From: a virus
Lineage: Duplodnaviria; Caudoviricetes
Virus record (IMG/VR): IMGVR_UViG_3300047545_000306
Span: 1 to 64,000 of that record
Reading direction: 5' to 3' (one strand)
DNA length: 64,000 bases
In this document: in pieces, positions 1-64,000 of the stretch
How positions within the stretch are numbered: the first letter of the stretch is position 1
Layout: every line of letters starts with the position of its first letter
Notes under the pieces: generated by a model
Told to the model about the DNA's origin: nothing
Database searches by the model: none
Seen by the model: only the letters and a program-made list of their open reading frames with translations
Made by a program: the position numbers and the translations under genes

Positions 1-547
1 ATAGCAAATTGGTAACGAATTTATAACATTACGAAGGACCTTTAAAATTTCCTGGAAGTTGGCAAGGTATTACGATCAGACATTACGATCCCCTATATAC
101 AATTCCCTAGTATAGTGATATAATGTATGTATGAGCCCTAGAAACTATGAAAAGATAAATAAGCTTCCTATATCAAAGGATGTCATAGATAGGCTACAGC
201 CAGGTATGAATGCATGGTATATGTTCTTTGCTATTACAGGTATAGATAAGACTATTACGAAGCTGTTCTCATATACCCCACAACAAATCAAAACTAATCC
301 TGTTAAGGATTCGCAAAGCGGTACAGAGTAAACCATCTCTGATCTCCCTAGTATAACAAACACCCCTAGTAATAATACATTACGATGGGGTTTTAAATTA
401 TCCCAAATAATATATATGTTTGTTTAAATAACATTACGATAATAACAAATTATCCCCAGAAAGATATATGTTTTGGCAAATATTTATTATAACAATTTGG
501 ACAAAAAGCTTGACAAATTTGGTATTTTGTGTATAGGGATTTGGGGC

Positions 548-576
548 TTGACAAAAGTTTGGCTTTAAGATATAAT
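548..576 (+). promoter_or_regulatory. Perfect sigma70/sigmaA consensus promoter
   Basis: TTGACA(548-553)-17 nt-TATAAT(571-576); no credible ORF downstream. Confidence 0.8.
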
Positions 577-586
577 GAATAATTCT

Positions 587-620
587 CCACTCTTCTCCAC
601 TTACATCCACTTCTACTCCA
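587..620. promoter_or_regulatory. 10-bp-phased CCAC/GTGG boxes (MraZ/DCW-box-like)
   Basis: CCAC at 587, 597, 607 (GTGG-N6-GTGG-N6-GTGG on the minus strand) plus partial CCA at 618. Confidence 0.5.
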
Positions 621-648
621 TATCAGAATATATTCAGTAAGATCTACT

Positions 649-792
649 TGTGGATAACTCTTGCTTTTCTGTGGATAACTATGTGTAAAACTTAAAACTA
701 ATTTTAAGAATTTCTTTAAAAATCAGGGGTATCTAGATCCTCTGATATGTGGTTGTTTGTGGAAAGCTTTGTGGATAACTATCTGTGAATAA
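649..792. other. Cluster of DnaA boxes, candidate replication origin
   Basis: TGTGGATAA at 649, 670, 770; TGTGTAAAA at 682; TGTGAATAA at 784; near-match TGTGGAAAG at 758; all in the same orientation (TTWTNCACA on minus). Confidence 0.75.
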
Positions 793-891
793 CCAATCAA
801 AGAGCTATGCCATACGATTGTTTATGAGCTTAACCAATCATAAGCAAGTGTTTGTGCTAGGGGTTATATCTTATACTAGGGATTACGAAGC

Positions 892-1107
892 TTACTCCTG
901 ATACCCCGAAAGTTTTACCCAATGGAGTCCTACATAGCGAGTATTCTTTATCTCGTAGATAGCGTTACAGTCATCACATTGCCATTGAGTTTCTTCTAGT
1001 AGTTTACGATTTCTCCATTTATATAGATCAGGCTTCTCACAATAGTGTGGATTGCCTATCTTAATTATCTTACCTGTCACTATTCCACCAACCAGGCTTC
1101 CATCCAT
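892..1107 (-). CDS. hypothetical protein (CxxC)
   Basis: ORF in a tightly packed minus-strand run. Confidence 0.5.
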   Translation of the reverse strand: MDGSLVGGIVTGKIIKIGNPHYCEKPDLYKWRNRKLLEETQWQCDDCNAIYEIKNTRYVGLHWVKLSGYQE

Positions 1108-1309
1108 TAGCGTTATCCATCATTTCAATACCATCCCAGCCATCTACATTTTGCATAGCCCAGCTAGCATCTTTCTTTAGATAGTCAATAATAGTATCTA
1201 TATCTGTTATACCAGATTCTTGCATATCAGCAATACGGTGAATTGCTTCATAAATGCCTGCAGGAATTCCAGTTTGGTATCCTAGACCATAGGTCATCTT
1301 AGTGCTCAT
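1070..1309 (-). CDS. hypothetical protein
   Basis: AAGGA RBS and its own promoter upstream. Confidence 0.65.
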   Translation of the reverse strand: MSTKMTYGLGYQTGIPAGIYEAIHRIADMQESGITDIDTIIDYLKKDASWAMQNVDGWDGIEMMDNANGWKPGWWNSDR

Positions 1310-1416
1310 TGTTTTCCTTAAATGAAAAATATATTGCGTTTAATACAAGTATATCTAACCCATGGAGTATTGTCAATACTTGTGTTGGGTTAGGTTACTC
1401 TATTTTACCGCCGAAC
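1310..1416 (-). promoter_or_regulatory. Conserved promoter cassette, copy 1
   Basis: TTCGGCGGTAAA..AGAGTA..TTGACA-17-TATACTTGTATTAA..AAGGAAAACA; repeated at ~4228-4313. Confidence 0.75.
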
Positions 1417-1431
1417 TTTTTCCGCCCGAAC

Positions 1432-1683
1432 TTAGTTAAATTTTCCAGACTTTATAGCCTTAATCAAATCGTCCGAACTGAAGTGATCTCTAATAATTAC
1501 ACCATCGCCCTGTTCGTCTAGATCCATAATAGTTCTATTTCTCTCTATCCAGTCAATGATCTCAGCATTACGAAAGCCCTGACCTTTTGTCCAGCCATTC
1601 CAATAATGCTCACAATTCTTCTGATGTCCACCACATTCATCACAATAGCGTAGTGAGTAATAAAGCTCTATCATCTCAGTCAT
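1432..1683 (-). CDS. hypothetical protein
   Basis: ORF, coupled to neighbours. Confidence 0.55.
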   Translation of the reverse strand: MTEMIELYYSLRYCDECGGHQKNCEHYWNGWTKGQGFRNAEIIDWIERNRTIMDLDEQGDGVIIRDHFSSDDLIKAIKSGKFN

Positions 1684-1900
1684 TTCTAATCTTCTCTACC
1701 GCTTTACAGAACCAGCATTCCATACCATAATAATGTGTCTTGCCCATATGTCTAGTAGCCTCATTAAAAATATCAATAGCCCTGTCTTGTCCGTCTTGCT
1801 GAGCGTTCCAAATATCCCTGTCATAGAACATTGCCTTCTTCATTGGCTTAATCAGAGGATTGTTTACCCAATAGTCGTATGGATCAATCACTCTAGCCAT
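1676..1900 (-). CDS. hypothetical protein
   Basis: ORF with overlapping start/stop. Confidence 0.55.
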   Translation of the reverse strand: MARVIDPYDYWVNNPLIKPMKKAMFYDRDIWNAQQDGQDRAIDIFNEATRHMGKTHYYGMECWFCKAVEKIRND

Positions 1901-2082
1901 TCCTCAATATAGTCTTCAATATAGGTTCCAAACTCTTCACAGTTATCGTCCTTGCCGCAAGACTTTAGGTCTATTACCCTAGACATAATATTAGTCTTAA
2001 TACGCTCTTTTGCTAACTTTACCGCATTATCTGCAGCAGCTAGTTCAAGCCAGTTTACCTGGTCCCATGTAAGATCAATCAT
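1888..2082 (-). CDS. hypothetical protein
   Basis: ORF with overlapping start/stop. Confidence 0.55.
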   Translation of the reverse strand: MIDLTWDQVNWLELAAADNAVKLAKERIKTNIMSRVIDLKSCGKDDNCEEFGTYIEDYIEEWLE

Positions 2083-2290
2083 TGTCTTTGCCTCTTAATA
2101 GTCTTCTTAGTCTTTCATTTACCTTTGGTGGTTCAGCTAGACGTTTTTCTAACCAAGCATACTCTTCTGGAGATACCTTGAAAATTTGTGGCTCCATAGT
2201 GATTAACTCATCAAATGCTGCAAAGTGTGAAGCCTGGTTATTTAAATGCTTGCAGCTACCTGCCTGGCAATTAGGACAGTCTGGCTTCAA
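2075..2290 (-). CDS. hypothetical protein (C-terminus resembles DUF1778-type antitoxin tails)
   Basis: VSPEEYAWLEKRLAEPPKVNERLRRLL. Confidence 0.45.
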   Translation of the reverse strand: MKPDCPNCQAGSCKHLNNQASHFAAFDELITMEPQIFKVSPEEYAWLEKRLAEPPKVNERLRRLLRGKDND

Positions 2291-2450
2291 TCTATTACCT
2301 CTACCTGCTTTATCATAATGTTATGATAGTTCTCGTATAACTCTTTAATCTCTGGATGATTACTATCCCATAGTGCACCCTCTAGCCACTTTATGAATAA
2401 AAACTCTTCAATCTCTTTCTTCATTGTGTGAATTGTATAGTTAGTTAGTT

Positions 2451-2723
2451 TCACTTGTCTGTTCCTTTGTGTTCTCCAAAAGTTTTGTGAAAAGTATATG
2501 GAAATCTCTTTTCTTCAAGTTCATTACGAACTTCTTGCTTATACTCATCAAGTGCCGTAGCTATACCAAAAGCCATATCCTTCGAGATAGCCACTTCTTC
2601 ATCATTTACAACCAGGATATATTCTAGTTCTAGTTTGGGAAGGTCAAGGTTATCTGTATAGGGTGGATAGTTAAGTTTGTATGCTGATTTATTGATTGTC
2701 TTAATGCTAATATTATTTTTCAT
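2451..2723 (-). CDS. hypothetical protein
   Basis: Likely start MKNNIS at 2723, overlapping the upstream gene's end. Confidence 0.5.
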   Translation of the reverse strand: MKNNISIKTINKSAYKLNYPPYTDNLDLPKLELEYILVVNDEEVAISKDMAFGIATALDEYKQEVRNELEEKRFPYTFHKTFGEHKGTDK

Positions 2724-3003
2724 CTTTAGCTTCTTTCTTTTGAAATTCAATTCCTGCCTCAAAAGCAACCCAATAGCCATTGGACACTCCAGAGTCATAG
2801 GCTTTTGCCTCTAGTGGGGTAGCCTTACGCCAGTCAAGCACTGGACCACCACCACTACAACTATGTAGGTGGTCTGCATCTACTTCTACTTCACAAGTGC
2901 AATCAACAAATTCTTCATCGATCTCTTCGTAGTATTCTCCACAGCAGCCAGGGTCTCCACATCCCCAAACGGTGTTATCTTGTTTTACATAGTATAGAGT
3001 CAT
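2713..3003 (-). CDS. Cys-rich hypothetical protein
   Basis: CGDPGCC..CTC..HSC; GGAGA RBS. Confidence 0.6.
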   Translation of the reverse strand: MTLYYVKQDNTVWGCGDPGCCGEYYEEIDEEFVDCTCEVEVDADHLHSCSGGGPVLDWRKATPLEAKAYDSGVSNGYWVAFEAGIEFQKKEAKDEK

Positions 3004-3105
3004 TTACTTCTCTCCTTTGATAAGAGCGATAACGCTAACGCCTACTTTGGTTATGATTGGTGACAAAACAATTCCAATGCAGATACCCTGCAAAATTTCA
3101 GGCAT
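3004..3105 (-). CDS. small hydrophobic protein (33 aa)
   Basis: MPEILQGICIGIVLSPIITKVGVSVIALIKGEK fills the gap exactly; GGAG RBS. Confidence 0.5.
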   Translation of the reverse strand: MPEILQGICIGIVLSPIITKVGVSVIALIKGEK

Positions 3106-3651
3106 TTACTCTCCGTTAGATATATCTCTGAATCGTCTAGGTGGGCTTGTCTCCATTAGGTCTTCAATAGGCTTTAGGTCTGATACATCCATTACTAGAC
3201 GTTCTCCATAACCGTAGTCTTTCTTATAGTGATTAGCCTTGAAGGTTGACTTATCAATGTACCCCCAGATTATAAAGCGTGGATCAGCTTCTGACTTAGT
3301 CTTATCATTACCTATGTACTGTACGTGGATAGCAATGTCAGATTTGAATAGCCATGAGGCATTGAAGATTAGGCTCTTGAGTTGGCTTGTCTTGACCTGG
3401 ATGGTCATTCCATTAGCCTTCATGTCAGAGCCATCATCTCCACCTACCATAACGGTTGTGTCTACTTCAAAGCCTAGTGCCTGTCCTACTGCTTGTTCTC
3501 CTAGGTGTCCAATGATATTGATACCTTCGGAAGTATTATTACGATCAAACATCTTATCGGCAACGTTGTGCTTCTCTTTAGCCAGACGCATGTTCTTTAC
3601 AAACGTCAGTGTTTCTTCTACACGCTCTGGGCTTACAGTTACTTCAATCAC
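3106..3651 (-). CDS. PD-(D/E)xK-like endonuclease
   Basis: GHLGEQAV...DDGSD...IQVKT motif. Confidence 0.55.
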   Translation of the reverse strand: MIEVTVSPERVEETLTFVKNMRLAKEKHNVADKMFDRNNTSEGINIIGHLGEQAVGQALGFEVDTTVMVGGDDGSDMKANGMTIQVKTSQLKSLIFNASWLFKSDIAIHVQYIGNDKTKSEADPRFIIWGYIDKSTFKANHYKKDYGYGERLVMDVSDLKPIEDLMETSPPRRFRDISNGE

Positions 3652-3881
3652 TTAGTCCATCCTACAGGCTCTTTGTCCAACACATGTTTCTCTACTACAG
3701 ATACCAGCTCTTTACGAGTGTATGGGTCTTCCTTTAGCCAGTCAACATCATGTATATGCTTATTAAGAAGATCAATGATCTGCTTGTGGTTCTCATCCAT
3801 ACCAGCACTAAAGCCATGCTTCCAACCTAAGTCGTATGCTTCCTGTAGCTGTGTAAGTTTCTTTTTAAATATGCTTTTCAA
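3648..3881 (-). CDS. hypothetical protein
   Basis: ORF coupled to neighbours. Confidence 0.55.
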   Translation of the reverse strand: MKSIFKKKLTQLQEAYDLGWKHGFSAGMDENHKQIIDLLNKHIHDVDWLKEDPYTRKELVSVVEKHVLDKEPVGWTK

Positions 3882-4132
3882 AACATCTCCAATTCATCAA
3901 AGTCTTCCTTACGTGCAATGTACGTAGTCTGGAAGTCTAGTTGCTTACCCCATACAATAATCTCTGGCACCAGTGGGTGCATGCGATAGCCATCACGCTC
4001 TAGTTCTTTAAGGATCTTGTCGTCATACTCTACAAGGAATAGCATGTCTTCGCTATCCCATTCCATCTCATAGTCTAGGTTGTTAGTACATACAAGAATG
4101 GTAGGCTTGTTTGCTCTAAGAAGCTGTGCCAT
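3878..4132 (-). CDS. hypothetical protein
   Basis: ORF coupled to neighbours. Confidence 0.55.
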   Translation of the reverse strand: MAQLLRANKPTILVCTNNLDYEMEWDSEDMLFLVEYDDKILKELERDGYRMHPLVPEIIVWGKQLDFQTTYIARKEDFDELEMF

Positions 4133-4227
4133 TAGAGCTTCCTGTTAATTGCAATAATGATAATTGCTATAATAATGCCTACCCCATATGCCCAAGCACT
4201 TCCAAAGGTTGCTGCCATAAAGCTCAT
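4132..4227 (-). CDS. small membrane peptide (31 aa)
   Basis: MSFMAATFGSAWAYGVGIIIAIIIIAINRKL directly after promoter cassette 2 and an AAGGA RBS. Confidence 0.6.
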   Translation of the reverse strand: MSFMAATFGSAWAYGVGIIIAIIIIAINRKL

Positions 4228-4313
4228 TTGTTTTCCTTAATATCGTGTTAATACAAGTATACTAGAGGACATGGCTTGTGTCAAGCCTATGGTACTCTTA
4301 TTTACCGCCGAAT
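4228..4313 (-). promoter_or_regulatory. Conserved promoter cassette, copy 2
   Basis: TTCGGCGGTAAATAAGAGTA..TTGACA-17-TATACTTGTATTAA..AAGGAAAACA. Confidence 0.75.
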
Positions 4314-4349
4314 TTATTATAGTATTGAACCTTTTTTGGCATGGTTCAA

Positions 4350-4619
4350 TTAAAATGGTGGTTCGTCGAAGCCTTCTTCTTTAAGCTTCTTAAGGATAGT
4401 CTCTATCGTAACATACTTAATACTAATAAGCTCCTGTGCCCAGGCTGCATTCTTTGAACCAGACTCTTCTAGGACACGTAGGCAGCGTTCATTCTCGTCT
4501 ACCTCACCCATACGCTTATATGCTTCAATATAGAAGCCAAACTCAGGGAATAGTTTCCAGGCTAGCCACTCACGGAATGGTTCAGTCCACCCCTCAAGGT
4601 AGTTACGCAACGTTCTCAT
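4350..4619 (-). CDS. hypothetical protein
   Basis: GGAGG RBS. Confidence 0.6.
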   Translation of the reverse strand: MRTLRNYLEGWTEPFREWLAWKLFPEFGFYIEAYKRMGEVDENERCLRVLEESGSKNAAWAQELISIKYVTIETILKKLKEEGFDEPPF

Positions 4620-4824
4620 TTGTGTCCTCCCCTAGGTATCCAGACAACTGAATGGTATCAATTGCCTTGGCAAGATCAGTATAGATAACATACTCAGACT
4701 TTCTACCAGATCTTGATGCAATGTCTGCGAACTGCTTGATAGCCATTACGATGGCTTGCTTGGTATCTGAACTACCTCTGTCATAGCTGTAACGTGCTAG
4801 ACGCTCTAACTCTTCCTGTATCAC
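4603..4824 (-). CDS. hypothetical protein
   Basis: ORF coupled to neighbours. Confidence 0.55.
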   Translation of the reverse strand: MIQEELERLARYSYDRGSSDTKQAIVMAIKQFADIASRSGRKSEYVIYTDLAKAIDTIQLSGYLGEDTNENVA

Positions 4825-5045
4825 GGAATGTTCCCCTTAACTGCCTGTAGACCCTCAGAGAGGTCGTAGTAGGCTTTACACACATCATGCTGGCATTCAC
4901 CGTCAGCATTGTAGTCCTCGCAGATTTGATTTGATAATAGCTTTATCACTGTTGTTAGTGCAGCGGCAAAGCCTTTGTTATACTGATCCTTACCGATATT
5001 CTCAAAGTCGGATAGCTTCATGTTCGCTAAATTATTAATGTCCAT
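4821..5045 (-). CDS. hypothetical protein (leaderless)
   Basis: TTGACA-17-TATACT-6 nt-ATG. Confidence 0.65.
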   Translation of the reverse strand: MDINNLANMKLSDFENIGKDQYNKGFAAALTTVIKLLSNQICEDYNADGECQHDVCKAYYDLSEGLQAVKGNIP

Positions 5046-5103
5046 ATATAGAGTATACCCCCAATCGCAAGGGTTGTCAAGTGATATGTGATACTATTAA
5101 TAC

Positions 5104-5886
5104 ATGAAAAAAGTAATAGTAACATCATTCGATGAAAAGTATATGGACTACTCTCGTGTAGCAATAAAGTCTATAGGTATCAATTACCATAGTGATGAGG
5201 TGCTGGATGTTGTCTGTCTTGTACCCGAAAATCTCCTTGACAGCGTGGATGCATACCGATCATCCGTGTCTCAGCCCAACCTCAACATTCGGTTTAAGAC
5301 CGCTAATAAGTTTATTAAGCTTGTAGAGGATGGCATGGGGTATGCTGTTAGACACCTCAGTGTCAGTTCATTCCACAGAATCTTTGTTGGATCTGCCCTG
5401 GAGGATTACGATATGGCTATCTATATAGACCCAGACACAATCGCCCTGCGTGACATAGAGCCAATGCTAAGCTATAAGAGTCGTAGCCCTTTCCTGGCTG
5501 TAGTTGAGACTGTCAACATGGGGAAAATAGTCTTTGACTCTGACGATATCCCATACTTCAACAATGGTGTGTTCATTGCTGATCTCAATTGGTGGCGTAA
5601 TGATGGCATAGAGGACAGACTTCTAGACTGGATTAGCACCACTGGCTACTCTGAGCTTGCTGAGCAGGATGCTATGAATGCAGTCCTAAGAGACTACCTA
5701 GCCCCACTACCATTCTCATTTAACTTCTTTGAGTGGATTATAGACAACAACAAGCTTATGGCAGAAGAACACAGCAACCCAATGATTGTTCATTTTGTTG
5801 GTGATCAGAAGCCTTGGGGTCCAATAGCTATGTCCAAGTATGCACTCCTATGGAGAAACCTATACTCGGAAATAACAAATGCGTAA
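5104..5886 (+). CDS. glycosyltransferase family 8
   Basis: YIDPD (DxD), YFNNGV, AEQDAMN, HFVG..KPW motifs. Confidence 0.9.
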   Translation: MKKVIVTSFDEKYMDYSRVAIKSIGINYHSDEVLDVVCLVPENLLDSVDAYRSSVSQPNLNIRFKTANKFIKLVEDGMGYAVRHLSVSSFHRIFVGSALEDYDMAIYIDPDTIALRDIEPMLSYKSRSPFLAVVETVNMGKIVFDSDDIPYFNNGVFIADLNWWRNDGIEDRLLDWISTTGYSELAEQDAMNAVLRDYLAPLPFSFNFFEWIIDNNKLMAEEHSNPMIVHFVGDQKPWGPIAMSKYALLWRNLYSEITNA

Positions 5887-6694
5887 AGTAATAGTCACAT
5901 CGTTTGATCAGAACTATATTGATTACTCTCGTGTTATGCTTCACACTCTTAGCATAAACTATCATGAGCAGACTCCTCTAGATGTGATTTGCCTGGTGCC
6001 TGCAAACATTCTGCACATGCAAGATTATTACACCAAGTCTTTGGGGTTGGATAATCTAAATATATCTTTTGTAACATCTGAAAAGTATCTGTCTATGGTG
6101 GAGGATGGCATTGACACCAGCCACAAGGATGCCGCAAGTAATTGTAACCATAGGATGTTTATTGGGTCAGCCTGTGCTGATTATGATGTTGCTATATACA
6201 TAGATCCAGACACTATAATAATGAGAGAAGTTTCTCCCCTACTTACATACCCCCTCAGAAATGATTTCATGGCTATGGTGGAGATGACAGACGCTAACGT
6301 GGTTAGTTTTAATGATCCAGATAGACCATACTTCAGTAACGGAATATTTATGGCAGACCTAAACTTCTGGAGAGAAGAAGGAATAGAGGAAAAGCTTATT
6401 GATTTAATAAAGAATGGCGGTCCACTCTTCCTTGCAGAGCAAGATGCAATGAACTCTATACTTATAGACTACTGGTCACCATTGCCAATGAGCTTCAACA
6501 TGTTTGACTGGATGGTGTACGCAAACCCACACATTGCAGAAGCCAACAGCAACCCACTAATAGTTCACTTTGTTGGCGTAGAGAAGCCCTGGAAGTCTAG
6601 GACCATAACTCCATACAGTAACTACTGGAGAAAGGTCTACTCAGATCTTTCTTCTTGGGATAGCCAAATATCAAACATGAACTCTGCCCAGTAG
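5879..6694 (+). CDS. glycosyltransferase family 8 (tandem paralog)
   Basis: YIDPD, YFSNGI, AEQDAMN, HFVGVEKPW. Confidence 0.9.
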   Translation: MRKVIVTSFDQNYIDYSRVMLHTLSINYHEQTPLDVICLVPANILHMQDYYTKSLGLDNLNISFVTSEKYLSMVEDGIDTSHKDAASNCNHRMFIGSACADYDVAIYIDPDTIIMREVSPLLTYPLRNDFMAMVEMTDANVVSFNDPDRPYFSNGIFMADLNFWREEGIEEKLIDLIKNGGPLFLAEQDAMNSILIDYWSPLPMSFNMFDWMVYANPHIAEANSNPLIVHFVGVEKPWKSRTITPYSNYWRKVYSDLSSWDSQISNMNSAQ

Positions 6695-7452
6695 TCGTGG
6701 AATGATGTTCCTGGGTGTGCACCCTTGTCTGCTGCAATAAGTGAATAGGTCTTGTCTGCACCCTTCTTAGCGGAGTCAAACTCAAACACTCTTTTTATAA
6801 GCGTTGCCTTGTCTACCTCGTAGTAACTGTGGAATGACTTAAGCAGTGGTGTTGGTGACCCACCAAGCTGGTGAGCCCAGTGTGGTCGCTCTACCGTACT
6901 ATTAGGATAGAATAGCTTCTTATCCTTTCCAGGAAGAATGTGGTCACCATTGCCATTAATGTCTTCTGCCCAAGTTGAGGTGATAAGCTTAATTCCCCTA
7001 CCCTTGCAGTACGTGTCTAGGTGCAAATAGAATGAATAAACATATGAGTCTAAGGCTTCTTTCCTATCCGCCACATACTTCATATCTCTACCGTGGTCTG
7101 GCAAGAAAAGGAATATGGCTTCTGGATCTCCAAACTCCCTGATGTACATAAAGATGTGATGAATCGATTCGCCAATAGACCAGCCAATTCTTCCAACATT
7201 GTAGAATCCATCTACAGGGTATTTCTCTGCTATCTTCTTATACGTCTTGTAAGACCAAGAGTCTTCCATTTCCAAGCCTTCGCCCCACGTGAAGGAGCAT
7301 CCAGCAAAAAGAATGTGCTTTCCATTTGGATGGCTTTGTCTGAAGTCATCAGTTCTAAACACTCTGCCAGCATTGGGATTTGCTTCAAGCCTATCTACAT
7401 AAGCCTGTGTTATTAGTGGTGCTTTTCCGTACCAAGTTTCATTCTTCGTCAT
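6637..7452 (-). CDS. SGNH/GDSL-like hydrolase or acyltransferase
   Basis: ILFAGCSFTWGEG (block I-like) and D..AHPG C-terminal motif; paralog at 26305. Confidence 0.6.
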   Translation of the reverse strand: MTKNETWYGKAPLITQAYVDRLEANPNAGRVFRTDDFRQSHPNGKHILFAGCSFTWGEGLEMEDSWSYKTYKKIAEKYPVDGFYNVGRIGWSIGESIHHIFMYIREFGDPEAIFLFLPDHGRDMKYVADRKEALDSYVYSFYLHLDTYCKGRGIKLITSTWAEDINGNGDHILPGKDKKLFYPNSTVERPHWAHQLGGSPTPLLKSFHSYYEVDKATLIKRVFEFDSAKKGADKTYSLIAADKGAHPGTSFHDYWAEFMFDIWLSQEERSE

Positions 7453-7636
7453 AGACTACCTCATTCTTTGGGAATGCCTCGTGGCATCCGTAGCAATAGT
7501 GTGTTGGTTGATCTGGACCAAAGTCCATGCCACCAAGGGCTACACCCTCTTGTCTTGCTAGATCAATTAGTTTGGCTGTTGGGAAGCCGTATATTACGTT
7601 TACCATCTCATGGTTACATTCAGGACAATTATTCAT
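7439..7636 (-). CDS. zinc-ribbon protein (leaderless)
   Basis: CPEC..IYGFP..LGG..CYGC. Confidence 0.65.
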   Translation of the reverse strand: MNNCPECNHEMVNVIYGFPTAKLIDLARQEGVALGGMDFGPDQPTHYCYGCHEAFPKNEVVYDEE

Positions 7637-7671
7637 AATTAAAGTATATCATAGGCTGGTATAATTGATGG

Positions 7672-7881
7672 ATGGATCAAGAAGAAATCCTGCAATATTC
7701 CGCCAAAATAATTGAACAAATTGGACCCCTAGGCGAAGACATCTTTAGTCTTGGAATCCACTATGAGCGAATCCACCTATTCTCAAAGCTACGAGATGCC
7801 ATCCAAGAAAAGGATTCTACTAGCGATGCGATTGCTGTAGAGGTGCTATCTTGGATCTGGGATCGCCTAGCCTCTGACTAG
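7672..7881 (+). CDS. hypothetical protein (leaderless, plus strand)
   Basis: TGGTATAAT-6 nt-ATG; fills the gap between minus-strand genes. Confidence 0.55.
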   Translation: MDQEEILQYSAKIIEQIGPLGEDIFSLGIHYERIHLFSKLRDAIQEKDSTSDAIAVEVLSWIWDRLASD

Positions 7882-8501
7882 TATGGAAACTTTACCTCTA
7901 GGGCTTTGTCTGTTGTAAACCAGCATGGTAGGCAATATCTATCTGAGCCTATCTTGTTAACCTCGTGGTCGTAAATAATTCCATCGTATGCTGGAAAGGT
8001 TATGAACTGATTCTTCAATGGCTTGACAGAGTATTGTAGGTTTGGAAATCCCAGGTCTCCACCGTCTTCTACAGTGTTTAGGTAGAGTATGCCACTATAC
8101 TTAAACTGTGGATTAACGTCTACAGCACCGTCCAGGTGCCTTAGAACTTTGGCTCCAGCACCCTGCTTACCCATGTGAAATGATGTCAAGTAGATCTCTT
8201 CGTCACCGTAAAGCTCCTTGACCTTCGCAACCATGATATCTCTATACTTGTTGACAATATCTTTTATGTCTGCGATCAGGGACATGTCTGGCTTAGAGTC
8301 TTCCCAGACCTCATCGTATCCGAAACGTAAGATGTGTCTGTTTGGTATCTCTCTGGAGGCATCAGTAACAAACTTATCTAGGTTATTGTCTATGTAGTCC
8401 ATGAAGAGCTGTGAGTCTTCATCCGTGATTAGATTATCAGTTACCTTGATCTTCGCTATTGATAGTGGTGCCCACTTCATTCGTTCTGCATGCATATCCA
8501 T
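7878..8501 (-). CDS. 2OG-Fe(II) oxygenase, prolyl-4-hydroxylase-like
   Basis: HLD..YSGILYLN..GGDL.F..HEV..G.RY; start moved to 8501 (TATAAT-6-ATG) because the longer ORF overlaps a tRNA. Confidence 0.85.
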   Translation of the reverse strand: MDMHAERMKWAPLSIAKIKVTDNLITDEDSQLFMDYIDNNLDKFVTDASREIPNRHILRFGYDEVWEDSKPDMSLIADIKDIVNKYRDIMVAKVKELYGDEEIYLTSFHMGKQGAGAKVLRHLDGAVDVNPQFKYSGILYLNTVEDGGDLGFPNLQYSVKPLKNQFITFPAYDGIIYDHEVNKIGSDRYCLPCWFTTDKALEVKFPY

Positions 8502-8526
8502 ATAGTTATTATACCTTATCTCGTTG

Positions 8527-8599
8527 TCCCCCCAGCTGGGATCGAACCAGCGACGCACGGATTAGAAGTCCGACGCTCTATCCACTGAGCTATGGGGGG
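8527..8599 (-). tRNA. tRNA-Arg(TCT)
   Basis: Cloverleaf, anticodon loop CTTCTAA, T-loop GTTCGAT. Confidence 0.92.
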
Positions 8600-8608
8600 G
8601 TGATGCCC

Positions 8609-8998
8609 CTACTTATTGTTTAGTTTAAACAGACGCAAGTTGTTGCAGTTGGAGCATAGCAAATCACTGTTACTATACTTTAGCTTGATGGATTCTAGGT
8701 CCTCGGCGTTCTTGATGCCAGAAATTGCTGCAGAAAGATCTGCAATGTCTACAAAGTTCATTTGAGAAAAGTGTAGGTACTGGCTACATCCACGACAAGG
8801 CTTTGCCATTAGAAGGTTCTCGCCTAGATTTGCTGCCTTTTCTTGGTACTTGTTTGTTTCAATCATGACCACTTCTTTCTTTTTGTTGTTGCCTAAATAA
8901 TAAGAGATGGTTCCTCTAGAGCATCCCAAGATCTTTTCAATCTCTCTGTAGCTCTTGCCTTCATCTCTAAGTCTAAAAATATCTTCTTTATATCCCAT
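8609..8998 (-). CDS. HTH protein with degenerate HNH-like zinc finger
   Basis: GKSYREIEKILGCSRGTISYY; CxxC..LLCSNC lacking the catalytic His. Confidence 0.6.
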   Translation of the reverse strand: MGYKEDIFRLRDEGKSYREIEKILGCSRGTISYYLGNNKKKEVVMIETNKYQEKAANLGENLLMAKPCRGCSQYLHFSQMNFVDIADLSAAISGIKNAEDLESIKLKYSNSDLLCSNCNNLRLFKLNNK

Positions 8999-9033
8999 GT
9001 ATTAAGTATATCAGAATCATTGTATTTGTCAAG

Positions 9034-9114
9034 TACTCCTGGTGGGATTCGAACCCACACAACTTTCGTCTCCAGATTTTAAGTCTAGTATGTCTGCCAT
9101 TCCATCACAAGAGC
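9034..9114 (-). tRNA. tRNA-Leu(TAA)
   Basis: Loop CTTAAAA, long variable arm. Confidence 0.92.
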
Positions 9115-9115
9115 G

Positions 9116-9189
9116 TACTGCGACTGGGACTTGAACCCAGATATCCCAACTTATAAGATTGGTTCATTAACCTGTTATGATATCGCAGA
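9116..9189 (-). tRNA. tRNA-Ile(TAT)
   Basis: CCAAT-CTTATAA-GTTGG anticodon arm; T-loop TTCAAGT; U1:U72 mismatch. Confidence 0.8.
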
Positions 9190-9190
9190 G

Positions 9191-9264
9191 TGGGGAGTGT
9201 GGGACTTGAACCCACGACCGACGGATTATGAGTCCGCTGCTCTAACCAGCTGAGCTAACTCCCC
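9191..9264 (-). tRNA. tRNA-CAT (Ile2 or elongator Met)
   Basis: GCGGA-CTCATAA-TCCGT; no initiator features. Confidence 0.9.
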
Positions 9265-9366
9265 TGGCGATACTGCTTTATCCTTTTCTTAATCGCAGGC
9301 TTGACAAAGCAGTACCAGCGGTTTTTAAACATAAAGATATACGATCTAATTGGGTACTTGAGAAGT

Positions 9367-9591
9367 CTATACTTCTGTCTGTGACTTCTCTTCGATGCTT
9401 TTAATGACTGCCTTGATAGCATATTCATAATAAGAGTCTTCGCCCTTGTTAGCATACAATTCGCTTTCTAGATGTTTAATAATTTCATTATATGTGGCTG
9501 CTCGGTAAAACTTTTTTTGGTCATCCAGCAGTGCTTGCGTTACATGCAAGTATGACTCTGGAAAGTTGCATAGAACGTCAGTACTTGTCAT
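9367..9591 (-). CDS. hypothetical protein
   Basis: ORF. Confidence 0.5.
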   Translation of the reverse strand: MTSTDVLCNFPESYLHVTQALLDDQKKFYRAATYNEIIKHLESELYANKGEDSYYEYAIKAVIKSIEEKSQTEV

Positions 9592-9799
9592 GTGTCACAC
9601 CGTGCTTGTCATCAATGTACTTGTGAATCTTTCGCAGTGCTACCGCCTTTGAAACGGCAAAGCCTACCAACAGAAATACAGCGTTCCAAAAGAACTCTGA
9701 CACCATGTGTTCAAGTCCGAATGTTACCTCAATGATTGTAGAGAACAGGTCTCCACCATCGTGATCATGTTCATCCATTAGAAATAGCTCTGTTAGCAT
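9578..9799 (-). CDS. small His-rich membrane protein
   Basis: One hydrophobic helix flanked by HDH and HKYIDDKHGVTH. Confidence 0.55.
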   Translation of the reverse strand: MLTELFLMDEHDHDGGDLFSTIIEVTFGLEHMVSEFFWNAVFLLVGFAVSKAVALRKIHKYIDDKHGVTHDKY

Positions 9800-10095
9800 T
9801 AGTCCTCCTGGACTACCGCAAAGATGTCACGGTAAGGCAGAATGACAAGCTCTTCGTTCTTGTGCTGAATCTCAGTACCTGAGTACTTTGAATAGATTAC
9901 CTTGTCGCCAACTGACACCTGCATATCCATTAGGGATCCGTCTGCAAACTTAGCACCTGGACCTACGGCAATAACAATGCCCTCAGTTGGCTTCTCCTTG
10001 GCTGTACCTGCAATGATAAGACCTGACGATGTCTTCTGCTCTTCTTCAACGATTGGCTTAACGACAATCTTGTCTTCTAGTGGCTTCAAGCTCAT
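9799..10095 (-). CDS. groES: co-chaperonin GroES
   Basis: LKPLEDKIVV..TSSGLII..AKEKP..AVGPG..VGDKVIYSKYSGTEI. Confidence 0.97.
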   Translation of the reverse strand: MSLKPLEDKIVVKPIVEEEQKTSSGLIIAGTAKEKPTEGIVIAVGPGAKFADGSLMDMQVSVGDKVIYSKYSGTEIQHKNEELVILPYRDIFAVVQED

Positions 10096-10304
10096 TTGTG
10101 CTCCTTAATTAGTTGAATTGCTTTTTCAATTCCATGTTTATAGTCAATGTTACCAGTTGCTAGCTCTTTTTGCAATACCTTAATGAAAACTTTTTTAGAT
10201 TCTTTTAGTGCTGCTGAGGTGCCAGTGTCAAATCCCTCTTGCCATCCATCGCTATGACCCTTGTCATAATAATTAATAGTCTTACGTCTAAGTAAGATAG
10301 CCAT
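10092..10304 (-). CDS. hypothetical protein
   Basis: AAGGAG RBS. Confidence 0.6.
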   Translation of the reverse strand: MAILLRRKTINYYDKGHSDGWQEGFDTGTSAALKESKKVFIKVLQKELATGNIDYKHGIEKAIQLIKEHK

Positions 10305-10305
10305 A

Positions 10306-11028
10306 CTACTCCTTGATATTTGCTAAAACTTCCATTGTGGCTGGGAAGGCTTCCTTTGTCAATGCCTCTACCGCCTTTGCATACTCCTGGATCTCAACCT
10401 GTGCATCGTGCCCCAGACGCTGATCCAGGAATGTCATTGCTCCCTGTAGGGATACAGTCCAACGCCAACGAACATACATTGCGTATGCTGGTAGGAATAG
10501 ACGTGCAATCTCTGGGGCAACGTTGTCTTCCATAGCCTCATGGTAAAGCTTTACGCCTTCAACGATAGACTCACGAAGCTTGTTAGTATAGTGAGCACCA
10601 TTGCTAAAGTGAATTGGATCTCCACTACCCTGCTTGCTATTTTCTGGCTTAGAACGCCATGAGGATGCAGATGGTACATAAAACTCTTCGTCCTCAGTTA
10701 TATATCGACGTGAAGACTCGTTCCAACCATTCTGGTCATCTACATGAGTGGAGGATACTGCGTACTTCCACCACTGTCTTGCGACAAAGAGTGGGGCATA
10801 GACCTCAAATGTAAGTGCTGCATGTCTGAAAGGACTTGTGTGTCCTTCTTTAATAAGGAATTTAATGAGCTTTGAATCTCGTTCAGAGAATCCGTCACTT
10901 TCCTTATCATAACTAACACGAGCAGCGTTAACAACGCTAAGGTCATCTCCAAGAGTATCAACCAGTCTGACATATCCCTTATCCAATACTTTAATAGGTT
11001 CTGGTGTTGCTTTAATAATTGTTGTCAT
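10306..11028 (-). CDS. thyX: flavin-dependent thymidylate synthase
   Basis: VVNAARVS..GHTSPF..APLFVARQ..NESSRRY..PEIARLFLP..AQVEI; start at 11028 (GGAGAG RBS, TTGACA-17-TATAAT upstream). Confidence 0.93.
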   Translation of the reverse strand: MTTIIKATPEPIKVLDKGYVRLVDTLGDDLSVVNAARVSYDKESDGFSERDSKLIKFLIKEGHTSPFRHAALTFEVYAPLFVARQWWKYAVSSTHVDDQNGWNESSRRYITEDEEFYVPSASSWRSKPENSKQGSGDPIHFSNGAHYTNKLRESIVEGVKLYHEAMEDNVAPEIARLFLPAYAMYVRWRWTVSLQGAMTFLDQRLGHDAQVEIQEYAKAVEALTKEAFPATMEVLANIKE

Positions 11029-11085
11029 TGTCTCTCCCATGATTGTTATATGTCTATTATACGGCTGCCCTGCTTGGTTGTCAAG

Positions 11086-11157
11086 CACTCCCATCTGGAC
11101 TCGAACCAAAAATACCAGATCCAAAATCTGGGGTGTTGCCAATTACACCATAGGAGT
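11086..11157 (-). tRNA. tRNA-Gln(TTG)
   Basis: CCAGA-TTTTGGA-TCTGG. Confidence 0.9.
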
Positions 11158-11160
11158 ATT

Positions 11161-11245
11161 GCTCCCAGCATATTGGCTACTAATACCTGGGACTGTTGGG
11201 TGTGCATTACTTTCGCAATTGCACTCATTTAAGAGTGTAGCCACC
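11161..11245 (-). ncRNA. putative structured, pseudoknotted ncRNA between tRNA-Leu and tRNA-Gln
   Basis: GNRA-capped hairpin, plus a 3' hairpin whose loop GUAGCC is complementary to the 5' GGCUAC. Confidence 0.55.
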
Positions 11246-11246
11246 G

Positions 11247-11319
11247 TGCTTCCCATAGGATTCGAACCTATACTGATCAGTGTTTGAAGCTGATGTCTCT
11301 ACCGTTGGACTAGAGAAGC
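11247..11319 (-). tRNA. tRNA-Leu(CAA), short-variable-arm actinobacterial type
   Basis: D-arm GTCCAACGGTAGAGAC, loop TTCAAAC, short variable region, A73. Confidence 0.8.
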
Positions 11320-11393
11320 TGGGGTGAGCGAGGGGAATCGAACCCCCATTCTATGGACCACAACCATATGTTCTACCATTGAACTACGCACAC
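11320..11393 (-). tRNA. tRNA-His(GTG)
   Basis: TATGG-TTGTGGT-CCATA; C73 and encoded CCA. Confidence 0.9.
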
Positions 11394-11395
11394 AG

Positions 11396-11478
11396 TGGAA
11401 GTGGTCAGATTCGAACTGACTTAGGTGCACCCAACGGTTTTACAGACCGCCTCGCCTCTCCAACTGCGACGCACTTCC
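11396..11478 (-). tRNA. tRNA-Tyr(GTA)
   Basis: GCGGT-CTGTAAA-ACCGT; long variable arm. Confidence 0.9.
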
Positions 11479-11503
11479 TTGTATTTATATATTTAGTTAT
11501 CAG

Positions 11504-11575
11504 TACCAATAAAAGGATTCGAACCTTTAACCCTCTGCTTCGTAGGCAAATGCTCTTCCGTTGAGCTATATTGGT
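11504..11575 (-). tRNA. tRNA-Arg(ACG)
   Basis: TTTGC-CTACGAA-GCAGA. Confidence 0.9.
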
Positions 11576-11576
11576 T

Positions 11577-11650
11577 TGGCATAGTCTGTAAGAATCGAAC
11601 TCACGCTAAGAGGTTTGGAATCTCTTGTGCTACCATTACACTAAGACCAC
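11577..11650 (-). tRNA. tRNA-Trp(CCA)
   Basis: Loop TTCCAAA, G73, encoded CCA. Confidence 0.88.
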
Positions 11651-11680
11651 ATATGTTTATTAAATTATAGATTGTTTGAT

Positions 11681-11770
11681 TTATAGTGAGCGAATGCTCT
11701 GGAGGCTGGCTTGATGTTGCCACGAGTGTGCCAAGCTATATCGCTGTCGCAATTGCTGGTTTGACTTCAT
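11681..11770 (-). CDS. 29-aa peptide leading the tRNA array
   Basis: MKSNQQLRQRYSLAHSWQHQASLQSIRSL with GGAGA RBS and TTGCAA-17-TACAAT promoter. Confidence 0.55.
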   Translation of the reverse strand: MKSNQQLRQRYSLAHSWQHQASLQSIRSL

Positions 11771-11818
11771 AGTTATCTCCATGTATTTATTGTAGCATAT
11801 GTTTTGTTTTATTGCAAG

Positions 11819-11890
11819 TAGTCCCAAGGGGAATCGAACCCCTCCCACCGCCGTGAAAGGGCAGCGTTCTAACCGATAAACTATGAGACC
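11819..11890 (-). tRNA. tRNA-Glu(TTC)
   Basis: CTGCC-CTTTCAC-GGCGG. Confidence 0.92.
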
Positions 11891-11917
11891 AAGAAAACCT
11901 CCCCTGTGAAATCGTTC

Positions 11918-12871
11918 TTATGAGTGATGCTTGGAGAGGTTCTCCATATAAGTATAACAAAAATCTTGCCACTCGTCAAGCAAACCTATCGATTTATAAA
12001 AATCTTCTATGGATCTTTCTGGATTGACGACCGAGAACTTCCCAGTGTTATTTATAAATAGTTTATCAATCTCTGCTATGGTCTCTTTGTCGTCCGACTT
12101 GTAGGTAAACTTTGATCTGTATGTTGGATATGGTTCACCAAATACTGCCATTCGATACTCCTGGTCCATGTGACCAACATGGTTTCTAAAGTTCATTGCA
12201 TATATGTCCCAGCCACTCAGGAATGCCCTTATCGACATCGACTGTTCTTCTGATCTAATGCTAGCTGCATTGATGATGCCAACCTCTTTTACATACCTAC
12301 CCTGCGTAAAAAAGAAATGTGAGGATGAGTAGTTAGTTAAAAAGAAATCTTCTGTGGTCTCTACACTCTGTTCCATTCTTCCAACTAGATTCCCACTGAT
12401 GTATCCTATGGCTGTACGATCTGCTTCTAGGAATTTCCACAGTGTCTTTTCATTTGGACTGTATGGCATGTTGCCATGTACCCCTGGAATCTGCTTAGAC
12501 AGAATAACCTTGTCCTGCTTTAATGATTGCAGCCTGGCGTAGTCATTAATAATTAGCTCATCCCAGTTCTTCATAAATGTCATGTGAGAATCTATCATCA
12601 TGAAGTAGTCTTCATTGTCATAGAACTTTAAAAGCTCATGTCTAACTAAATTAATGCTTGGTCTAGTGTCAACATCATACGAAATCAAATTGGAGGTATA
12701 CTGAGATACGTCTGGAATTGGTTTTGCCTTGTACTGGAGGGCTATGGCGAACCTGATACGCTCTGGATGCCTAGCGTTAGATATTGCTGACTGAAGTGTT
12801 GGAACTAAAAGCAGATCTTCGTATGCTGGAATGGTTATAAATATAGTTGGGTGCCCCATAAGGCTATCCAC
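11918..12871 (-). CDS. GT60-like (Skp1/Gnt1-type, GlcNAc domain) glycosyltransferase
   Basis: TIFITIPAYED..A.HPERIRFAI..YFMMIDSHMTF.KNWD..EEQSMSIRAF..GWDIY. Confidence 0.75.
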   Translation of the reverse strand: MDSLMGHPTIFITIPAYEDLLLVPTLQSAISNARHPERIRFAIALQYKAKPIPDVSQYTSNLISYDVDTRPSINLVRHELLKFYDNEDYFMMIDSHMTFMKNWDELIINDYARLQSLKQDKVILSKQIPGVHGNMPYSPNEKTLWKFLEADRTAIGYISGNLVGRMEQSVETTEDFFLTNYSSSHFFFTQGRYVKEVGIINAASIRSEEQSMSIRAFLSGWDIYAMNFRNHVGHMDQEYRMAVFGEPYPTYRSKFTYKSDDKETIAEIDKLFINNTGKFSVVNPERSIEDFYKSIGLLDEWQDFCYTYMENLSKHHS

Positions 12872-13447
12872 CTATACTATCTTTGAAGACTTTGTGTAGT
12901 CTTTGCCGAAGTCAGAGAATAGGCTCTTGTCTGTCTCACGATTTACAATGCCTCGTGACCAAGAGAACCCTGCGTCTCCACCCCATGCAAGCCACATGAT
13001 GTAGCCATTAGATGGGTTAGCCTGGTTAGCCCAATCCTTACCCTTCTTATCTACTTCGTGGCGTGAGAAGTATGAGTACATACGCTTAACAGTACTAAGA
13101 GAGATAGACTCTCCTCTTGCTAGTTGCCCTGCACGAGTCCAGCCTACAGATGTTCCAGCTCCATTAGCCTTGCCATCTTCCTTAAACTTAATAGCCTTAC
13201 GTGCTGCTGCACGTGCACCTGCTGGAGGAGAGTACCCATCAGCCTTTTCAATAGAGTCAGTATCATAGACTACATCATCAGAGTCTTCGAAGAGGTCGTC
13301 TGCCTTCTCAACTGGCACACAGTTTGGAACCATGTTACCATTGTCTCCTGGCTTCATCCCTCTTTGGGTGTAGCCGTCCCAGCATGCTTTTGTTGTTGTC
13401 ATGCATTTTTCGCATTCACATGCTGGATTATTCTCGTCGTGCTCCAT
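12872..13447 (-). CDS. conserved phage protein (CWDGY..VPNCVP motif plus TVKRMYSYFSRH..LAWGG domain)
   Basis: Motifs recurrent in phage proteins; function unclear. Confidence 0.7.
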   Translation of the reverse strand: MEHDENNPACECEKCMTTTKACWDGYTQRGMKPGDNGNMVPNCVPVEKADDLFEDSDDVVYDTDSIEKADGYSPPAGARAAARKAIKFKEDGKANGAGTSVGWTRAGQLARGESISLSTVKRMYSYFSRHEVDKKGKDWANQANPSNGYIMWLAWGGDAGFSWSRGIVNRETDKSLFSDFGKDYTKSSKIV

Positions 13448-13896
13448 TAGTCCATTTCCTCTGTCTCAATACTTGCTCTGATTTGCCAGCAGAACTTCTG
13501 AGAAGCTGTCTGACGATCTGCGAAGAAGTTTGCCAATCCAAATTCATTAGATGCTGTGGCAAGCTTTCCTGCAATAATAAGGTCTTCGATGTGCTTCTCA
13601 ATAGACATATACAGGTCTACAAGCATAGGCTGTGGGTCCCCAACAATTGTTGGCTCCTCTACGGTTGACATGTCGAAGAAGTCTGTTAGTCTATATGGTG
13701 AGTATACCTTCATGATCCTAAGCCACTCAGCGTATGTATCTGTTGCTGCATCGTAGCTCTCGTAGATGTCACCAAAGAACTCGTGGAACTGCTTGAAGTC
13801 ATCCCCCTCAACATTCCAGTGGTAGCCGTGTGCCTTAAATTTAAGAGCAACGTTATCGGCAAGTAGTTTTTTTAATAGATTAGTTAATTCATTCAT
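13447..13896 (-). CDS. dps: Dps/ferritin-like protein
   Basis: KAHGYHWNVEG..F..HEFF..YE..D.YAE. Confidence 0.9.
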   Translation of the reverse strand: MNELTNLLKKLLADNVALKFKAHGYHWNVEGDDFKQFHEFFGDIYESYDAATDTYAEWLRIMKVYSPYRLTDFFDMSTVEEPTIVGDPQPMLVDLYMSIEKHIEDLIIAGKLATASNEFGLANFFADRQTASQKFCWQIRASIETEEMD

Positions 13897-13925
13897 AGTA
13901 AAATTATATCATAGGTATGGGGATA

Positions 13926-13952
13926 GAGCAGTTTAAACTCATGCTCAGGAGT
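13926..13952 (-). ncRNA. compact H-type pseudoknot in intergenic region
   Basis: ACUC-CU-GAGCA-U-GAGU-UUAAAC-UGCUC. Confidence 0.45.
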
Positions 13953-13966
13953 ATGTTTTTGCTACC

Positions 13967-14302
13967 TTACTTAGTAGGAGCTTTCTTAGCTGCAGGCTTC
14001 TTAGCAGGAGCCTTCTGAGCTGCTGCGTTTGCTGCCTTTACGTATGCTTCTGTAAGTACCTTAACAGCGTCAGACTCTGCGTTTGCGGTTGCTAGTGCAG
14101 CATCAACGTCCTCTACCTTTGGTACCTTACCGAATGCCTTATCGTTTGGATTAAAGTATCTAATCGCTACTGGTGCAACTGCTGCTACCAGCGATAGTGC
14201 AAGCTTGCCTGGATCAGTTACCCCAGACATATACAATGCGATTGCTGCACCAAGGACTGATCGTCCATATGATTCTAGCAATGCTTTTAGTTGTGCATTC
14301 AT
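13967..14302 (-). CDS. putative holin / membrane protein
   Basis: Two hydrophobic segments, R..NPND.AFG motif, basic Ala/Lys tail. Confidence 0.55.
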   Translation of the reverse strand: MNAQLKALLESYGRSVLGAAIALYMSGVTDPGKLALSLVAAVAPVAIRYFNPNDKAFGKVPKVEDVDAALATANAESDAVKVLTEAYVKAANAAAQKAPAKKPAAKKAPTK

Positions 14303-14312
14303 GTTTTCTCCT

Positions 14313-14498
14313 TTACCACGAAAAGCGGTTGTTTTCTAGATGTCTACTATGACTATAGCAAACATCAATTATACGGTCATCTTCCGTATAAAGATCGGTA
14401 GCCTCTTCCTCACAGGAAGAGATTTCACAAACCTTGTAATTATACTCATCAAGATCTGTGTAGTCTTTTAGTCCTATCATAAATTCCTCCTCTGGCAT
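14313..14498 (-). CDS. hypothetical protein
   Basis: C..C..C..H pattern. Confidence 0.5.
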   Translation of the reverse strand: MPEEEFMIGLKDYTDLDEYNYKVCEISSCEEEATDLYTEDDRIIDVCYSHSRHLENNRFSW

Positions 14499-14524
14499 TA
14501 GCCAAAATCAGTTTATCATAGTTT

Positions 14525-14932
14525 TTATTGCTTTGGAAGCACTCTCTTGAGTTCCTCGTAAGCCTCCGATACCTGCTTAGTTAGATCCACGTGCAAACCA
14601 TCTATAGTACTTCCAAAAGTAGAATAGTACTCTAGTGTTGGAGAGATCTTTTTATCAAAGTCTTCCAATGCTTGTTGAACATCCTCAATGTACTGAAACG
14701 CCCAGTCTCTTGAGTCAGATATGAACTTTACGAATCCATCATTCTTTTCAATCTTCTGGTCAGCAAGCTCTGTAAAAACTTTTTCATACTCTTGCTTGAG
14801 TGTTTCTAGGTTGAGTGCAGACTCCACGTATAGCTCTAGAGCCTTACGGTAATGCTTGCGTTGGATGATCTTATCTCCAACCAAGACTAGTACCGTTATG
14901 ATTGAGGCGATGTGCAGTAGGGCATCTGTCAT
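14525..14932 (-). CDS. membrane-anchored hypothetical protein
   Basis: N-terminal TM, coiled coil, SRDWAFQYIE. Confidence 0.65.
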   Translation of the reverse strand: MTDALLHIASIITVLVLVGDKIIQRKHYRKALELYVESALNLETLKQEYEKVFTELADQKIEKNDGFVKFISDSRDWAFQYIEDVQQALEDFDKKISPTLEYYSTFGSTIDGLHVDLTKQVSEAYEELKRVLPKQ

Positions 14933-15171
14933 TAGATTTCCTCTCCACCGTCTCTAACAAGAAGAACGATTGCACCGTTTTGTTCTAGTGCATCCTTCAC
15001 TCTTACCATATACTCAATAGCACTACGCTTCTCTTCGTCAAGCAGCCTCATGAATATCTCTTCCTTAGCCTTGACAGTAATGAAATGATCATTGTCGATT
15101 ATCTGTACCCCAAAGTTTTTGGGTGGTGTGATTGACCGAAAAGCAGTCTTCATCGCATCTGTGTACATCAT
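14932..15171 (-). CDS. hypothetical protein
   Basis: Start MMYT coupled to the whiB stop. Confidence 0.6.
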   Translation of the reverse strand: MMYTDAMKTAFRSITPPKNFGVQIIDNDHFITVKAKEEIFMRLLDEEKRSAIEYMVRVKDALEQNGAIVLLVRDGGEEI

Positions 15172-15458
15172 TACTCCGTATCTGTTGTTAGGTTTTGCCA
15201 GGTCTCTGCCCATTGCTGTTTTGTTTTGTGTCTGTTAAACTCTCTAGAGATCTTACCATTTTCAAAGTAGACCCCTCCCCAGACTCCCCATCCCTTAGAG
15301 GATACGGATACTGCAAAACATTTTCTAGCAACAGGGCATCCACCACAAAGCTTGTCTATGGCTGGTCTGAGCTGCTCATCTTCCTCGTACTTGTCAAAGA
15401 AGAATTCTGTGTCAAAGTTTAGACATGCAGCTTCCTTTTCCCATTCATGCTTATCCAT
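15171..15458 (-). CDS. whiB: WhiB-family Fe-S transcription factor
   Basis: W...AAC..FF..CGGCPVARKC..GVWGG. Confidence 0.9.
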   Translation of the reverse strand: MDKHEWEKEAACLNFDTEFFFDKYEEDEQLRPAIDKLCGGCPVARKCFAVSVSSKGWGVWGGVYFENGKISREFNRHKTKQQWAETWQNLTTDTE

Positions 15459-15461
15459 GAG

Positions 15462-15671
15462 TTACCTCACAAACTTGCTAGGGATCTCCCAACCATCAGC
15501 AGTTGCCTCGTAACGCTTTTGTACGATCCATTTGCCATTAACGTATGCACCGTCTTTTGACATTATGCCGTTTTCTTTGGTTTTGTTTTCGACGACTGTC
15601 CAGCCATCCCAAAAAAGAAACTTGTTATATCCAACAATTTCTTCCATTTTTTCAAGTGAGCTAATTATCAT
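15462..15671 (-). CDS. hypothetical protein
   Basis: GAGGAG RBS; WDGW motif. Confidence 0.65.
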   Translation of the reverse strand: MIISSLEKMEEIVGYNKFLFWDGWTVVENKTKENGIMSKDGAYVNGKWIVQKRYEATADGWEIPSKFVR

Positions 15672-15707
15672 AATTACTCCTCATGTTGTATTTTTATATT
15701 TATTTTA

Positions 15708-16058
15708 TTAGTATCTATAAACGCCAACTTCAACATCCTTCTCATCGGCTGCAGTAACCTGGCTTGATAGCGGTTCCTTTGGCTTGCTGAAGTATGCGAA
15801 GTAGTCTATAATAGACAGGTTTTTGTCAATCCACGTTGGTGGAACCTTGACAAGCTTAATCTTGATTCCTCTTGCTTTTAAGCTACGCTCTGAAACATTG
15901 GAAAACTCTGATGCCATAGCATTTATGTTCATCGGTCCTGCAGAGAATATGGTTATGCTTCCATCTCCATCTTTTAGAGATGCCATAGCTGTTCCCATAG
16001 CTCTTAGGAATACTGAATAATCGTTAAATCCTTTTGTTCCCTGTATTACCAAGATCAT
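15708..16058 (-). CDS. SLOG/YspA-like protein
   Basis: MILVIQGTKGFNDY resembles the GSR.F.DY start of YspA-SLOG. Confidence 0.45.
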   Translation of the reverse strand: MILVIQGTKGFNDYSVFLRAMGTAMASLKDGDGSITIFSAGPMNINAMASEFSNVSERSLKARGIKIKLVKVPPTWIDKNLSIIDYFAYFSKPKEPLSSQVTAADEKDVEVGVYRY

Positions 16059-16455
16059 TTTGTCTTCCCTCCGTTAGCTTATCTACAATAAAAATCATCT
16101 TATCCAATTGTACATCATCGATAGCCATCATGTCAACTACTCTTGCAGAATCATTATCGATATAGCCATCCTCAATGTCTGCAGAGTATACAGAATTATC
16201 CTTAATCCAGTACGCCTTTTCTTCAGCTATTATCACCCTGACAAACATAGACTCATTGTGTATTGATGCCTGTGTTGGTGCTGCTACAGGAGCCAACTCC
16301 CAGTTAAACGGAAGAATGCCTTTGATAAGTTCGTGAGTCTTTGACTGAGACTGTCTTAGATTAACAACTGGTAGTTTTGATGACTGAATAACTACCCTCT
16401 TTGCAACAAAAATCATTGTGAGGATAGTTACCAGCGATCCAATAAAGTAGTCCAT
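16024..16455 (-). CDS. membrane-anchored hypothetical protein (leaderless)
   Basis: N-terminal TM; TATAAT-5-ATG. Confidence 0.65.
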   Translation of the reverse strand: MDYFIGSLVTILTMIFVAKRVVIQSSKLPVVNLRQSQSKTHELIKGILPFNWELAPVAAPTQASIHNESMFVRVIIAEEKAYWIKDNSVYSADIEDGYIDNDSARVVDMMAIDDVQLDKMIFIVDKLTEGRQNDLGNTGNKRI

Positions 16456-16466
16456 ACCTAATTATA

Positions 16467-16871
16467 CTACTTATGTAAAGCACGTTGCTTGGCTAGGGCA
16501 TCAAAGTCTTTCACCTTTGTGTCACCCATGTATCCCCAAGCATACCCCTTTTCAATCATTTCATTATTGATTGAGTTACCAGAGCCATCTAGGTATACCC
16601 AACCAAGAATGCGACCATACTTCTCAGATGAATCCATCTTCTCAGTCTTAATAACAACGGTCTTGGCAGCCTTGATAGCCTTCTTTAGGTATTCCTTAGA
16701 CTCTAGTCCCAGTGCCTTCTCTGCCTTATCGGTAGTGCGTGACTCTGGGGTATCGATACCAGCCAGACGAACTCGTGAACTAAAGCTAATGTCAAACCCT
16801 AGGTCGATTACAACGTCAATGGTATCTCCATCTACTACGTTGGTTACTTCTTTTACATAATACTCAAACAT
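16467..16871 (-). CDS. thermonuclease (SNase) family nuclease
   Basis: VVDGDTID..RVRLAGIDTPE..KYGRILG..GYA. Confidence 0.92.
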   Translation of the reverse strand: MFEYYVKEVTNVVDGDTIDVVIDLGFDISFSSRVRLAGIDTPESRTTDKAEKALGLESKEYLKKAIKAAKTVVIKTEKMDSSEKYGRILGWVYLDGSGNSINNEMIEKGYAWGYMGDTKVKDFDALAKQRALHK

Positions 16872-16886
16872 ATTATTACTCCATTA

Positions 16887-17345
16887 CTACGATAACAAGC
16901 CAACCAGATCGCTACAAACATAGTTTGGCTTGTAGAAATCGATTGCATCCTGTATGTCTATATAATCTATCTCTGGCATTACCAGGACAGAAGTTGGTCC
17001 AATCTGCTTACCTGGATAGGTCCAGATATGCCCCTGACTGGTTAGGGTAAAATCATCATGTTGGTGCCAAAAATAATTTAGGTGAGGAAAGGTGTTGTTA
17101 AAGAAGTTTAACGCCTCAAAGTTTTTGCAGTGAAACCAGGCAGCATGACCTATTTCAAGAAGAAAACTTTCTGGAATGAATAGGTACTTAGGACCGTCGT
17201 GACCAAAAGATATTTCCTCATTCCTAACCCAGACATCAACCTCTACATCAAAGCCAGACTGGATAGCCTCCATCAAATACTTTGGGCTATTCTCTAGTTC
17301 TGGATCGGAACCTGTTGTGTTTCCACGGTGAGCGATCTTAATCAT
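16887..17345 (-). CDS. GDPD/PLC-like phosphodiesterase-fold protein
   Basis: IAHRGN..EN..GFDVEVDVW..GHD..HCKN. Confidence 0.7.
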   Translation of the reverse strand: MIKIAHRGNTTGSDPELENSPKYLMEAIQSGFDVEVDVWVRNEEISFGHDGPKYLFIPESFLLEIGHAAWFHCKNFEALNFFNNTFPHLNYFWHQHDDFTLTSQGHIWTYPGKQIGPTSVLVMPEIDYIDIQDAIDFYKPNYVCSDLVGLLS

Positions 17346-17674
17346 CTGTCTCTCCTTACCGATATCTTGTCATTAGTAAAATTGGGAAGCTTTACACAAA
17401 CTACCTCGCAGTCTTCGTGAAAGACTGGGTCAGCTATCTCCATTGGTTCTAATATAAACACATCTCCAGGGCATATATCTACCCCCTGAATCGTCATGGA
17501 GCCACGTACGAGAAGGTTTATCTCGTCTAAGTGCTCATGATAGTGCCAATCCCATACTTCCCCAGCCTTGTGGATTTTGAAAGATACTTCTGCACCCTTT
17601 GTTTGATAAGCAGCATTTGGAAAGTTTCCAACATACCAACCACCTATAGAATCGTCTAGCTTCTTTAGTATCAT
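17342..17674 (-). CDS. cupin-domain protein
   Basis: GWYVGNF.P..HYH...DEINLLVRG. Confidence 0.75.
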   Translation of the reverse strand: MILKKLDDSIGGWYVGNFPNAAYQTKGAEVSFKIHKAGEVWDWHYHEHLDEINLLVRGSMTIQGVDICPGDVFILEPMEIADPVFHEDCEVVCVKLPNFTNDKISVRRDR

Positions 17675-18888
17675 AGATCAATGCTCCCCAAAACTTTATC
17701 AACAGCTTTTATAATTGTATCAGAGTAAAAGGTTTTTGCATAGTTTTCTGGCTCTCTTTTGTCAAAAAATATATTTGCATTTGGTTTAATTACTTCTAGG
17801 ATGTCCTCGTGCGGAAAACCGTATGACATTCTTGGTGCAATGTAGATGAACGTGCAGCTATCCTGAACGAATAGGGATTGTAGCTCTGATGCCCCTGCCC
17901 ATACAGCCACGACAGCTGCCTCTGACATGATATCCATCTGCTCCCTAAGACTCATGCCATCGATTGTCAGTATCTCAAATCCTTTAGACTTAAAAAAACC
18001 TTCTATCGCTTCTTCTTCGGAAGACGAAAAGTATCTAAGGTACACGTCCTTGACCCCAGAATTAAATTCTGCTGGATGAAAGGCTGATAGATCTACTCCA
18101 TCTATCCTGCCAGTATTTTCTGCAGTTCTCCAGTCTTTCGACCAAATGACCCCATTTGACTCTAAAAATTTGTACAAAAGATTTGCTTTGTCAAAGAATT
18201 CTCTTTTATGCTTTACGCTAACAAATATTTTTCTATGTGGTTTTTTCTTTTTTCTAATTCCTGCAAAGAAGTTTTTCATTGCTAGAGTTACTGCAAACTT
18301 ATAAGAGTAGGATGCATCATTATCTCCATCTAAAAGACCGCCTGTTAGAAGCCTGTCTACTGCAGAGAATATTTCTGTCTTTATTCCATCTCCCCATAAG
18401 CTTATGGCATATAGATTTTCAACCACCAGGTTTCCGTCACTGGGGAAAAACAAGAAATTCTCATAATCAAAATCAATGGTGTCTAGTAGCTCTGTCACCA
18501 GCTTTGGGTTCCTTGAGTGGTACTTGCAGAATTCTGCAAAGATTAACCTTGGGTGTGTCAGCTCTCCAGTATACATTATCACTGGCTTAAGGTCTGGGAC
18601 TGATTCTTTGATCAACAGGTACTCACCAATGATGTCGTGCATCAGGTGAAAGAACGGTCTCTGCCACTCTATGATATATGCGTTGCCAGACACCTTAACT
18701 ATTGGCTTATGTGGATCATTAATAATGCTTATTCCAGAAGCCTTGTAAAAAAATAGGTCCTCTCCGCCATCCCGATAAGACAACAACCCCCACTCTTCGG
18801 ATCTTTTGAAGTGGTCTGTTTTTATTGGCTCTGCTTTTGTAAATGATATCTTGGATACATCTAAGTGGTAGTTAGTGTCATAGCCCAT
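17671..18888 (-). CDS. glycosyltransferase family 61-like
   Basis: FFHLMHD..RKIFVS..EE...FF...GF..MSLREQ..GA. Confidence 0.7.
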   Translation of the reverse strand: MGYDTNYHLDVSKISFTKAEPIKTDHFKRSEEWGLLSYRDGGEDLFFYKASGISIINDPHKPIVKVSGNAYIIEWQRPFFHLMHDIIGEYLLIKESVPDLKPVIMYTGELTHPRLIFAEFCKYHSRNPKLVTELLDTIDFDYENFLFFPSDGNLVVENLYAISLWGDGIKTEIFSAVDRLLTGGLLDGDNDASYSYKFAVTLAMKNFFAGIRKKKKPHRKIFVSVKHKREFFDKANLLYKFLESNGVIWSKDWRTAENTGRIDGVDLSAFHPAEFNSGVKDVYLRYFSSSEEEAIEGFFKSKGFEILTIDGMSLREQMDIMSEAAVVAVWAGASELQSLFVQDSCTFIYIAPRMSYGFPHEDILEVIKPNANIFFDKREPENYAKTFYSDTIIKAVDKVLGSIDL

Positions 18889-19981
18889 AGGTTCCCCACG
18901 AAACTGATGAAAATCCAGAATCTGTTATGACATTAATTCCAACAGCCCTGTCTCTGTCTGCATCCTGCAACTTATCATTAACCAAGAATCTTTCACCCTT
19001 TGACACATCCATGACCATATAGTCCCAGTGGAGCCCCAACTCTCTAAGCTGCGACTCTACTACTGCCCTATTCACTTCTCTTCTTGCCGTGGTTATAACT
19101 ATTTTGTGACCAGACACGATCCACTCATTGATCTTGTCTAGTACTCCTGGCAGAAGCGTTGGCTTAGAGTCTTCATGGTTTGGGAAATGATGTGCGTGTT
19201 GTAGGATTGTTCCATCCAAATCTAAGAATATTGTCTTTGGCTTTTCTGCATAATACTCATCTATCTTAGATTGATATATCTCTAGATCCCTTGGAGTTCC
19301 AAGAGGAATGTATTGGTTGGCAGGAATGCTGTGAGATATGATCTTCTTGCCATCATTTATTAAATAGTTATATGTCAGAGAGACGTATGACTCCCTGCCG
19401 TCCTTGATGCAATCTGCAACCAAGCTTTCTGCAGACTTAACAAAATCTTTTCCTTGCTTCCAGTAATGGAGTCCAACCAGAGCATTGTCACTAATGGGAT
19501 TCTTTTCAGCTAGGTGTGTGACAAGCCCATTCTGAACTACTGCATAGCTGTGCTTGTGGCTTGATGATGGGTGTACCAAGATGCTGCCATCTATACCATG
19601 AGATCTAGACATTCTTAAAAAGTCTTCTGGGTCCCACTCAAGCCTCTGGTCACAATTGGTAAGGATAAGTTCATCATCATTGTTTATGTAGTCTTTGGCA
19701 ATTAGTGCAGAGAACGATGTTCCAAATTGCTTACCCTTGGCACGTAGCTCAACGTGTCCAGGTGCTACGCTGTGAAGTATCTCTGTCAGCTTCTTGTTAT
19801 GATCTGGATCATCATATTCTCTTGTAATAAAAATGAACCTACCCTGAATCCCTAGGGTCTCTACTGAGTGCTGAATTAGTGTTTTGCCATCTATTTCAAT
19901 TAGTGGCTTTGGAACCTCAAACCCTGCGTCACTAAATCTTGATCCTAGACCTGCCATAGGAATTATTATATTAACTGTCAT
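18878..19981 (-). CDS. sugar nucleotidyltransferase fused to a C-terminal HAD-like domain
   Basis: IIPMAGLGSRF...PKPLI, NCDQ, EK, LGTP.D; then DLDGT..TTAR..NDK. Confidence 0.85.
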   Translation of the reverse strand: MTVNIIIPMAGLGSRFSDAGFEVPKPLIEIDGKTLIQHSVETLGIQGRFIFITREYDDPDHNKKLTEILHSVAPGHVELRAKGKQFGTSFSALIAKDYINNDDELILTNCDQRLEWDPEDFLRMSRSHGIDGSILVHPSSSHKHSYAVVQNGLVTHLAEKNPISDNALVGLHYWKQGKDFVKSAESLVADCIKDGRESYVSLTYNYLINDGKKIISHSIPANQYIPLGTPRDLEIYQSKIDEYYAEKPKTIFLDLDGTILQHAHHFPNHEDSKPTLLPGVLDKINEWIVSGHKIVITTARREVNRAVVESQLRELGLHWDYMVMDVSKGERFLVNDKLQDADRDRAVGINVITDSGFSSVSWGTYGL

Positions 19982-19988
19982 ACTAAAA

Positions 19989-21197
19989 TTATAGCCTATC
20001 TAGGTGCTTTTGTTCTAGCTCTTTGATTATTTGCCTTGCTGAAAACTCTCCTGGATTCTTTCTTTTATCAAACACAATGATTGGATCATCCATCATAGAG
20101 CTAACAACATCTTCGTGGTAGAAGGTATACCCAGAGTTATTTGCTATTAAGATAAATACACCATCATTTTCTAGATACATTGAGTTTAGAGACCCTGCTC
20201 CTGTGATTGTTGCTATGTGCGTACAGCTAGAGAATAGCTCCATCTGATCTTCTAACGGCATCATTGATACCTCCATGATGTCGTAGCCCAGGAAAGCGAA
20301 ATAGTTTTCTATTAGCTTTTCTTCACTCTCCAGCATGTATCTGTGCCTTGCCTCAAAAAGTAGTTCTGCTGGGGTAGCTGGCTTAAACTTATCTAGGTTA
20401 GTCTTAGCTATGCCATTCGGATCGTTAATTAGTGATGGGTTGTTCATTTCCCAGGTTACGCCATTTTCTTCCAAAAACTTAATTAGATCATAATTCTTTT
20501 TAAAAGTCTCAGTTCTCTCTTTTCTGGATATAAAAATCTTTCTTGACCTGGCTTTCCCAGCCTCTTGGTTACGCTTTAGAATAAATTCCTTGAGCTCTCT
20601 TGAAAATAAATAAACCTGCTTGGTTGTTTCAGCCCACCTAATATCCATTGGTAAATCATAATTGGTTTCAGCCATTGAGCTAATGATTCCAGACATGATG
20701 TTGTTACAGGATGTGGTAATGAACGATAACTTTTCAAAAGTTATTTTCTTAAACATACGATAATGAACAATTTCATCTGGACTAACTCCGCACATCTCAA
20801 GAACTTGCGTCTTGTAGTGACTGTTTAGATAGTCTAAGTTGTTGTATGGAAAGTCTCCAACCATTGCTAGTGGCTTTATGTCTGGCAAATATCTTTTAAG
20901 TGCAAGATACTGTCCAAAATTGTCAAATAATGCGTGGAAAAAGGACTGATTTACATCTACCAGATAGACATGACCTGGGACATGCAGCTCCAGCTCTCCA
21001 GAGCCATCGATCTCTATGCCTAGATTCTTAATGGTGAATATTCCAACGTTGTCGTGCTCTACATGGTTGTCAAAGGTGCTAACGTCCCTCTTCTTCCAGT
21101 CATCCGACTCTAGAAAGTCTCTAACTCTTGTTGTCTCTATACTATCGAAGGTAGCTGAGACTAGTGGGATTGGTCCTGGTCTATATCCTGGCTTCAT
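19989..21197 (-). CDS. glycosyltransferase family 61-like (paralog)
   Basis: FFHALFD..RKIFISRK..EE...YF...GY..EDQMELF..GAG. Confidence 0.72.
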   Translation of the reverse strand: MKPGYRPGPIPLVSATFDSIETTRVRDFLESDDWKKRDVSTFDNHVEHDNVGIFTIKNLGIEIDGSGELELHVPGHVYLVDVNQSFFHALFDNFGQYLALKRYLPDIKPLAMVGDFPYNNLDYLNSHYKTQVLEMCGVSPDEIVHYRMFKKITFEKLSFITTSCNNIMSGIISSMAETNYDLPMDIRWAETTKQVYLFSRELKEFILKRNQEAGKARSRKIFISRKERTETFKKNYDLIKFLEENGVTWEMNNPSLINDPNGIAKTNLDKFKPATPAELLFEARHRYMLESEEKLIENYFAFLGYDIMEVSMMPLEDQMELFSSCTHIATITGAGSLNSMYLENDGVFILIANNSGYTFYHEDVVSSMMDDPIIVFDKRKNPGEFSARQIIKELEQKHLDRL

Positions 21198-22384
21198 TAG
21201 TCATTCCAAACCCATACCCTGGCACTGCTGCCAGACTGCCTAATCTTATCTAGGATTTCGTTATAAATATTCCAAGAAAATATGATAATGTCGTCTGGGT
21301 TCTTGCTTAGCATGTCTGCAGTGCTGACGATAGGGATCATTGGTCCTGGGACTATGTGTCCCTGCTTCTCCTTAACATCATCCGCTATTGCCTCTATGTA
21401 CCCTGGCTTAATCTTAGCAAAGTTAAGAGTTATAGTTGACTTAGCAGATGCAGCAAATCCACAGATAACGTTTCCAGCTAAGTAAAGGTTTGCCACCTTT
21501 TGACGGAACCTATCTATCTTAGATGAGATTCTATCTTGTGTAATCCCCCAAGCGGTTTCAGACAGAAGTCCGTCAGATAGCTCCTTGGCTATGTGCTCTG
21601 CCACGTGTGCCTGGACCTGCTCTGATTTTGACAACCAGTATCTGTTAGATCCACCCTGCGTGTCTACCCAGTCAAGACCGAATAGCTTCATGTCGTTCTT
21701 GCTTGCCAGCTTAGATACAGCCATTGCAGATAGGTATGAATAATGTTCGTGGAAGATTACATCGAAGTGGTCATGGTTAAGAATGTTCATTATGGTAGGG
21801 TTCTCTATAGTAACGACAGTGTTTCTGTTCGATAGGATTGAGATGCCCTCCATAAAGCTCTGAATGTCTGGAGTGTGTGCCATGACGTTGTTTGCGACGA
21901 TCCACCTTGGATACCCCTTCTTCTCAAGGATTTGTCTTGCAATGTCAGCGTTAAAGAATTCTGTAATCACTGGAACGCCAGAGCAAATGGCATACATAGA
22001 AATGTTTTTGGCTGGGTCAACGCCCAGCACGTCAACCCCTTGTGCTGCCAAATATTTCAGGAGATATCCGTCATTGCTAGCGATCTCAAGAACCCAGTCG
22101 TCAGCCGATACGTTTGGAAGTATGTGCTTATTAGCAAACATCTGTGCATACTCAACATAAGACTTGCTAGTAGAGGTTCTCCAGTTGTAGGTGCTGTACA
22201 GCTCCTCTGGTGACATGTCTAGCGATATCTGTCCTAGACCACAAGACTTGCACACAAGCATCTTAGTCTCGTACTCGTCATATGAATCGTTGACGCTGTT
22301 TAGGAAAGCACCAGCAACAGGAAGGTTGCCAAGATCAATTGCAGCAAATAGGTTATTGCTATCACACGCACGACACTTCATCAT
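21197..22384 (-). CDS. NDP-sugar C-methyltransferase
   Basis: CRAC..DLG..P..CKSCGLGQ zinc site, EIASNDG, NVMAH, FHEH.SYLS, GGS.R, FAASAK; ATGA overlap with rmlB. Confidence 0.88.
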   Translation of the reverse strand: MMKCRACDSNNLFAAIDLGNLPVAGAFLNSVNDSYDEYETKMLVCKSCGLGQISLDMSPEELYSTYNWRTSTSKSYVEYAQMFANKHILPNVSADDWVLEIASNDGYLLKYLAAQGVDVLGVDPAKNISMYAICSGVPVITEFFNADIARQILEKKGYPRWIVANNVMAHTPDIQSFMEGISILSNRNTVVTIENPTIMNILNHDHFDVIFHEHYSYLSAMAVSKLASKNDMKLFGLDWVDTQGGSNRYWLSKSEQVQAHVAEHIAKELSDGLLSETAWGITQDRISSKIDRFRQKVANLYLAGNVICGFAASAKSTITLNFAKIKPGYIEAIADDVKEKQGHIVPGPMIPIVSTADMLSKNPDDIIIFSWNIYNEILDKIRQSGSSARVWVWND

Positions 22385-23385
22385 AGCCACTCCAAATTGT
22401 TTAGGTACCACATAACGGTACTGTCTAAGGATTGCTTCAGGTCGTAGTCTGGTGTCCATCCCAACGATCTTAGCTTTGAGTCATCTAGTGCGTACGAAGG
22501 ATCGTATCCTGGTCTAGATATACTAGAGTCCTTGAGGTTATACCACAAACCTGTGCCCATGATTTCAGATATCATCTCTGCCCATTGTAGGTTGGTAAAG
22601 TGATCATCTCCAGCAATGTTAAAACGCTCTGGCTTATTAGAGTCTGCTGGTAGCAACGGCTCAACTGTTTTCAAAATGTGAACAATGGCTGATGCCTTGT
22701 TGCCAGCATATATCCAGTGGCGAGAACCAATCTTGCCACCATCATATGTGTGAATATCTACAGGCTCACTGTTTAACAATCTCTTGATAACCATTGGAGT
22801 AAACTTCTCTACGCCCTGGGCTTCTCCAATGATATTCATTGTGTTGGTAATGATTAGCGGAATGTTGTAGGTACGCCAATACGCAAAGGCAATGCTTTCT
22901 TGTGCAGCCTTGCTAGCACTGTACGGATTGCTTGGTAGGTGTGGGTCCCACTCAATTGACTTTCTATTCTGGTACGGTCCATATACCTCATCAGTAGATA
23001 TCTGAATAAATTTCTCTAGCTTAGCCTCACGTGCCCAGTCTAGCAGGTTGCAGATTAGTGCTACGTTATTAATAATAAATGGTGTAGGAGAGTTTACGCT
23101 TCTATCTACATGGCTTTCGCTAGCAGAATTAATAACATAATCAATCTTACCAATCTTCTTAGATGTGACTGAGGATATGGGTGACGATAGATCGCAAAGA
23201 ATTACCTTTACCCTGGCAAGTTCTGGATCTGATTCCTCGGTTGCAAAGGTAATCCTATCCTGAATTCCATGGTGTGTGAATGTCGATAGACATACGACTT
23301 CCCAGTCTGTGTGCTTTAGTATGTGCTTTAGTATGTGTGCACCCACAAAGCCTGAAGCTCCTGTCAGGAGTACTCTCTTAGTCAT
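22381..23385 (-). CDS. rmlB: dTDP-glucose 4,6-dehydratase
   Basis: TGASGFVG, ESHVDRS, STDEVYG, PSNPYSASKA. Confidence 0.9.
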   Translation of the reverse strand: MTKRVLLTGASGFVGAHILKHILKHTDWEVVCLSTFTHHGIQDRITFATEESDPELARVKVILCDLSSPISSVTSKKIGKIDYVINSASESHVDRSVNSPTPFIINNVALICNLLDWAREAKLEKFIQISTDEVYGPYQNRKSIEWDPHLPSNPYSASKAAQESIAFAYWRTYNIPLIITNTMNIIGEAQGVEKFTPMVIKRLLNSEPVDIHTYDGGKIGSRHWIYAGNKASAIVHILKTVEPLLPADSNKPERFNIAGDDHFTNLQWAEMISEIMGTGLWYNLKDSSISRPGYDPSYALDDSKLRSLGWTPDYDLKQSLDSTVMWYLNNLEWL

Positions 23386-23608
23386 CGCCCTGTAACCTAT
23401 TTTCTACGAGTCTTTCTCGTTCATCAGTGATGTTGTATGCAAACTTCATCATCTTTTCATATCCGCTTGGGCTGTCCATAATCTTATTGTAGTGATGATT
23501 GCAGAACACAAGGTCTCCAGTAATTCCTGTTACCTGAACATATGCTTGTGCTCCACAACTGTCACAACGATCTAAAGCAGTAAGTACCCACTCAACTGTC
23601 TCTACCAT
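23378..23608 (-). CDS. small zinc-binding actinobacterial-type protein
   Basis: LTALDRCDSCGAQAYV..L.FCNHH..DER. Confidence 0.7.
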   Translation of the reverse strand: MVETVEWVLTALDRCDSCGAQAYVQVTGITGDLVFCNHHYNKIMDSPSGYEKMMKFAYNITDERERLVENRLQGDD

Positions 23609-23784
23609 TACTTATCCTTGCTGTAGAATCCGCTACCCTTAAATTGAATGCCAATGCCACCGATGACCTGGTTCATTCTGTACCCACACTTTTCACACAT
23701 GTGCTCTGGTGATGGGTCGTGAATGCTTCTTGTTTCTACTAACTTAGTTTCACATTCTCTACAAACGTATTCGTATACTGGCAT
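23608..23784 (-). CDS. FmdB-family zinc-ribbon protein
   Basis: MPVYEYVCREC..CEKCG..IQFKGSGFYSKD (58 aa, not in the ORF track). Confidence 0.85.
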   Translation of the reverse strand: MPVYEYVCRECETKLVETRSIHDPSPEHMCEKCGYRMNQVIGGIGIQFKGSGFYSKDK

Positions 23785-23987
23785 TACTTTACTTTCTTTC
23801 CAAACTTACTCCAAAGTCGTTCATGCACGAAGTATCCAACGGCTTCCCAGCCAATGTAAAGCAGTGCACCCCAGGTTGCATACTCCCATTCACCAGTAAA
23901 AAGGTAAATGACTCCTGCAACGCCAACCAAATGGAAGGCTTCCCAGCTCAGCGTCTTAAATAATGTTTTCTTTTTTGAGTCTGACAT
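23784..23987 (-). CDS. DUF2061-like membrane protein
   Basis: DS.KK.LFKTLSW..YFVHERLW. Confidence 0.75.
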   Translation of the reverse strand: MSDSKKKTLFKTLSWEAFHLVGVAGVIYLFTGEWEYATWGALLYIGWEAVGYFVHERLWSKFGKKVK

Positions 23988-24811
23988 TATCCCAGCAGCT
24001 TCCAGGTTAGTGGACCAACTGATCCATCTGGCTTTGTAATTTGCTTATGCTTATTCTGGAAGATTACAACTGCGTTGTGAGTCTCATCGTCAAAGGTTCC
24101 AGATGGTGCTACGCCAAGTTTGTGCTGCAAGTACTTGACAGCATCTCCAGTTGAGCCCTTCTTTAGCTCTCCAAGTAGTGCAGGCTTCACAGGCTTTACG
24201 GCTGCCTTGGTTGCCACACGCTCTACTTCAACTGCTGCTGCTTGTGCCTCGTCGTGAGTTGGTGCTGCTGCTACTGGGTCTCTATCGGTTGCAACAACTG
24301 CTGCTGAAGCGATAGAAGCCTCTTGTGCGATCAGTGCTTTGAAGAATGCGATAGGTTCAATATAGTTCTTTCCGTTTGCATCCCAGATGTGTTCCTTGCC
24401 AAGACGAAGCTCCCAGTGTAAGTGCTTACCAGTAGACATACCAGTAGTACCCATCTTGCCGAGAGGAGTTCCAGCGGTGATCTTGTCACCCTTTGCCACC
24501 TTTAGAGAGCCCTTTTGCATGTGTGCAAATAGAGATGTGTACATCTTGCCATTAATCTTCATTAGTAGGATTACGTAGTACCCAAACCCACCAACAGATC
24601 CGTCTGGATTTTTTGACTTCGATGGTCCTGCGTAGATAACCTTGGCATCAAATGGTGCCTCAATCCAGCACGGCTCGTGAGCTGACCAGATGTCTGTGCC
24701 GTTGTGGTGCTTCTTTTGCTTAGTAACAGGGTGAATTCTCATCCCCATCAGAGATGTAGCCTTGAAATCTTTTCCAAGCTTTCCATCTATTGGAAATTGT
24801 GCCTTTGCCAT
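23987..24811 (-). CDS. endolysin: M23 peptidase plus peptidoglycan-binding domain
   Basis: HNGTD..FAH..GTTG.STG.HLHWE; LKKGSTG.AV..LQ..DG.VGP.TW. Confidence 0.88.
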   Translation of the reverse strand: MAKAQFPIDGKLGKDFKATSLMGMRIHPVTKQKKHHNGTDIWSAHEPCWIEAPFDAKVIYAGPSKSKNPDGSVGGFGYYVILLMKINGKMYTSLFAHMQKGSLKVAKGDKITAGTPLGKMGTTGMSTGKHLHWELRLGKEHIWDANGKNYIEPIAFFKALIAQEASIASAAVVATDRDPVAAAPTHDEAQAAAVEVERVATKAAVKPVKPALLGELKKGSTGDAVKYLQHKLGVAPSGTFDDETHNAVVIFQNKHKQITKPDGSVGPLTWKLLG

Positions 24812-24831
24812 ATAAATGACCTCCTATTTTA

Positions 24832-26244
24832 TTAACGACATATCTTCATGCCGTAAGTCTTTTCCCATTCAAGTATATCAGACTCATCATTCAGCAGAGG
24901 CTGACCCTTAATATTAAGGCTAGTATTTAGCAGTATTGGTATACCTGTTCTATTATAGAACATTTCCAGTAGTTTGTAAAGACCTGGATGCTGATCTTTA
25001 TTGACAGTCTGCACTCTAGAAGTACCGTCCTGGTGGACGACTGAGGGAATTAGGTCTGGCTTAAGGCATTTAGGTGTATATTGCATGTAAGGGCTTGTAT
25101 AGTCCATATCGAACCATTCAGAGGCATGCTCTTCCATTACCACAGGGGCAAATGGTCTGAAGAGCTCACGCTTCTTTATTCTATTAACCTTATCCTTAAT
25201 GTTTGGATCTCTTGGATCTGCAAGGATACTTCTATTTCCCAATGCTCTTGGTCCATACTCAGCTCTTCCTGTAGCTACCGCTGCGACTCCAGAAGACATT
25301 ATGCTATCAAATATCTCCTGAACTGGATACTCACCACCAAGGTCGTGTCCCAGATAGGGACCCTTCCAGTCAACATGCTTTCCGTATAATGCGGCAGCGG
25401 CTCCCAATGAGCTTCCTGCATCTCCTGGATTAGGCATTATCCAAACATCTGGGAAGATATCCCAAAGCATTGTGTTAGCCTTGCTATTCAAGGCACAGCC
25501 ACCCATAAATACTAGGTTAGGGCTATCAAGCTCCTGCCTAACTATGTACATAAAGTCCCACAATCTATCTTCATAAACTCTTTGGACTGCAGCCGCTATA
25601 TGAAATTTATCATTTTCAGTAATGTCCTGATCCCAGTCAATGATGCCCTTGTGGAAGTTATACTTTTGCTTATAGACTGATTGGAAGTATTCTGATACCT
25701 TTTCAAAATAAAGATCTGGATCTCCGTAGGCTGCCATCCCCATCATGATATACTCTTCTTGATTTGGCATCAGTCCAATTAGCTCTGTAAAGGCAGAATA
25801 GAACAGCCCAAAGCTGAATGGATAGTTCCATTTCTTATGTAGCGTTATCTTGTCTCCGTTGCCAACCCAGACGCTAGAGGTAGTAAACTCTCCTATTGCA
25901 TCCAACACTACAATTGCTGCATCCTTAAAAGGACTGGTATAATACCCTGCAGCTGCATGAGAGTAGTGGTGTGAAAATGATTTGTCAATATGTCTGGTTG
26001 GCTTCCAGTCTGCAAGACCTCCGTGCAGTGCTAGCCGAAATCTCTTGAGCAATGGCTTTTCATAGTATGCGACTACATCTGGAGTTCCATAGCTGATTGC
26101 ATCATTAATTAGATCATCATTCACATACCAGTCATTCTTTTCTTTGCTATACCTCTCTGCGTGACCAGCGAATAGAATCTTTCTGCCGTCAAGCAGGCAG
26201 ACTGCTGCATCGTGAGACGTTTCATTAATGCCCAAGACCTTCAT
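24832..26244 (-). CDS. carbamoyltransferase (NodU/CmcH/TobZ family)
   Basis: HDAA..ERYS..HHYSHAA..MGMAAYG..GGCALN..GDAG..EYGPRALGNRS..FRPFAP..DGTSRVQTV..NTSLN. Confidence 0.95.
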   Translation of the reverse strand: MKVLGINETSHDAAVCLLDGRKILFAGHAERYSKEKNDWYVNDDLINDAISYGTPDVVAYYEKPLLKRFRLALHGGLADWKPTRHIDKSFSHHYSHAAAGYYTSPFKDAAIVVLDAIGEFTTSSVWVGNGDKITLHKKWNYPFSFGLFYSAFTELIGLMPNQEEYIMMGMAAYGDPDLYFEKVSEYFQSVYKQKYNFHKGIIDWDQDITENDKFHIAAAVQRVYEDRLWDFMYIVRQELDSPNLVFMGGCALNSKANTMLWDIFPDVWIMPNPGDAGSSLGAAAALYGKHVDWKGPYLGHDLGGEYPVQEIFDSIMSSGVAAVATGRAEYGPRALGNRSILADPRDPNIKDKVNRIKKRELFRPFAPVVMEEHASEWFDMDYTSPYMQYTPKCLKPDLIPSVVHQDGTSRVQTVNKDQHPGLYKLLEMFYNRTGIPILLNTSLNIKGQPLLNDESDILEWEKTYGMKICR

Positions 26245-26304
26245 CAGTATGTATACTTTCTTGGCTTTAGCTTTTTCCTATTCTTAATCTTCCAGAAAAA
26301 GAAT

Positions 26305-27114
26305 CTAATTTTTGTTATCATCGTTACTCCTATATATATTGTATGCAAATTCTGCATAAAAATCATGCATCGCTACCCCTGGATGAGCCTCATCTAGAGC
26401 ATACTCAAAATAGTCCTTGAGCTGATGCTTGCCGTTTTTCTTGGCAAAGTCATACATGTGGCGGTGCATCCTATCCATGTCGTACTGATAGAAATCATCA
26501 AGGTCTCTTCTGAAATCAGCTACCTCAGATCTTATAGACATATCATCCCAAGTAAATGTTATCAGTTTTATGCCTCTTTGTCTACACATCTTGGCTAGCT
26601 GCTGGTACTTTCCGAATATCAGCAAGCCTGTTGCGTTCCTTGTGCATTCATCGTCTGACTCTGATCCAGATCTTAGGTATCGATCTTCACGATCTAGGTC
26701 TGGCAGATTTAAAAATATCACGTCTGGATCTCCGAAGGTACCGATATATGTGAGTATCTGGTTACAAATGCCTATCACTGTTCCGCCAGGCTGAGCAATA
26801 TTAAAGTATCCAGACAGACTCTCTTCTCTAGATATTCTGTCGTATACAAGCTTGCTCCATACAAAATCTAATGGCATCCCTTCGCCTGCAGTTACAGAAC
26901 AACCTGCAAATAGAACATGCTTGCCGTTGTGAATCCTTGTTAGGTCATCCGATCTAGTTCCATAGTTGTTAAACTGATAGAAGGTGCTAGGATCTAGCCC
27001 CAACTTTTCAATAGACTCAAAGGTTTTATTCAGGCTATCGTCGCAGAAAGATATGGAAACCATGTTGTCTTTTATTGAGTGGTACTCTGGCACCCCCATA
27101 ATATCTCTTATCAT
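26305..27114 (-). CDS. SGNH/GDSL-like protein (paralog of 6637-7452)
   Basis: HNGKHVLFAGCSVTAGEG..DEAHPG..HDFYAEF. Confidence 0.6.
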   Translation of the reverse strand: MIRDIMGVPEYHSIKDNMVSISFCDDSLNKTFESIEKLGLDPSTFYQFNNYGTRSDDLTRIHNGKHVLFAGCSVTAGEGMPLDFVWSKLVYDRISREESLSGYFNIAQPGGTVIGICNQILTYIGTFGDPDVIFLNLPDLDREDRYLRSGSESDDECTRNATGLLIFGKYQQLAKMCRQRGIKLITFTWDDMSIRSEVADFRRDLDDFYQYDMDRMHRHMYDFAKKNGKHQLKDYFEYALDEAHPGVAMHDFYAEFAYNIYRSNDDNKN

Positions 27115-27980
27115 GCGATCCCCTTAGCATTATTGGTAAATCTTTGCCTTTGCACATTACTTGTAGCACTGACCACCTCAAGCTTGTTTGGATCATAGTC
27201 AACATCATTAGTTGGATACGGTAGCTTCAGCAGCCTTTCCTTTATACCGTGCAGCTCTAGAAAATCTGGCAGGAAGTTTTCGTATAGCAGATACTCATCC
27301 CTGTTTACTCCACGATCTGGATATAACTCATCCACCATCAGGTTATAGTTGTGTTCTAGAGAGAATGGCGAGTAATACTTTTCTAAATTTCTGGTTCCTA
27401 GATCTGTATAGAGTGATTTTGGAATACAGCACACCTCAATGCCGTGCCTAAAGAACTCCAGGCTACATAGTTCACTATAACCATAGTACTTTAGACTAAT
27501 GGGATATTCGATTCTATTCATAAGTTCCAGTCTACCAAACAGAGAATGTCTGCTTACCCAGCCAGTTATTTCAAATGAGTCCGATGTATTAGTGGCTACG
27601 TCGAAGCTGAACAGGTCTTTGTAGGATATAGAAACTTGACCATTGCCAGAAAAGACAATGTCTCTGTCAGCTGCGTAATCGATCAGTGCTGTGTCCCAGC
27701 CTTTCGATAGCGTTGCTTCATCTGACAATAGTAGAACGTACTCTGCCTGTACGCTTTGCAAAAACTCGTTATGAAAATATCCCAGACCATACTGGTGGTC
27801 CCATGGCACGTGTCTGTAGGTGATGCGATCATCATACGCAAACGAATCAATCCTGTTAAGCGAGTTCTGATCTATTACGACAATCTCAAAATCACTATCA
27901 GTATTGTCAATGATAGAACGGACTGACTGCTTTAGGTTTTTACCCTTGTAGGAGTAGAGCAGTATGCTAAGCTTTCTCAT
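27111..27980 (-). CDS. divergent GT-A fold (GT2/GT60-like) glycosyltransferase
   Basis: LSILLYSYK..EIVVIDQ..EYVLLLSDE..KGWD; DxD degenerate. Confidence 0.55.
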   Translation of the reverse strand: MRKLSILLYSYKGKNLKQSVRSIIDNTDSDFEIVVIDQNSLNRIDSFAYDDRITYRHVPWDHQYGLGYFHNEFLQSVQAEYVLLLSDEATLSKGWDTALIDYAADRDIVFSGNGQVSISYKDLFSFDVATNTSDSFEITGWVSRHSLFGRLELMNRIEYPISLKYYGYSELCSLEFFRHGIEVCCIPKSLYTDLGTRNLEKYYSPFSLEHNYNLMVDELYPDRGVNRDEYLLYENFLPDFLELHGIKERLLKLPYPTNDVDYDPNKLEVVSATSNVQRQRFTNNAKGIA

Positions 27981-28719
27981 TCTTGCCTACCCCCATAAAA
28001 ATTTTCTTTATCCAGGTTGTTCTTTTGTAATGTGCATAGATAGATGATCGTCTATTCTCTGCAAGTAACTCCTGGTAGTCGTGTGTCTCTTCACTATCAT
28101 CTATCTCCATCTGCCAGTCATCACGCTTGAACGGTATCATCTGGAATATAGGAGTGCCCTTGGGAATTGTCCCACGAAAGTTTCTTTTTAGGAAGAACGT
28201 TATTAATACTGACAAACCCCAGACATCTGATTCTACTATCCCAGACTGAATAAAGAATGGTAGGTCATACCTGTTCATGGGATGGGTTATGAGAACTGAG
28301 TAACCTGGTGGTGTCTCATAGTACCAGTTCATCTTGATCCCATAGTGAATTGGATGACAGCCTTCTGGTACTGGCAAGTCTAGGTCTGGTCTAACATCTG
28401 CTAGGAGCATGTCTGCATTCCAAGATAGTGTTGGTTTTCCATGCTCATCTAAAGAGACATGTAGGTCATCCTCTAGCAAATACATGTATCCAGCAGTCAT
28501 AGCATCCAGAAATGGTGGACACATCTTTGTAGAAACATTTGCAGAATCTGTACCTGCAGTATTTTCTGGATAAAGACTTTTTTCGCTGTTACTATCTATA
28601 TGCTTTGCCAGGCTTTTGTACCATTCTGGAACATGCTTGGAAGCTGGTTCTGGTGGAATTAAAAAATTTTTATAGTCAATCTTTGCAGGTATAAATTTAA
28701 ACTTTAAAAAGTTTTTCAC
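27967..28719 (-). CDS. DUF6065/dUTPase-like beta-fold protein
   Basis: TKMCPPFLDAM..GY..TPPGYS..HPMN..G.V.SD..IPKGTPIFQMIPFKR. Confidence 0.6.
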   Translation of the reverse strand: MKNFLKFKFIPAKIDYKNFLIPPEPASKHVPEWYKSLAKHIDSNSEKSLYPENTAGTDSANVSTKMCPPFLDAMTAGYMYLLEDDLHVSLDEHGKPTLSWNADMLLADVRPDLDLPVPEGCHPIHYGIKMNWYYETPPGYSVLITHPMNRYDLPFFIQSGIVESDVWGLSVLITFFLKRNFRGTIPKGTPIFQMIPFKRDDWQMEIDDSEETHDYQELLAENRRSSIYAHYKRTTWIKKIFMGVGKNEKA

Positions 28720-29435
28720 TTATACTCTTTCTTTGATCTAAACTTATTCTTATAAGCATTTGAAAACACACTTCGTAGAGACAGCCTTTGCTTCTTTAGT
28801 ATTGGAAGTGCCTGAGCTTCTGTCAGCACTTCTGATGTCCACTCTTCTCTCTTAAATGGTATTACCTGCACTAGTGGAGTGCCCTGCTTAATGATCCCAT
28901 CGAAGTCCTTCTCCACAAGGAACGATAGATGACCCTCTGAAACAAAGGCATCTGTGTCAATAATTGCACTGAATGCAAACAGTGGGCTAGATCTGTGGAA
29001 TGGATTTGCGAACATTGTGCTGTAGCCTTCTGGTGTACCTACAGACCAGAATGGTTGAATACGCAACAGGTCCTTGTGATATCTATTTAGATCAATCGGG
29101 TATTCACTGTACTGCTCTGCAGCATGTGTTGAGAATAGGTCTCCCTTAAACTGTCTGATGTGCTCTGGAATAGAATATGTAAGCTTGTTTGGATCAGTAG
29201 CGTTAACATAAATGTCGCATGGGGCTGCTAAAACATACCCTGCTACTGTGATATCAAACACTGGCATGCACTTCTTAATTGTGGTTGCCACTACACCAGC
29301 ATCTAGATTAGTCTTACCTGGAGTCTGACTTGGCTGCTCTCTGTACCATTCTGGCATGTGTTTTGCAGCAGGCTTCGGAGCTTCTGCGAAGTCAGACGTT
29401 ACGTCTGTGAATGGGTGAAACTTGATAACTGGCAT
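28716..29435 (-). CDS. DUF6065/dUTPase-like protein (paralog)
   Basis: TIKKCMPVFD..GY..TPEGYS..IIDTD..IKQGTPLVQVIPFKR. Confidence 0.6.
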   Translation of the reverse strand: MPVIKFHPFTDVTSDFAEAPKPAAKHMPEWYREQPSQTPGKTNLDAGVVATTIKKCMPVFDITVAGYVLAAPCDIYVNATDPNKLTYSIPEHIRQFKGDLFSTHAAEQYSEYPIDLNRYHKDLLRIQPFWSVGTPEGYSTMFANPFHRSSPLFAFSAIIDTDAFVSEGHLSFLVEKDFDGIIKQGTPLVQVIPFKREEWTSEVLTEAQALPILKKQRLSLRSVFSNAYKNKFRSKKEYK

Positions 29436-30057
29436 AAAAATCCCTTACTTTCTTTTCTATATCTTTATTAGACTTTATTATTATATCAAACATTGGTGTA
29501 CCAACCTTGATAATGCCAAGGTTATTTTCCTTCATATGCTTACCAGTCTTACTAAAGCTGAACGGTATCATGATTGGCTCAATGGCTCCTATGTCTGGCT
29601 TTATCTTAATAAAATTAGTCATTGAGTTTCTTATTACAAAAGGTGATTCTGGTACATTCCTGAACTCTACGTCAGCATCTAGGTCTATTATCCATGGTAC
29701 GTATGCCCTGTATACCCCAGGAAAGCAGTTCTGAGAGTGTGGTGGCAACTTTGACTGATAGTACTGTCTAACCCAAGGTCTGTCTACGTTATAGAAGATA
29801 CCATCTTCATTAACCAGCAAATAGATTTCTGCATGGTTTGACTGTCTCAACACTATGCGATTGGAGTCTGCAGATATAAGCTCTGGCACTGGATATAGCA
29901 TTTCAGCATACCTGTTAATTGGTTTTATTATGGAGTCTTTATACTTGTTGCTTATGCCGTCAAAGGACATCCACTTTTTGGGAACTCTGGATTCCCAGCT
30001 AATTTTTAGAAATGGCTCATCAAATGATTCATACCATACGTTATGGTTTACACTCAT
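29392..30057 (-). CDS. distant paralog of the two downstream proteins
   Basis: PW..SPF..IIKVGTPMFDI. Confidence 0.5.
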   Translation of the reverse strand: MSVNHNVWYESFDEPFLKISWESRVPKKWMSFDGISNKYKDSIIKPINRYAEMLYPVPELISADSNRIVLRQSNHAEIYLLVNEDGIFYNVDRPWVRQYYQSKLPPHSQNCFPGVYRAYVPWIIDLDADVEFRNVPESPFVIRNSMTNFIKIKPDIGAIEPIMIPFSFSKTGKHMKENNLGIIKVGTPMFDIIIKSNKDIEKKVRDFYASYQVSPIHRRNV

Positions 30058-30076
30058 TACTATCCCATCTATTCCG

Positions 30077-30148
30077 AGCCTTCTGTCAGGATTGAACTGA
30101 CGACCTACGCATTACAAGTGCGTTGCTCTACCACTGAGCTAAGAAGGC
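30077..30148 (-). tRNA. tRNA-Thr(TGT)
   Basis: ACGCA-CTTGTAA-TGCGT. Confidence 0.93.
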
Positions 30149-30218
30149 AATGTCCCTTGCGATAGCGACGAAACACTATCCGTAGTTACCAGAGTGACGA
30201 GGGACCAATCACTCACAG

Positions 30219-30292
30219 CGATCCTGACCAGACTTGAACTGGCGACCCCTACCGTGACAGGGTAGTGCTCTAACCAACTGAGCTACAGGACC
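30219..30292 (-). tRNA. tRNA-Asp(GTC)
   Basis: CTACC-CTGTCAC-GGTAG. Confidence 0.93.
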
Positions 30293-30297
30293 AAAAT

Positions 30298-30609
30298 AGC
30301 TATGATGATCGGTCATAGCCCAGAATCCTAATAGTCTATAGTGCGGACCATAGACGAAGTAATTCTGTTTGTAGACTTGTCGGATTTGCACCGTTTGACA
30401 TGGCTTCACCTGGAGTGCTTCCAGTTACCATACAAGTCCTAGTGGGATATCAGACTAATCAGATCCACATCCCTGAGTCGTTTCCTAAGACGAGTGACCA
30501 GCTCCGAACCTATGTCGTGAGGTGCTTACACGCCAGATTAACTACTGCCTGGACAGCAACAAGTGTTGACAATTTTACGTGCACTTGTACACGTACAGGT
30601 GATTAGCCT
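30298..30609 (-). ncRNA. run of putative structured ncRNAs between tRNA-Gly and tRNA-Asp
   Basis: Multiple long complementary segments, pseudoknots and a T-loop-like element; no credible ORF. Confidence 0.6.
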
Positions 30610-30613
30610 ATAG

Positions 30614-30684
30614 AGCAGACGACCAGAATCGAACTGGCACCTTCAACTTGGAAGGATGAGGCACTACCATTATGCAACGTCTGC
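30614..30684 (-). tRNA. tRNA-Gly(TCC)
   Basis: Loop CTTCCAA, U73. Confidence 0.9.
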
Positions 30685-30736
30685 GTTTGCTTGCTTTTAT
30701 CTCATACCCAGAGAGTGGTGCAGGCGGAACCATGAG

Positions 30737-30809
30737 CTGGGACAGCAGGGATCGAACCTGCGACATTTCGATTAACAGTCGAACGCTCTGCCAGCTGAGC
30801 TATGTCCCA
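30737..30809 (-). tRNA. tRNA-Asn(GTT)
   Basis: TTCGA-CTGTTAA-TCGAA. Confidence 0.93.
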
Positions 30810-30841
30810 ATTGTCCGTTTGAGGATGGACTTCCCTTATAT

Positions 30842-31636
30842 CTAGTTTAACACATTGACAAGCTTGTTGTCCAGAGATCCAGACAAATATTTTGCAGCTA
30901 CTGCGACATTGCCAGCAGAAGTTGTATTTGCGATTAGACCCAAGACTGATGACTTGTATGAATAGACAGCCGAGTTAGCGTAATAGTCAGTCGTTGCGTT
31001 TGCAGCGAACGCACTTACAAACAATCCAGACTTGTTTACTGACCCAACAGATACAGACTCAGTGTCTTCGATACAAGCTGGATAGCTAATATTTGTCCCA
31101 CGAGTATTTCCTGTGGCAACGAAGACCTTGATTCCAGACTGCTTTAGTGATGTGATCAGTGTTCGGATAGTTGCATCTGCCTTAGACACTCCACCGTATG
31201 AAGCAGTATTTACGCTAGATGGAGTGCACCCAGCTGAACCATTAAAATACCTAGACATTGCTACAGCACCGACGCTAGATGAGTTGTTGACCACCCAGTT
31301 AAGTGCGTCGATAAAGTTGCCTGCGTTAACATCTGAAACCGATGACTTACTTGGTGAACCTGCTCTCAATGCAATGATAGGCAATGATGGGTTTTGCCTT
31401 TTAGCAACCTCTACCATAGCGTTTCCGTGATTAGCGTTATCAGAAAGGCTCTTTGACTTCTTAGTCACTACATCGGTACATGGTTGGCTTTGCAAGGTGA
31501 TGCAAGACACATTTCCACCAACCACTTGTGAATCAAAGTATGAGTCAATAATGACTAGTGACTTTGTTTCTGCGTGGGCTGGGATAGTTGTTGCTGAAAG
31601 TGCTAGGACTGATAGTGCAATAATTAGTTTTTTCAT
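30842..31636 (-). CDS. secreted subtilisin-like (S8) protein
   Basis: Signal peptide (AHA); IIDS, NHGNAM, ATGN, YPAC..SVG, TTSA. Confidence 0.75.
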   Translation of the reverse strand: MKKLIIALSVLALSATTIPAHAETKSLVIIDSYFDSQVVGGNVSCITLQSQPCTDVVTKKSKSLSDNANHGNAMVEVAKRQNPSLPIIALRAGSPSKSSVSDVNAGNFIDALNWVVNNSSSVGAVAMSRYFNGSAGCTPSSVNTASYGGVSKADATIRTLITSLKQSGIKVFVATGNTRGTNISYPACIEDTESVSVGSVNKSGLFVSAFAANATTDYYANSAVYSYKSSVLGLIANTTSAGNVAVAAKYLSGSLDNKLVNVLN

Positions 31637-31648
31637 ACCCTTATTTTC

Positions 31649-31837
31649 TTATACTAGAATTTTGATTACTGGGGCACACGGATCTCCGCCGTCTTCCCAT
31701 TCTTTTTCTTCTTCTTCCGTCATGTACGGATCTCCGTCATGCGTGTAGCAGAATGGCTCTGTGATCCATCCATTGTCAATTCCTACCTGAAGCCATTCCC
31801 AGACTTCAGACGTGTCTACTAATTGTTTTTCGTTCAT
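31649..31837 (-). CDS. hypothetical protein (leaderless)
   Basis: TTGACA-17-TATACT-6-ATG; C.THDG..GGDPC. Confidence 0.7.
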   Translation of the reverse strand: MNEKQLVDTSEVWEWLQVGIDNGWITEPFCYTHDGDPYMTEEEEKEWEDGGDPCAPVIKILV

Positions 31838-31875
31838 ATATATAGTATACGCTCTGTGTACTGCGTTGTCAAGTG

Positions 31876-32265
31876 TTATTCTGAACTTAGTAGATAGTCT
31901 GATACCGCTGGATTTTCACGTAGCACTAGCAGCATTGTGTCTTCGTACATGGCAATGAAGTAGTGTTCCCAAATAGCAATCTGATCATCTGACTGAGCGT
32001 CTTCAATGTTTGGCTTGATTCCGCTTGATCCATTAGAGAAGCGAATAGCATGAAACAGTTCGTGGAATAGCGTCTGACGCTTTCTGGATGGTGGACAGTG
32101 CTTGTCCAATACAATTGTGTTGCTCTTTTGAAGGGTATAGCCATAGCTGTCGTCGTTGATCAAGCCATCTTCGTCACGAGTACGCTCTATGACTATCCAG
32201 TCTTGTGCTCCAATCTTAATCTTGGTAGGCACTTTTGGATGCTTAATAGTTTTATTTGTTGCCAT
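31876..32265 (-). CDS. HExxH metallopeptidase-like protein
   Basis: YGYT...I.LD...QTLFHELFHA. Confidence 0.7.
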   Translation of the reverse strand: MATNKTIKHPKVPTKIKIGAQDWIVIERTRDEDGLINDDSYGYTLQKSNTIVLDKHCPPSRKRQTLFHELFHAIRFSNGSSGIKPNIEDAQSDDQIAIWEHYFIAMYEDTMLLVLRENPAVSDYLLSSE

Positions 32266-32271
32266 GCGAAA

Positions 32272-32326
32272 ACCCCTCCTAAATAGTATTTACGATTAGT
32301 ATACACCACCCAGGAGGGGCTGTCAA
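32272..32326 (-). promoter_or_regulatory. Promoter nested in an RBS-sequestering RNA hairpin
   Basis: TTGACA-17-TATACT; spacer arm GCCCCUCCUGGGUGGUGU pairs with AUACUAUUUAGGAGGGGU, which contains the SD. Confidence 0.65.
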
Positions 32327-32340
32327 GGGGTTGCCAGGGC

Positions 32341-32616
32341 TTAGTTCTGCTCTGAGTTTTTGTCAATCTTAGAGAAAGCCTGGTTGATCTCGTCTAGGGA
32401 TAGCTTGCCATCCTCTAGGAAGAATCTTGCTAGCTTCTCTACTACAGTAGCCACACCTAGAATACCAGCCATGAATACTGCTGATAGCAGGTCAATTCCA
32501 ACCACTGCTCCAGCACCTAGAACTGACAGTCCTGATGCTGCAAATACTGCTAGGATTCTCCATAGCACGTTTTTAATTGTAGCAAGTCCTCCTGCTACAC
32601 CTGTTTCTTCTTCCAT
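32341..32616 (-). CDS. membrane protein (holin-like)
   Basis: Two TM segments, DGKLSLDEIN. Confidence 0.6.
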   Translation of the reverse strand: MEEETGVAGGLATIKNVLWRILAVFAASGLSVLGAGAVVGIDLLSAVFMAGILGVATVVEKLARFFLEDGKLSLDEINQAFSKIDKNSEQN

Positions 32617-32651
32617 TTTATTGCCTTTCGGGGTTAGTGAGACTTTTTCAG

Positions 32652-32819
32652 TTAGTCATCGTTGCTTCTAAGAGGGTAAGTTAATGCCCACAAAGCTAGC
32701 GTACCTAAGATACAATAGCCTACAATTGTCTTGGCAGATCCTTCAAGGACTACCCAAGCTACAAACATACCCAGTAGCGTCCAAGCCTGTCCTAGTATGT
32801 CATTTAAAAATTTCTTCAT
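32652..32819 (-). CDS. small two-TM membrane protein
   Basis: MKKFLNDILGQAWTLLGMFVAWVVLEGSAK.. Confidence 0.65.
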   Translation of the reverse strand: MKKFLNDILGQAWTLLGMFVAWVVLEGSAKTIVGYCILGTLALWALTYPLRSNDD

Positions 32820-32820
32820 G

Positions 32821-34869
32821 TTATTCTTTTCTCCTTGTTGATCCTGATCCACCTGAAGATCCTCCAGATGCCCCACCTCCAGATGAACCTGTAGATGTGG
32901 ATGCCGCTGCTGTTGCTGAGGCAACTGCATTTACAGCTGCTCCAGTAGCAATAACGGATGCGATAACTGTCTTCTCTGCTTCCTCACGGACTGCAGGTGC
33001 CATGTCAGCACCGACGTTACCAATATTATTAAACACTTCAAGTGCTGCTCCTGCAACATCTCCAAGTAGTGGAATTGCTGCAAGCTCTGCTGATAGCTCT
33101 GCATCGTCTGCCTCTGCTGCTACTGCAAGTGCCTCTAGGGCTTGTTCGTAGGCTGGGGATCCCTGCTCTGCAGTTTCAAATACAACTAGGGCAGCTTCTA
33201 CAAGCTGTTCTACCTGGGCATCTGTTAAATCTTCTGGTGCAGTCTCTACTAGATTTGCAATCTCTCCTACTGCAGCCTCTTCTGTTACAGGTAGCTCAGG
33301 TTCTGGTTGTACTTCTGGGGTTGCTGACGGCTCTGGCTCTGGTAGCGGCTCCACGACATCCTCTGTTGGCTCTGGAGTAGGTTCCGAGCTCTCCGCAGGT
33401 GCAGGTGCTGGCTCTTCAACAGGTGGCGTGGTTGGTTCGGGATCCACTGTTGGTTCTGGTGTTGGTGCAACTGGCTCCTCTGTTGGTGTAGGTGTTGGTA
33501 CTATTATAACTGGCGTTTCAGTTGGTGTCGGAGAGGGCTGTGGCTCTGGAGAAGGAAGAGGAATTGGCTGTGGCTGCGGTTGAGGTTCAATTGCTGGTGG
33601 AGTTACTACTGGTGGAACCACCACCTGTAATGGCACTATTGACCAAGTAAATCTAGTAACCTTTACTACTCCTCCACAAGGGTCACCAAAGGTGCCGTTG
33701 TCTAATGCTACAGTTATGGTTGTCTGACCGATCATCATACCGCCAAGAACTGAAGAAACGTCTGCTCCACATGTAGTGTCATCTGGTGAGCCGTACCATG
33801 CACGTACAGAGTAGAACTCCCATCCTGCAGGTGCTGTGATGGTTACAGTTTCGCCTTCCCAGTTTTGCTGAGCCCACCATGGCTGCTCTACAACCGTTGT
33901 CGGTGTTGGAGTTGGTGTAGGCTCTGGTGTTGGAGTTAGTGCTAGAATGGCAGCCTCTAGCCCAGGGATTGCAGCTAGAGCTGTGCTCAAACGTGCCTGG
34001 GCTGCCTGATTAGCATTTAATGCTGAGCTGTAGGCAAGCTGTGCAGTTGCCAAGGCTGTCTGGGCTGATACAACTGCTGCAGACTCTGTCTCGCCATAGG
34101 TAGTTGTTTCTGGTATGGTGGTTGTAACGCTAGCAACAAGACTAACATTGTCAATGCTTCCAGCGAAGTTGCCGTTCCAATAACCGTTGTCCACTAGTCG
34201 GAATCCGATGTCCCATCTAACCGCATCGTCAGACAGGCTGTAGGTTGCTGCAAAGTGTGTCCAAGGGAATATGTCAGCACGATCTCCAGTATTGTAGTAG
34301 TTTAGTCTCTGTCCTGCTGCGTTGTATGTGCGAAACTCTACACGATATCCATCAGCCTGTGGGCGATTGCCATCGTTAAAGTTGTTGTTTGACATATCGT
34401 ATGAGAATGTAACTTGTCTAACTGGTGATGGAAATGTTCCAGTTTGAGATATAAAGTTGTATATGTAAGACCCAACCAAGACACCGTCATATACACGAGC
34501 TATGTTAGAGTTGATTACAGTTTCTGGATACCCCATGGCAATGTTTGACCAGTTAGATGCTGTGTCGAATGTTCCATTTATCACCTGTTGCTGTGCTACT
34601 GATGTAGTAACGGATGGCGTTACTACTGCTGTTGCCAACTTGGCAACTAGTGCAGAATCGTAGGCTGCCTGAGCGTCTAAAACATCCTGACTAGCAGAAG
34701 CCAGTCTGGCTGCTGTGTCGATTGCGTCTTGGCTAGCAGCAGCGACCTCCTGCTGTCCAGCAACTAGGGCTGACTGAGCCTCATCTAAGGTTTGAGCATG
34801 AGCTGGGGTAGCAAAAAACAATGGCAGGAATGCCATCGATAGTGCTGCTAAGAATCTTGGGGTTTTAAT
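32821..34869 (-). CDS. secreted protein with carbohydrate-binding-like and SUEL/Gal-lectin domains and a long Pro/Thr/Glu linker
   Basis: Signal peptide (AHA); NGTF beta-sandwich; A.YG..C..N..FGDPC.GV.K lectin motif; PTPEPTP repeats; probable ATT start at 34869 (ATG alternative at 34836). Confidence 0.75.
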   Translation of the reverse strand: MKTPRFLAALSMAFLPLFFATPAHAQTLDEAQSALVAGQQEVAAASQDAIDTAARLASASQDVLDAQAAYDSALVAKLATAVVTPSVTTSVAQQQVINGTFDTASNWSNIAMGYPETVINSNIARVYDGVLVGSYIYNFISQTGTFPSPVRQVTFSYDMSNNNFNDGNRPQADGYRVEFRTYNAAGQRLNYYNTGDRADIFPWTHFAATYSLSDDAVRWDIGFRLVDNGYWNGNFAGSIDNVSLVASVTTTIPETTTYGETESAAVVSAQTALATAQLAYSSALNANQAAQARLSTALAAIPGLEAAILALTPTPEPTPTPTPTTVVEQPWWAQQNWEGETVTITAPAGWEFYSVRAWYGSPDDTTCGADVSSVLGGMMIGQTTITVALDNGTFGDPCGGVVKVTRFTWSIVPLQVVVPPVVTPPAIEPQPQPQPIPLPSPEPQPSPTPTETPVIIVPTPTPTEEPVAPTPEPTVDPEPTTPPVEEPAPAPAESSEPTPEPTEDVVEPLPEPEPSATPEVQPEPELPVTEEAAVGEIANLVETAPEDLTDAQVEQLVEAALVVFETAEQGSPAYEQALEALAVAAEADDAELSAELAAIPLLGDVAGAALEVFNNIGNVGADMAPAVREEAEKTVIASVIATGAAVNAVASATAAASTSTGSSGGGASGGSSGGSGSTRRKE

Positions 34870-34978
34870 TCTGTCTCCTTGTTAGTGGGGTATGTCTAAC
34901 AAGACTATTATACCATTATTTCGGTAAAGCAAAAGAGGACCAGAACTTAATCCGATCCCCCTTAGCGATATACAAGAA

Positions 34979-38053
<3,075 letters not shown>

Positions 38054-38064
<11 letters not shown>

Positions 38065-38449
38065 ATAATAACCCTAACCTTTCCTTTACCTTAATTACAT
38101 CATCGTCTGTGCCAAAGATTTCTACCCTGGCAATTACTGGTACCCCAGTTTTTTGTGAGACTATATCTGCAGCCTTGCAGTAATGCTCTCCAAAATTTGT
38201 GTTCCCTAAACCGATAACCCCACGAATGAGGTCCCTGTTCTCAGGAACATTTAAAAACTCTCGCACTTGGCGAGGAATGGCAGACTTTGTACTGCCTCCA
38301 CCATAGGTGGGAACGCAGAGAACATACTCTCCACTAGCCCTTGGGCTATCCCCTTTGATAGGGATTCTAACGGCTGAATCCGTTAGCTTTTCTACAAATC
38401 TCTTGGTATTTCCCGAATAATTTGAGAAGTATACGATTTGGATAGACAT
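38054..38449 (-). CDS. nrdI: NrdI flavodoxin
   Basis: YFS..SGNTKRF..PTYGGG..GNTNFG. Confidence 0.95.
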
Positions 38450-38480
38450 CTATTCTACCTCCGTTTTTTATGTTTTGGGG

Positions 38481-38513
38481 AAACTAAAGGGGAGGATTTT
38501 TTAGGTCCTCCCC
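38481..38513 (-). terminator. intrinsic terminator
   Basis: GGGGAGGA/TCCTCCCC stem followed by TTTAGTTT. Confidence 0.7.
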
Positions 38514-38532
38514 AATAGTCTTTAGCACCGAT

Positions 38533-39471
38533 TTACTTGCGGAGGGCAATCTTGCTCTTAGGGAACTTCTTGTTCCACTTAGCAGCAAGTGCGTTGTACT
38601 TCTTGATCTCTGCAGCCTGTAGGGCTACTAGCTGAGCCTTTAGGTCAGCAATGGTTGCGTTTGCAACAGCTAGCTCTGCATCCTTAGTTGCTACTAGAGC
38701 AGCTAGGTCTACAACCTTTAGAGTTCCACGAATGAAACCAGCAGGAACGGTTAGACCAGTTACAGCAGTTGCTACGGTAGCAGTTGCAATTAGGTCATAG
38801 GTGTCTACTGATAGACCAGTTAGGTCCTTCACAGCAGTACCGTCAGCAGTGGTGGTCAACGAGTAGGTGTTTGTACCCTTAGCATTGATAACCTGTAGCG
38901 ATACAGTTGCACCAGAAACAGCATTACCAAATACGTCAGTACCAGTAGCGGTTACCTTTGCGGTAGTTCCTAGAGCAGCAGTTGGAGCTGATAGGGTGAT
39001 GGTGTTTAGTGCACCAGCGTTACCCTTTACATAATAGGTTACTGGAGTTGCAGTACCAACAGTAATAACAACCTTGCCTACCTTAGTAGTCTTGGTGTAT
39101 ACCTTGAAACCTGCAGTGGTACCAGTACCAGTTGAGATGTTGAGAGTTGCCGAACCAGATGATGCAGTGATGGCACCAGTAGTTCCAGCAGCAATAAGAG
39201 TTGCATCGGTTGCAGCGACAGCAACAGTTTCACCAGCAGTGATACCAGTTAGAGCAAAGTCTAGGGTGTCTGTGGTGTCTACAGAGTTGTCTGCAGGCAC
39301 TGGAAGTGCGATTGCAGATGCTTCTGTGGTTCCAGCAGTAGCTGGAGCTGAGCCTGCAACGGTTAGTGCATAGGTTGCACCAACTGCAAGTGCAGGACCT
39401 GCGACTAGTGCAGAGGTGGTTAGTGCGATTGCAGCTGCAATAGCGATAAGTGGCTTCTTTAGTGAAGTCAT
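38533..39471 (-). CDS. secreted Ig-like-domain surface protein with C-terminal coiled coil
   Basis: Signal peptide; Thr/Ala-rich beta strands, TDVFGN.V; KKYNALAAKWNKKFPK. Confidence 0.7.
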   Translation of the reverse strand: MTSLKKPLIAIAAAIALTTSALVAGPALAVGATYALTVAGSAPATAGTTEASAIALPVPADNSVDTTDTLDFALTGITAGETVAVAATDATLIAAGTTGAITASSGSATLNISTGTGTTAGFKVYTKTTKVGKVVITVGTATPVTYYVKGNAGALNTITLSAPTAALGTTAKVTATGTDVFGNAVSGATVSLQVINAKGTNTYSLTTTADGTAVKDLTGLSVDTYDLIATATVATAVTGLTVPAGFIRGTLKVVDLAALVATKDAELAVANATIADLKAQLVALQAAEIKKYNALAAKWNKKFPKSKIALRK

Positions 39472-39499
39472 AATTTATTTTTCCTTTTCTTCTTTGTTT

Positions 39500-41275
39500 T
39501 TAGATTAGATCGAATCTAGCCAAGTATTCTTTTACATCTTCTGGCATAGGCTTATATGTTATCACATTATTCCTATCCATGTCAAGTGTTGATTTTGGTC
39601 TATCCTTGAAAGTATGTATTTCAATTTCCTGATTTAGATCTTTTGGAGTATGCGAGATAGCTCCGAAGATAGCACCACATACAGCATCCGCAAGGTCCTT
39701 TGAGGACTTGCGAGGGTGGTCTACCCTATTCTGTTTGACAATTTTAAGCTCGGTAAGCTCCTCAAACAAGAGTTCTATGGCTGGCATAACAAGTCTATCC
39801 TCATAGACAAGCATAGCCATGTCTTCGTAATGCTTCTTGGCAACAGAAACAGTCTCAGTACGAATACCTACCTGCTTAAGTTCATTCTGAATATCGAACG
39901 ACTGCCAGCGGTCAAATGAGACCATTCCGATATTGAAGCCCTGTCTACGCAGGTTCTGAATCCATTGCTTAACCTCTGACAGGTTAACAGGACCTTCAAC
40001 ACGTGGTTCCCAGTATACCACAGCATCTACTACTACGATAGGTGCAACTTGCTCATAATCCTTAACTACTTGAATATTTACCCACTTTTCTACGTGGGCA
40101 ATTGCAACGGCACACTTGTCATGCTTCTGTGCAAGGTCAGCATGGACATAGTAGGTCTTGTCTGGATCTGGCACAAATGATGGCTCAAATCTTTTTGCAG
40201 TGTCAATCGGATTTCTGATGGTCATACAGGCACGAACCTTGTCCTGCTGCTTGAAGAATGCATCAGACATGTAAGTAGGTACACAGGCGAAACGCTGCAT
40301 AGCGTCTCCAAGGTCAGTGAAGAACGAAACCTTAAAGTCTTCGATACTACGAGTCGGATTGACTACCCAAGTAGGACGCTTAAGGGCAAATACACCAGGA
40401 TACTTGTAAGAGAGGACTGTGTCTTCTTCCCACTCAATCTCTAGAGAGTTTCCATCTGCATCTGCTGGCAAGTCCTCATTCATAATAAACTTATGAGTCT
40501 TGTGTACAACATCTTTTTCTGCAATTACTGCATCGTACCTCTGAGAGATAAAGTCTCCTGGATAACGTGGGAACGAGAGAAGAGCAACTTTGCCCAGGTC
40601 TGGGAAACGAGAGTCAACTGACGCACGAAAAGCCTTGTAAATGTTATCTGCAGTCTTGCCCTGGTCATTTCCTGTTCCAATTTCTTGAGCAAATCCTGAG
40701 ATCTCGTCCAGTACTGCAAGTATAAGGTTGAGACCCTCGTGTGATTCACGCTCGGAGTGACCAGAATAAACTGTGATAGCGTGATCAAACTCAATGCTTT
40801 CTGCTTTAGGGTTAAATTTGCCAGCGAACCACGGAGATCTTTCAATCTTCGACTTAAAGCCCTTAAAGAAGACGTTCTTAGCCTGCTGTGCGTTAATCGC
40901 AACATTGATAATATCGATAGCGTCACCTGAAGGTTTACCGAAATAACGAGCAGGATCCTTAAGACAAAGTAGTTTATATACAATGTAGGAACAAGCAACA
41001 GTTGAGGTAAAGTCTTTACCAGAACCCTTGCCAAGCTGTAGAATAACTTCATTCTTAGTGTATTTTTTGTAATAACGTCTACCCTCTTCTTCACCCATGA
41101 TGTCAATAACGTCTTCTAGCTTGTAAATCTGTGACATAGCCTCAACGATGTCGTACTGTACCTGTGAAAGAGGTGGCTGACCAAGATAGTCTTCACCTTC
41201 AACAAACGTCTTAGCATCTACTGGTCTTTCAGCAAAGTTAGTATCCTTGAGTACCTCAAAGAACTCATTGAACAT
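39500..41275 (-). CDS. terminase large subunit
   Basis: Walker A GKGSGKD, Walker B AVLDE, nuclease HADLA..FDRW..DHP..SKDLADA. Confidence 0.9.
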   Translation of the reverse strand: MFNEFFEVLKDTNFAERPVDAKTFVEGEDYLGQPPLSQVQYDIVEAMSQIYKLEDVIDIMGEEEGRRYYKKYTKNEVILQLGKGSGKDFTSTVACSYIVYKLLCLKDPARYFGKPSGDAIDIINVAINAQQAKNVFFKGFKSKIERSPWFAGKFNPKAESIEFDHAITVYSGHSERESHEGLNLILAVLDEISGFAQEIGTGNDQGKTADNIYKAFRASVDSRFPDLGKVALLSFPRYPGDFISQRYDAVIAEKDVVHKTHKFIMNEDLPADADGNSLEIEWEEDTVLSYKYPGVFALKRPTWVVNPTRSIEDFKVSFFTDLGDAMQRFACVPTYMSDAFFKQQDKVRACMTIRNPIDTAKRFEPSFVPDPDKTYYVHADLAQKHDKCAVAIAHVEKWVNIQVVKDYEQVAPIVVVDAVVYWEPRVEGPVNLSEVKQWIQNLRRQGFNIGMVSFDRWQSFDIQNELKQVGIRTETVSVAKKHYEDMAMLVYEDRLVMPAIELLFEELTELKIVKQNRVDHPRKSSKDLADAVCGAIFGAISHTPKDLNQEIEIHTFKDRPKSTLDMDRNNVITYKPMPEDVKEYLARFDLI

Positions 41276-41795
41276 CGTGGACAATTGTAATTACCTCTCG
41301 CTCTTTTGCTACGTCAGATAGCCTACGCATAATCTTGTCACGGATCTCTGGGTGCTCTGTTGCGATATCTTTAAGAATGTTAACAAGGATTTCTTGCTTA
41401 CGCTCAATCTCTAACATCTCTTCTGCAAGTTCCTTGTTCTCAAGAAGTCCTGCCTTCTGTAGCATGTCGATACGAGTCTTCTCAAGGTCCATAACAAGCT
41501 TAATACCTGCAGTCTTAGCATTTAGGTTTGCTACAGTTGTTGCCTCATCGATTACTTCGTATGCCTTTGAGATTAGCTTGCTATAGTGTGTGTCTGCACC
41601 TACCAGGGCTTCCTTGGCACGAGCACGAATAGCTGCATTGTCTGCAGCCATCGTTCTCCACTCATCGATGTAAGCAACGACCTTTTGGCGAGGCAGCTGC
41701 AACTCTTTCGAAATCTGTGTAGGCTCTGCACCTGCTAGATACTTCTCAACAACCTTGTTTACTTGATCAAGGTGCTCTATTAGATTATCTTCCAT
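41265..41795 (-). CDS. putative terminase small subunit (HTH plus coiled coil)
   Basis: N-terminal HTH-like region, directly upstream of terL. Confidence 0.55.
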   Translation of the reverse strand: MEDNLIEHLDQVNKVVEKYLAGAEPTQISKELQLPRQKVVAYIDEWRTMAADNAAIRARAKEALVGADTHYSKLISKAYEVIDEATTVANLNAKTAGIKLVMDLEKTRIDMLQKAGLLENKELAEEMLEIERKQEILVNILKDIATEHPEIRDKIMRRLSDVAKEREVITIVHDVQ

Positions 41796-42543
41796 ATTTA
41801 AAAGCCGTCTTCATTCTGTCATCTATCTTCTTCAGGGCTACTGGATCGTTTTTCTGCTCCTCGGTTGGTGCAAACAGTGCTCTGTATGTCTTGTCCTTGT
41901 CGCTCTCATCTGGCTTGGTGTAGTAGAATAGGGCAATGCTCTTTCTCTGTTCGCCATCTGGTGCATGGATTGCATCATTGTTTGGTAGTCCATGCCAAGA
42001 GTTTTGGGTTGTGTCAAAGATGAAGGCTGTGTTAAACATCGGAGAAACTTCCTTAACCTTTTCTAGTGGCTGACCGTCTTCTGGATTGTTTGACCATAGT
42101 TCTAGTGCACCACCCCACTCCTCTTTCCAATTACTGTTTAGATAAACAATTATGTTTAGCTTACGCTTGAGGTTTAGCTTTGGGTGCATCTCTGCATCCC
42201 TGTGTAGGTTAAGTCTTCCATTGCTTGGGTGAATGTGCATGCCGCCTGCATGTAGACCGAAGTCAGCGTATAGATCTTCTTCAATTCCAGTAAGCTTCTT
42301 TAGCTCCGCAATGAACTCGTTTGAGCATAGGTAGTAGAATGCACGATAGAAGCTGCCTGGATACCAATCCCAGTGGGTGGCAAGACGCTTCTGCTCAAAC
42401 TCAGTGTGATTTCTGGTTAGCCAACGCTCGTCATCATACTCGTAAAAGTCTGTCTCTAGCTCCTTAGCTGTTTCATCGCTAAAAAAGTTTGGGATGACCC
42501 AGTGATCAAATGGGTTGTTACTGTGCTGAGCTTTTTCTAACAT
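41785..42543 (-). CDS. 2OG-Fe(II) oxygenase
   Basis: LHAGGMH..LNLHRD..LNIIVYLN..W..EWGG.LELW..SWHG..RKSIA. Confidence 0.9.
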   Translation of the reverse strand: MLEKAQHSNNPFDHWVIPNFFSDETAKELETDFYEYDDERWLTRNHTEFEQKRLATHWDWYPGSFYRAFYYLCSNEFIAELKKLTGIEEDLYADFGLHAGGMHIHPSNGRLNLHRDAEMHPKLNLKRKLNIIVYLNSNWKEEWGGALELWSNNPEDGQPLEKVKEVSPMFNTAFIFDTTQNSWHGLPNNDAIHAPDGEQRKSIALFYYTKPDESDKDKTYRALFAPTEEQKNDPVALKKIDDRMKTAFKYGR

Positions 42544-42787
42544 TTTTCTTTATCCTTTTCTTTGGTATACGTTTAATTCTATCAGACTTGAAGCTTCTAA
42601 ATGCCCCAGTTTGACCACGGAATACTTCAAAGCAGTCTACCCAGGAGGTTCCAGTTGCCGAGTTTACAGTGAAGCTGTCGAACTTAAACTTGACACCGTA
42701 CTCTCCGCTTACCCGAAAGATCTCTCCCTTAACGATTGTCTTTCCGTCTGGAAGAGTTATCTGCGGTTCCTTTATTAGGTGGGTCAC
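42518..42787 (-). CDS. hypothetical protein
   Basis: ORF; WVDC..FRSF motif. Confidence 0.6.
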   Translation of the reverse strand: MTHLIKEPQITLPDGKTIVKGEIFRVSGEYGVKFKFDSFTVNSATGTSWVDCFEVFRGQTGAFRSFKSDRIKRIPKKRIKKNVRKSSAQ

Positions 42788-43026
42788 TTGGCTTGCTCCT
42801 CAAGTCGTTTAATCTCGTCATTAATGTAAAAGATTGCTTTCTTGAGATCTTCGATGTGCTTTCCTTCATTCTTTAATCCTGCTCTCCATAGATACTTAAT
42901 TGCATTTCCAATATTAAAATTGCGGTGACGAGTAATCTGAATGCACTCTACCCCACTAGGATCTGAAATATAGTGCTGTGGGTGGTTTACCTGATCTACC
43001 ACAATGTCCAAGTCTGCTAGACTCAT
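42784..43026 (-). CDS. DUF3310 (T7 gp1.7-like) protein
   Basis: VNHPQHY..ECI..GNAIKYLWRAGLK..EDLKKA.FYI. Confidence 0.85.
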   Translation of the reverse strand: MSLADLDIVVDQVNHPQHYISDPSGVECIQITRHRNFNIGNAIKYLWRAGLKNEGKHIEDLKKAIFYINDEIKRLEEQAK

Positions 43027-43175
43027 CTTCTTGACCTTCTTAATTTAAATTTAGCTAGATATACGTAGATAGTTTCTACGCTTGCTCCGCATTCTTTTGC
43101 GATCTCTTCTGGACTCTTTTTGTCCATCCAATAGCGTTTCTTTAACCACGCCTCATTAGTATACAGCTTTGCCAT
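43023..43175 (-). CDS. small HTH protein (50 aa)
   Basis: MAKLYTNEAWLKKRYWMDKKSPEEIAKECGASVETIYVYL. Confidence 0.7.
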   Translation of the reverse strand: MAKLYTNEAWLKKRYWMDKKSPEEIAKECGASVETIYVYLAKFKLRRSRR

Positions 43176-43751
43176 TTACTTGTCAATCTTTTCCCAGTTG
43201 TGAATTGCATAGTGTCCAATACCGACAGCATCTGCAACGTCATCATCACTAATTGCTTTATCATAGTAAGTGTTAACAAACTTAATTGTCTTTTGCTTAC
43301 GCAATTCTCTAGACTTGTTCTGATACCAGTTCTTTGACTTGCCTGGAAACTCATTGACTATTGCTTGCTTCTCTGCTGCAGTCAGCTTGCCGTTGCCTAT
43401 AAAGGTCTGCCAGGTTATGGGATTGATAGATCCTGCTGTTCTGATGCCGCTTATCTTTGCAGCTCCCAGGAGAGCTCCCTGAATAAGGGCTAGGTCAGAC
43501 GCTGTCTTTGGGCTGTTGATAAAAATTGTGTGCTCAATAACAATTGCGTCAATCTCAAACTGCTTCAGAAATGGCATTGACTTTCTTGCAGCGTCTCCAA
43601 GCTTCTGGTAGGCATTGGCACCGTCGAATCGGATCTTTCCGTATCTGACTAGGGTATTACCAGAAAAGATAGCAAAAGCAAGACTGTTAGTGCTAGCATC
43701 GATAGCACAAATATTTTTGGGTTTTGCATTAGAGCGTCCAATCTTTACCAT
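43176..43751 (-). CDS. RuvC-like Holliday junction resolvase
   Basis: AIDAS..IVIE..DDVADAVGIG. Confidence 0.85.
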   Translation of the reverse strand: MVKIGRSNAKPKNICAIDASTNSLAFAIFSGNTLVRYGKIRFDGANAYQKLGDAARKSMPFLKQFEIDAIVIEHTIFINSPKTASDLALIQGALLGAAKISGIRTAGSINPITWQTFIGNGKLTAAEKQAIVNEFPGKSKNWYQNKSRELRKQKTIKFVNTYYDKAISDDDVADAVGIGHYAIHNWEKIDK

Positions 43752-44028
43752 TCATTAATCCTTTGATTTCTTTAAGTATCTTGGAAACCTCCTTGGGGTC
43801 AGCTACACATGCTTGACAAATTGCATCGTCGTTATACATGGACAGCTGACCACCACAGGAAGTGCACTTTCTATTTTTTCCGTGACGTTTGTTTCGTCTT
43901 ATAATTTGATACCTGGCAGCAATTTTTTCTTTTGTTGCTAGGTCCCTACACGAGGAAGAGCAATATATCTGATACGATACAGTTGCGTCGAACGAGGTGT
44001 CACACCATTTACAGTGTTTGCTTATCAT
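43729..44028 (-). CDS. zinc-finger protein
   Basis: CKWC..YCSSSCR..CTSC..CQAC. Confidence 0.7.
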   Translation of the reverse strand: MISKHCKWCDTSFDATVSYQIYCSSSCRDLATKEKIAARYQIIRRNKRHGKNRKCTSCGGQLSMYNDDAICQACVADPKEVSKILKEIKGLMNGKDWTL

Positions 44029-44815
44029 CAATTGGCTCCAGAGATTTGATCTTGATCTCTCCAGAACCAGCATTGTCACAAGCCTCACGGATTGGACATG
44101 TCTTGCATATTTTTGAATTTGAACGATAGTTCTTTTCTGGCAGGGTTTTATCGTCCCATGCCTTACGAACATTTCTCATCCACTCAAAAGCGTTCTCTAC
44201 CCACTCATAATAGTACTGATTCAATTCTACAGGAAAAATCAAAAGTTCGTGATTGTTCTTGTTTTCATATATCAGAACAGCTTTGCTCTTGTTGAGGATC
44301 TTCATATAGATCAGAAGCTGTACGAGGTGACCAGTCTTTGGCTTACCTGCTAGCTTCCTATACTCAAAGCCCTCATTAGGCATAGTCTTAATTTCACCAA
44401 GAAGGTCTGAGCCTTCCCAGTTAAGGATAACGTCACCATACCCGAAGATTGGTGGGTTCTCATAGGTTACCTTAAACTCTGAATCTACAAGGAAGCCTGG
44501 GACGTTTCCCATAGCCTCCTGAATACGCTCGTGAGACTTGGTACCAGCAGTCATGTTGGCACCACCATATGCATCTGCATTGTCTGAGAAGACAGCTCCA
44601 TTAAAGGCTAGATACCAGTAGCGAGGACACTCTCCGTGAGAGAACGCAATCGTGCTTGGTGCAAAAGTCTTCTTAGTCTGAAACTTGTCTACACGATTAA
44701 TTGTGTATCCAGATTTAATTTTTTCTATAAGTGCATCTTTGTCGATGAATGAAGGTCGTGAAGAAACTTTATCTTCTACCTTAAGCATGACCTGTTGCAG
44801 TAAATTTTTTGCCAT
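44009..44815 (-). CDS. Cas4-like PD-(D/E)xK exonuclease
   Basis: CPR..GT..HE..GDV..EIKT..QLLIYM..C..CP...C. Confidence 0.85.
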   Translation of the reverse strand: MAKNLLQQVMLKVEDKVSSRPSFIDKDALIEKIKSGYTINRVDKFQTKKTFAPSTIAFSHGECPRYWYLAFNGAVFSDNADAYGGANMTAGTKSHERIQEAMGNVPGFLVDSEFKVTYENPPIFGYGDVILNWEGSDLLGEIKTMPNEGFEYRKLAGKPKTGHLVQLLIYMKILNKSKAVLIYENKNNHELLIFPVELNQYYYEWVENAFEWMRNVRKAWDDKTLPEKNYRSNSKICKTCPIREACDNAGSGEIKIKSLEPIDDKQTL

Positions 44816-44854
44816 TTTTTATTAAACTCTTTTCTTTGTTATGTCTATTGTACA

Positions 44855-45160
44855 CTATCGTGTAATATATTTCAACGCAGAAACGAGGCTATTGATTGAC
44901 TCTGCAGCAGTATAGTAAATGTTCTTCTTTGCTCTATCACTTTTATCGACATTAGTTAGCCATGTTGCTTTAAAAGCCATCTTTGCTGCAATCGCCTGTA
45001 GTCTTACAATCTCTACAGTAGCAACGTTAAGTGGCACGTCTGGCTTAATGATTAGCTTAGCGATAAACGTAAGTGCAGTTGTGAGCTCTTCGTCATCCAT
45101 GTAGTCAGCGATCTCTGTGAGACCATTGACCATCTCAAGTGTTGTTTGTTCCATTCTCAT
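44855..45160 (-). CDS. hypothetical protein
   Basis: ORF in the replication block. Confidence 0.65.
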   Translation of the reverse strand: MRMEQTTLEMVNGLTEIADYMDDEELTTALTFIAKLIIKPDVPLNVATVEIVRLQAIAAKMAFKATWLTNVDKSDRAKKNIYYTAAESINSLVSALKYITR

Positions 45161-45168
45161 TACCCTAT

Positions 45169-46170
45169 CTATTTAAGATACTTTTTATTTTTAGGATCTT
45201 TGATTTCTTGATCATACTTTATATTTTGACTTGGATCATTGGCACGTTCAAACAAGAAATCTATTGGTGGCACATTATCGTGCTTTGTGTTTATCGGAGA
45301 GTCCGTTGGGTTGCCAGCTTCGTCAATAATGATTCCATACTGGTCTAGTGGTATTCCGTCTGCCAAGCCATCTAGCTGATACTTCTGGAATGATCTAGCG
45401 TATGCAAACGTTGACTGAAACTCCGTTCCATGCTGTCTACGCTTCATTGCCCTGGAGAATGGGTGTATAGGATCTAGCTTTCCAGTGAATACCCAGTCAT
45501 CTGCTGGCGAGTAGTTTAGAGATATAATCTTTACGAACTCCCCCTCTTTCCACTTACGCTTTGGTCTCCAGTGTACATGGTTCACAGCACTAAAGACTAT
45601 AGCATCCCCTGGACGAAGCTTGTAGTTCTCTTCATCTACACAGACTTCCCAGTCTATGTTTCCGTCTAGCATGTAGTTAAAAGTTATAAGTGCGTTGCTG
45701 GCATCGATATGTGGCTGTAGTGCTGGTACGTACTCCCCATTTCCATACTCAAGATTGTAGTCTAGGTAGTTGTAGTGAGAAAGCTTTATTTCGTGCTTAT
45801 ACATTGGCTTAATAATAGCGTCTATCTTTGCCTCAATTTCTTTAGGCATGATGAAATCAATGACCTGTCTTGATAGCTCTATCATCTGTCTTGGCACTCT
45901 AACGTCATTGTCAACGATCTCTTTGTGCCCTGGGACCACCTTGCTAGAGGTTCTCTGCAAAGACTTGTGCCAGTCCAGAATTCCATTTAACTTAGTAACG
46001 TCCCATGGAGCCAATGGCTTTTCCAAATATACTGGTGGAACAGCATTGTACTCGTCAAAGTTGGTTAGCCACTCATGCATTGGTGCATAAGCCTCTTCTG
46101 GGTAAATGTCGTATTGCTTGATTAGCTCTTGGTCTAGATCACTGTCTAGTTCATTATTTTTTTCATTCAT
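45169..46170 (-). CDS. 2OG-Fe(II) oxygenase (leaderless insertion)
   Basis: LQPHID..TFNY..DW..HWRP; TATAAT-6-ATG. Confidence 0.75.
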   Translation of the reverse strand: MNEKNNELDSDLDQELIKQYDIYPEEAYAPMHEWLTNFDEYNAVPPVYLEKPLAPWDVTKLNGILDWHKSLQRTSSKVVPGHKEIVDNDVRVPRQMIELSRQVIDFIMPKEIEAKIDAIIKPMYKHEIKLSHYNYLDYNLEYGNGEYVPALQPHIDASNALITFNYMLDGNIDWEVCVDEENYKLRPGDAIVFSAVNHVHWRPKRKWKEGEFVKIISLNYSPADDWVFTGKLDPIHPFSRAMKRRQHGTEFQSTFAYARSFQKYQLDGLADGIPLDQYGIIIDEAGNPTDSPINTKHDNVPPIDFLFERANDPSQNIKYDQEIKDPKNKKYLK

Positions 46171-46177
46171 GATATTA

Positions 46178-46471
46178 TTATACACCATCCAATCGTTCTA
46201 GTATTTGTTCAAGTAGCGAAAGTTCAATTACAGCCAGTCTAGTTTTAGCCATGGAATCGCCAATGACAACCACAATAGCAGGGTCATTGCCATTACGAAT
46301 AGCATCCGTAGTAGCTTTAGCCCACACATCCTTATTGATCGTAAAGGACTTTCCGACTTCTTTGAAATCAACCGTGAAGTTCTCCCAGGTTGCATCCCCC
46401 TTGTGGGTTCCTCTGCCTGAGTTCTTGTGCTGCTTCGCACCGATACGCTTGCTTTCACTTGCCTCACTCAT
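46178..46471 (-). CDS. small PD-(D/E)xK resolvase-like nuclease
   Basis: SE..NSGRG..KGDA..VDFKE. Confidence 0.65.
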   Translation of the reverse strand: MSEASESKRIGAKQHKNSGRGTHKGDATWENFTVDFKEVGKSFTINKDVWAKATTDAIRNGNDPAIVVVIGDSMAKTRLAVIELSLLEQILERLDGV

Positions 46472-46634
46472 AATCTTTTTTACTTCTCTTTGTTTTTAGG
46501 CTAACAATGCTCATGTGCTTATCTTTACACATCCAGGTTAGCTCCTTGGTTTCTGGATATGAGCGTAGGGATGTTACCAATGCCCCACACTGCTGGCACT
46601 TGAACTCACCCTGATAGATGTTATACTTCGCCAT
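46464..46634 (-). CDS. small zinc-ribbon protein (56 aa)
   Basis: MAKYNIYQGEFKCQQC..WMCKDKH; fills the gap. Confidence 0.65.
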   Translation of the reverse strand: MAKYNIYQGEFKCQQCGALVTSLRSYPETKELTWMCKDKHMSIVSLKTKRSKKDYE

Positions 46635-47634
46635 TTACCTTAGCCTTAATTGAGTCCTGAAGATCTACGTCTTCTCTTACACGATTAACAAATGCTTCTC
46701 TACCCTGGACCTTAGAGCCGTCGGGAAGGATGTACCAGGCTCCTGTACGCTCTACAATGCCCATCATCTCTGCAGTATCAACTAGATCTCCGACCTCGTC
46801 TATGCCCACTAGAGGACCTCTGAAGTAGAAGTCGTATTCACCAGACTGAAAGCCTGGAGATGTCTTGGAGAACTGGACTTCCCATCGGACCTTGCGTCCT
46901 ACCTTCTCTTCAATGAGCTTATCTCCCACCGCAATCTTGCCTTTAATAGCTTGATTGTCTGACTCAGAAGAGAAAAGCTTGATAACGGTTGAGCTATAGA
47001 ACTTAGTAGCCTGCCCACCCGAAGGCTGCTGACTTGTGTACATAGCACTAATATTGTTACGAGATTGACTAATAAGAACAAGCATCGTTGGCTTAACCTT
47101 GTTATTGGCATAGTTGAGCATCTTCCAGGCGTTACTAAAGTCTCTAGACTCTGCTCCAATTTGCTTTGTGTTTTCAAGTTCTTTAAGTTCATCAGTGCCC
47201 TTTTCAAAATAGATAGCAGGTAGTAGCGATGTAATGGAGTCGATTACAATTAGGTCTACTCCAGCATTCATCAATGCTGTACCAACATCTACCATCTCAT
47301 TAATGGTACGTGCTTGAGATACGATTAGCTTGTCTGTATCGACCCCCAGAGACTTTGCCCACTCCTCGGAGTACGACATCTCGGCATCGATCCAGGCACA
47401 AAGCTTTCCCTCTGCCTGAGCGTTGCCAATCATCTGTAGGCATAGTGACGACTTGGCTGACGACTTAGAGCCCCAGATAAGAATCTGTCTGCCCATAGGA
47501 AGCCCACCATTCAGTGCACGGTTTAGTCCGTGGCTTGGAGTCTTCAAAAACTCTGTCTTGAATCCAACGCCATTAGATAGACGCTTGCGTATGCGTGGAT
47601 CCAATGCTGCCAAAGCTTCTTCCATTGTTGTCAT
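46621..47634 (-). CDS. recA: RecA/UvsX-like recombinase
   Basis: GGLP.GR..WIDAE..LGVD..VIDS..GGQA.KFYSS..GAWY..QGRE. Confidence 0.92.
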   Translation of the reverse strand: MTTMEEALAALDPRIRKRLSNGVGFKTEFLKTPSHGLNRALNGGLPMGRQILIWGSKSSAKSSLCLQMIGNAQAEGKLCAWIDAEMSYSEEWAKSLGVDTDKLIVSQARTINEMVDVGTALMNAGVDLIVIDSITSLLPAIYFEKGTDELKELENTKQIGAESRDFSNAWKMLNYANNKVKPTMLVLISQSRNNISAMYTSQQPSGGQATKFYSSTVIKLFSSESDNQAIKGKIAVGDKLIEEKVGRKVRWEVQFSKTSPGFQSGEYDFYFRGPLVGIDEVGDLVDTAEMMGIVERTGAWYILPDGSKVQGREAFVNRVREDVDLQDSIKAKVNGEV

Positions 47635-47867
47635 TATATGCTCTCTTCTACTAGTTTTGCAAGCTTGGTTGGGTTAAACCCTGCCCAAGAATCTTTGTCT
47701 GTGATCACTACAGGAGCAGCCTTAAAGCCCATTTCGATAATCTTGTCGAAAGCTTCTGTATCTACTGTGATATCTATTGTTGAGTATTCAATGTTACTCT
47801 TGTCCAAGAATCGCTTGGTCTGGTCACACTGTACGCATGACGGCTTTGTGTATACTACTACTGACAT
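47634..47867 (-). CDS. nrdH: NrdH-redoxin
   Basis: YTKPSCVQC..APVV..WAGF. Confidence 0.93.
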   Translation of the reverse strand: MSVVVYTKPSCVQCDQTKRFLDKSNIEYSTIDITVDTEAFDKIIEMGFKAAPVVITDKDSWAGFNPTKLAKLVEESI

Positions 47868-48202
47868 TAGAATTTTACTCCGTGCTTCTCTGGTCGTGAC
47901 TTGTTAAATGCAGTCTTGTTTTCGAATGCCTCATCTAGCGATACGTGAGTGTACTCATGCTCTACCAGACCAGCATATAGGTCAAAGGTGCGGATCAGAA
48001 TGTCTGCCATTTCATCGGCAATCTCTCCTGGACCTCGTGACTTGCGGATTGCCTCCATAACCTCTACAGCTTCTGATACAATCATCATTAACTGCTTAGT
48101 CATAAATATATCCTTTTGTTCCTGCGATGCTCCCTCTAGAACATCCCAGAAACCCTTTTCTACTGCAATCTCGTGCAAGTGATCTGATATCTCATCAAAC
48201 AT
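47867..48202 (-). CDS. MazG-like nucleotide pyrophosphohydrolase
   Basis: SEAVEVMEAIRK..EMADILIR..NKSRP.KHG. Confidence 0.85.
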   Translation of the reverse strand: MFDEISDHLHEIAVEKGFWDVLEGASQEQKDIFMTKQLMMIVSEAVEVMEAIRKSRGPGEIADEMADILIRTFDLYAGLVEHEYTHVSLDEAFENKTAFNKSRPEKHGVKF

Positions 48203-51200
48203 TTTCTACATCCTCCATAATCATTGTTCCATCTTTTGTTTTGCCCAAAGTAAACTTATAGGCAGTGCCCTCGTCAATCTTCATGTATGCCCTTGAGAAG
48301 GCAGTTGGGAATACTGTAACTGAGTGCAAAGTTCTTGATGCATCTGCTAGGACTAGAGATGCCATCTTCTTGCCAGCCTTTGTAATGCGTGGCTTAAATG
48401 ATACCACGAATAGCTCATCATCCTTAAAAGGTAGCTGCCTGTAGTTTAGAATCTTGATTAGACCAGAGGCATTACCCTGAATCTCATCTGCAGGAATTGC
48501 AGTAACAATTCTGTTATCGCTTGCCAAGATGATATAGGTCTTACCAGACTCAATGGCTGTCTGCTCTTCGTCAAAGATGCCAACGCTACCAGTCTTGTCA
48601 AGTATTTCTACACGACTCCAGCCCTTGCCACGCTTGATTGTCTTTACCATACCCATCAATACGAATGACCCCTTTTCCTCAAATTCATCTACCTCATTTA
48701 TAAATGCGTAGTAGTGCTGCGGAATAGAGACATTAAACTCTGGCAGGTTAAGATACTCATACAGGTTCTCTTTTACCTCTTCGTCGTTACGAGGATTATC
48801 ATCGAACGTAGCTGCCCCGATGAGTCTGAGAGCCTGTAGAGCTCTTGAGTTTACTCCGCTGCCCTTGGCAAAGGTAAATTCCTCAAGCTCCTTGTAATTC
48901 TTGAATGGTCGTGACTCCATGTACTTGTTGGCAATGTTATCGCTAATGTACTTGATTGAAGACAGTCCAAATCTGATTCCCTTACCTTCAATCTTGAAGT
49001 CAGTGTCTGACTCGTTGATGTGTGGCAGACGAACTGGAATACCCATACGCTTTGCCTCAATCAGGTACTCTGTACGTGCATCCTTGTCTCCCTCGTTCTT
49101 TAGTAGGGAGTACATGAAGTCTAGTGGGTAGTAGTACTTCAACCATGCAGTCCAGTATGAAAGCGTTGAGTAAGCCACGGCGTGAGACTTGTTGAAGGAG
49201 TATCCTGCGTGAGCCTCAAAGTCGTGCCACAGCTCTTCTGCGACTGGCTGAGCCACAAATCTGACTGCTCCTGACACAAACTTGTCTCTAAACTGGTCGA
49301 ACTCCTTGGCATCTTTCTTCTTACCAATGATCTTACGAACCTTATCAGCCTCTGCCATGGTCATTCCACCAAGTTCAGTACAAGCCTGCATAACCTGTTC
49401 CTGGTATAGAATACATCCGTAGGTCTCGGCAGTGAACGCCTTCATCACCTGGTGGTGGTAGGAGATGTTCTGCTTGCCGTGCTTACGAGCAATGTAGTCC
49501 TTACCAATGGTATTCATGGCACCTGGGCGAACCAAAGCGTTCGATGCAGCAAGTTCAGCAAAGCTGTTTACACGCATCTTGATCAGCAGATTGGTATATG
49601 GAGTAGCTTCACACTGGAACACGCCCTTGGTGTAGCCATCTGACAACATGTTGTAGACATTCTTGTCTTCCATATTAATCGTGTGCAGGTCGATCTTGTC
49701 TCCGACACGCTTCTCAATATTCTTCAAAGTGTCCTGAAGCACTGACAGAGTCTTTAGACCAAGTGCGTCAATCTTAATAAGACCAATACGCTCTGCTTCT
49801 GCCATGTCTACTGCCACTACTGGAATGCGTTCCTTGGTTCCTGGTGCCGTGCGAGTTTCTAGTGGAGCAAACTTAAAGATGGGCTCCTTAGAAGTTACAA
49901 CACCTGCAGCGTGAATACCAGTACCACGAATGCGTCCACGAAGCTTTTCTCCATAGACCTCAATCTCTGGATACTTCTCACGGAACTCTTGAGTCTGCTT
50001 TGAGTTGCAATAGTCATCCCAGTCATCAACTAGCTTAAGTACCTTGTTAACATCTGGTAGTGGAATGTTTAGAACACGAGCAATGTCTCGTACCATGCCC
50101 TTGCCCTTGAACTCAAGAAATGTTGCGATAGACGCAACGTGGCGATACTGGCGTACCAAATAGTCTTTAACCTCTTCACGGCGTGAGTCCTGGATGTCTG
50201 TATCGATATCTGGGAAGTCTGCACGTTCTGGATTAATGAAGCGGAAGAACAGCAGTCCGTGCTGGATTGGATCGATGTCTGTAATCTCTAGTGCGTAGCA
50301 GAGTAGCGAACCAGCAGCAGAACCACGACCTGGACCAACCATGATATCTTCCTTCTTAGCCCACGCAATCATTGAGCGTACGACTAGGAAGTATGGTCCG
50401 AAGTTCTTGTCCTTGATTACCTTTAGCTCTTCGTCTAGACGATCTAGGTATTCCTGATTGTCTGCTAGCCCCTTAGCCTTTAGACCAGCAATAGCAAGCT
50501 CATAGAGCTCTCCGTCTGGGTCTTGGTACTGTACAGGTAGCAGGTCCTGGTGGTCCTGAATGTCGTAGTCCTCAATCTTGTTTACAATATCCAGGGTAGC
50601 CTGATACATGTCTTCACGATCAATGCCCTGAGCCTTCATGGCATTGTGCATCTCTTCGTCAGATAGTAGGTGGATGTCGAACTTGTTGAATGACATCTGT
50701 CGGTCTGCACCATATAGGTAGTCTAGACGCTCCATTAGGGTGTCGTACTTGGTAGACTCCTGGTAACTAACATCCTTCTCAGTCTTGTTAGAGTATGAGT
50801 TAAGGATTAGCTTTAGCTCCTGGATCTCTTTCTGAGAGGTGTCTGCGTGGTGACAGTCTGGAGTTACTACTGGAGTTACCCCAAATTCATCTGCAAGGTC
50901 AAGTAACAGCTTGTTTACTTCTGCAGGGTTGTGTGGCATTACTTCAATGTAGTAGTCGTCTCCAAAGGTCTTCTTTGCCCACTGGATGTGCTCTTTTGCT
51001 ACAGCAAGGTTCTCTGCTTCAATTGCCTTGGCAAGAAAGCCAGATAGGCAGCCAGAGGTAATGATTAGTCCCTCTTTATACTGCTCTAGAATCTGCCAGT
51101 CCATGCGAGGCTTCTTGTAAAAACCCTCAGTCCAAGCAAGTTCGTTTAGCTTGTTAAGGTTCTCAAGACCCTTGGCATTCTTAGCAAGAATAATAAGGTG

Positions 51201-51473
51201 GTTATAGTTAAGGTCAAGGAGGTCGTTCTTTTCCTTCTTGTCTTCATGGTTGAAGCGGTCCTTAGTGATGTACCCCTCAATACCCAGAATAGGCTTGATG
51301 CCAGCTTCCTTTGCTGTACGGTACATTTCACGGTGTCCCGATAGACTTCCGTGGTCTGTGATAGCGATTGCATTCATCCCAAGCTCTACAGCACGATCCA
51401 CATATTCCTGTGGTGTTGCAATGCCATCGAAGAGGCTGTAGTGGGTGTGTACGTGGAGACCTACGTAACTCAT
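48195..51473 (-). CDS. dnaE: DNA polymerase III alpha subunit
   Basis: PHP domain HVHTHYSLFDG..TDHG; GRGSAAGS; PDIDTD; HAAGV; YQEQ; FNKSH. Confidence 0.97.
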   Translation of the reverse strand: MSYVGLHVHTHYSLFDGIATPQEYVDRAVELGMNAIAITDHGSLSGHREMYRTAKEAGIKPILGIEGYITKDRFNHEDKKEKNDLLDLNYNHLIILAKNAKGLENLNKLNELAWTEGFYKKPRMDWQILEQYKEGLIITSGCLSGFLAKAIEAENLAVAKEHIQWAKKTFGDDYYIEVMPHNPAEVNKLLLDLADEFGVTPVVTPDCHHADTSQKEIQELKLILNSYSNKTEKDVSYQESTKYDTLMERLDYLYGADRQMSFNKFDIHLLSDEEMHNAMKAQGIDREDMYQATLDIVNKIEDYDIQDHQDLLPVQYQDPDGELYELAIAGLKAKGLADNQEYLDRLDEELKVIKDKNFGPYFLVVRSMIAWAKKEDIMVGPGRGSAAGSLLCYALEITDIDPIQHGLLFFRFINPERADFPDIDTDIQDSRREEVKDYLVRQYRHVASIATFLEFKGKGMVRDIARVLNIPLPDVNKVLKLVDDWDDYCNSKQTQEFREKYPEIEVYGEKLRGRIRGTGIHAAGVVTSKEPIFKFAPLETRTAPGTKERIPVVAVDMAEAERIGLIKIDALGLKTLSVLQDTLKNIEKRVGDKIDLHTINMEDKNVYNMLSDGYTKGVFQCEATPYTNLLIKMRVNSFAELAASNALVRPGAMNTIGKDYIARKHGKQNISYHHQVMKAFTAETYGCILYQEQVMQACTELGGMTMAEADKVRKIIGKKKDAKEFDQFRDKFVSGAVRFVAQPVAEELWHDFEAHAGYSFNKSHAVAYSTLSYWTAWLKYYYPLDFMYSLLKNEGDKDARTEYLIEAKRMGIPVRLPHINESDTDFKIEGKGIRFGLSSIKYISDNIANKYMESRPFKNYKELEEFTFAKGSGVNSRALQALRLIGAATFDDNPRNDEEVKENLYEYLNLPEFNVSIPQHYYAFINEVDEFEEKGSFVLMGMVKTIKRGKGWSRVEILDKTGSVGIFDEEQTAIESGKTYIILASDNRIVTAIPADEIQGNASGLIKILNYRQLPFKDDELFVVSFKPRITKAGKKMASLVLADASRTLHSVTVFPTAFSRAYMKIDEGTAYKFTLGKTKDGTMIMEDVENV

Positions 51474-51544
51474 TAATATCCTTTATTAGTTTTATATGAT
51501 GTGTAAAAATTATGACATATTTTTTGCATGTTGTCAAGACATGT

Positions 51545-51584
51545 AAAGCAAATGGGGGCACCCTTTACAGATACCCCCACAAGC
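51545..51584 (-). terminator. intrinsic terminator after ssb, followed by the dnaE promoter
   Basis: TGGGGGTATC/GGTGCCCCCA stem plus TTTGCTTT; TTGACA-17-CATAAT at ~51511-51538. Confidence 0.65.
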
Positions 51585-51591
51585 TTAGTTA

Positions 51592-52245
51592 CTACCAGTC
51601 CATGTTACTTGAGGTAACCGATGGAGTGTCGAAGCCAAAGTAGAAGGCTTCCTGCTCTGCATAGGCAACTTCACGAACTACCTTCTCAAGGTTGAAAGGC
51701 TCTAGAGCTGACCAGTCGTATGGCTCCGAGTCTGGCTTGGTTGGTAGCAAGGTAAAGTTGGTCTCAATACCCTGACCATTACGCTTTAGCTTCCACTCAA
51801 GGTTTGAGATAGATCCAGTCTCTAGTGCATACTCACGAATAGTGTTGAATGCAGACTGCTTTGAGATGCCCTGTGACCACACAGCGACGTATGGATCCTC
51901 TAGACCATCCTCTACTAGAACGTTGCAGTAGAAGCGAAGCTTTGAACGCCATCCTGCCTTTGGCTCCTTACGAGCCATCTCACAACCGAAGCAGCGACCT
52001 TCGCTGTCTAGGGTACATGCAGCCATTCGCTTGTAGTCTTTTGGATTGGTGTGCTGTGCGATAACTACAGACAGACCTCGTGCCTCTGAATAGTTTGCAG
52101 AGTCCTGATCAAGCTCCTCAAGGAAGCGAATCTTTGCTGACTGACCGTCCGCTAGCTTTACCCAACGAACCTTGGTTCCTGTTGATTCATACTTTGGCTT
52201 ATCGAGAATTGCACCGATATCTTTTAGCCCTCTAATAATACTCAT
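51592..52245 (-). CDS. single-stranded DNA-binding protein (gp32-like)
   Basis: KIRFL..C..C..C..KLKRNG.G..T.F; acidic C-terminus; lies between dnaE and primase. Confidence 0.7.
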   Translation of the reverse strand: MSIIRGLKDIGAILDKPKYESTGTKVRWVKLADGQSAKIRFLEELDQDSANYSEARGLSVVIAQHTNPKDYKRMAACTLDSEGRCFGCEMARKEPKAGWRSKLRFYCNVLVEDGLEDPYVAVWSQGISKQSAFNTIREYALETGSISNLEWKLKRNGQGIETNFTLLPTKPDSEPYDWSALEPFNLEKVVREVAYAEQEAFYFGFDTPSVTSSNMDW

Positions 52246-52273
52246 TTGTTTTCTCCTATTTTTTATTGGTTTC

Positions 52274-53218
52274 TTAGTTTAGCATACTGGCAATTGATTT
52301 GTCAAATGATTCATCAAGGTTCTTGATATCTTCATCGGACATATCTCCAATATCCTTATATTGTTTATCTAGTTTTACTACGCTAACACGACTGCCAAGA
52401 CGTTCTACGATCTTGGTCTTCATGTTACCGCCTGCTTCATCATTGTCTGCAATAACAATAACGTTATTGAAGTATTTTTGTAGTAGGTCTGTTTGAAAGT
52501 TAGACACATTTGCACCTAACGTTGCTACCGCTGGGAATCCACACTGGTCTAAGCGAATAGCATCGAAAGATGATTCTACCACATAAACCTTGCTGGATGT
52601 TTTAACACGGTGTAAATTAAATAGGGTCTTGCTTTTAGGTAGACCAGGAGTGTTCTTAAACTCTTTGCCCTCAATGGATCTACCAACAAATCCGATTTCC
52701 ATGCCATCTGGTGAGTGAACTGGGATAGTTACCATGTCCTGCTTCTCAGAGAAGCCTAACTGGAACTTCTTTACAGATGCCTCTGTGATAAGTCTTCCAG
52801 AATAATATCGCAATGCACGTGGGGACTCCAATGCTTGCTGGTTTAAACGCTTAATAATTATCTGGTCATACTGGGTGTACTGTGGTTTTTCCTGTAGAGT
52901 TCTGCTAACAGTCTTCTCTATATCTGACTCTGTCTCTTTTGACTTGATGTATCTAGCCGATTCAAAGTAGGTTCTTCCAGATGTGTGCATGATTAGTTCT
53001 ATTAGACCACATACATGCTGGCAGGAAAAGCAGAAAAAGAATCCAGAAGTTTTATCAACTTCTCCAGCAGGTGAGCGTGAGTTGTTGTGGAATGGACAAA
53101 AGATGATATAGTCAGAGTCTACTTCTGACTGGATTTCGATTCCTGATCCAGTAATGACTCTTTGGATTTGTTCTTTTGTGTATAGATTGCCGTGCTTCCG
53201 TCTATTCCCTGTATACAT
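52274..53218 (-). CDS. dnaG: DNA primase (DnaG-type)
   Basis: CPFH..CFSC zinc finger; GR; VESSFD; DNDEAG; KD. Confidence 0.9.
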   Translation of the reverse strand: MYTGNRRKHGNLYTKEQIQRVITGSGIEIQSEVDSDYIIFCPFHNNSRSPAGEVDKTSGFFFCFSCQHVCGLIELIMHTSGRTYFESARYIKSKETESDIEKTVSRTLQEKPQYTQYDQIIIKRLNQQALESPRALRYYSGRLITEASVKKFQLGFSEKQDMVTIPVHSPDGMEIGFVGRSIEGKEFKNTPGLPKSKTLFNLHRVKTSSKVYVVESSFDAIRLDQCGFPAVATLGANVSNFQTDLLQKYFNNVIVIADNDEAGGNMKTKIVERLGSRVSVVKLDKQYKDIGDMSDEDIKNLDESFDKSIASMLN

Positions 53219-53463
53219 TCGCTCTGTCTCTTTCCTACATATATTCCATATACTGATAATTTAAATTTAAAGTTCTCTTTTTCTTCATTATAGCTTATTG
53301 TAAAGTCTGGGTCAATATCTATTTTTGGGACATACCCTGCTATTCTCATCTCTGATACCAATAGCCTGATGTACTCAATCTTTAGCCGTGGAGTCATTGC
53401 TTCATCGTGGATTGTCCCATCCAAGCTAAAACGCTTAATTGCCTTATGGTGATAATTATCCAT
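53119..53463 (-). CDS. hypothetical protein (leaderless)
   Basis: TATAAT-6-ATG; overlaps the primase 5' end. Confidence 0.6.
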   Translation of the reverse strand: MDNYHHKAIKRFSLDGTIHDEAMTPRLKIEYIRLLVSEMRIAGYVPKIDIDPDFTISYNEEKENFKFKLSVYGIYVGKRQSECIQGIDGSTAIYTQKNKSKESLLDQESKSSQK

Positions 53464-53475
53464 ACGACAATTATA

Positions 53476-54696
53476 CTACTTATCTTCGAAGTCCTTGTAC
53501 TTGTACCAGCCCTTATCAAAGTCTGCCTGAACAATAAATTCCCCCATAAAACCATTGCGGTTTTTACGGAATACGCATTCAATGATGTCCGAGTTGGTTG
53601 CACGACCAAGTGCTAGGACCCAGTCAGCATCGTATGCGATCTGGCGTGACCAAGCAGTCTGTCCTAGAGTAGGAACAGTATCAAGCTTGTTAACGTCGTC
53701 TGGCGTTGCTGATGAGATTGCAATGATAGGCATCTCTTCTCCAATAGCCATAAGTTTTAGCTCACGAGAAAGGTTCTTCATGCGAACTGTTTCGTTATCT
53801 GATTTTTGGTTAGGACTCATTAGCTGCAGATAGTCAACGATAATTAGGTCAGGCTTGTACTGATCAATCTTTCCTCTAATAACGCTTGGTGTTACTTCTC
53901 CACCGCCATCATTTGAGATGATGTGGAACTCTGGCTTACCAACAAGCTCCTTTGAGTGCCAACGTCGGAGATCGTCAATTTCTACTGCACCTGCAGAAAG
54001 CTTTCTGTGTGACCATAGACCCTCACCCATAATGGTAAATACACGGTTGCGAACTTCTGTCTCACTCATCTCAAGCGAAATAATGAGTGGTGACTTGCCA
54101 GACTTCCATGCCTGTACCGCAAAGTATAGTGCCATCCATGACTTACCAATACCTGGATAGGCTAGGAATACACCAAGCTGTCCTGGGGTGATTCCAGCAG
54201 GCAAGTAGTTGTCAAATCCTGCTAGACCAGTCTTAATACCCACGGATCCAAGTTCGTTCTGTCGCTTTACATTCTCATAGTAGGCGACTGCATCTTCAAT
54301 GTCAGTGGCATCGATATCACGAATGACTGAGGTGTTTTTCTTGAGTGCGGATGTCTTTGTAATGATATCTTCAAGAGCCTTGACTCCCTGACCTGCCTGG
54401 ACCTCTCCAGCAGTAGTTCTTAGAATATCCTTGAGGCTGTCGGTTAGGTACTCTGACTGTAGCTCTTCTAGGTGATACTTAGTTGCACCAATGCCATCCT
54501 GTGGCTGGAAGTCACGGAACTTATCAACAACCAAAGATACTGGTGGAACAGTTCCATTTATCTCGGAATAGTTACGAATAAAGTTCCAAATATCATTGTG
54601 AGTACGCAAGATATTGTCCACGTTTGCCTGTAGCAACACGTGTACCTGCTTGTCCTGCAATACCGCAGATATTAACTTGGCTTCTGTATTATTCAT
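53476..54696 (-). CDS. dnaB: DnaB-like replicative helicase
   Basis: AYPGIGKS, SLEMS, VDYLQLM, SRELKLMA, DAD, KNRNG. Confidence 0.93.
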   Translation of the reverse strand: MNNTEAKLISAVLQDKQVHVLLQANVDNILRTHNDIWNFIRNYSEINGTVPPVSLVVDKFRDFQPQDGIGATKYHLEELQSEYLTDSLKDILRTTAGEVQAGQGVKALEDIITKTSALKKNTSVIRDIDATDIEDAVAYYENVKRQNELGSVGIKTGLAGFDNYLPAGITPGQLGVFLAYPGIGKSWMALYFAVQAWKSGKSPLIISLEMSETEVRNRVFTIMGEGLWSHRKLSAGAVEIDDLRRWHSKELVGKPEFHIISNDGGGEVTPSVIRGKIDQYKPDLIIVDYLQLMSPNQKSDNETVRMKNLSRELKLMAIGEEMPIIAISSATPDDVNKLDTVPTLGQTAWSRQIAYDADWVLALGRATNSDIIECVFRKNRNGFMGEFIVQADFDKGWYKYKDFEDK

Positions 54697-55000
54697 TTAA
54701 CCACTGCTGAGCTAACTTGCGTCGCTCTGCTCTCTCCTCTAAGTCTCGTTTGTAATCTTCTCGTGCTTCGACAATCTTGTCTGCGTAGTTGGCGAAGTAT
54801 TTCCATGTTGGGCTTTGTGCTGTGCTGAAATAATATTCTAGCAGATCATAGCAAAAAGGTAAAGTATAAGATTCAATGAGTGCGTCTGCAGCCCACTGCT
54901 CTACGTTTAAGTTTAATAGTGGCTTTTGCTCATACCTAGCAGTGTGTAGCTTGCTGTAGCGAGAAAGCAAAGCCATTCGGTCTTTGCGTTCTACAGCCAT
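54689..55000 (-). CDS. hypothetical protein
   Basis: ORF upstream of the helicase. Confidence 0.65.
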   Translation of the reverse strand: MAVERKDRMALLSRYSKLHTARYEQKPLLNLNVEQWAADALIESYTLPFCYDLLEYYFSTAQSPTWKYFANYADKIVEAREDYKRDLEERAERRKLAQQWLNE

Positions 55001-55209
55001 TATTCTAGTTCAGACTTAGAGTCGTTAACCTTTTCGGTTAGCTTAGCTTCTACAAATCCATACACACGGTCAAAGGCTTCTCCTGTGGTTTCGCCCTCAC
55101 GCTTGTTGTCTGTTACGCTTAGATCAATCCTGAGTGACTGAAAGTTGCCTAGATTTAGCGTATACCCTAGACCAACTGATACCTTGGTTTCTTCGTTATT
55201 CATTCTCAT
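55000..55209 (-). CDS. hypothetical protein (TLNLGNFQSLRID motif)
   Basis: Recurrent phage motif. Confidence 0.7.
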   Translation of the reverse strand: MRMNNEETKVSVGLGYTLNLGNFQSLRIDLSVTDNKREGETTGEAFDRVYGFVEAKLTEKVNDSKSELE

Positions 55210-55221
55210 ACCCTTTCAAGG

Positions 55222-55764
55222 CTAAATAGATTCGGACCAGATTGGGATAAAACGTCCGTCTTCTGTTCTTGTATATGTAAGCATACCATCTCCCATACGT
55301 CTTGTCAACTCCTGTTTTGTTGGAGTCATATTGTTTGTGATAAGTCCGTCTTTGCGTGGTTGACCAATATGATAAGATGCAAGTATATCACGAATCTCTC
55401 TTACCTGGGACTCTGAATAGTAGCTTCTCACCTGCCAGCCAGTTTCTCCACCCTTTTGCGATCCAGTTGGATGTGGTATTACTCCACGCTTCATCAGGGA
55501 TGGCATGTATTTCTTGTGTCTGTTTACAAGTGTTGCTGTTTCTCCGACAGTGAAAGCACGTTCACGATTCTTTTTAAAGTCACTAATAAGACAGCTTTCG
55601 ATCTGGTCTTTAATTATGTTGTAGACAGACATGATTCCGTTTGACTTATTGAGATGGTGAATTCTAACAAGATCTCCATTAAGGAACCAGACTTTCTTGT
55701 TGCCTGGAATCACTTGTGCTTCGTTATATCCCTCTGCAGCTATGCTACCCTTTTTAATACCCAT
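55222..55764 (-). CDS. MerR-like HTH DNA-binding protein
   Basis: FTVGETATLVNRH..RGVIPHP..SYYSE. Confidence 0.6.
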   Translation of the reverse strand: MGIKKGSIAAEGYNEAQVIPGNKKVWFLNGDLVRIHHLNKSNGIMSVYNIIKDQIESCLISDFKKNRERAFTVGETATLVNRHKKYMPSLMKRGVIPHPTGSQKGGETGWQVRSYYSESQVREIRDILASYHIGQPRKDGLITNNMTPTKQELTRRMGDGMLTYTRTEDGRFIPIWSESI

Positions 55765-55772
55765 GGCACAAC

Positions 55773-56219
55773 CTAGTTTGGAATGCCAACAGCAATGATG
55801 TTTAGCCCTAGGGTCATCGTTCCTGTTGTGTTAAACGTCACGACAAAGCTAACCTGTGACGAATTTACCTCTTTGATTACTACAGAAACATTCTTACCTG
55901 CTGGCGTGTTTCCAATATTGACAGGACTTACAGTAACAATTGGAGCATACTTAAAGTCCTTAATTGGAAATGGGTAAACATACTCTAGAGATGTTGTTGC
56001 ATTCATGTTGGTGTTTGAGACTATCTCCAGATACCCTGCAATTATCTTAGACTCAGCAGCACGTACATTTTGGACACCATTGTTTTTTGTGTCTACTGTA
56101 ACCTGCTTATTCGTTGACGGAGATACTTGCTTTGCTAGATCATTGATAGCATTTGCAATTTCATACATGTAGGCAACGTCAATTGGCTGACCTCTGGTTG
56201 GTGGAGATATCTTTGGCAT
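55773..56219 (-). CDS. putative tail protein
   Basis: F.YAPIVTVS..LNIIAVG (H-type-lectin-like C-terminus). Confidence 0.55.
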   Translation of the reverse strand: MPKISPPTRGQPIDVAYMYEIANAINDLAKQVSPSTNKQVTVDTKNNGVQNVRAAESKIIAGYLEIVSNTNMNATTSLEYVYPFPIKDFKYAPIVTVSPVNIGNTPAGKNVSVVIKEVNSSQVSFVVTFNTTGTMTLGLNIIAVGIPN

Positions 56220-56244
56220 AGTAGTTCTATTATAGCAGAAGAAA

Positions 56245-56964
56245 CTATATTACTGTTGGTTCTACTGGACCATTTGGGTCTGGGAATATCTGAAGATGTG
56301 AACTAAGCTTTTTAGAGTTTAGCCTATTGGCAGTTGTTTCTGATCCATTTAGTGACTGCCCCTCTATCTGTACAATAGCCTTGAGGTAGGTTGCACCAAT
56401 TGGATTTAGGAAAGAGTAAAAATGTATCTTTGAAGTTCCGTGATAAAAGAAGTCTGGCTCTAGGTTTCCTACCGTTGCAGTCTCTGCAATGTCTGCGTGA
56501 GTCAGGGCGAAGCTGACTATCGTTATTGGATTATCGCTGTCGTCTACATCATTAGAGGTTGAGGTGACTATGTGAGTACCATTAAAAATAGAGTCCATTC
56601 CAGTTACATATATTTCATCGCCTACATAGGTACCTACTGTTCCAGTAACCTTAATAGTTGCAACGTTTGATGTGATTGACTTTCCAAAAATGTCGTATCC
56701 GAAGGTTGCAAAAATATCATACCCTGGACGATCTAGTTCGTCTCCCCAGGTAACTGTAGTGGTTACTTTATTGGTTGACACATTTATGGAGCCTCTGACA
56801 GTAGATATTGGGTCTGACTCAACAATGTGTATTTGTGACCATGCAGAGGTCCTGTTCTTGTCATCAGACACTATCCTGTAGCGAACATAGTAATCATTCA
56901 TCTTACCGACTGGAGGAAGACTTGCCTTTTTGACCATAACCTTCTTAATAATTCCAGATGCCAC
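56245..56964 (-). CDS. putative minor tail protein
   Basis: VRYRIVS.DKNRTS.WS; FNGTH.VT repeat-type insert. Confidence 0.55.
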   Translation of the reverse strand: MASGIIKKVMVKKASLPPVGKMNDYYVRYRIVSDDKNRTSAWSQIHIVESDPISTVRGSINVSTNKVTTTVTWGDELDRPGYDIFATFGYDIFGKSITSNVATIKVTGTVGTYVGDEIYVTGMDSIFNGTHIVTSTSNDVDDSDNPITIVSFALTHADIAETATVGNLEPDFFYHGTSKIHFYSFLNPIGATYLKAIVQIEGQSLNGSETTANRLNSKKLSSHLQIFPDPNGPVEPTVI

Positions 56965-58097
56965 TACTGTACATCCATTCCAAATCTAAATTCTGCCATG
57001 TTGGACGTGTTAAGCCCCTTGATTACTGGAAGTGCGTCGTCTGTCTTTATAACTGAGTAGCCAGTCATGCCGTACAGCGGATTGGTTGATGTGGTGTTTT
57101 CTAGTCTTAACGCATCTATGCCTATCAGATAGTCTGGGGATGGTACCCCACCGTTTATAACTGTGGCAAATATTTTTATGACTGCAACATCTTGCCAGTT
57201 AAAGGATGACGACTTTGCCAGCTCTTCAAGCTTGGCTTTTGCAACCACGTATCTATTAGCAGAAAGGTCCTGCCTTCCAATACCAAAGCCATTTGTTACC
57301 TCTATCTGGAACTTTGCCCTGTCACCAGTTGATGCCGAGTCAGATGTTGCAAACTCAACTATAATCCTAACTGCATCTGGTACGTCTGTGCTTGCGGCTG
57401 ACTTATTTATTACAGAGAATGCAAGCCTTAGTTCGTCAAGTGGGCTGTTCTTGCTTAAGTTAAAAGATCTTCCTGTTAGGTGAATGTGGTCTGAGTTATC
57501 TGTAGTGTCAAAGTCTTCATCAATTGACGACAGGTCTCCAGAAAGAAAAATTGTGTTGTTCAAAAATCTTGGTCGTTCATGTCTATTTACTCTAAGACTG
57601 TTTTGGAATGTTACGTTATCTGCATTGGCAGTAAAAACCTTTTGCACAACGTCACCGTTCTTGACAACAATAATATTGTTAGAGTCTTCGTGTAGTGGAC
57701 CTGACGCAGCATAGATTGATGTCGAAAGAGTGTCTGTGTGATACTCCCAGTTTTCTGTAGAAGAAAAAGATACTAGAGTTCTACTGTCTGTTGATGTTAG
57801 TGCTGGGTCAGCCTTGGCAGAGAATACTCCCACCTCTGTGACCTCGTAGCGTTCTTCTGTTGGCAGCTCTGCCGTAAACACAATCTTCTGTACGTCATCT
57901 TCAACTACATATCCACGAGATGTGATTGGCACCCTTAGCATTTCAAATGTAAGATTCTCCCTATTAGAGTAGTCTCCGTATTGTGAGGATGTTCCCAGTG
58001 GCTTTTCTCCACAACCAAATGCCATGTATGAGGCATATGCAGGTGCTTGACCAATTAAAAATTTGGCAATAATATTTTTTCCAGTATTAGTAATCAT
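56964..58097 (-). CDS. putative tail/baseplate protein
   Basis: MITNTGK..FTAELP..TEVGVFS (tail-collar-like N-terminus). Confidence 0.6.
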   Translation of the reverse strand: MITNTGKNIIAKFLIGQAPAYASYMAFGCGEKPLGTSSQYGDYSNRENLTFEMLRVPITSRGYVVEDDVQKIVFTAELPTEERYEVTEVGVFSAKADPALTSTDSRTLVSFSSTENWEYHTDTLSTSIYAASGPLHEDSNNIIVVKNGDVVQKVFTANADNVTFQNSLRVNRHERPRFLNNTIFLSGDLSSIDEDFDTTDNSDHIHLTGRSFNLSKNSPLDELRLAFSVINKSAASTDVPDAVRIIVEFATSDSASTGDRAKFQIEVTNGFGIGRQDLSANRYVVAKAKLEELAKSSSFNWQDVAVIKIFATVINGGVPSPDYLIGIDALRLENTTSTNPLYGMTGYSVIKTDDALPVIKGLNTSNMAEFRFGMDVQ

Positions 58098-58594
58098 GTA
58101 TATATTGTACCATTAAGTGTCGTTCCTGCTGACAGGATCTGAATCTCTACCTGCTGATCTGCTGGCAAACCAACTATGTTTACCACTAAGTCTCCAGTCC
58201 CCTCTTCCACATATACCGACTGGTTCTGCGGACCTGTTCCTGCACCTGGCTCTGGAAGATGATTCTCTAATCTAATTGGATAGTTCTCAAAGTATTCAGT
58301 AGAGGTGTTTTGTAGAGACAGGATGTTCTGTGGGTTGTACTGAGAAAAGACTGTTGATAAGTTTTTGATAGGGCTGTAGACGACATCCTGACCATTAACC
58401 AGATCGTGTCTGGCTATAGATATTAGCTCTTGTCCAGATATTCCTTCAAAGTCCATAGAAGGTAGTGCGGCTGTCTCAAGACTTGACATCCTATCCGCTT
58501 GTCTAGCTAAGATATCTGGTGATGCAATTTTTATATTACTATTGTTAACTGCAGACAAGTATTTGCCAGGAGACGCTGGAGTTGGAGTTACCAT
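58094..58594 (-). CDS. putative tail protein
   Basis: Position in the tail module. Confidence 0.55.
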   Translation of the reverse strand: MVTPTPASPGKYLSAVNNSNIKIASPDILARQADRMSSLETAALPSMDFEGISGQELISIARHDLVNGQDVVYSPIKNLSTVFSQYNPQNILSLQNTSTEYFENYPIRLENHLPEPGAGTGPQNQSVYVEEGTGDLVVNIVGLPADQQVEIQILSAGTTLNGTIYT

Positions 58595-58595
58595 A

Positions 58596-61500
58596 TTAAA
58601 TTACCTCACTAAGATATGCTGTCATGTCTGGTCCAGAGTTTGTTCTTGCATACTCTATGTTGTAAACCACAAACCTTGAATCATTTGGCTGGATGTCAAC
58701 TCCGTTGGTATCCTTGTAGTCAATAGAGACAACGTCTCCCAGCTGTAGCGTTGGCATTGCAAAAAGCTTCATACCAACTGATCTCTTTGGCTTCATGATC
58801 TTTGATGTCATCCACGTCATGATTGCTTCCGCATCGTCCTGGTTTTGAATATATGTTCCAGTTATGTTGAATTCATTTCTACCGAACATGTTTCTGCTAT
58901 TCTTTATCTTTAGGTACTTGTCTGCTTGGTCTTTTGGAGATATTAGCCTTGTACCGTTTTCGTATTCTGGATCTGAGAAGTCGCTTCTCTTAGAGAAAAA
59001 ATCATCTACGGATAGCTCGTTTTGAGACTGATTTGTAAAAGCTATTCCAGATATGACAAGATAGTTTCCGCTACCACTACCAAGACTGATTGCCGAGTCG
59101 GTGGCGTTGAAGATAAGGAACTCTGCACCGTATGCACCTGCGATAAATCCAGAAGTAGAATATGACTTTAGGCTATTGTATGTTGGTGCAATGTAAGCAT
59201 ATAGTGCTGGATATGTCTTGTCATATCGAACCTTAAAGTAGGCAGCTTCCCTCATGATAGTCCCGAACTCGTCATAGTATATGTTGTACTTTGGTGGAGA
59301 CGATGCTCCAATTCCAGAAAGGTATACTGACCTTACCAAGCCGCTCATAGCATACTTGTTTAGAGCAGCATCTGTAGTGATATGATCATCCAAGAATACA
59401 GAATTGACAGGAGTATCTATGGCTTCTGATGTTTTGATTGCATAGTTTTCAGCCAATGCATACACATTTTCAAACATACATCTGGCACCGCCACGAACGA
59501 ACAAGACCATATTGTTGTTGTTAACATGTGGTAGTGGGTCTGTGTCATCGACTACACCAACTAGAGAGCTGTTTATGTATAGATAGAATCTTCTAAGGTT
59601 GGCATTGATATCTATGTACTCTACCGCAAGGTCATAGACAGAAACGTCCTTATCGCCAACAAGCTTTGCCTGACCAGTTTGAATTCCAGCATCTACCACA
59701 ATACCGTGGTTTTGCCCCCAGAGCTTGACTGGGATTGCAACGCTAGTTCCAGACTCTTTCATGACCTTGTAGAATATTACATCGTCTGCACCAGCCGTAG
59801 TAGACCAGCCTATCAGCTCAAAGAAATATCCGTTATTTGTTTTTGGATTTACGAGCACTCCCAAACCACCTGACGCAGCGTCCACATCTGTTGCTGTATT
59901 TGACTGAGAGCTAATTGCAGATAGGTATGCGGATGCTCCATTTGGAGTTTGGTTTTTAAAGTTTGAATTTTCTAGCCTACCAATGACCCTCATCCTGGTA
60001 CCAAAGTGCTTAAACTTATTTGAGAAACCATCTAGCGGTTTATTGACATATGAAATCAGGCTGGTTGGATTATACGAGTTTGTCAGCGATGGACCATTGA
60101 TGATTAGGGCTGAAGATTGGATTGAGCCAGGGATGGCACTACTATATTGTGTAATATCTGAGTCTGGAATGTTTGTCGAACTGAGGAACGTTTTCATGAT
60201 TCCATTTCTAGTGGCTTTCTTGGATAGCCCTGATGCATCTAGACCAGCTGCACCTGGCTCAACAAGCGTATCGGTAGTTACTGATATGGTTGCGTTTAGC
60301 AAGGCAACTACTGGGGTATTGTCTATGGTGACCGAGTACTTAAAGGTAATTGGATTAATTACTGTATTTATTGCCGATATCCTAGTTGTTTCTGTTGCAT
60401 GTAGCTGACCAGTGCCACCAAGTAGATTAACTACCTGGTTAATTTTTAGAGATGTGATGTCTGAAACGTATAGTGTCTTCCCAGAGGATGAGACACCCTG
60501 AACCGTTGTAGTCTTCTTGCTTGGGTCAAACAAGTACTCTGAGTCCATAATGCAGCCATATACGTTTGCGTCACTTGTCCAGTGGCTATTTAGACCTGCG
60601 TCGTGCGAGACTATGTCTGTTCCAAATTGACCACGACCGTGTTTGATAACGCTACCATTCTTTATTTTTGTAACACCATCTACGACTTCGTAGTTTGGCT
60701 CTGAGTAAATTCTGACTAGACCAGTTCTATATATCTTTCCGTTAAAAGGAACCTTTGAGAAGTACTTCTGATACTCCTGAACGCTTGATATCCAGACGTT
60801 GCTTCCCTCTAGTAGCTCTGATGGAACATCCATCTGCTGGATTCCAGGTATACTAAACTGGACTGCATCATATTTTATAATCTCTCCGTTTGCATAGAAG
60901 TAGCCTTTATACCTGTTTCCAACCCAAGAAATATTTTCGCCAAGGTCGATAATATTATTTTTTATTTTTCCATCCACAACGACTGGAACATCTGCGGTTA
61001 GCGTAGTGTTAAGTGGCACTGCTGATAGTGCATACTCATGAGTTCCTGCGTTACCAGAGTGATCTGGAGTAGTGTCTGGATCTGCTGGGAGGTTCCATAG
61101 CTCTGATATCTTGTACGTCCAGTTCTTATCTATGTCTAGCGATTGTGCTGAGTCTAGCGTTCCATAGTTTCTCTGAATAGATCTTTCAGTATAAATAATT
61201 TTGCCGTCATTGAATACCGAGTTTGTTTGAGAGCTTAGGTCAATAATGTTAGACATATTTCCAGAATCTGGAGATCCGTATAGGACCATGTCCGTATCTC
61301 TTTCTGATGTTGTTGGGAGCATGTACTCTCTGCTCATCATTACGAAATTATTGTACTCGTCAAAGAACATCGCTGTTTGGGTTGACATGGCTATGTCGTT
61401 TAGAACCTGAGCAATTGTTTGGTCCTGCTGGATAAAGAAGAAAGGTATTATGGACTCTGACTCTCCAGACACTCTCTTAAATAGATAGTTAGAGAATCCG

Positions 61501-63107
61501 ATAGAGTCTAGCAGAATTGATACTGCAGAGCTTACAGAAATATCTCTTAGAAGCATCTGTGGTGCTGTAAGGGATTCGAAGTAGAAAAACATGTCTCTTA
61601 GGGACATCGTTACTTTTCTTTCTGAGCTCTTTTGCTCTGGGAATCCCTCGGAATATAGCGTCTTGATTGGAACAAAATAATTGTATCCATCCACATCTAA
61701 GATCTCTTCGTAAAACTTTAGCTGAATGTTGTTGCCAACATACTTAGAGATTATACTGTCTTCGTTGTTGTGATTGAATGATTGATCATAATCAAATATT
61801 TCTAGGTTTCCTGTTGAGGCTAGTAGTTGGCTTACTGGCAATCCAGATACCCCAAGATCTGAGGCAACCTTGGTAACAGAATAGCTTGTGACTCTATCTG
61901 ATAAGTCTACCGCTAATCTTGGTGATAGTTCTATCAGGTCGAAGGTGGAGTCGAACTTGTTCATTGTATCAACCACAATTCTTAGACCGTCAACATACAT
62001 GAACTCTCTGTAATTAATTCTGCTAGAGTTGTCTGTATACTGTGGTGGATTAGTGAGAGATTTTACGTACCCAAGTCTAGAGGTCACGTCTGCCTCATTT
62101 AGGTACCATCCATAACGTGCTGGGAATGACTTGTACTCTGTGCCAGTCCAGATGTAGTATTGACCAATGTCTTGACTATTCTGCCTAACCAAGTATGCAT
62201 ATCCTGTTATAGATTCTGTTGGCAAAAGCTCTGCATCTGGGAACTCTTCAGCTTCTATAAAAATACTTGAGTATTCGTTTGGAACGATTAGACCGTAGGA
62301 AATTTCTACGTATCCGTCAGAGCCGATCACTGAGTCGCCGTTGGTCTTTCGTGAGTTCTCGTCGAACTTTATAGCATCTATCCAGTTAGTACCATCCAGA
62401 TACTGAACCTTCCAACGCTTTGGCGTAGTCTGGTTTGCTTGACCATAAAACGGATCTGAAGATGATCCAGCGTCAGTGGACAGGGCTCCTAGGTCAACCG
62501 ACCCAACCCCTGTCTGCATCTTTACAATGACCCTGTTGGCTGGAACCTTGTCCTTGTACACCACAAAAGGTGCGGCATCTTCTATGTGATAATTGCTTCC
62601 AATTGTTATATTTGATATTCCTCGCTCACCATTTTCGGTTCTATACGATGTCCAGTATTTAAACTTATCCTCTGGATCTGCGAGATAGTACCGTGGTCTT
62701 TTTGCCATGTCTGGATTTGGATTTGATAGGTAGTGACTTTCAAAGAACCTTAGCTTATTGATGCCAGATCGTGGTCTGAATCTATCGAAGCACTCGTCTA
62801 GCGAATATAGCAACTTTTCTTTGTCTCTGGGCTTTGTAAAGATAATTGGAATATCTTCGGTAGTTCTTCCAGCATCGATTGAAGCACTTGCGTCAGTTGC
62901 TCCAGTGTAAAAATTTCCCTGATCATATTCGTCAAATGAGTTTGCCAGAGTTCTGTACTGATCAGAGGTGGTTGGTCTGTATCTATAGTTTCCAACCTTA
63001 AAGATGTTGTCTGCAATGTTTAAGTTCCATTCTGCAACAACTAAAGCCTGTGCCTTAATTGAAGAAGATGTCTGCAGGTGATTTAGAAGATCATCATTCT
63101 GGAACAT
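58596..63107 (-). CDS. large minor tail / baseplate hub protein
   Basis: 1503 aa; FFDEYNNF hub-like region; P.LQLGD.V C-terminus. Confidence 0.65.
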   Translation of the reverse strand: MFQNDDLLNHLQTSSSIKAQALVVAEWNLNIADNIFKVGNYRYRPTTSDQYRTLANSFDEYDQGNFYTGATDASASIDAGRTTEDIPIIFTKPRDKEKLLYSLDECFDRFRPRSGINKLRFFESHYLSNPNPDMAKRPRYYLADPEDKFKYWTSYRTENGERGISNITIGSNYHIEDAAPFVVYKDKVPANRVIVKMQTGVGSVDLGALSTDAGSSSDPFYGQANQTTPKRWKVQYLDGTNWIDAIKFDENSRKTNGDSVIGSDGYVEISYGLIVPNEYSSIFIEAEEFPDAELLPTESITGYAYLVRQNSQDIGQYYIWTGTEYKSFPARYGWYLNEADVTSRLGYVKSLTNPPQYTDNSSRINYREFMYVDGLRIVVDTMNKFDSTFDLIELSPRLAVDLSDRVTSYSVTKVASDLGVSGLPVSQLLASTGNLEIFDYDQSFNHNNEDSIISKYVGNNIQLKFYEEILDVDGYNYFVPIKTLYSEGFPEQKSSERKVTMSLRDMFFYFESLTAPQMLLRDISVSSAVSILLDSIGFSNYLFKRVSGESESIIPFFFIQQDQTIAQVLNDIAMSTQTAMFFDEYNNFVMMSREYMLPTTSERDTDMVLYGSPDSGNMSNIIDLSSQTNSVFNDGKIIYTERSIQRNYGTLDSAQSLDIDKNWTYKISELWNLPADPDTTPDHSGNAGTHEYALSAVPLNTTLTADVPVVVDGKIKNNIIDLGENISWVGNRYKGYFYANGEIIKYDAVQFSIPGIQQMDVPSELLEGSNVWISSVQEYQKYFSKVPFNGKIYRTGLVRIYSEPNYEVVDGVTKIKNGSVIKHGRGQFGTDIVSHDAGLNSHWTSDANVYGCIMDSEYLFDPSKKTTTVQGVSSSGKTLYVSDITSLKINQVVNLLGGTGQLHATETTRISAINTVINPITFKYSVTIDNTPVVALLNATISVTTDTLVEPGAAGLDASGLSKKATRNGIMKTFLSSTNIPDSDITQYSSAIPGSIQSSALIINGPSLTNSYNPTSLISYVNKPLDGFSNKFKHFGTRMRVIGRLENSNFKNQTPNGASAYLSAISSQSNTATDVDAASGGLGVLVNPKTNNGYFFELIGWSTTAGADDVIFYKVMKESGTSVAIPVKLWGQNHGIVVDAGIQTGQAKLVGDKDVSVYDLAVEYIDINANLRRFYLYINSSLVGVVDDTDPLPHVNNNNMVLFVRGGARCMFENVYALAENYAIKTSEAIDTPVNSVFLDDHITTDAALNKYAMSGLVRSVYLSGIGASSPPKYNIYYDEFGTIMREAAYFKVRYDKTYPALYAYIAPTYNSLKSYSTSGFIAGAYGAEFLIFNATDSAISLGSGSGNYLVISGIAFTNQSQNELSVDDFFSKRSDFSDPEYENGTRLISPKDQADKYLKIKNSRNMFGRNEFNITGTYIQNQDDAEAIMTWMTSKIMKPKRSVGMKLFAMPTLQLGDVVSIDYKDTNGVDIQPNDSRFVVYNIEYARTNSGPDMTAYLSEVI

Positions 63108-63736
63108 TATGCCTCTTCCAGCTTTATGCTTACATTCCAGAAGTCGTGTGTTCCTGTACCACGCTTAGATACCGTGTAGGAGAAGTCTGCTATAAACATC
63201 TCAACGAGATGTGAGTACTGATTTAGATGCCCATATGAAGAGTCTCCAGATCCAAAGCTTGATGGCTTGTCGTAGGCTAAGAATACCCAGAAAGATCCTG
63301 TGTGATTGTTGTACCAGTCTAGGAGGTCAGCTCCGCCTGCACCGCCATCGGTAGTGTATCCGTAGGCATCTAGGCTAGCTTTTCCATCTGTTCCAAAATT
63401 TGGCTTTACCGCAAATGATCTTGATGGCAAGTTTTCCCAAGATAGCGATAGAGAGATTTTGTCTGCAACGTGATACGATCTCATTCTACCATTGACCATT
63501 CGCTCACGCTTTTCTATTCTTTGCTTGCCCATATCTATTGGCGAACGGTTGTCATCTGAAAGAATCAGGAATTGATCAACTAGCGAGAGGTCGGTGTCTT
63601 CTGGAACATCAGCATTTATCTCATACCCAAGTGGAACATACTTACCGTTCTCTAGGGTTCCAGAGTTTTCAGAAAACAGAATGCCCTGTGGTCTTCCGTA
63701 CTTCTGTCTTCCAGACATGTAAGCTGCTGTTGCCAT
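63107..63736 (-). CDS. putative distal tail protein
   Basis: Follows the tape measure gene; RM.NG.MR..W..L..WNV.I.LEE. Confidence 0.55.
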   Translation of the reverse strand: MATAAYMSGRQKYGRPQGILFSENSGTLENGKYVPLGYEINADVPEDTDLSLVDQFLILSDDNRSPIDMGKQRIEKRERMVNGRMRSYHVADKISLSLSWENLPSRSFAVKPNFGTDGKASLDAYGYTTDGGAGGADLLDWYNNHTGSFWVFLAYDKPSSFGSGDSSYGHLNQYSHLVEMFIADFSYTVSKRGTGTHDFWNVSIKLEEA

Positions 63737-64000
63737 TATAGCCTATTCCCTCTAATTCTTTGTGAGTCTATTTGCTTGATCTTTGACATTACTACATCTG
63801 CTACATCGTTGGCATTCATGTTTGATCCGTTTAGACTTACGCTTAGATTATAATTATACACTGATTCGCCGTTGTATGTTCCATTGTTTATAGCCTTAAG
63901 GTTATCTACCCCAAAATTATCTACAGCATACTTACGAACTATAAACTCTCCAGGAGTAAGCATCGCAGGAATCGTGTCTGTGCCCTTTGCAAAACCACCA
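63736..64000 (-). CDS. tape measure protein, C-terminal fragment (runs off the window)
   Basis: GG..GTDTIPAMLTPGEFIV..AV..G..L.AIN. Confidence 0.75.
   Translation of the reverse strand, partial: GGFAKGTDTIPAMLTPGEFIVRKYAVDNFGVDNLKAINNGTYNGESVYNYNLSVSLNGSNMNANDVADVVMSKIKQIDSQRIRGNRL

Follow-up and report, generated by a model that had tools for sequence, protein, structure and literature searches.

Module A, a 173-nt RNA encoded between two tRNA genes of a phage, belongs to a conserved, covarying and uncatalogued family of structured ncRNAs; its 31 distinct homologues fall into at least six subtypes and occur in uncultured phage contigs. Module A would most likely be released from a tRNA precursor as a free RNA particle, and the reading favored here, with a probability of roughly 0.55, is that it acts in trans as a stand-alone structured RNA which the phage tRNA operon carries as cargo. 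Four alternatives, each discussed beside the evidence that bears on it, fit the data less well.

The tRNA Array and Its Three-Module Gap

The window, i.e., the whole 64,000-nt stretch of DNA analyzed here, is part of a 103-kb IMG/VR virus record that codes for a terminase, a ribonucleotide reductase, a DnaB-like helicase and a DnaE-type polymerase. Since the nearest cultured relatives of the polymerase are Streptomyces phages (~127 kb, 55% identity), we infer an actinobacterial host for this phage. A four-tRNA array on the minus strand, Asn-Gly-Asp-Thr, carries a 320-nt gap between tRNA-Gly and tRNA-Asp. An nhmmer comparison of 80 related loci, which were collected via a conserved 264-aa protein encoded upstream of the array, resolves this gap into three separable modules:

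30613-30684, minus strand: tRNA-Gly(UCC), the upstream neighbor of module A (ARAGORN, Rfam), with no encoded CCA
30440-30612, minus strand: module A, whole RNA, 173 nt (nhmmer and covariance-model matches)
30370-30439, minus strand: module B, a tRNA-like element, the 3' neighbor of module A
30293-30369, minus strand: module C, two hairpins
30218-30292, minus strand: tRNA-Asp(GUC)

Module A extends from the base after tRNA-Gly to the base preceding module B. The latter, which would set the 3' end of module A, combines a long arm with an acceptor-like stem of 8 bp and a hairpin, CGG-UGCAAAU-CCG, that resembles a T arm; it has neither a D arm nor a normal anticodon loop, and neither ARAGORN nor Rfam calls it as a tRNA. 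Its acceptor-like stem changes compensatorily, from GGACUUGU/ACAAGUCU to GGGGUUGU/ACAACCCC, and module B is present alone in other contigs (L054, L202, L204, L117 and L196). Module C has no homologues in the fetched loci; its second hairpin (30298-30320), followed by AUUUU, lies directly before tRNA-Asp and looks like a weak intrinsic terminator.

The 264-aa protein (30842-31636, minus strand) is conserved at 36-72% identity in ~100 viral contigs and matches no Pfam or PHROG family; in most of the 80 retained loci, its gene immediately precedes the tRNA array. A weak σ70-like promoter match (TGGACA-18-TAAACT with TG; 30844-30873, minus strand), which scores no better than chance, overlaps the 3' end of this gene, 35 nt upstream of tRNA-Asn. 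A 221-aa downstream protein, tried as another route to relatives, yielded none. Elsewhere in the window, the 167-nt gap between tRNA-Trp and tRNA-Glu (11651-11817, minus strand) holds no structured-RNA module: it resembles a short ORF with a ribosome-binding site (GGAGAUAACUAUG...) and is 75% identical to part of L078:4507-4720.

A Fold With Two Supported Pseudoknots

Covariation supports a 5' hairpin, two H-type pseudoknots, a 3-bp core hairpin and an 11-bp 3' hairpin; the elements of the model, in 5' to 3' order and with the contact between the terminal loops given last, are as follows:

30594-30612, minus strand: P1, 5' hairpin UAUAGG/CCUGUA with the 7-nt loop CUAAUCA (30600-30606)
30559-30593, minus strand: PK1, an H-type pseudoknot
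30590-30593 with 30578-30581, minus strand: PK1 S1, CGUG with CACG, 92% paired
30582-30588 with 30559-30565, minus strand: PK1 S2, ACAAGUG with CACUUGU, 99% paired
30566-30577, minus strand: the third, A-rich loop of PK1
30533-30558, minus strand: PK2, an H-type pseudoknot
30554-30558 with 30543-30547, minus strand: PK2 S1, UGCUG with CAGUA, both-sided changes in 5/5 pairs
30548-30552 with 30533-30537, minus strand: PK2 S2, CCAGG with UCUGG, 90% paired
30474-30532, minus strand: near-invariant core, mostly too conserved for covariation testing
30529-30532 with 30516-30519 and 30520-30523 with 30508-30511, minus strand: PK3 (tentative), CGUG with CACG and ACCU with AGGU
30502-30504 with 30492-30494, minus strand: H4, core hairpin, GAG with CUC
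30496-30499 with 30476-30479, minus strand: PK4 (tentative), H4 loop GGUC with GACU
30444-30473, minus strand: P5, 11-bp 3' hairpin with the 7-nt loop CUGAUUA (30456-30462)
30440-30443, minus strand: unpaired 3' tail ACUA, followed by the first G of the tRNA-like element
30600-30605 with 30456-30461, minus strand: kissing contact, UAAUCA (P1 loop) with UGAUUA (P5 loop)

The model was derived by subtype inspection and pair counting after RNAalifold, which, on a plain MAFFT alignment of 26 sequences, recovers a covarying 5' hairpin and a long 3' hairpin. In a 29-sequence alignment fitted to P1, PK1-S2, PK2-S1, PK3-S1, H4 and P5, so that the counts for these helices lean towards the model, 97.0% of cells pair and both-sided changes are seen in 33 of 59 pairs vs. 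17.1 in shuffles; the observed values were reached by 0/500 shuffles, and slid controls pair at 32-40%. PK1-S1, PK2-S2, PK3-S2, PK4 and the loop contact lie outside the covariance model. When the 18 closest sequences are aligned by plain MAFFT, 99.2% of cells pair, with 10 both-sided pairs vs. 2.6 in shuffles. Frequent G-U pairs assign the RNA to the strand of the tRNAs.

Of the two terminal hairpins, P1 has both-sided changes in all six pairs (99.4% of cells paired) and is recovered independently on the MAFFT alignment; P5, in which GGGAUGU+GGAU pairs with GUCU+AUAUCCC around a single bulged G, has them in 9/11 pairs (99.1% paired), also in agreement with RNAalifold. A competing arrangement in which a core UAUAGG would pair with the 3' strand of P1 is lost in type III sequences. 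The tail that follows P5 is conserved across homologues as AC(Y)(N).

Between these hairpins, PK1 and PK2 share an H-type topology that is common to six subtypes which differ in sequence. All seven pairs of PK1 S2 show both-sided changes, and subtypes keep its topology with unrelated sequences (GAGGAA/UUUCUC, UUCAUUU/AAAUGAA, AAGGAC/GUUCUU, GAUAC/GUAUC); changes in PK1 S1 are mostly one-sided. Similarly, PK2 S2 is replaced by CUAAG/CUUAG and CUUAC/GUAAG in subtypes. Within the core, the middle pair of H4 alternates between A-U (n = 18) and G-C (n = 9). PK3 is 95% paired, with one both-sided pair and a U-U mismatch at one pair in 5 sequences, and PK4 is 100% paired with one-sided changes only (G-U, G-C, A-U; U-A, U-G). 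The core also includes a conserved loop, UUAGGAAAC, whose resemblance to a Shine-Dalgarno element was dropped because the GG is not conserved.

How does this fold compare with the one drawn from the window alone? All the sequence elements listed in the initial annotation are found where it placed them on the minus strand, and the compact multi-pseudoknot ncRNA that it proposed is upheld by the covariation of PK1 and PK2. Its extent of ~170 nt after tRNA-Gly was right in position and slightly short. In the 29 homologues, the pairing of ACAAGUG with CACUUGU holds over its full length; the UACGUG/CACGUA hairpin is supported as CGUG/CACG, and the UUGCUGU/GCAGUAG hairpin as UGCUG/CAGUA, with its loop CCAG(G) pairing with (U)CUGG. 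GGGAUGU does pair with AUAUCCC (5/7 pairs with both-sided changes, 99.5% paired), but as part of an ordinary hairpin at the 3' terminus, the loop of which touches that of the 5' hairpin, not as a pseudoknot across a closing helix. The 10-bp closing helix itself shrinks: its outer four pairs are unpaired in 7, 6, 0 and 19 of 29 sequences, the bases in question being taken up by P1 and the inner stem of P5, and what remains is UAAUCA/UGAUUA, a 6-bp contact between two hairpin loops. The UCGU/ACGA hairpin is rejected, with its outer pair unpaired in 11/29 sequences; the outer U/C covaries perfectly with an upstream A/G (A-U 17, G-C 9), with which it pairs in H4.

A Putative Loop-Loop Contact and the Near-Invariant Core

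The probability of finding six Watson-Crick pairs by chance between loops of 7 nt each is ~0.001, and this contact between P1 and P5 is kept in 27 of 29 sequences; L211 and L216 carry a C-A mismatch at its edge. In a divergent lineage (L054/L229, 28-29 bits), the loops pair as UUAC/GUAA in the same register, with two pairs changed on both sides; cognate loops are predicted at -2.9 and -1.5 kcal/mol, vs. +1.9 and +0.9 for swapped ones. Because the loops vary in one lineage only, this covariation represents one evolutionary event, and the support for the contact is moderate. The contact may be intramolecular, closing the molecule into a compact particle, or intermolecular, joining copies head to tail; sequence alone fits both, and the odds of head-to-tail oligomerization are put at about one in three.

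If the contact is intramolecular, module A could be a monomeric specific binder or a ribozyme, acting, for example, on tRNAs or tRNA precursors, with the core as its catalytic center or its pocket for a small molecule or protein. The ~60-nt core is almost invariant while the neighboring protein is only 40-70% identical between phages, which points to a specific partner; the multi-pseudoknot compactness recalls small ribozymes and aptamers, and a P1-kiss-P5 rod bridged by the 120-nt middle should be sterically feasible. However, the ribozyme and riboswitch families of Rfam 15 give no match, there is no ORF downstream to regulate, and tRNA enzymes can make the ends without self-cleavage; a binder or ribozyme of this kind is thus considered unlikely.

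Another conceivable role starts from the loops. Both are 7 nt long and follow the pattern C-U-N-N-N-N-A, and a link has been drawn between the tRNA arrays of phages and their escape from tRNA-targeting defenses; module A, fused to a tRNA-like module in the window, could be a decoy whose anticodon-loop-like loops soak up anticodon nucleases or tRNA-sensing systems. Their mutual complementarity would, however, occlude both loops; the main type has a U, not a purine, at position 37, and the paired bases of the L054 lineage do not coincide with the anticodon triplet, all of which makes a decoy distinctly improbable.

In the favored reading, the invariant core would engage some component of the translation and tRNA machinery, of either host or phage.

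A Non-coding RNA Family of Uncultured Phages

Homologues of module A were gathered through pattern scans of viral and metagenome contigs, profile searches and the covariance model R1. The first loose pattern scan gave mostly chance matches; the final viral scans added only L231, L229 and L233, and no new loop variants. The genome from which the window comes has a single copy of module A, with no second copy and no manA RNA. A blastn search of 50,697 cultured-phage records found no module A, with only the flanking tRNAs matched, and two exact-pattern scans of 185,579 prokaryotic species, which exclude close copies only, found none.

Could the conserved sequence be a gene? Homologues are 162, 163, 164, 168, 169, 174, 175, 176 and 181 nt long; these lengths differ by non-multiples of 3, no reading frame is open in all of them, and the two ORFs that overlap module A (68 aa on the plus strand and 66 aa on the minus strand) match neither Pfam nor PHROG families, so a coding region is rejected. 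Two familiar RNAs are rejected as well: a tRNA, since ARAGORN finds no cloverleaf and Rfam no RF00005 match; and a tmRNA, since ARAGORN and Rfam are negative and there is neither pairing between the two ends nor a conserved frame. Searched alone, as 189 nt, module A has no match in Rfam 15 at E ≤ 10; the same database at gathering thresholds reports only tRNAs in the entire window, and likewise in 1.1 kb searched at E ≤ 10. The initial annotation had recognized no known class, as these searches bear out, and neither of the findings that it named as counting against a new ncRNA, a coding region or a known family, was made. Conserved and covarying within a tRNA cluster, module A can be placed among phage tRNA-island-associated structured RNAs in the loose sense.

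Ends Made by tRNA Enzymes?

In 28/28 loci with upstream context, module A starts 0-2 nt after a tRNA (Gly, Asn or Asp), and in most loci it ends exactly at the start of the next tRNA, a degenerate tRNA-like element or module B; its junctions with flanking tRNAs measure 0-2 nt at the 5' side and -1/0 nt at the 3' side. Degenerate tRNA-like elements lie directly 3' of module A at L051:4207-4275 and L054:4173-4240, with similar ones in L207, L218 and L229; they score 44-46 bits with the Rfam tRNA model and are reported by ARAGORN only at a relaxed threshold, with no anticodon determined.

This flush anatomy suggests that module A is processed by tRNA enzymes. Transcribed inside a polycistronic tRNA precursor, it would acquire (i) its 3' end when RNase P cleaves at the 5' end of the tRNA or tRNA-like element that comes next; and (ii) its 5' end when the preceding tRNA, for which no CCA is encoded, undergoes 3' processing of the RNase Z type. 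Both ends would then be shielded by the terminal hairpins. There are precedents for such an arrangement: in MALAT1/mascRNA-type transcripts, the end of a non-tRNA transcript is set by RNase P at an adjacent tRNA or tRNA-like structure, and the tRNA operon of phage T4 carries two small stable RNAs, C and D, of unknown function. The likeness of module A to both systems is one of anatomy.

Embedding flush between tRNAs could also mean that module A is a cis-acting spacer of the tRNA precursor, which orders processing, blocks exonucleases or insulates neighboring tRNAs, and has no role after release; the terminator-like hairpin that follows modules B and C in the window would suit such a function. 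But if most relatives pack their tRNAs 0-4 nt apart, why would this array need a spacer? Furthermore, 173 nt with an invariant core and at least four tertiary contacts exceed what a spacer needs, and the position of module A varies, after Gly, Asn or Asp. A role confined to the precursor is therefore rather improbable.

manA and Other RNAs in the Same Arrays

Some relatives carry other spacers of 165-190 nt in their arrays, and one of these is a catalogued RNA. manA was known from cyanophages and marine bacteria, in which it was considered a probable 5'-UTR element (Weinberg et al., 2010, PMC2864571); in related phages, manA (RF01745, 61-75 bits) lies flush between tRNAs, in the slot used by module A. 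The placement of manA between tRNAs rather than in a 5' UTR suggests a processed free-standing RNA, not a cis-regulator. manA-like modules are present in 9/30 module-A loci and family Y, a further conserved spacer, in at least six; the array of L235, a complete 110.9-kb genome, reads Asn-manA-Gly-moduleA-Asp-familyY-Thr. The initial annotation had seen a kinship in setting with unexplained RNAs among phage tRNAs, and the co-residence of manA lends this view support. The copies are:

L002:4115-4299, manA
L005:4073-4257, manA
L067:4002-4182, manA
L078:3923-4109, manA
L235:1501-1682, manA

Like module A, manA is a structured RNA of 170-190 nt carried by phages, in which pseudoknots are combined with functional hairpin loops; it is found flush between tRNA genes in the same arrays, where the two are sometimes adjacent. 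manA is reported, in a 2026 preprint, to form RNA-only 8-, 10- and 60-mers through intermolecular kissing loops (cryo-EM, bioRxiv 10.64898/2026.07.01.735769); module A has a complementary loop pair that might serve similarly. The RNAs have no sequence or model similarity, and, unlike manA, module A lacks a long-range closing helix and has two serial H-type pseudoknots in place of a multi-stem junction. That module A is a highly diverged or rearranged manA member is very improbable: they share a niche and are similar in size, both open with a 6-bp 5' hairpin, and both close with a G-rich/C-rich helix and then an A-C-Y-U tail before the tRNA, but module A (189 nt searched) stays below the manA gathering threshold of 55.2 bits with no match to the Rfam model at E ≤ 10, the long-range GGGaG/CuCCC helix of manA encloses four stem sub-domains whereas GGGAU/AUCCC of module A encloses only a terminal hairpin loop, and the two RNAs occur side by side as distinct modules. 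Their co-residence shows that module A and manA are not interchangeable; beyond this, it offers only guilt by association.

ROOL and GOLLD are cage-forming phage RNAs located near tRNA islands (10.1101/2024.12.08.627333). They resemble module A in their phage or prophage origin, their frequent position beside tRNA islands and their ornate, pseudoknotted structures (PMC5737381). They are held together by kissing loops. They are much longer (500-800+ nt vs. 173 nt), and module A, shorter than the 500-nt minimum for this class, has no match to their Rfam models. For one kissing loop of ROOL, covariation had pointed to a tertiary contact, but the loop turned out to act between molecules (10.1101/2024.12.08.627333).

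By association, module A could belong with manA, ROOL and GOLLD to one functional guild of architectural particles that consist of RNA only and are produced in the course of infection. It is a tentative possibility, less probable than a trans-acting role as such, that module A is the second short (<200 nt) self-assembling phage RNA family beside manA, with terminal loops that join copies head to tail. If this is true, its copies would form closed rings, cages or filaments, and phages would deliver a set of RNA building blocks (manA, module A, family Y and others), hidden between tRNAs and released by host RNase P and RNase Z. A phage tRNA array is normally regarded as a codon supply; here, it would also be a delivery platform for unrelated structured RNAs, which host tRNA enzymes would excise for free. 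As an uncatalogued companion of manA with two complementary loops as a candidate interaction surface, and at 173 nt small enough for synthesis, mutational analysis and cryo-EM, module A offers a handle on the role of such RNAs in infection and on whether RNA-only assemblies are common among phages.

Two more families resemble module A in slot type, size range, tRNA-flush position and their failure to match any Rfam model (at E ≤ 0.1 for family Y); their sequences are unrelated to that of module A. Family Y (169-170 nt) is a conserved spacer between tRNA-Asp and tRNA-Thr or tRNA-Leu, often in arrays with module A and manA. Family Z (174-177 nt) is conserved, folds well and lies between tRNA-Leu and tRNA-Ser or tRNA-Val. 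Their copies are:

L002:4376-4544, family Y
L005:4334-4503, family Y
L067:4259-4428, family Y
L078:4186-4355, family Y
L235:2003-2171, family Y
L007:4117-4290, family Z
L065:4117-4293, family Z

Additional unexplained spacers lie at L012:4242-4412, L054:4733-4888 and L065:4367-4502.
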